25,344 nucleotides of DNA from Gammaproteobacteria bacterium (GTDB lineage Bacteria; Desulfobacterota; Desulfobacteria; Desulfobacterales; C00003060), in NCBI GenBank assembly GCA_048631945.1, contig JAIWEZ010000001.1:1-25344 (forward strand). The letters run 5' to 3'. Below the pieces are notes generated by a model. The model did no database searches. It was not told where the DNA came from and worked only from the letters and a program-made list of their open reading frames with translations. This document shows, piece by piece, positions 1 to 25,344 of the stretch. Within the stretch, counting starts at the first letter, position 1. The number at the start of each line of letters is the position of its first letter. Both the position numbers and the translations under genes were made by a program.

Positions 1-1624
1 GGGTGGAATATATGATGTCTCCCAGTTTCCACACCCTGTTTGTGCCATCAATATCGATGGTCCGGCTCCGATAGCCGGTTTGGTCAGTGCCGCGCATCCA
101 GTTGATCAACTTTGCCGCTTCCGTGATATCCGGTACTCCCAGGTATCGCTGAAGGTCACTTTTGCTGCCGGCATCAAATGTTATATATTCATCGGTATCT
201 AAATAGGAACCACCACCTACGGCGCCATCATTATTTTTATCAATCCAGGTATAAATATCACGGGTGCTCGCTGTTCTTTCGGCAAGCATCTTGCCGCCCT
301 CCCATAAATATTCTATCTCATCTATCTCTATGAGTGTCGGCGAGCCATCCGCCTCTCCGTCGCCGTCAGAATCACTATCTCTATACGCCTTGGTGCGGCC
401 TGCGCTCGGGTCAAAGATAAGTGTTATTAGCTTGTCTGTCGACAAATCAAGCGTGAAATTCCCGTTAGTGTCTTCTCTCATATTTCCGTACTGATCTACA
501 AACAAGCTATGAAGTTTTCCTATCCACTCAATCTCGGTGCCGTTATCGTCTTCATAGGTCACATAAAACACCGCCTGATAGAGCGCACCTTCACCCCTTC
601 GGGCAGCAGATACGACTGAGGCCGCAGTTCCTGACGACGCACCGCCGAGAATTGCCTCAAAAGCCTGTCTGAGCTTAGTTTCCAGCTCGGAAATGTCCGT
701 CGCCTGATAGACCGAAACAACTGTTCCATCAGGATCGTCCACACCCCTTCCGTTGTCAGCAGCACTTTCTAATAGAATCTCAGGGCTGCACTCATTACCA
801 CTCCCGGTCGAACGCATGGAGCCTGCAACAACAATGTATGTGGTAATAGGCTGTTTGGGCTCGCCATTTACCAGTTCATTTCCTGCGGGGTAGATATTAG
901 TCCCTTGCTTGGCGTACCAGGTAAGATCGTCTAAAAGCGAACTGGCATGCAGAGTGGCACATGTAGGCTCTGTGTCCCCATCATTTTGGATATCGGTAAT
1001 AGTTTTTATTGCCGCAGCCTGGTCGGCGGTTGAAGCACCGTCTGTTATAATCAAAACATTGTTGGCTTGACACCACTCGGTGACCGGATCAGTTCCGATG
1101 GAGAAATCAAGCGGGTCCAGTCTGCGAGCGCTATTCTGTGTGTAATAGCCTATGGCGTTGTACATAGCCTCAGCTATGGGGGTCCATGCAAAGGCATCTA
1201 TATCGTTGATATCAGCGACTAAAGTGGCTGTAGCAGAACCGATGTCGGATGTAACTTGCGCGCCGTCGCGATTCGACGCATCAGTACACTTATACAGGAC
1301 GTAAGGATCAGGTTGAGTGCACTCGCTCTTGGAGCCTTCATCATTAAAGCTCATGACACCCATGTATGCTTCACCGGCATATTCCTGAATAATCCCTGTG
1401 GGGGCTGTAGTTTGCTCCACATAGCCCTTGATCACCACCAGGGGGTCGCCTATCTGGGCAACAACCCCTGAGTCGATGAGCACGGCAGGGATGTTCCAGA
1501 ACGTGCCGGTTGCACTCGCCTGGTCGGTTGGATCAACGACTTCGGGAATTTCAAGAAGACCGCAATAGTCTTGTAGGGCCGTCTCGATGCACGTATCAAT
1601 ATCAGCATATCCAGCAGCATCCCA
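1..1624 (-). pseudogene. pilY1: PilY1/PilC pilus-tip adhesin, C-terminal part (5'-disrupted by a frameshift, truncated by the window edge)
   Basis: Manual translation: this frame has no stop from 1723 to the window edge. It reads WDAAGYADIDTCIETALQDYC...WTPIAEAMYNAIGYY...WCQANNVLIITDGAST...SSGTAASVVS...WIGKL...DSDSDGDGEADG...LINWMRG...WKLGDIIYST, i.e. PilY1-type vWA, DxDxDG and LGDIxxS motifs. It is absent from the ORF track because it has no stop in the window. Confidence 0.9.
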
Positions 1625-3128
1625 CCCCGGTACCAGTACCGGACCATTCCCACTTTTGACAACATTCAGGATCAGGTGCCACAAAAGGCTTACAAGCATT
1701 CGGATTCTTCCATTGCGTACATATCATTGAGCCTGCGCCCGGCGACCAACAACGGCCGACATAACCGGCCGGGGGGTCATCAGGGCTGGCAGTATTGACG
1801 TCCCACGCCCCAAAGCATACATAGCCTTGACTGTCGGTCGTAATGTCCCACGGATTTATAGGGGGCGCGGCCGTATAGAGGGCCTCGCAAGCGGGCTTTA
1901 CAGCCTGAACCGGTCCGGCGCCGGGCGGCCAGCTGCCTTGTTTTGACGCATACCAGCAGTTGTGAATAGCATGGTTGAACGCCGCCATGTAGTTGGATAC
2001 ATCTCCTTGATTTACTCCTTCAGTATACCCCATACAATCGTCGATATGAACCTTTAGCTGGCCTAGGTTAAGAGTGGTAACCCCTGTCAACATGTCAATG
2101 GCGTCTTGACACCCGGTGTTATCAAACCCGGTCGATGTGACCGGAAATATTTCAATATAGGTAACATTGTAGTCATCCCAATCCGTTATGCCTGTATCAT
2201 CGGCAACTCCGGTGCAAGTGCCGCAGGTGGTACCCCCACCGGCCGTTATATACATCTCTCCGTTATCACTCACAATACTGTTGGCCGGATACCATGCGCC
2301 GGCCGTCCATCGGGTGAGAGTGTATGCCACCCAGGTGACACCCGTGTCATCGGCAACGCCGGTCCCGCTTGATGTGCCGCTGGTGGTCGCGATATAAAGG
2401 TCTGCCATGTCGGTTACGATATCCCCTATTACATAGGCTGTCGCATTTTCCCAGGGTGGAAAAGTCTCTTCCTTTGGCCCTCCTATGCCCAGGGTCAGGT
2501 ATAAGGTGTTGGAATCCGCATCCAATACCGCTATTTTTTTGATAAAACGCCTGTCAAGACAGCCCCTTGATTCCATGACAAGCCGGTCGTTTGGTGCTCC
2601 ATAAGTGCCGGTTGTTTCAAGTTTGCCGCCGGTTAGGATCTTTTTTTCGATGTCAAATTTTGAAGCCATTGCCCAGTTGATAAAATTTCCCTTTGCAACA
2701 AATGCAGTCACAACATTTGGGGTGACGGTCTTGTCTACGGCGATACCGACGTCGCGGTCGGTGGTGCTATTGACGTATTTCGTGCCCGTAGCCCCGGCCA
2801 ATAAGGTTGTTGCAAGAGCCTCGGTTGTAGCTTCAAATTGCATGTCCGTCTCATCATACTTATAATAGGTTCCCGGTTCGCAATAGCCGGAATAGGTATT
2901 TGTCGGGACGTAGCTGTCGTCGTAACAATTCTCCTGATTGTCAATATAGGCCAGGTCATACATGCTGGCAGAGTTGTCAATAAGGAGAAGCAAATTCGGG
3001 GTCACAGAGGCGGTCAGAAATGGCGGGAGACTGTGGTAGTCACCCATGATGGCAACACCCAGTGCCCCGGAAGCCATTGATACAATTAGAAGCAATGAAA
3101 ATGTTAGGCTATATGCAAGCTTTTTCAT
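1602..3128 (-). CDS. pilY1: PilY1/PilC pilus-tip adhesin, N-terminal part (508 aa as sequenced; ends in 7 out-of-frame residues)
   Basis: Sec-type signal peptide, PNLLLLIDNSASM (MIDAS DxSxS), AGGAGG RBS, last gene of the fimT-pilV-pilW-pilX operon; continues in another frame after G501. Confidence 0.85.
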   Translation of the reverse strand: MKKLAYSLTFSLLLIVSMASGALGVAIMGDYHSLPPFLTASVTPNLLLLIDNSASMYDLAYIDNQENCYDDSYVPTNTYSGYCEPGTYYKYDETDMQFEATTEALATTLLAGATGTKYVNSTTDRDVGIAVDKTVTPNVVTAFVAKGNFINWAMASKFDIEKKILTGGKLETTGTYGAPNDRLVMESRGCLDRRFIKKIAVLDADSNTLYLTLGIGGPKEETFPPWENATAYVIGDIVTDMADLYIATTSGTSSGTGVADDTGVTWVAYTLTRWTAGAWYPANSIVSDNGEMYITAGGGTTCGTCTGVADDTGITDWDDYNVTYIEIFPVTSTGFDNTGCQDAIDMLTGVTTLNLGQLKVHIDDCMGYTEGVNQGDVSNYMAAFNHAIHNCWYASKQGSWPPGAGPVQAVKPACEALYTAAPPINPWDITTDSQGYVCFGAWDVNTASPDDPPAGYVGRCWSPGAGSMICTQWKNPNACKPFVAPDPECCQKWEWSGTGTGVGCCWIC

Positions 3129-3166
3129 AGTTAACCTCCTGATTTCCGAGGTGTCGTTCTGAGTAC

Positions 3167-3706
3167 TTATTGCGGTATAAGTCTGTATTCGACCACCACT
3201 CGAGAAGTGGCACCGGCAGGTCCATAACCGATGCTGTCTATCGCATAAAAAACTTGTACTGAACTCGACGTTCCCGCCCCTTCATAACCAGAGCCGAATT
3301 CTGCCGCAGCGCCGGGAAGGGGAGCTGTGCCGAGCTTATCAACATCGGCACTGGCTAATAGCGTGCCCGTCATCTTCACATCAGGGCTGTTGTCAGATAC
3401 GCTATCAGGATCATTAAGCGCCTCCGATATGAAGTCACCATCATTTATTTTAATATCGGCATTCCCTTCGAAGCTATCACCGTCGGTGTACTCAGTACCC
3501 CAAGCAGAAGATTGCAGGGCCATGGCGGCTATGACTCGGCCGTCTTCGGCCGCGCAAAAGGCGCTCTTTGCCATCCTTTCATTCCGCGCGATATTCAGCT
3601 CAATCGATGACATCATGGTGATGGCTGTGCCGATTACCGTTAAAACCCCCATGACAATAAGGGAAACAACCAGAACTGCCCCTTTTTCATTGTTGATCGG
3701 TTTCAT
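3167..3706 (-). CDS. pilX: Type IV pilus minor pilin PilX-like
   Basis: NEKG|AVLVVSLIVMGVLTVIG class III signal peptide without Glu5, typical of PilX; position between pilW and pilY1. Confidence 0.85.
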   Translation of the reverse strand: MKPINNEKGAVLVVSLIVMGVLTVIGTAITMMSSIELNIARNERMAKSAFCAAEDGRVIAAMALQSSAWGTEYTDGDSFEGNADIKINDGDFISEALNDPDSVSDNSPDVKMTGTLLASADVDKLGTAPLPGAAAEFGSGYEGAGTSSSVQVFYAIDSIGYGPAGATSRVVVEYRLIPQ

Positions 3707-3716
3707 GGATTCCCTC

Positions 3717-4325
3717 CTATTCTATGTCTTGAAAACCCATGTTGCGAATTCGGACCGCGTTAATCAAGTTTCTATACCGGTACTGCCCTGTGTCTGGGCC
3801 CCTATTTTCCGTCCGGACACCAAACCCAATGATGACTGCTCTTAGATCTTCCCTTTGGGCTGCGGTTAATGGGGACGTAGGCGGGTCCAGCATAGTGCCG
3901 TCCACCAACACATATCCGAACTCAAGATTGCTTACGAAGTCGACTATACGAACTCCATTTCTGGTAAGTTGATTCGAAGCGTTCAGCGCATAAGTAACAT
4001 CCTCGTTTGGATCATCTGGATTTCCATCTTCAATGGTGACGTCTGAAAGGATCCGAATCGAATCCTCCGTGGCGCTCTCTACGGCGTTGAAATCGCCATC
4101 TTCAGGATTATAGCCGGCATTTCTTATCTCACGTACCATCAGGTCCATGGCCGCCCTTACATTTTGCTGGGCATAGGCTACTTCCTGCTGAACGGCATTG
4201 GTCCGGTTTTGGCTGACAAGGGTCTTAAGGACGGCCCCTAAAAGCACCAGGCCCACTGCCATTGCTACCAGTAGCTCTACTAAAGTGAACCCCCGATTCG
4301 TTTTATGTAAGCATAAAGGTATCAC
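3717..4325 (-). CDS. pilW: Type IV pilus minor pilin PilW-like
   Basis: NRG|FTLVELLVAMAV prepilin motif followed by QQEVAYAQQNVRAAMDLMVREIRNAGY; operon position. Confidence 0.85.
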   Translation of the reverse strand: MIPLCLHKTNRGFTLVELLVAMAVGLVLLGAVLKTLVSQNRTNAVQQEVAYAQQNVRAAMDLMVREIRNAGYNPEDGDFNAVESATEDSIRILSDVTIEDGNPDDPNEDVTYALNASNQLTRNGVRIVDFVSNLEFGYVLVDGTMLDPPTSPLTAAQREDLRAVIIGFGVRTENRGPDTGQYRYRNLINAVRIRNMGFQDIE

Positions 4326-4340
4326 TTTGCACCTTCCCCA

Positions 4341-4748
4341 TTAATGGCTGTCAAATGTAATAATATTATTTTGGATTACATCGTGTTGTCCCATAATATC
4401 TTTCCAGGTCACTGTAACAGTTATTGTTTGAGCATTGGGCACAGGCGTATCATCCTGAAACCGCCAGCTTCTGTAAAAGTTACCGGCTCCGGTTTCTGTT
4501 GAATTGATGGGATTTTCCGGGTCGTTGGTTGTACCCTCCGCAAATGTCTCAGTTCTACTCCTATGGATGTACTCTTCCATCTTGATCTGGGCCAGGTTAA
4601 GCGCCTGTGTTGTGCGGTTTGCCAGATCATTGGCACGTATACCCCTGGATTGCAGTGTGGCCAGGGCCATCATTGCTACGCTAAGAATACACATGGCAAG
4701 TAGCACCTCAAGGAGACTGAAGCCCCTCCTGTCTTTCACCGGATTCAT
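4341..4748 (-). CDS. pilV: Type IV pilus minor pilin PilV-like
   Basis: RRG|FSLLEVLLAM prepilin motif. Start moved from 4787 to the ATG at 4748, which follows a GAGGTG RBS and removes the overlap with fimT. Confidence 0.85.
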   Translation of the reverse strand: MNPVKDRRGFSLLEVLLAMCILSVAMMALATLQSRGIRANDLANRTTQALNLAQIKMEEYIHRSRTETFAEGTTNDPENPINSTETGAGNFYRSWRFQDDTPVPNAQTITVTVTWKDIMGQHDVIQNNIITFDSH

Positions 4749-4773
4749 TTGGCGCACCTCATAATTTGACAGA

Positions 4774-5295
4774 CTAATACTTTGCAAGCCGCACCCCCCC
4801 CATTATATTGACATCTATTCTTCGGCCTTTGCCCTTATTATTTATCAGATAAACTTCGCCATCTAGGGTTGCCAGCCCCTTGGCCGTCATTGAAAAAGAG
4901 TTATTCGCAAAGTTAATTCCATCTCCGCCACCTTGTGAAGTGTCAAATTGAACCTTTGGATACTCCCTTGAAAGGTCAACGGTTTTTAAAACTTCATCGC
5001 CGGCATCGTATTTAGAATTTTTGTTGTTATCTCTAAAAATAGTATAGCCGGGGCCTGCAAAAAAAAACAGGCCACACCGGGTATTGTCACTGACCGCTCG
5101 TAGCCTGGTCAACTGGACATCAGAGTAAAGCTGCCGTGCAGCGCCGTTCAAGCTAACCGTGGGCTTGATGCTAAAGTGGTAGGTCGGGATTGCAATGATC
5201 AGCGAGACCGCCATGATTGCAATAACGACCATCAGTTCCACAAGTGTGAAACCGCTATTGGCCTTGATAAGTCGTGATTCAAAAAAAGATCTCAT
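4774..5295 (-). CDS. fimT: FimT/FimU (GspH-like) minor pilin
   Basis: NSG|FTLVELMVVIAI prepilin motif, AARQLYSDVQLTRLRAV helix, C-terminal V...GGVR strand; first gene of the operon. Confidence 0.8.
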   Translation of the reverse strand: MRSFFESRLIKANSGFTLVELMVVIAIMAVSLIIAIPTYHFSIKPTVSLNGAARQLYSDVQLTRLRAVSDNTRCGLFFFAGPGYTIFRDNNKNSKYDAGDEVLKTVDLSREYPKVQFDTSQGGGDGINFANNSFSMTAKGLATLDGEVYLINNKGKGRRIDVNIMGGVRLAKY

Positions 5296-5310
5296 GATGC
5301 CGGAATTTAC

Positions 5311-5326
5311 AGCAAGCTTCGTGCCA
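5311..5326 (-). promoter_or_regulatory. sigma54 (RpoN) -24/-12 promoter of the minor-pilin operon
   Basis: Minus strand reads TGGCACGAAGCTTGCT, an exact match to TGGCACG-N4-TTGCW, 15 nt upstream of the fimT ATG. Confidence 0.85.
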
Positions 5327-5370
5327 TAGATCCAACGTGGAGGATGTTTCTCGGGAATTGTGCAAGAATT

Positions 5371-5515
5371 TTGATGGTTCGTAAAAAGTCGGATTCAGTC
5401 AACGTGTCATTTCGACCAAAGGTAGAAATCTAATGTTTTCAGCATGCTACACCGGAAAAGATTTCTCGCTTTGCTCGAAATGACAGGTAGTTGAGACTTT
5501 TTACGAGTTTGTAAA
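5371..5515. repeat. Palindromic intergenic element A1 (shell TTGAY-N4-TCGTAAAAAGTC with GTCATTTCGA/AGAAATCT cargo)
   Basis: Perfect 12-bp inverted repeat TCGTAAAAAGTC 5379-5390 / GACTTTTTACGA 5495-5506; inner IRs TGTCATTTCGA 5405-5415 / 5475-5485 and AGAAATCT 5424-5431 / 5459-5466; aligns with 20228-20477. Confidence 0.9.
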
Positions 5516-5636
5516 TATTAGGGGCGTACATGCTGACAATGAACAGCAGCCCGGAGCTGTCAGCTATTAATTAACTTTATAACTATTAAAATATTTTATA
5601 GTAAAATCGCTTCAGTCTATTTCCGTTACGAAACCA

Positions 5637-7145
5637 TCACCTATGGCTGGGCGGCAATCCGAGCTTTTCTGCTATCGCCTCTGCGGTCCGTTGGACAAAA
5701 CGCTCAAAGTCCTTCCCTTCAATGGGCTTTTCGGCAGTAGGGACCACGTCCAGGTCTTTAGGGCGTACCAGCCGGGGGACGTTTTGGAGGGACTTCTTGG
5801 GGGTAATCTCGAATTCCGGAGGGAAGCGGTTTTCAAAATACATGGCCTGAAAATCGGCAAATTTCAGGGCGTGAGCCGTGGCAGCGAGCACAACCACATC
5901 ATCTTCGCTCACAATGCCACGTTTTTTCGCCTCCGCAAGCCCGGCTAAGGTCTCCCCGCCCTGGGTACAGGCAATGTGGCCATTGCGGTTGGCCGTAAGC
6001 TGCCAGTCCATGATCGCTTGTTCCTCAACTTCTGTAAAGAATACTGCCTGGTTCCCTGCCATCTCATTATAGGCTTCCACCAGGTGAATCACGCGGGGCA
6101 CGGAGACCGGATTTCCGATCATGGCGGCCTGGGCCACGCTGGGACGGACTTTAACAGGTATAAACATTCTTTTTCCAGGCTTGGGTTCCAAATAATACCT
6201 GTATACGGGATTTGCATGGGTTGATTGCACGCCGATGATCTTTGGAAGCCGGTCTATGATTCCGGCCTCAAAAAATTTCATGAAGCCGCTGATGATCGCT
6301 GTGATATTTCCGGCGTTTCCAATCGGCACTACGACCACCTTGTGGTCCATGTCGTAGTCAAAATCCTGGGCAATTTCATAAGAATACGATTCCTGGCCCC
6401 ATATGCGCCAGGCGTTCTTGGAGTTTAAAAGCGCTACGTTATATTGTTCAGAGAGGGCTTCTACCACCTTCATGCAGTCGTCAAAGACGCCCGGGATCTC
6501 AAAGACCACCGCGCCGCTTCCAAGGGGTTGGGCCAGTTGCTGGGGTGTAACCTTTTTGTGGGGAAGGAGGACGGCCGATTTTACGGCGGGCTGAAGATAG
6601 GCTGCATAGAGGGCGGCAGAGGCAGAGGTGTCGCCTGTCGAGGCACACACGGCCAGCACATCAGAGAGCTCCCCCGAGTTGACCAGAAAGTTAATATAGC
6701 TTAGAGCGCTCGCCATGCCCCGATCCTTAAAAGAGGCGCTCGGGTTCTGGCCTTCGTTCTTGATATAGAATCGGGCACCTACGAGCTGTTGCATGTGTTG
6801 GTTGGCTTCAACCATGGGGGTGTGTCCTTCACCAAGGTAGATGACCGCATCAAGTGGCATCATCGGCCCGACAAACTCGTGGTAGCGATAAACCCCCTGG
6901 AGCGCCGGGATATTTAGCATCTTTCGATAATCAAAGATCTGGCGCCAGGTATCTCCCGGGGTCTTCTTCAGGCGGTCAAAGGCAAGGTCTGTCAGAAGGA
7001 GCACGCTGTGGCACGCAGGACACGTATAGAGGAGGCGACTGATGTCGTGTTCTGCCTCACAGCCGATGCACCGGTAGATAACTTCGCCAGCTGGTTTTGG
7101 GATGAGATAGGGCTGGATATGGCTTGGAAAGTCGTTGATTTTCAT
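5637..7145 (-). CDS. thrC: Threonine synthase
   Basis: NPSASFKDRGM PLP-lysine motif, CASTGDTSA, VPIGNAGN; N-terminal CxxC..CxxC ribbon. Confidence 0.92.
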   Translation of the reverse strand: MKINDFPSHIQPYLIPKPAGEVIYRCIGCEAEHDISRLLYTCPACHSVLLLTDLAFDRLKKTPGDTWRQIFDYRKMLNIPALQGVYRYHEFVGPMMPLDAVIYLGEGHTPMVEANQHMQQLVGARFYIKNEGQNPSASFKDRGMASALSYINFLVNSGELSDVLAVCASTGDTSASAALYAAYLQPAVKSAVLLPHKKVTPQQLAQPLGSGAVVFEIPGVFDDCMKVVEALSEQYNVALLNSKNAWRIWGQESYSYEIAQDFDYDMDHKVVVVPIGNAGNITAIISGFMKFFEAGIIDRLPKIIGVQSTHANPVYRYYLEPKPGKRMFIPVKVRPSVAQAAMIGNPVSVPRVIHLVEAYNEMAGNQAVFFTEVEEQAIMDWQLTANRNGHIACTQGGETLAGLAEAKKRGIVSEDDVVVLAATAHALKFADFQAMYFENRFPPEFEITPKKSLQNVPRLVRPKDLDVVPTAEKPIEGKDFERFVQRTAEAIAEKLGLPPSHR

Positions 7146-7195
7146 GATAGTGATCCGTACAGAACATTTATCATTTAAATATCAAATATCGTAGG

Positions 7196-7295
7196 CGTTC
7201 ACAGGTTCAGAGTTCACCGTTTCAGGGTTACAACCTCTGAACCTCTGAACCCGTGAACGGTAATAACCACTGACCATTGACTAATGACCACTGAC
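7196..7295. repeat. Octamer inverted array plus heptamer tandem array in the serS-thrC spacer
   Basis: CGTTCAC(AGGTTCAG...) 7196 facing CCTCTGAA CCTCTGAA CCCGTGAACG ending 7259; then ACCACTG ACCATTG ACTAATG ACCACTG 7266-7293. Confidence 0.75.
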
Positions 7296-7298
7296 GAT

Positions 7299-8660
<1,362 letters not shown>

Positions 8661-8724
8661 TTAATAATTTATGACAATCCGAGCCTACCATGGAGCCAAC
8701 TATTTAGTCAATGATTATTATTAC

Positions 8725-8753
8725 TTGACTTTATTCGGAATTTTTGCTATGAA
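8725..8753 (+). promoter_or_regulatory. Putative sigma70 promoter of the cyclo-ligase gene
   Basis: TTGACT-N17-TATGAA with TG at the extended -10 position, 34 nt before the ATG at 8788. Confidence 0.45.
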
Positions 8754-8787
8754 GAAAATGAGTGTATTTACCGGAGCGAGATGTTTG

Positions 8788-9375
8788 ATGGAAGACGTAA
8801 AAGCAAGAAAATCTCAAATTAGACGAAGCGCCTTTGTCCGGCGTGATGCCCTATCCAAAGATGAACGCTCTAAAAAGAGTACGGCTATTATGGAGCGATT
8901 ATTTGACTTCGCTAATTTTCTGGAAGCCAGGATTGTCCTGTTTTACATGAGCTACGGTAGCGAAGTGGATACCGAGCCCATGGTCCGGAAGGCCTTGGAG
9001 CTTGAGAAGATTGTTGCCTTGCCTCTGGTTGACGCTAAACAAAGGGAAATCGTTCCTTTCAAGATTGATAACCTTGATAGCGATATACGTCCAGGCTATC
9101 GGGGAATCCGCGAGCCAATCCCGGAGCAGTGTAAGCAGATTCCAATAGAATATGTTAACCTGGCAATAATCCCAGGCGTAGCCTTTGACGAACGTGGAGG
9201 ACGTATAGGACATGGCATGGGCGTATATGACCGATTCATTCCAAAGCTCGATATCACAACAAGAAAAGTAGCCCTTGCCTTTGAGTGCCAGATAGTGCCC
9301 CAAATTCCCATGGAGCCTCACGACCGTTACACCGACATCATCATCACTGAAAAGCGCATCATCTATAAAATTTGA
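8788..9375 (+). CDS. ygfA: 5-formyltetrahydrofolate cyclo-ligase
   Basis: LFYMSYGSEVDT, IIPGVAFDERGGRIGHGMGVYDRF, D.IITE. Start reassigned from 8671 to 8788 (MEDVKARK). Confidence 0.9.
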   Translation: MEDVKARKSQIRRSAFVRRDALSKDERSKKSTAIMERLFDFANFLEARIVLFYMSYGSEVDTEPMVRKALELEKIVALPLVDAKQREIVPFKIDNLDSDIRPGYRGIREPIPEQCKQIPIEYVNLAIIPGVAFDERGGRIGHGMGVYDRFIPKLDITTRKVALAFECQIVPQIPMEPHDRYTDIIITEKRIIYKI

Positions 9376-9399
9376 CGTGTTATAAGAGTTTAGCTTTTT

Positions 9400-10422
9400 T
9401 CAGACACGTAAAGTGTTACGACGTGTTGGATTCAGGAGTGTTTCGAGCCGTTCTAGGTTCTGCTTTTCCCCGATGGCTATGACTGTATCGCCTGCCTCGA
9501 GCCTTGCTTGCGAAGAAGGGTTGAAGAGCATATCTCCCGGAGCTTTCTTCACAGCCACGATGATCAGGTCGAGGTCTTTGCGGATCCCTGAGTCCTGTAA
9601 GGCCACATTGATCAATTTTGATGAAGGATGTACCGGCATTTCTTCCATTTGGATATCGCGGGTGGTCTCCGTCAAGGTCAGCTCAAGAAAATCGGTGACC
9701 GTGGGGCGGAGTATGGTTTGGGCCATTCGGTGAGCCCCCATGCGATATGGGCAAACCACCTTGTCGGCGCCTGCTGCAATGAGTTTCTTTTCTGAACGTT
9801 CTTCTCCTGCCCGGGCCATGATAAACAGGTCCGGATTGAGCTGCCGGGCGCTCAATGTGACATATACGTTGTCGCTGTCGGTTTTCAATGCTGCTATCAA
9901 ACCTCGTGCGTGCTGAATATTGGCTCTGATCAGATTCTCCTCATCCGTAGCTTCACCTGCAACGTGGAGAATCTTTCGTTCATCCAACTTGGCGATGGTG
10001 GCCGGGTCTCGCTCAATAACCACGATACCGATGGGTTTTGAGCGAAGGGACTCAAGGATATTGCTTCCAACGCGCCCATATCCACAAATAATGTAATGAC
10101 CTTTTTGGGTACGGATTTTTTTCTCCAATTTATGCCTCCCCAGGATTTCCCTGATGCGACCTTCCACCATGAACTGGATGACGCTCCCTGCAAAATAAAA
10201 GACAAAACCTACCCCCAGGACAATGACGACAATAGTAAAGATCCGTCCAATCGGTGAAAGTTTTTGAACCTCACCATACCCTACGGTACTCAAGGTGATG
10301 ATGGTCATGTACATGGCTTCTGCGAATGACCAACCCTCGATGACCATGTATCCGGTAGTGCCGCCAATGACTATAAAAACAAAGACTATAATGCCTATGA
10401 CAAGATAGGTGGTTCGGTCCAA
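9400..10422 (-). CDS. Two-TM potassium channel with RCK (TrkA-N/TrkA-C) gating domains, MthK/Kch-like
   Basis: TLSTVGYGE selectivity filter between two hydrophobic helices, IICGYGRVG Rossmann motif, C-terminal RCK_C; TTG start. Confidence 0.9.
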   Translation of the reverse strand: MDRTTYLVIGIIVFVFIVIGGTTGYMVIEGWSFAEAMYMTIITLSTVGYGEVQKLSPIGRIFTIVVIVLGVGFVFYFAGSVIQFMVEGRIREILGRHKLEKKIRTQKGHYIICGYGRVGSNILESLRSKPIGIVVIERDPATIAKLDERKILHVAGEATDEENLIRANIQHARGLIAALKTDSDNVYVTLSARQLNPDLFIMARAGEERSEKKLIAAGADKVVCPYRMGAHRMAQTILRPTVTDFLELTLTETTRDIQMEEMPVHPSSKLINVALQDSGIRKDLDLIIVAVKKAPGDMLFNPSSQARLEAGDTVIAIGEKQNLERLETLLNPTRRNTLRV

Positions 10423-10553
10423 AATGTACCTCGTGGTCGGGGTCTTTGATGGCCGGTTTCAGCGTCCCGGCCTATTACGAGAGGGCTATAGGGAAGGATA
10501 GAATCAGCGTCCTTGTTATGGATCTCGCCTACTTGGTCTGGTCTGGAGCCTTT

Positions 10554-12128
10554 CTAATCTGCCGGATCCGAACTCACCACTTCGACGCTGAACTCTCCCA
10601 AATCCTGAGGCAGATCGGGAAATACAACCACAAAGGGAATCACCTTGCCCGATGTAACCATGAAATTAGATCTTCCATCGCCGAATTTGTTGCGCAGTCT
10701 CGTATCTATGGTTGCCTTATCCATGGCTTGCAAGGCAGTATCCGACAAGGTATTGCCGCAGTATATGGCCTTCTCTTGAACGACTTTCCCGTCCCTTGAA
10801 TAGACAACACCTTTTACCATGATGAAGTTCCGGGCTTCAGGATAATCATTTCTGATTTTTCCTCTAATGACAAACAGCCGCCCAGCCGTCTTGTTTTCAA
10901 CAAACTCTGTCTTTATCAGTTGATCAAGAGTGGTTATGTGGAGGTTTCCGGGATCAGTGGTCTCAGACTCTGGGACACCTATGAGGGATTCGACAAACGG
11001 TATTTTGATATCAAGGCTTTGCAAAATAGTGTAGCCGGCAATAACTCCTCCTGCCAAAAGGACCAATATCAGCACAATCATAAGCGGCGTACTAATGCGC
11101 TTCCTTGCTTTTAGTTCTTTCTCGGCCTGCGGAGGGGGCATCAGTTCTTCCTCAACTTGTTCCACCTCCTCTTCTTCAACTCCTTCTAAGAGTTCCGCAG
11201 AAACGGCATCCGGCATTTCCTCTTTGGGCACCTCCGTTGCCTCGGTTTCCTCCATTATGAGTTCCGCTCCATCGACTTCAAATGTCTCCTCAAGAGGTAC
11301 CTCTTCTAGCCCTGACAGGTCAAAATCGAGTTCCTCTTCAGGGGCTTCCTCAGCTTCAGGTGTCTCCTCGTCAGCGAGCCCTTCAGCAGCAGGCTCTTCA
11401 TCAAAATCAAGTGCATCGAGCGCAATTTCTTCTTGAGCAGTTTCTTCTCCAGGCGGTTCTCCTTCAAGATCTGACAGGTCAAAATCGAATTCCTTTTCAG
11501 CGGTTTCTTCTTCAGCCGGTTCCTCATCAAGATCTGACAGGTCAAAATCGAGTTCCTCTTCAGGGGCTTCTTCAGCATCAGGTGTTTCTTCGGCAGCAGG
11601 CTCTTCTTCTACCTGAGGGAGTTCTTCTAAAGCAGGCTCTTCCTCAAGCCCAAACGCTTCGAGCGCAACTTCTTCAGCAGGCTCTTCTCCAGCCGGTTCC
11701 TCATCAAGATCTGACAGGTCAAAATCGAATTCCTCTTCAAGTGCTTCCTCAGCATCAGGTGTTTCTTCGACAGCAGGCTCTTCTTCTACGTGAGGGAGTT
11801 CTTCGGCAGCAGGCTCTTCCTCAAGGCCAAACGCTTCAAGCGCAACTTCTTCAACAGGTTCTTCTTCAAGTCCTGGCAGGCCGAAATCGAGCCCCGTTTC
11901 AGGGGTTTCCTCGGCTTCTATGGAAGGCTGAGGCGTTTCTGCCGAGTCCTGGAGATCAGCAAGATCTTGTTCGAGTTCGACTGCAGATTCAGGTTCTTCA
12001 TCGTGCGCGAGTTTATAGACAGTAAATATGTGTTGGCACTTAGAACATCTGACCTTGGAACCCGATTTTTTAATCAGGCCTTCGTCAAGATTGAACTTTG
12101 TGCTGCAGTTTTCACAGGTTACGATCAT
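10554..12128 (-). CDS. MJ0042-type zinc-ribbon / acidic repeat linker / TM / DUF3426-like membrane protein
   Basis: MIVTCENCSTKFNL...KVRCSKCQHIF N-terminus, ~300-aa Glu-rich linker, one TM helix (PLMIVLILVLLAGGVIAGY), C-terminal LFVIRGKIRN...PFVVVF domain; AAGGAG RBS. Confidence 0.85.
   Translation of the reverse strand: MIVTCENCSTKFNLDEGLIKKSGSKVRCSKCQHIFTVYKLAHDEEPESAVELEQDLADLQDSAETPQPSIEAEETPETGLDFGLPGLEEEPVEEVALEAFGLEEEPAAEELPHVEEEPAVEETPDAEEALEEEFDFDLSDLDEEPAGEEPAEEVALEAFGLEEEPALEELPQVEEEPAAEETPDAEEAPEEELDFDLSDLDEEPAEEETAEKEFDFDLSDLEGEPPGEETAQEEIALDALDFDEEPAAEGLADEETPEAEEAPEEELDFDLSGLEEVPLEETFEVDGAELIMEETEATEVPKEEMPDAVSAELLEGVEEEEVEQVEEELMPPPQAEKELKARKRISTPLMIVLILVLLAGGVIAGYTILQSLDIKIPFVESLIGVPESETTDPGNLHITTLDQLIKTEFVENKTAGRLFVIRGKIRNDYPEARNFIMVKGVVYSRDGKVVQEKAIYCGNTLSDTALQAMDKATIDTRLRNKFGDGRSNFMVTSGKVIPFVVVFPDLPQDLGEFSVEVVSSDPAD
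11311..11852 (-). repeat. Intragenic 177-nt (59-aa) tandem duplication plus partial copies
   Basis: CGCAACTTCTTC at 11664 and 11841 (period 177); TGACAGGTCAAAATCGA (encodes DFDLS) occurs four times at ~11311, 11470, 11533 and 11710. Confidence 0.9.
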
Positions 12129-12144
12129 CGTGGACTCCTTTCAA

Positions 12145-12666
12145 CTAGGATCCTATGCGGTAAATAGCGGGTAAGGCACGATATTTTTCATCAAAATCGA
12201 GCCCGTATCCCACCAGAAATCCTTGCTCAACCATAATACCTGCATAATCGATGGGAACTTGGACCTCACGTCGTTCTGACTTATCGATAAAAGTACATAC
12301 TTTAACCGATTTTGGGGAAAATGATTTGAGGTGGTCCAAAAGAAATGCAATTGTCACGCCAGAGTCGATAATATCCTCAACAATCAGAACATCCCGATCC
12401 CTTATGTCAAGCTCAGCTTCTTTGGTGATCCGGATGGTCCCGGAGGATTTCGTGTTGGAACCGTAACTTGCCAGGCGAACAAAATCAACCAGGACGGGAA
12501 TGGTAATCTCGCGGACAAGGTCGGCCAGGAAAATAAAGCAACCTTTTAGGACACCAAGGACAACAAGTTCCTTTCCCGTATAATCTTCTGAAATGCGTTG
12601 TGCCAGGCCTTGGACCTTTTGCGAGATTTCAGCCCTGGACAATACGGGGATCATTTCTTCCGGCAT
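12145..12666 (-). CDS. hpt: Hypoxanthine phosphoribosyltransferase
   Basis: VLGVLKGCFIFLADL, VLIVEDIIDSG PRPP loop, FLVGYGLD. Confidence 0.95.
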   Translation of the reverse strand: MPEEMIPVLSRAEISQKVQGLAQRISEDYTGKELVVLGVLKGCFIFLADLVREITIPVLVDFVRLASYGSNTKSSGTIRITKEAELDIRDRDVLIVEDIIDSGVTIAFLLDHLKSFSPKSVKVCTFIDKSERREVQVPIDYAGIMVEQGFLVGYGLDFDEKYRALPAIYRIGS

Positions 12667-12674
12667 AGTCCACC

Positions 12675-13610
12675 TTAGAGCCCGGTCTCTGACAGTTCCT
12701 GAATCAGGGCCTTCTGTTTTTTGTTCAGGCGTTTAGGAGGCTTGACGAGAATGCGTGCGTATAGGTTTCCCCTTCGATTCGTTCTCATTTCTGGAAGGCC
12801 GTATCCCTTCATGCGCATCTTGGTTTGATGCTGTGTCCCGGGGGGTATTTTCAGGTTCAAGTTTTTTCCGTCCACAGTTGGAATCTGTATCTGCGTTCCC
12901 AAGAGTGCCTCGGTTAACTTGATTTCTCGGTCTACATAAACGTCATGGCCAACCAGGCTAAAGACAGGATCATCAAGTACCTTGGCCTGAATATACAGGT
13001 CTCCAGGTGGTCCACCAAAGGCCCCTGGCTGCCCCTTTCCGGCTAATCGGAGTTTTTTGCCGGTCGCCATTCCCTTGGGAATCTTGACATCTATCCTTTT
13101 CTGTTTTCCACCTTGCTCCAGGGCTATGGTCTTGGTTGTACCGCGGAGCACATCCTGGAGGGTAAGAGGTAGCTCATATACCAGGTCCGATCCTTTGACT
13201 TGAGCCCTTTGGCCTGTTGTATAGGCACTGAAAGGATCTCCCCCAAAACTAAATCCGCATCTTCGGCCATGGCCGCCACCACCACCCATAAAGATATTTG
13301 CGAAACCGCTGTCGTTGAAGCCAAACTCTTTGAAGATATCGCCGAAATTGAAGCCCTTGAATATGTCTTCCTGTGAATAACGCTGGCTGAAACCAGAGGC
13401 ACCAAAGGTATCGTACTGCTCCCGTTTTTCCTTGTCACTCAAAACAGCATAGGCCTCGCTGATTTTTTTGAACATTTCTTCGGCAGACTTATCCCCCTTG
13501 TTACGATCGGGATGATATTTCATGGCGAGTTTGCGATAAGCCTTCTTTATTTCGCTCTCGCTAGCGTTCTTGTTAATGTTCAGGGTCTTATAGTAATCGG
13601 CTTCAGACAT
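12675..13610 (-). CDS. DnaJ-class co-chaperone lacking the zinc finger (CbpA-like, class B J protein)
   Basis: J domain with YHPDRN, G/F-rich linker, C-terminal domain ([18 protein letters not shown]); no CxxCxGxG repeats. Confidence 0.9.
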
Positions 13611-13662
13611 TAATGGTCCTTTTTTGGAGAAGCATAGAATGAGATATTGAATCGTGATATAT

Positions 13663-13698
13663 GTTGAGTAAATATAACTGAATCCCTTACAATGTCAA
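13663..13698 (-). promoter_or_regulatory. sigma70-type promoter of the J-protein gene with an overlapping HAIR-like inverted repeat
   Basis: Minus strand TTGACA (13693-13698)-N16-TATATT (13671-13676); GTTGAGT-N7-ACTGAAT at 13663-13683. Confidence 0.5.
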
Positions 13699-13732
13699 GG
13701 AAATAACAGGCCACACAATGGGTTGAGAAATC

Positions 13733-14560
13733 ATGAGTCTAGGTCTAAACCAAAGAACCCCAAACAGACTTTCCCCGCATGCAATCAAGGAACACCTAAG
13801 AACTCGATGGCTCGGCCAACAGACGGTTTATTGTCTTGATGTAGTCGAATCGACGAATTCAGAGGCGAATCGTATGGCTCGAGAGGGTGCCCCGGAGGGG
13901 ACGTTGATAGTGGCTAACACGCAAACCAAGGGCCGGGGCCGCCAGGGGCGCTCCTGGGTCTCCCCTCCGGAAAGCGGGCTATATCTTTCCATCATCTTGA
14001 GACCTAGTTGCCCCCCTGGCTGGTTTCCAAGACTCACGTTAACCGCTGGCGTAGCCGTGGCTTCTGCAATTCAGGACATCGGGCTGAGACCTCAGCTCAA
14101 ATGGCCAAACGATATTCTGATTGCCGATCTGAAGGTTGCGGGTATTTTAACGGAGGCTGTCTTCGACAATAGACGTATAGGTTTTGCTATTGTTGGTATC
14201 GGCATTAATGTGAATACGGAACCGGACGAGTTTCCGATTTCTTGCAGAAGCCTGGCCACCTCTCTTCGACTTGGCCTTGGTAAACCGGTCTCGCGTATCG
14301 ATTTTCTTCAAACCCTACTGCACCGTCTCGAGCAATGGTACGGTTTTTTCTGCACAGGGGCATATGAGACCGTTGTAGATGCGTGGTGTAAATTTGATAA
14401 CACCCTGGGAAGAGTGGTTGAGGTGTTCCTCACGGAAAAGAGGCTTGTCGGTGTAGCCGAAGCGTTGGAGCCGGACGGCACACTTTTGGTTCGCGACAAA
14501 AAGGGTTTCCTGCACAGAGTCGTTGCAGGGGATGTCGTGCATTGTCGTCCAGAATCGTGA
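13733..14560 (+). CDS. birA: Biotin--[acetyl-CoA-carboxylase] ligase without N-terminal HTH
   Basis: VVESTNSEA, QTKGRGRQGRSW, LKWPNDILI..KVAGILTE, GIGINVN. Confidence 0.92.
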   Translation: MSLGLNQRTPNRLSPHAIKEHLRTRWLGQQTVYCLDVVESTNSEANRMAREGAPEGTLIVANTQTKGRGRQGRSWVSPPESGLYLSIILRPSCPPGWFPRLTLTAGVAVASAIQDIGLRPQLKWPNDILIADLKVAGILTEAVFDNRRIGFAIVGIGINVNTEPDEFPISCRSLATSLRLGLGKPVSRIDFLQTLLHRLEQWYGFFCTGAYETVVDAWCKFDNTLGRVVEVFLTEKRLVGVAEALEPDGTLLVRDKKGFLHRVVAGDVVHCRPES

Positions 14561-14584
14561 ACCGTCAAAAGGATTGTCGATTGA

Positions 14585-14646
14585 AAATCCCAAATCCCAA
14601 ACCCCAAATCGTCAATCATCAATCATCAATCGAATGACAAATGACG
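14585..14646. repeat. Heptamer tandem array after birA
   Basis: AAATCCC AAATCCC AAACCCC AAATCGT CAATCAT CAATCAT CAATCG then AATGACA AATGACG; a further AACAAAT AACCAAT AACCAAT at 14717-14737. Confidence 0.8.
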
Positions 14647-14764
14647 CTTCACAGACATAGGCGAGCGAATACCTTGACGTTTCCATATTTTTTGTGCTAC
14701 GTGCAAGTCGTAAAACAACAAATAACCAATAACCAATTTCGATGCATGAGAAAGGAGTAGTAAG

Positions 14765-15553
14765 GTGGATATTGTTGTCTTGCTTAAGCAGGTGCCTGAT
14801 ACAGAGACTTTGATCCAAATTGCCGGCGACAAAGCCTCTATCAGAACAGAAGATGTCAAATGGGTCATCAACCCATACGACGAGTTTGCTGTTGAAGAAG
14901 CGCTCCGAATCAAAGAGAAGCATGCCGGCAAAGTGACAATTCTTACCATGGGACCCGAGCGAGCTGTTGAGTCCATCCGCACTGCGTTGGCCATGGGTGC
15001 GGACGAAGGGGTGTTGATAGACGATCCGGCTACCCAGGGGAGTGACGCACTGGGCACTGCCAAGGTGCTGGCTGCTGCTTTAAAAGATACTGGCTACGAT
15101 CTTGTCATAGCAGGTCAGCGGGCTGTTGATGATGATGGCTATCAGGTTCCGGCTGCTGTTGCAGAACTGCTTGGTATTGCTCAGGTTTCTATGGTTGTTA
15201 AGGAAGAAATCACTGACGGCAAGATTAGGTGTGAGTGCACAATTGAGGGCGGGATTATGGTACTCGAGACTGACCTGCCCGCCCTTTTTACTACCCAAAG
15301 AGGCATCAATGAACCCCGATATGCCTCGCTTCCGGGCATCATGAAGGCGAAGAAGAAGCCCTTAATCAAAAAAACTTTGGCCGATCTTAAGGTAGATCCG
15401 AGTGAAGTGGGGGAGGCCCAGGCAAAATGTCGAGTTAAGAGTTTGTCCTTTCCACCAGAAAGGTCACCTGGGAGGATCATTGATGGAGAAACAGTAGAGG
15501 CCAAGGCAGCTGAGCTGGTAAGATTACTAAGGGACGAGGCGAAGGTTATTTGA
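14765..15553 (+). CDS. etfB: Electron transfer flavoprotein subunit beta
   Basis: VLLKQVPDTE, INPYDEFAVEEAL, AGQRAVDDD, NEPRYASLPGIMKAKKKP; GTG start after AAGGAG. Confidence 0.95.
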   Translation: MDIVVLLKQVPDTETLIQIAGDKASIRTEDVKWVINPYDEFAVEEALRIKEKHAGKVTILTMGPERAVESIRTALAMGADEGVLIDDPATQGSDALGTAKVLAAALKDTGYDLVIAGQRAVDDDGYQVPAAVAELLGIAQVSMVVKEEITDGKIRCECTIEGGIMVLETDLPALFTTQRGINEPRYASLPGIMKAKKKPLIKKTLADLKVDPSEVGEAQAKCRVKSLSFPPERSPGRIIDGETVEAKAAELVRLLRDEAKVI

Positions 15554-15573
15554 ACCCGGGGGGGCGTTTAAAT

Positions 15574-15740
15574 TGGAGTGATGGAGCAATTTTCGTATCT
15601 CGGATTGCGCATCTCGGATTGCGGATTCTTTTTATTCCTTTAACTTTAGGCACTTTAGTTCACTTTAGATCACTTTAGGCACTCCATTATTGACCAATGA
15701 CCAATACCGAATTCCGGATAACAGACGACAAATGACAAAA
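15574..15740. repeat. Composite short-repeat cluster in the etfB-etfA spacer
   Basis: TGGAGTG 15574 / CACTCCA 15680 inverted pair encloses ATCTCGGATTGCGC x2 and ACTTTAG x4; followed by TGACCAA x2 (15691-15704) and TGACAAA. Confidence 0.8.
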
Positions 15741-15755
15741 ACAGGAGAGACTAAC

Positions 15756-16721
15756 ATGGCACAGGGTGTTTTGGTATTTGCAGAACAAGTTGATGGAAGT
15801 TTTCGTAAGATTGCCTATGAGGCTGTGAGCGAAGGGAGACGGCTGGCCGATACCCTTGGCGATACTGTAAGCGCAGTCGTATTTGGCTCCGGCGTAGAGG
15901 GAATTGCCGGAGAACTGGCACAATACGGGGCAGACAAAATTCTTGTGGGGGATGATCCGGCCTTGGCTGACTACACCACAGACGCTTACACGAACATGCT
16001 TTTCGAAGTCGTCAAGGATAACGATCCCAGGATTCTGCTTTTTGGGGCTTCAAGCAGGGGCAAAGACCTGTCTGCACGGCTGGCAGCGCGTTTGGGAGTT
16101 GGCCTTGCCATGGATTGCATTGCCTTAAAGCTTGACGGAGAAAAGCTCATTGCCACAAGACCTATGTACGGGGGCAAGGTTCTTGCCGAGGTAGCCCTTG
16201 AAGGGGTACCGCAGATGTCAGCCATACGTCCTAATGTTATGGAGATTGTACAGTCATCAAAGGCGGGGGATGTGGAAAAGGTTGCAATAAGTACAGGTGT
16301 AGTAAGGACACGGGTTGTGGAAAAGAGGCTGGAGGTTGCCTCCAAGGTAGACCTAACCGAGGCGGATGTTATCGTGTCAGGTGGGCGCGGTATGGGAGGC
16401 CCTGACTTTGGCGCCATTGAGCAACTGGCCGAGGTTTTGGGTGGTACGGTAGGGGCATCAAGATCAGCGGTAGACGAAGGTTGGCGCCCTCATTCTGATC
16501 AGGTGGGCCAGACCGGAAAGGTCGTATCCCCAAACCTTTACATTGCTTGTGGCATCTCCGGGGCCATCCAGCACCTGGCCGGCATGGGATCCTCTAAATA
16601 TATTGTAGCCATCAATAAGGATCCGGAGGCACCCATCTTTAAAAAGGCTGATTACGGTATCGTGGAAGACCTCTTTAAGGCTGTTCCAGCTATAATGGCC
16701 GAGTTGAAAAAGGTAGGCTGA
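15756..16721 (+). CDS. etfA: Electron transfer flavoprotein subunit alpha
   Basis: [48 protein letters not shown]. Start reassigned to 15756 ([19 protein letters not shown]); the upstream in-frame extension is repeat-derived. Confidence 0.95.
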
Positions 16722-16745
16722 AATTAGACTGTCAGCAGTGGTAAT

Positions 16746-16786
16746 AAGGAGCAGGCCGGCAACATTGTCTTGCTCCTTGTTTTTTT
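16746..16786 (+). terminator. Intrinsic terminator after etfA
   Basis: AAGGAGCAGG / CTTGCTCCTT stem followed by GTTTTTTT. Confidence 0.7.
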
Positions 16787-16964
16787 GTAACCGTTTACGG
16801 GGTGGCGATCTTTCTGGAAACGGGAAAGTGAAAACAGCAATGCGTTGGGCGGAGGCTTGATGTGGTATGCTGATAGGGCTCACGGATGTGGTCAAGGTCC
16901 TTCCAGGGGCGGATGTTTTCCTTGGCTCCGGGACCTGCGAATATGACTTTATGGAAGCCATCGT

Positions 16965-18014
16965 ATGAAGAGTCTGAAGGAACAGATTTTGGAGTCGGTC
17001 CGCCAAGACCTGGTTGAAATTGAGAGTGCCCTTGCCGACAACCTCAAACCTTATCTCCCATTGGTCTCCCATGTAGCCAAATACATTATGTTCAGCGGCG
17101 GCAAAAGAATACGCCCGCTTCTGATGGTGCTCTCAGCACGTCTTTGCGGCTACAAGGGAAACCATGACAAGACCCTGTCGGTTGTCTTTGAGTACCTTCA
17201 TGCTGCCACCCTGCTTCATGATGACCTAGTTGACGGGGCCGACATCCGACGCGGCAACCCTGTGGCCCATTCGATTTGGGGAAACCCGGCTACGGTTTTG
17301 GTTGGAGACTTCCTGCTGGCCCGCTCCATCGCCATCGCGGCACAAACGCATTCTGTTCCAATTATTGACATCCTTGCCAACACAACAGCCCAAATGTCCG
17401 AGGGGGAGATACACCAAATGTTACACCGCGGTGATCTTGCTGTGGAGGAAGCAGATTACATGGAGGTGATCAGGCGAAAGACTGCCTATTTGATTCAAGC
17501 AGCATGTCAAGTAGGGGCTTTGCTTGCAGAAGCCCCAGGGGGACAGGTCCAGGCACTGGCTGACTATGGACATCATTTGGGGATTGCCTTTCAGATGGCT
17601 GATGATCTTCTCGATTATACTGCGGATACCAGAGTGATAGGAAAGACCATAGGAGCGGATCTGAGGGAAGGGAAGCTGACTTTGCCTGTTATCTATGCGC
17701 TGGATCGCGCCACCATGGAAGACCGCAGGCGCCTGGAAACCATCATTCAAGATATGGTAGCAGTCACCGAAGGACGAAGAGAAGAGGTTACCCTCAGCCC
17801 GAATGGTCAACTATTACGTGATGTGGATGCTAAAGACACGGATTTTGAGACCGTGCTGGGGCTGATCAAGAAGTACGGTGGTATCGCATACACCAGAGAG
17901 CGTGCCCAGAAGCACATCGAACTAGCAAAGAAATGTCTTAACACATTTAGTACCTCAAAGCCGCGGGGGCTTCTAGAGCAGTTGGCCGATTATGTGCTAG
18001 TGCGAAATGTGTAA
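16965..18014 (+). CDS. ispB: All-trans polyprenyl (octaprenyl-type) diphosphate synthase
   Basis: GGKRIRP, LLHDDLVD...RRG (FARM), KTA, FQMADDLLD (SARM), GADLREGKLTLP. Chain length not determinable from sequence alone. Confidence 0.88.
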   Translation: MKSLKEQILESVRQDLVEIESALADNLKPYLPLVSHVAKYIMFSGGKRIRPLLMVLSARLCGYKGNHDKTLSVVFEYLHAATLLHDDLVDGADIRRGNPVAHSIWGNPATVLVGDFLLARSIAIAAQTHSVPIIDILANTTAQMSEGEIHQMLHRGDLAVEEADYMEVIRRKTAYLIQAACQVGALLAEAPGGQVQALADYGHHLGIAFQMADDLLDYTADTRVIGKTIGADLREGKLTLPVIYALDRATMEDRRRLETIIQDMVAVTEGRREEVTLSPNGQLLRDVDAKDTDFETVLGLIKKYGGIAYTRERAQKHIELAKKCLNTFSTSKPRGLLEQLADYVLVRNV

Positions 18015-18113
18015 TTGCTTTTACGAGTATAGGCTTTGACGGTACACCGAAGTTCGCAACAAATGTATTGACATACGGAAAATGTTGTGATTGGCTATCA
18101 ATAAAGGTTGTTT

Positions 18114-18188
18114 ATGAGAGGATCTGTGATGTGTTTGTTACCAATAGAGTTTTTGCTTCTTCTTGGGCCAGTTCAAGGAGTGGGCTGA
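18114..18188 (+). CDS. Leucine leader peptide (24 aa, MRGSVMCLLPIEFLLLLGPVQGVG)
   Basis: Six Leu codons, including TTG CTT CTT CTT in tandem, directly upstream of a terminator and leuA; AAGG before the ATG; a second in-frame ATG at 18129 is possible. Confidence 0.8.
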   Translation: MRGSVMCLLPIEFLLLLGPVQGVG

Positions 18189-18255
18189 CTGCGGTAATCG
18201 ACACACAATTCAGATAATGATGGGCCGCAGGCAGCAAAACCTGCGGTTTTTTTTT
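18189..18255 (+). terminator. Attenuator: antiterminator arm and terminator of leuA
   Basis: CCGCAGG 18225-18231 / CCTGCGG 18240-18246 followed by T9; CTGCGG 18189-18194 can alternatively pair with CCGCAG 18225-18230. Confidence 0.85.
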
Positions 18256-18426
18256 GGCAACCGGGTGCTTGTCGAGACTGTGGCTCCCTGCTTGTATGGG
18301 CTTTAGCTTACACGATAAGGAGGTAAGGCGGAGATGGGACTCGGTTTCAATGAGGATGAGGGCGACCTTAGCAAGCTTACAGATAACCCAAATTTGGAGG
18401 GAAAAGAGATCCAGAGGGAGGAACCA

Positions 18427-20013
18427 ATGGAAAAAATCTTCATTTTTGACACCACTTTGAGAGATGGTGAACAGATTCCAGGGGCATGCCTCAACCCACG
18501 GGAAAAGTTAGAAATCGCCTTACAACTTGAACGTTTACAGGTAGATGCCATTGAGGCCGGATTTCCTATCTCATCGCCGGGTGATTTTGAGGCTGTGAAG
18601 ACGATTGCCGAAAAGATTAAAGGTCCTGCCATTGTGGCACTTGCGCGTGCCGTTCCAAAGGACATTGAAGCGGCATGGGGGGCCATAAGAAAGGCTGCAA
18701 GACCCCGTATTCACGTCTTTTTACCGTCATCAGATATTCATATCCAGAAAAAATTTGGTACGGATCGAACAAAGCAATTAGAGCGAGGACTTGAGGCATT
18801 AAAATATGCCAAATCTCTGTGTCCTGAGATAGAGTACTCGCCTGAGGACGCTTCCAGGACTGATCCAGAATATTTGGTTAAGGTAGTAGAACAGGTTGTT
18901 GCTGCTGGTGCTACAGTCGTGAATATCCCGGACACGGTTGGCTATGCGGTTCCCCAGCAGTTTGGCCGGCTCATAGCTTATCTTATGGAAAAGGTGTCAG
19001 ACATCGACAAGATAGTGCTCAGTGTGCATTGCCATAACGACCTGGGTCTTGCTACGGCCAACACCTTATCAGCCGTAGAAAATGGAGCAAGACAGGTGGA
19101 GTGTACGATGAACGGCCTTGGGGAAAGGGCGGGGAATGCCTCCTTAGAGGAACTCGTCATGGCCATCAAGACCCGGAAAGACTATTTCAAATACTTCACT
19201 ACGGTTAATACCCAGGAGATTATGAGGACCAGCAAATTGGTCAGTCGGTTGATGGGAATGCCGGTTCAGGCCAATAAGGCCATTGTTGGCGCCAATGCTT
19301 TTTCCCATTCATCCGGTATTCACCAAGACGGCATCCTCAAAGATCGTTCAACGTATGAAGCTATACGCCCCGAAGATGTGGGTATCACAGAACATGCCAT
19401 GGTTCTGACGGCAAGATCGGGCAGGCACGCCCTCAGGCAGAAGATCTCAGAGATGGGCTATGATTTTCCGGAACAAGAATTTGAAGCTGTTTACAATCAG
19501 TTTCTCTCTGTTGCGGACAAGAAAAAGCAAGTCTACGATGATGACGTGGCTGTCATAGTCCAGGACGTGATTTTTGCCTATTTAGATGACAGCAAACTAT
19601 ACAGCCTTGAATCATACAAAATGACTACGGGCAACGGAGAGGTACCTGAGGCCAGGGTGCGACTGCGACGGGAGGGAGTTCTTTTGGAGGCGAGTGCTCA
19701 GGGTGACGGGCCTATCGACGCTATTTTTAAGGCGGTTGACAAGATTGTGGGCGCTTACCATAAACTTGAGGACTTTCAGGTCAACGCTGTGACCGAGACC
19801 AAGGAGGCCATGGGCATAGCTACTGTGCGGGTGGCTCGCGAAGGTTTTCGCGCTCTGGGTCGGGGATCCAGCACAGACATCCTCAAGGCCAGCGCCAAGG
19901 CTTATGTCCAGGCCATCAACCGGCTCCAGTGGCTGCTGCTGCGTACCTCAGAGACCCACCACTCGGACAACGGCCTTTCATCTCAAAATAGTACCACACC
20001 TGATACAGCATGA
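18427..20013 (+). CDS. leuA: 2-isopropylmalate synthase
   Basis: IFDTTLRDGEQ, EAGFP, YSPEDASRT, NIPDTVG, HCHNDLG, NGLGERAGN, C-terminal regulatory domain. Start 18427 (GGGAGG RBS) preferred; 18334 is an alternative. Confidence 0.95.
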   Translation: MEKIFIFDTTLRDGEQIPGACLNPREKLEIALQLERLQVDAIEAGFPISSPGDFEAVKTIAEKIKGPAIVALARAVPKDIEAAWGAIRKAARPRIHVFLPSSDIHIQKKFGTDRTKQLERGLEALKYAKSLCPEIEYSPEDASRTDPEYLVKVVEQVVAAGATVVNIPDTVGYAVPQQFGRLIAYLMEKVSDIDKIVLSVHCHNDLGLATANTLSAVENGARQVECTMNGLGERAGNASLEELVMAIKTRKDYFKYFTTVNTQEIMRTSKLVSRLMGMPVQANKAIVGANAFSHSSGIHQDGILKDRSTYEAIRPEDVGITEHAMVLTARSGRHALRQKISEMGYDFPEQEFEAVYNQFLSVADKKKQVYDDDVAVIVQDVIFAYLDDSKLYSLESYKMTTGNGEVPEARVRLRREGVLLEASAQGDGPIDAIFKAVDKIVGAYHKLEDFQVNAVTETKEAMGIATVRVAREGFRALGRGSSTDILKASAKAYVQAINRLQWLLLRTSETHHSDNGLSSQNSTTPDTA

Positions 20014-20019
20014 TGTCGA

Positions 20020-20058
20020 GCAAAAAGGGTTTTCCATTCTTGGAAGGCCCTTTTTTGC
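20020..20058 (+). terminator. Intrinsic (possibly bidirectional) terminator after leuA
   Basis: GCAAAAAGGGTTTTCC-ATTCTT-GGAAGGCCCTTTTTTGC. Confidence 0.75.
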
Positions 20059-20069
20059 AACCCTCATAA

Positions 20070-20225
20070 TTGATACATTCGTAAAAAGTCAAAAGACTCC
20101 CTCTCCCTTGATGGGAGAGGGTTGGGGTGAGGGTGAAAATATGGGATTTCAGTGACTTATATCCCCCTCCCCTTAATCCCCTCCCTCCAGGGGAGGGGAA
20201 GTGAGACTTTTTACGAAATCATCTT
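20070..20225. repeat. Palindromic element A2: same shell as A1, different C/G-rich cargo
   Basis: TTCGTAAAAAGTC 20078-20090 / GACTTTTTACGAA 20205-20217 encloses CCCTCTCCC-TTGAT-GGGAGAGGG...CCCCTCCC-TCCA-GGGGAGGGG. Confidence 0.9.
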
Positions 20226-20227
20226 AA

Positions 20228-20477
20228 TTGACAAACTCTTAAAAAGTCTGATTCAGTCAATGTGTCATTCCCGCCTGCCAACGCCTGAGACAACATTCAG
20301 CTTATGTGCCTGCATTTCTGGCAATGGCGGGCAGGTCAAACACAGGGAGAAATCTAATGTTTTCAGCATGCTATACCGGAAAGATTTCTCGCTTTCAGCC
20401 GTCGTAGCCGAGGCTACTATGGCGAAGTCGGCTTGCTCGAAATGACAAGTTATTAAGACTTTTTACGATACCATCAA
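20228..20477. repeat. Palindromic element A3: A1-type cargo with two nested insertions
   Basis: Collinear with 5371-5515 except for a 66-nt insert (20270-20335) and a 39-nt insert (20395-20433); begins 2 nt after A2. Confidence 0.9.
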
Positions 20478-20488
20478 GATTTCGTAAT

Positions 20489-20636
20489 GTCAGCGGTCAG
20501 TTGTTAGTAGTCAGTTGTATTAATATTTTCACGGGGTTAGGTGGCACATCAGATTACCGGCATCCATTTTTGCTATCTATCCGAAATAACTGTATTTTGC
20601 AGCTTTGGCAACGGACAACTAACAACAATCAACGAA
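20489..20636. repeat. Two roughly inverted heptamer arrays downstream of the SH3 gene
   Basis: GTCAGCG GTCAGTT GTTAGTA GTCAGTT (20489-20516) and CAACGGA CAACTAA CAACAAT CAACGAA (20609-20636). Confidence 0.65.
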
Positions 20637-20690
20637 CACTACCCAAATGCCTCGTAAGCCGTACAATTAGTTGAAACAACCGGTAGCCGT

Positions 20691-21128
20691 TCAATACCCC
20701 CACACCAGGGACTTATGGATCCATCCAACCTCGCCGTCTGCGTGCTGGACCTCAAACCACGCTTTCTTTTTTTTCAGCAGCTTGAAGCTGACCCCTTTTT
20801 CGGCTTGGAATAAGACCCTGGAGTCTGTTCCAGGTCCCTCCCGAACATTGACAATTGTCCCTTTGACGATAACGGCAGAAATCTTCTTAAGAAGCGACCG
20901 GTAAATCCACCCGGTGTCCCCTTCAAAGTCACGAACTCGGCACCAGTTTCCAGATGTCTTAATGATGTCAACTGGATAATACTTTCCAACAGACCACAGG
21001 ATTTCGTGGCTTGTCCCAGGGCCTGAGCGCACATTGACTTTATTCGCAGCAACGCTGAGCCGCTTGGCACTGGCCGTGCCAACGGATAAAACGAGCACCA
21101 ACAGGGTGAAGATAAAAAGTTTTTTCAT
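20691..21128 (-). CDS. Exported protein with two bacterial SH3 domains
   Basis: Signal peptide (..VGTASA|K), two NVRSGPGT/NVREGPGT...W..V...G..GW repeats. Confidence 0.88.
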   Translation of the reverse strand: MKKLFIFTLLVLVLSVGTASAKRLSVAANKVNVRSGPGTSHEILWSVGKYYPVDIIKTSGNWCRVRDFEGDTGWIYRSLLKKISAVIVKGTIVNVREGPGTDSRVLFQAEKGVSFKLLKKKKAWFEVQHADGEVGWIHKSLVWGY

Positions 21129-21202
21129 GGGCTTATAGTCTTTCAGAAAAAGATTTTTTGGTTCTTCCGCCTCAGGCGGACAGAAAGTTCAATAAATACA
21201 AA

Positions 21203-21826
21203 TTATAGCACAACAACCTCACAGGTGCCGGACAGGGCATCGCTGAACCGCCGGGCATCGTCTGCAGAACCAACAATGGAGTCGTAATGCATGGGAATGA
21301 CAAGCTTGGGCTTGATTATCTTAGCAGCTTCCACGGCCTCCTCCGCCGTCATAACGTAAGTCCCGGATACCGGAAGGAGCGCAATATCCGCCTTTATGGA
21401 ATCCATCTCCGGTATCAAATCAGTATCACCTGCATGGTAAATCCTCACACCGTCCACTGTGAGGACAAATCCCAGCCAGCCATTTTGTTTCGGATGAAAA
21501 TTCTTATTTGTGTTGTAAGCCGGCACAGCCTCAATCTGGATTCCCGAAACCGTCAGCTTGTCTCCGGGTTGTACCACCCGCACATCACCGGAGAGTTTTT
21601 TGGCCGAATCGGCCTCAGTCACGATGACCGTCGAAGCCTCCTGGACCTTCTGGATATCCTCTGGTGAGCAGTGATCATAGTGCTCATGGGTAACCAGGAT
21701 AACATCTGCGGGCTCGCACTGCTTCACCTGAAAAGGGTCGATGACGATGGCCTTGCCGTCTCCCTTGATGAGAAACCCATCATGTCCCAACCAAGTGATG
21801 TTCTTAACAACGTCCTGTACTTCCAT
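21203..21826 (-). CDS. Metallo-beta-lactamase-fold hydrolase (short, UPF0173-like)
   Basis: ITWLGHDGF, VTHEHYDH, YHAGDT, ALLPVSG, IPMHY. Confidence 0.88.
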   Translation of the reverse strand: MEVQDVVKNITWLGHDGFLIKGDGKAIVIDPFQVKQCEPADVILVTHEHYDHCSPEDIQKVQEASTVIVTEADSAKKLSGDVRVVQPGDKLTVSGIQIEAVPAYNTNKNFHPKQNGWLGFVLTVDGVRIYHAGDTDLIPEMDSIKADIALLPVSGTYVMTAEEAVEAAKIIKPKLVIPMHYDSIVGSADDARRFSDALSGTCEVVVL

Positions 21827-21853
21827 AACCAGTTCCTCCGTCCTCCGTATTTA

Positions 21854-21862
21854 ATTATATCA
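21854..21862 (-). promoter_or_regulatory. Extended -10 promoter of the short MBL gene
   Basis: Minus strand TGATATAAT (TGnTATAAT), 27 nt above the ATG; RBS duplicated as ACGGAGG ACGGAGG. Confidence 0.45.
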
Positions 21863-21865
21863 TTA

Positions 21866-22055
21866 TACACTGTTTTAAAACCTTTATTCTTGGTCTGTTG
21901 GCCATTTTCGAAAGTACTAAGCTCGCTTCTCTAATATTGTAAAACTCAGGCCAACACCTTCAAACAGTTACAATTTTTTGACACTTTGTATCGCTAAGAA
22001 CTTTTGAAAAAAACGGCCAACATTTAGTCGTCAAAGGATTTTGAAACAGCTTCTA
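21866..22055. mobile_element. MITE-like palindromic element B1
   Basis: Right end AAGGATTTTGAAACAGCTTCTA (22034-22055) is the reverse complement (21/22) of the B2 left end; degenerate left end TACACTGTTTTAAAACCTT; internal IR TTGGCC...GGCCAA; TA termini. Mobility is inferred. Confidence 0.7.
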
Positions 22056-22091
22056 GTAGAAATTCCTGCATATGCATTGCCCGCCCAACGC

Positions 22092-22112
22092 TTGGTCATT
22101 GGTCACTCGTTA
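22092..22112. repeat. Heptamer array
   Basis: TTGGTCA TTGGTCA CTCGTTA. Confidence 0.6.
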
Positions 22113-22183
22113 CCTGCAATCCGCTTTAGCCTCTTCGAGAGTGACAAATGTATTTTGGATTCCCACAAATCCAACAAATCGAA

Positions 22184-22819
22184 TTATGCAATATGAAACA
22201 CTACATCCGGCAGCTCAACACAGGTCAGCCTGTTGCCGTAAACGGCGCCGGTGTCAATGCCAATCTTATTGTCGAGAATCAGCGGTTCCCGAAAAGGTGT
22301 GTGACCGAAGATCACTCGCTTTCCAAAATCAAAATCAGAATATATGAATTCATCCCGTATCCAGAGCATATCCCATTCACTCTGTTCCTCAAGGGGTACG
22401 TTCGGCTTAAGACCCGCGTGGACAAAAATATACTGTTCTGTCTCATAATAGAGACGGAGGTTGTCAAAGAAGTCTCGATGTGTTGTAGGTATAAGGCTAT
22501 CTTCGGCATGGCTCTGGTTCTTCAGGTAGCTATCCAGGGTTGCTTGCCCGCCATTTACCAGAAAGTGGAACATGGATGTTCCACTTAAGTAACGCTGGAG
22601 CATTCGCTCGTGATTCCCTTTGAGAAAGATCACCCTTCTTTGTCGCCTGGCAAGGTCAATGAGATAGTCCACCACCTCCTTTGATTGAGTGCCACGGTCG
22701 ATATAGTCCCCCATAAACACGAGCGTATCTCTTTTCGGATCGACATCGATCATGTCCATCAAGCAGGTTAACTTGTCAAGGCAGCCATGTATGTCACCTA
22801 CAGCAAACGTTCTTTCCAT
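22184..22819 (-). CDS. Calcineurin-like metallophosphoesterase (PrpA/PphA-like Ser/Thr phosphatase family)
   Basis: GDIHG, GDYIDRG, GNHE, FVHAG, LWIR, FGHTP, IDTGAVYG. Start 22819 overlaps the radical SAM stop (TAATG); 22828 is an alternative. Confidence 0.9.
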   Translation of the reverse strand: MERTFAVGDIHGCLDKLTCLMDMIDVDPKRDTLVFMGDYIDRGTQSKEVVDYLIDLARRQRRVIFLKGNHERMLQRYLSGTSMFHFLVNGGQATLDSYLKNQSHAEDSLIPTTHRDFFDNLRLYYETEQYIFVHAGLKPNVPLEEQSEWDMLWIRDEFIYSDFDFGKRVIFGHTPFREPLILDNKIGIDTGAVYGNRLTCVELPDVVFHIA

Positions 22820-23760
22820 TACATCCATTTCAGCACAAAGAGCCGCTTTCTCTCATCCAGCCGGGTTATTCCCTCATTGCGGGCAGTTTGAATTGCCTCA
22901 TCGTGTTCTTCCTTAGTGATGGTGCGCGTCAAAGCCTGTACCTCAGAAGCCCGGCCGCACGGCCTATACTGTGCCATAATGTTTACGTAGCTGTTTGGCG
23001 AGATTTCCTTGGCCAAGAAACCCATAACTTGCCGGGTACCAGCCAGCCCCTCGGGAAGCACCAGATGACGGATCAGAAGGCCTCTCTGGGCAATCCCCTG
23101 CTGATCCGTTACCAGGTCCCCCACCTGACGGTGCATCTCCTTTAGGGCCTCCCGTGCTACTTCAGGATAATTGGGTGCATCGGAGAGTTCTTCGGCTACC
23201 TTAGGATCCCAGAACTTGAAGTCAGGCATGTAGATATCAAACACCCCGTCTAAGATTGCCAAGGTCTCGGATCTGTCATAGCCGCCGGTATTGTAAACCA
23301 GGGGGACCCTGAGTCCTGCCTCAATAGCCTTGTCAAGTGCAGCCAAAATCTGGGGGACAACGTGGGTAGGCGTGACAAAGTTTATGTTGGGACAGCCCTT
23401 GTCCTGTAGGAAAAGCATAGCCTTGGCAAGCTGTTCTGAGGAGAACTCAACACCTTCTCCTTCGTGGCTGATGTCGTAGTTCTGGCAAAACATGCACAGG
23501 AGATTGCAGCGGGCAAAGAATATCGTCCCTGAGCCATGATCCCCGACCAGGGGGCTCTCCTCTCCAAAGTGGGGGTTGAAACTTGACACAATAGCATGTT
23601 CGCCTGTCTGGCAGATCCCCTTTTCGCCCGAGAGTCGGTCCACGCCACACTCCCTGGGACAAAGGTTGCAAGCATTCAGGATCTCATATGCCTGTTCTAT
23701 CTTTTCATTTAGGAGATCCCTGTTATAAGTTTCTAAATATGCAGCTCTAAAGGAAGCCAT
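22819..23760 (-). CDS. pflX: Radical SAM protein, PflX-like
   Basis: CNLCPRECGVDR N-terminal motif, HFGEE..L.G..GSGTIFF, CNLLCMFCQN (CxxxCxxC), RGLLIRHLVLP, NIMAQYRP. ATG at 23760 preferred; TTG at 23769 is possible. Confidence 0.88.
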   Translation of the reverse strand: MASFRAAYLETYNRDLLNEKIEQAYEILNACNLCPRECGVDRLSGEKGICQTGEHAIVSSFNPHFGEESPLVGDHGSGTIFFARCNLLCMFCQNYDISHEGEGVEFSSEQLAKAMLFLQDKGCPNINFVTPTHVVPQILAALDKAIEAGLRVPLVYNTGGYDRSETLAILDGVFDIYMPDFKFWDPKVAEELSDAPNYPEVAREALKEMHRQVGDLVTDQQGIAQRGLLIRHLVLPEGLAGTRQVMGFLAKEISPNSYVNIMAQYRPCGRASEVQALTRTITKEEHDEAIQTARNEGITRLDERKRLFVLKWM

Positions 23761-23813
23761 AGTTTCCAAACTATTTGCGAGTTTTCAGCTTGAGCAAAGA
23801 CAGAGTATATGAA

Positions 23814-23843
23814 ATCTTAATAAAATCTCAGTGGCTATGTCAA
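23814..23843 (-). promoter_or_regulatory. Putative sigma70 promoter of the radical SAM-phosphoesterase pair
   Basis: Minus strand TTGACA-N18-TAAGAT. Confidence 0.4.
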
Positions 23844-24072
23844 TTGATTATTACGTCCGGAGATACCTCCCCTTATCAGCAAGCCTCACATTCTTGGTAA
23901 GGCATAATCGGATGTTGATAGAGATTGAGAAGTCTGGTAGATATAGAAATTCCTACGCTATCGAGTTGTTGGGTTTGTGTGATGTTTTTACATATACTGT
24001 ATGAAGGCTACTTAAAAAGTCTTTTGCGAATAACATTGAGCATTTTGGTCGGTGGATAGCAAGGGAGAGGAT

Positions 24073-25023
24073 ATGATTGTCAGGTTTTGGGGTGTACGCG
24101 GTTCTGTTCCAGCACCCTTGGGTGCTAAGCAGGTCAAAGAAAAAATCATGTCTGCTCTTAAAGGGGCGTCAGAGAGTGACATCGGGGACAAGCGGGCAGC
24201 AGGAGACTATTTAGAAGGACTGCCTTGGCACATTAAGGGAACATACGGCGGGAACACCTCATGCGTTGAGTTGCACTCTGAGGATACCACGATCATCTTT
24301 GATGCAGGTACGGGCATAAGGTCGCTCGGTCTGCGCCTTATGGACGGCAAGTTCGGCCGGGGTGCCGGAACTGCTCATCTGTTTCTCAGCCACACCCATT
24401 GGGATCATATACAGGGGTTCCCCTTTTTTCTCCCAGCATACGTGCCTGGTAACAGAATCGTTATCTACAGCCCGCACCCCGACGTAGGGGGGCGATTTTC
24501 TCTGCAACAAGAGGCTGAATATTTCCCGGTGCCCTTTAGGGCTTTGCAGGCAGACATTGAGTTTGTTTCGCTTTCAGAAGGGGAAAACGTGGCCGTCGAT
24601 CATGTCAATGTTAAGAATATCAAATTTAACCATCCTGGAGATTCTTTTGGCTATCGGGTTGAAAAACAAGATACCGCATTTGTGTATGCCACGGATGCAG
24701 AGTTTACCAGGGTTCATGGAACGGATATGGAAAAGTACATCCCTTTCTTTTCCAAGGCAAAGGTTCTTGTATTTGATTCGCAATATACCCTAATGGAGGC
24801 ATTGGAAAAAGAAGACTGGGGCCACAGTTCCTCCCTAACAGGTGTGGACATGGCCAATGAGGCCGGGGTTGAGACCTTGGTTCTTTTTCACCATGATCCC
24901 ACGTATGATGATAATACCCTTTGGGATATTCTTCAAAGGACTCTCAAGTATGCGGAATTAAAGGATTCAGAACATACCAGCAAGGTTATTATGGCCCACG
25001 AGGGTTTGGAGTTAGTCATATAA
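24073..25023 (+). CDS. MBL-fold metallohydrolase (RNase Z/cyclic-nucleotide phosphodiesterase-like subgroup)
   Basis: RFWGVRGS, YGGNTSCVE, DAGTGIR, SHTHWDHIQG, HPG..GYR, YATDAE, WGHS, LFHHDP. Start 24073 after GGGAGAGG. Confidence 0.88.
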   Translation: MIVRFWGVRGSVPAPLGAKQVKEKIMSALKGASESDIGDKRAAGDYLEGLPWHIKGTYGGNTSCVELHSEDTTIIFDAGTGIRSLGLRLMDGKFGRGAGTAHLFLSHTHWDHIQGFPFFLPAYVPGNRIVIYSPHPDVGGRFSLQQEAEYFPVPFRALQADIEFVSLSEGENVAVDHVNVKNIKFNHPGDSFGYRVEKQDTAFVYATDAEFTRVHGTDMEKYIPFFSKAKVLVFDSQYTLMEALEKEDWGHSSSLTGVDMANEAGVETLVLFHHDPTYDDNTLWDILQRTLKYAELKDSEHTSKVIMAHEGLELVI

Positions 25024-25048
25024 AATAGCGCAGTGTTATTTACTGGTC

Positions 25049-25206
25049 AGTCTAAAGTTCGCATAATCACCTGAAATTATTAACAGCTAATTCCCCCCTT
25101 TCCTAAAGGGGGGTTAGGGGGGATTTTTGGGCAACTTCCTGAAATCCCCCTAAATCCCCCTTTAAGAAAGGGGGACTTTAAGGCGTGTTTCCGAGAACTT
25201 TGGACT
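25049..25206. repeat. Palindromic element C: poly-C/poly-G double hairpin inside a second shell
   Basis: AGTCTAAAGTTC 25049-25060 / GAACTTTGGACT 25195-25206 (11/12 IR) enclose CCCCCCTTT-CCT-AAAGGGGGG TTAGGGGGGATTT ... AAATCCCCCTAA ATCCCCCTTT-AAG-AAAGGGGG (25089-25179). Confidence 0.85.
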
Positions 25207-25218
25207 CTCAAGTTTGTA

Positions 25219-25344
25219 TAGAAGCTGTTTCAAAACCCTTTTCCTTGGTCTGTTTGGCTATTTTTGAAAGTTCTAAGCTCGCTTCGCCTCCGGCCCGTGG
25301 GGCCTACGCCCTGGAGGGCTAAAATTGTAAAACTCGGGCTAACG
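25219..25344. mobile_element. MITE-like element B2 (truncated by the window edge) with a nested 32-nt insert
   Basis: Collinear with 21866 onward (CTTGGTCTGTT.GC.ATTTT.GAAAGT.CTAAGCTCGCTTC...CTAA.ATTGTAAAACTC.GGC.AAC), with extra bases at 25286-25317. Confidence 0.75.

Follow-up and report, generated by a model that had tools for sequence, protein, structure and literature searches.

To our knowledge, the movement of REP-like and other elements of less than 100 nt is poorly understood, and work on them has mostly been done in a few cultured Proteobacteria and cyanobacteria. Small dispersed repeats (SDRs) of 21-27 nt were reportedly described by Elhai et al. in 2008 from Nostoc and other cyanobacteria; they are said to stay below 100 nt, to nest in each other and in MITE-like repeats, to come with filled and empty sites and to share genomes with heptamer arrays, and we know of no enzyme that moves them. 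Miniatures of the IS200/IS605 type, which are palindrome-associated and depend on a TnpA Y1 transposase, make no target duplication, carry subterminal hairpins and choose sites 3' of a tetra- or pentanucleotide that is conserved. Classical bacterial MITEs (Correia/NEMIS, Nezha, RUP, ERIC) are 70-300 bp long, have terminal inverted repeats of 15-30 bp and duplicate their target, and Rickettsia palindromic elements (RPEs) are small palindromic insertions that lie in frame in genes. REP, BIME and REPIN elements are moved by RAYT (TnpA-REP) Y1 transposases, REPINs being inverted doublets that act as the mobile unit; where at least one REP copy is found within ~1 kb of a (usually single-copy) tnpA-REP/RAYT gene, one speaks of a REPtron. 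REPs themselves are RAYT-linked extragenic palindromes of 20-40 nt with a 5' GT[AG]G tag (PMC6006769; PMC3116915), which is unpaired and lies 0-2 nt 5' of the basal stem (PMC6006769); in Anabaena, Thermomicrobium and Halothiobacillus they have been found within larger palindromes, and insertion at the centre of other palindromes is reported (PMC3733652), as well as insertion into or beside one another and in REPIN clusters (PMC3116915). Our analysis concerns two units of 66 and 39 nt, nested in a larger palindromic repeat, that probably represent two families, unrelated to each other, of non-autonomous insertion elements of very small size and of the REP/small-dispersed-repeat kind.

The window (the whole stretch of 25,344 nt that was analysed) is contig C1 of a MAG of 1.98 Mb in 239 contigs that is 67% complete and is labelled G000 here, other loci being given as genome:contig (Gxxx:Cyyy). 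Convergent genes for leuA (18334-20013, + strand) and an SH3-domain protein (20691-21128, - strand) enclose a 677-nt spacer, which holds the palindromic host repeat A3 (20237-20468, + strand) with both units inside. The same spacer contains a terminator-like hairpin right after leuA, heptamer arrays and A2 (20079-20216, + strand), a neighbour of A3 that has the same 12-nt shell termini around an unrelated G/C-tract interior. Rfam returned no match at the gathering score anywhere in the window. Alignment, family census and folding identify A3 as a relative of A1 (5379-5506, + strand), a member of the same host family that lacks the inserts. A1 is a 128-nt palindrome whose inverted shell termini measure 12 nt and whose inner stem measures 11 bp, and it forms one single long hairpin (-30 kcal/mol, z = -7.5); A3 has shell termini TCTTAAAAAGTC and GACTTTTTACGA and inner arms TGTGTCATT / TCAAAC.. 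and ..GCTCGAAATGACA. The two copies align end to end, except for two blocks of 66 and 39 nt found in A3 only, and their common segments are 93%, 96% and 89% identical. A3 is 104 nt longer than A1, which equals 66 + 39 - 1 as had been calculated beforehand, and the lost base is due to an A-run that reads AAAA in A1 and AAA in A3. The original prediction saw A1 as the empty allele of A3, and our data agree with it in that A1-type copies are uninterrupted; the corresponding empty sites lie at 5411/5412 (66-nt unit) and 5470/5471 (39-nt unit).

Insert 1 (20270-20335, + strand, 66 nt, ends CCCGCCTGCC and GGCGGGCAGG) has precisely the limits and ends proposed for it and splits the 11-bp inner stem of its host at TGTCATT^TCGA. 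For insert 2 the proposed length of 39 nt is right, whereas its position is not: pairwise comparison of A3 and A1 lets the limits slide by 1-2 bases within 20393-20433 (flanking T's), and about 100 copies from other genomes fix them at 20394-20432 (+ strand), one base to the left of the 20395-20433 first suggested. It starts with TTCAGCC, finishes with GTCGGC and lies between TCTCGCT and TTGCTCG. The view that both inserts entered host stems applies to insert 1; the segment that holds insert 2 is weakly paired in A1 and forms an internal loop in most A copies. Neither insert in A3 has produced a target-site duplication, in line with the prediction and with many further copies. Recurrence of both blocks goes well beyond chance: they reappear with the same ends in this genome and its relatives, reversed-pattern controls yielding 0-1 matches, and BLAST against the relatives gives many short discrete matches whose limits coincide with the two blocks.

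The 66-nt unit combines conserved ends (CCCGCCTGCCA and GGCAATGGCGGGCAGG) with a variable interior, of which we distinguish at least three subfamilies, and its length is fixed (66 nt in 43/43 distinct copies). Its ends are able to pair over 11 bp with one mismatch, and a subterminal hairpin (TGCCNG, 5 nt, CNGGCA) with A-T, G-C and G-T alternatives at one pair is placed 12 nt before the 3' end. Searching this genome for the unit yielded ~13 copies with several unrelated flanks, namely in A hosts (C1, C44, C8, C204, C117), in AAATCCG-type heptamer arrays (C50, C110, C170, C179, C233), beside a CCCCCTTT..AAAGGGGG hairpin (C2, C177, C204) and in another repeat (C111). The end pattern was found at 54 loci, including a few chance or variant matches, and collapsing similar flanks leaves 24 flank-context families; two other families of the order have the unit at 90-96% identity. 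Matches of its 3' end in viral contigs proved to be chance hits in coding-like DNA, and a reading of the unit as an integron attC site was discarded, as by eye the R''/R' core motifs are absent.

The 39-nt unit consists of TTCAGCCGTCGTAGCC, a loop (GA in A3) and GGCTACTATGGCGAAGTCGGC. When species-representative genomes were scanned with its 21-nt right arm, at least 113 distinct loci emerged from many MAGs, in which TTCAGCCGTCGTAGCC, a loop of 1-5 nt and GGCTACTWTGGCGAAGTCGGC stand between unrelated flanks; with similar flanks collapsed these make up 51 context families among the matches listed. The arms are almost invariant across many species and other lineages, only the loop varies, and lengths in the family run from 38 to 42 nt. 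The unit has a conserved 10-nt asymmetric bulge (TWTGGCGAAG) and an inner 6-bp stem (GTAGCC/GGCTAC) that includes its GTAG. About 25-30 copies in at least six contexts reside in this genome, and exact matches to one of the two units come from many cold-seep and hydrothermal Desulfobacterales/Desulfobacteria MAGs. The 39-nt unit is also present in another family (G029) and in IMG/VR, where three related viral contigs carry it; an Auribacterota MAG has it on two contigs, an occurrence that could be due to transfer or mis-binning.

Three further expectations did not survive closer inspection. Folded alone, neither unit does better than shuffled sequence (z = -0.6 and -1.2), so that calling them mini-palindromes overstates their structure. 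Their lengths, which had attracted attention as multiples of 3, carry no meaning, since members of the 39-nt family measure anything between 38 and 42 nt and all copies of either unit in this genome are extragenic; none lies within a credible gene, and even the longest open frames that run across copies stay short and are lopsided. Finally, the hairpin TCCGCC-TCA-GGCGGA, which stands alone at 21166-21180 (6-bp stem, 3-nt loop, fold z = -3.9) and had been regarded as a minimal relative of the units, is one of nine TCCGCC-N3-GGCGGA hairpins that the genome contains, the flanks and loops of which are unrelated; nothing ties it to insert 1 or shows a relation to either unit. A small GC-rich third unit (25285-25318, + strand) sits inside a B-family repeat, is missing from B1 (21898-21955) and has related copies in other contexts (G000:C28, C133 and partly C56).

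Both units are discrete dispersed elements and not parts of the A family. Their ends are exact, and there is no target duplication in any context family (51 of the 39-nt unit among the matches listed, 24 of the 66-nt unit). Comparison between genomes uncovered filled and empty sites for both. G018:C319 differs from G000:C66 by an exact 80-nt insertion between GTTCAGCGTT and TCAGGGTTACAACC, the flanks being 396/400 and 398/400 identical; the block is a forward 39-nt-type unit that carries a reversed one in its loop, and paralogues of this host in our genome (C101, C58) have single units at the same site. Similarly, an exact 66-nt insertion at ..TTCGA^TATTCGAA.. in G000:C111 is missing from the G018:C221 and C61 copies of the same repeat. 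Loci C11 and C101 are uninformative in this regard, as G018 has them in identical form and their counterparts in G002, G010 and G014 have diverged too far or are filled in another way. The units also insert into themselves: at seven or more loci from several MAGs, a reversed 39-nt unit holds a forward one precisely within its 2-3-nt loop and is itself intact in both halves, and the 66-nt unit nests in itself at two positions, GGCA^T and, in reversed hosts, CGCCA^TTGCC, for which uninterrupted hosts of the same subfamily exist for comparison. In one MAG, three copies of a larger repeat have the 39-nt unit at the site CCAA^TAAC, two in forward (L048, L073) and one in reversed orientation (L016), flush at both ends. 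The notion of independent, ultra-short mobile units nested in a larger repeat, with which the original prediction closed, is well borne out by these many contexts and filled/empty pairs.

Copy numbers are highly uneven. Among 37 species of the genus, the 39-nt core has 0-108 copies and the 3' end of the 66-nt unit 0-390 (reversed-pattern controls, 0-1), with 66-nt:39-nt ratios as different as 390:8 (G150), 117:1 (G016), 20:108 (G152) and 9:49 (G018), and several genomes that are 96-98% complete have none at all. As all genomes are fragmented MAGs, these are minimum counts, and mis-binning may have occurred. Between the two units, copy numbers show a rank correlation (rho 0.57), which means that repeat-rich genomes tend to carry both units.

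How A3 came by its two inserts can be judged from a census of A copies in this genome, G018 and other MAGs, in which at least six copies have neither unit, six have the 66-nt unit only, four the 39-nt unit only and five have both. In 15/15 filled copies the inserts share arm, position and orientation. The 66-nt unit is always found in the left arm of A, the right arm having the same 11-nt site reversed, and the loop of the 39-nt insert is GA in nearly every copy, against a wide range of loops elsewhere. This constancy speaks for one old insertion each and not for a fresh insertion at the A3 locus. Variable middle haplotypes of A are common to different insert states, and the simplest reading, we infer, is that the inserts are single old events that spread together with their host and were then reshuffled by recombination. 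In keeping with this, the orthologue of the A3 locus in G018 shows 97-100% identity from leuA through A2 to the end of the left A3 half, in which it has the 66-nt unit; its right half has no 39-nt unit and a different downstream flank and is 98% identical to the insert-free copy G000:C31. This may be either a recombination event or an assembly chimera, and since the right half matches another A copy, we do not count the locus as a clean empty site. In G000:C26, half of a reversed 39-nt unit is joined to a forward unit in the right arm of A.

Such junctions bring up the question of whether recombination is all there is. Module shuffling has been proposed for mosaic intergenic regions, for example BIMEs and the neisserial NIMEs, and the units might accordingly have been distributed among intergenic repeats by homologous recombination, gene conversion and slippage without any transposition. 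The fixed arm, position and orientation of the inserts in A, their nearly constant GA loop, middle haplotypes that cross all four insert states, the half-and-half G018 orthologue and the C26 junction are all in keeping with this. Yet 51 (among the matches listed) and 24 unrelated context families offer no homology for recombination, unit ends are exact to the base, one site is filled in both orientations, and the 80-nt and 66-nt insertions occur within flanks that are 99% identical or nearly so. We hence regard shuffling as the sole process to be unlikely. Selection of the units as binding sites or as structural signals in RNA or DNA (nucleoid protein, gyrase, RNA stability), with spread as a mere by-product, strikes us as a shade less likely still. 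It would account for 39-nt arms that are near-invariant across species while the loop alone varies, for a strict 66-nt length despite a diverged interior, for the A-T/G-C/G-T changes at one hairpin pair and for the location between convergent genes; it fits poorly with 0 to 390 copies within one genus (zero in several genomes of 96-98% completeness), with units that pile into one another and into other repeats, and with weak folding and the lack of an Rfam family match. Function and mobility of the units are not mutually exclusive, however.

A third view would turn the relation between A1 and A3 around, both segments being original to the A element and A1 a deletion derivative. At the edges of insert 2, A3 has an imperfect short direct repeat (TCGCTT / TCGGCTT) by which such a deletion might in principle have come about. 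Nonetheless, both segments are found in many contexts without A sequence, insert-free A copies are by our rating at least as common as filled ones, and once the units are taken out, the A hairpin is continuous again (z = -7.5). From the census of insert states, we conclude that A1 is not a deletion derivative, and the deletion view is very improbable; the outcome that would have spoken for it, segments in most A copies and never elsewhere, is not what we see. As for the nesting being a chimeric join made by a metagenome assembler at repeats, many contigs of this MAG do end in such repeats and one relative's contig looks recombinant or chimeric. The arrangement of A with both units was, however, assembled independently in G000:C1 and C44, in G018:C112 and C179 and in MAGs of other projects, and we attach next to no credence to an artefact.

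Coming back to insertion of discrete elements, alignment of the flanks reveals preferences for short sequence motifs at the target. Across the 51 context families of the 39-nt unit among the matches listed, C is found at -4 in 40 and at -3 in 32, and T directly follows the unit in 32. The 66-nt unit favours an A^T junction (17/24 context families have A at -1, and 21/24 have T at +1), often as ..ATA^TCGA.. or GCA^T. The CCNN^ preference also explains the self-nesting of the 39-nt unit, given that its left arm ends in GTAGCC and is followed by the loop. Hairpin DNA as a general target, which the original prediction had envisaged, is not supported. With the 39-nt unit removed, the junction is beside an unpaired base in 74% of host contexts compared with 65% of controls, and with the 66-nt unit removed in 58% compared with 55%; unpaired or enclosed junctions show no clear excess over control positions, and only 17% (39-nt) and 25% (66-nt) of hosts fold at z < -2 once the unit is taken out. 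The usual hosts are other intergenic repeats, be it palindromes, heptamer arrays or the units themselves. Some insertions are located at the apex of small hairpins (TTCGA-ATA^TCGAA; CACGCC..GGCGTG).

What might move the units? This genome has two Y1_Tnp genes (C82, C196), and the genus has ~150 Y1_Tnp matches (0-14 per genome). The C82 gene is IS200-like, lies between trpC and trpF and has hairpin-bearing inverted termini that are unique to that locus. The C196 gene encodes a Y1_Tnp + Bac_DnaA_C protein, an architecture known as TnpA-REP subclass 2.1.2, near which no REPs were found (PMC6006769). In 30 Y1_Tnp loci of the genus (~1.5 kb flanks, incomplete MAGs) no full copy of either unit came to light; one-mismatch matches to a single 66-nt end motif occur at three of these loci and to the 39-nt motif at none. 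In tblastn searches with both Y1 proteins, the 113 39-nt loci among the matches listed gave one weak match, and genomes with more Y1 genes do not have correspondingly more copies of the units (rho 0.27 and 0.06). With Y1_Tnp genes unflanked by either unit and copy-number correlations this weak, we set the RAYT link aside. A parent IS, meaning a full-length element with the ends of the units and a gene for TnpA and/or TnpB, was likewise dropped as a candidate, since no matching pair of ends more than 150 nt apart turned up in this genome and the fetched loci, a search that covered high-copy genomes such as G150 in part. All-against-all clustering of 1165 ORFs from 129 loci brought up no transposase-like ORF family enriched near the units, the recurrent neighbours being only sensor kinases and translated heptamer arrays.

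Based on these patterns, we propose a scenario in which a genus of uncultured Desulfobacterales, along with some neighbouring lineages, harbours the two families, and each unit enters new sites as a block with fixed ends, host bases being neither duplicated nor deleted. The 66-nt unit would mostly go between A and T, and the 39-nt unit mostly 2 nt downstream of CC and before T; under such a CC preference, the loop of another 39-nt unit (..GTAGCC-NN^) would make a good target. One 66-nt unit may have entered the left inner stem of an ancestral A-type palindrome, and one 39-nt unit its right arm. The composite could then have propagated in one piece, and all four insert states could have arisen when A copies recombined with each other. 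A3 downstream of leuA would be one such composite copy. Fixed ends, lack of duplication, short preferred flanks, insertion in either orientation and into the unit's own loop, the hairpin and tail of the 66-nt unit and the bulge of the 39-nt unit point to an enzyme that works on defined ends and moves the units in trans. By analogy with IS200/IS605 and RAYT-REP systems, the most likely known type may be a single-strand HUH/Y1 transposase, which we put forward as a tentative candidate only; some other enzyme carries similar weight, and what is left goes to replication- or recombination-based spread. A bolder and rather doubtful idea is that both units as well as the third one at 25285-25318 are moved by machinery other than a REP-flanking RAYT, be it orphan, multi-copy Y1_Tnp + DnaA-C proteins of subclass 2.1.2, for which we know of no DNA substrate, a different enzyme or a replication-linked process. 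If this were the case, CCNN^ and A^T targets, orientation-free insertion and self-nesting would amount to a new way of mobilising elements shorter than 70 nt, with spread between families, perhaps phyla, and partly on phage DNA.

Regardless of the enzyme, the genus appears well suited for a comparative hunt for the mobilising gene, with two to three sequence-distinct families whose ends are exact to the base, sites that are cleanly filled in one sibling species and empty in another, self-nesting, a site used in both orientations and 0-390 copies in 37 genomes, and the units are a clear substrate for biochemical tests. There is also a practical side to them, as such repeats break MAG assemblies (many contig ends, recombinant or chimeric joins), which matters to users of cold-seep and hydrothermal Desulfobacterales genomes.

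Among described systems, MITEs resemble the units in being non-autonomous, intergenic and sometimes nested, and it is the A-type host with its 12-nt inverted termini that looks MITE-like; the units themselves make no duplication and have no long inverted termini, the 66-nt unit showing just 11 bp of imperfect terminal pairing, and they are not classical MITEs. RPEs, the source of the multiple-of-3 remark, are small palindromic insertions too, but no copy of our units lies in a credible ORF of this genome and the 39-nt family ranges from 38 to 42 nt. IS200/IS605 miniatures are similar in that strict terminal inverted repeats and target duplications are absent, the 66-nt unit has a 3' subterminal hairpin (with one covarying pair) followed by a ~12-nt tail, and a short preferred sequence precedes the insertion point of the 39-nt unit. 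In contrast to them, we see no parent IS with the same ends in this genome and the fetched loci, the 39-nt unit has a single hairpin instead of one at the left and one at the right end, and conservation of the 5' target is weak, extending to one base in the case of the 66-nt unit and to CC at -4/-3 in that of the 39-nt unit. SDRs form a descriptive class that both units fit (less than 100 nt, dispersed, nested, with filled and empty sites, in genomes with heptamer arrays), albeit our units have 39 and 66 nt and different sequences, stem from Desulfobacterales MAGs and, in the case of the 66-nt unit, combine a fixed length with a variable interior.

With the REP/BIME/REPIN-RAYT systems, the units have in common that they are extragenic, high in copy number, uneven among related genomes, nested in other palindromes or in one another, at times arranged in inverted doublets or clusters, and devoid of target duplications; the 39-nt unit (38-42 nt), a short imperfect palindrome, is extragenic and many-copy as REPs are, and the 66-nt unit reaches 390 copies. 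The 80-nt inverted doublet inserted in G018:C319 recalls a REPIN, but one unit is in the loop of the other rather than side by side with it, and single units outnumber doublets. Unlike the REP tag, the GTAG of the 39-nt unit is in the inner stem and the 66-nt unit has no GTAG, no Y1 gene among the 30 loci is flanked by either unit, and folds are weak. The units therefore share the lifestyle of REPs while lacking two of their defining features, tag position and RAYT adjacency. Elements of this kind are known from other bacteria, whereas these families and their mobiliser have not been described before, and we consider the two units new families of a known kind in a lineage where that kind had not previously been described.

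The 39-nt unit, whose two near-invariant arms enclose a variable loop, reaches beyond the genus. Three related IMG/VR viral contigs each carry two tandem copies within a TCAACAA-type heptamer array (L238:5000-5090, L239:6200-6295 and L240:5550-5645), and such contigs are possibly a vehicle for spread of the unit between hosts. Complete copies with perfect arms also sit inside CACTTTAGTT-type arrays at two loci (L057, L064) from a MAG named Candidatus Euphemobacter frigidus, of the phylum Auribacterota; this could reflect either cross-phylum transfer or mis-binning of the contigs. Not all copies keep the canonical layout: in some, the first 8 nt (TTCAGCCG) stand as two or three tandem repeats, and others are fused head-to-tail with a shortened variant (TCGCAGCC-AGT-GC..). 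Tandem-start or fused units of this kind were seen in other MAGs (L049, L060, L068, L098) and on contigs C109, C13 and C169 of the genome that holds the window (G000), and slippage or abortive events at their 5' end may have produced them.

Comparison with the sibling-species genome (G018) shows further differences around the 66-nt unit. The counterpart there of the palindromic repeat A3 (L002, i.e. G018:C90:1-230, minus strand), when set against window positions 20336-20520, switches sequence after the 66-nt unit; beyond the switch its right half is 98% identical to G000:C31:7768-7854, and the downstream flank differs from that in the window. The switch reflects either recombination among the A copies or a chimeric assembly. 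At another 66-nt insertion (G000:C111), an extra 21-nt segment lies beside the unit, in the region ~3113-3145, and is missing from both G018 copies (C221, C61). In G000, a large share of the 66-nt units, the 39-nt units and the shell termini of the A repeats fall no more than about 200 nt from contig ends; both units and these termini are therefore a main cause of assembly breaks, and the copies counted are minimum numbers.

The B-family copy B2 holds a third small unit (window 25285-25318), which is GC-rich and of the CCTCCGG..CCTGGAGG type; comparison with copy B1 (window 21898-21955) places its insertion point after AAGCTCGCTTC. Its kin have different surroundings and are found at G000:C28:1986 and C133:5496, and in part at C56:4163. 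The hairpin TCCGCC-N3-GGCGGA, found in the window at 21166-21180, recurs in G000 at C3:12439, C34:12543, C52:9705, C63:2977, C67:6713, C84:1634, C101:3722 and C143:5854, which makes nine sites in 1.98 Mb as opposed to about 0.1 expected and ranks it third by count among hairpins with a 6-bp stem and 3-nt loop in this genome. With their unrelated flanks and variable loops, the nine may represent another minimal dispersed hairpin or else a common signal.

As for candidate mobilising enzymes, G000 holds a 167-aa IS200-like Y1 transposase gene between trpC and trpF (C82:4862-5495, L009), bracketed by inverted termini of ~30 bp that each contain a CCGGCAAT..ATTGCCGG hairpin; elsewhere in the G000 assembly no further copies of these termini were found. 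Multi-copy genes combining Y1_Tnp with Bac_DnaA_C, a TIRYT-type subclass, are present in G000 and across the genus at 0-14 per genome, and the one at G000:C196:1835-2785 has a GGGGTCAG a short way downstream. The interior of A2 (window 20079-20216) contains GGGGTGAG, which matches GGGG[AT][CG]A[CG], the consensus reported for inverted repeats that flank TIRYT-type Y1 transposases (PMC6006769).
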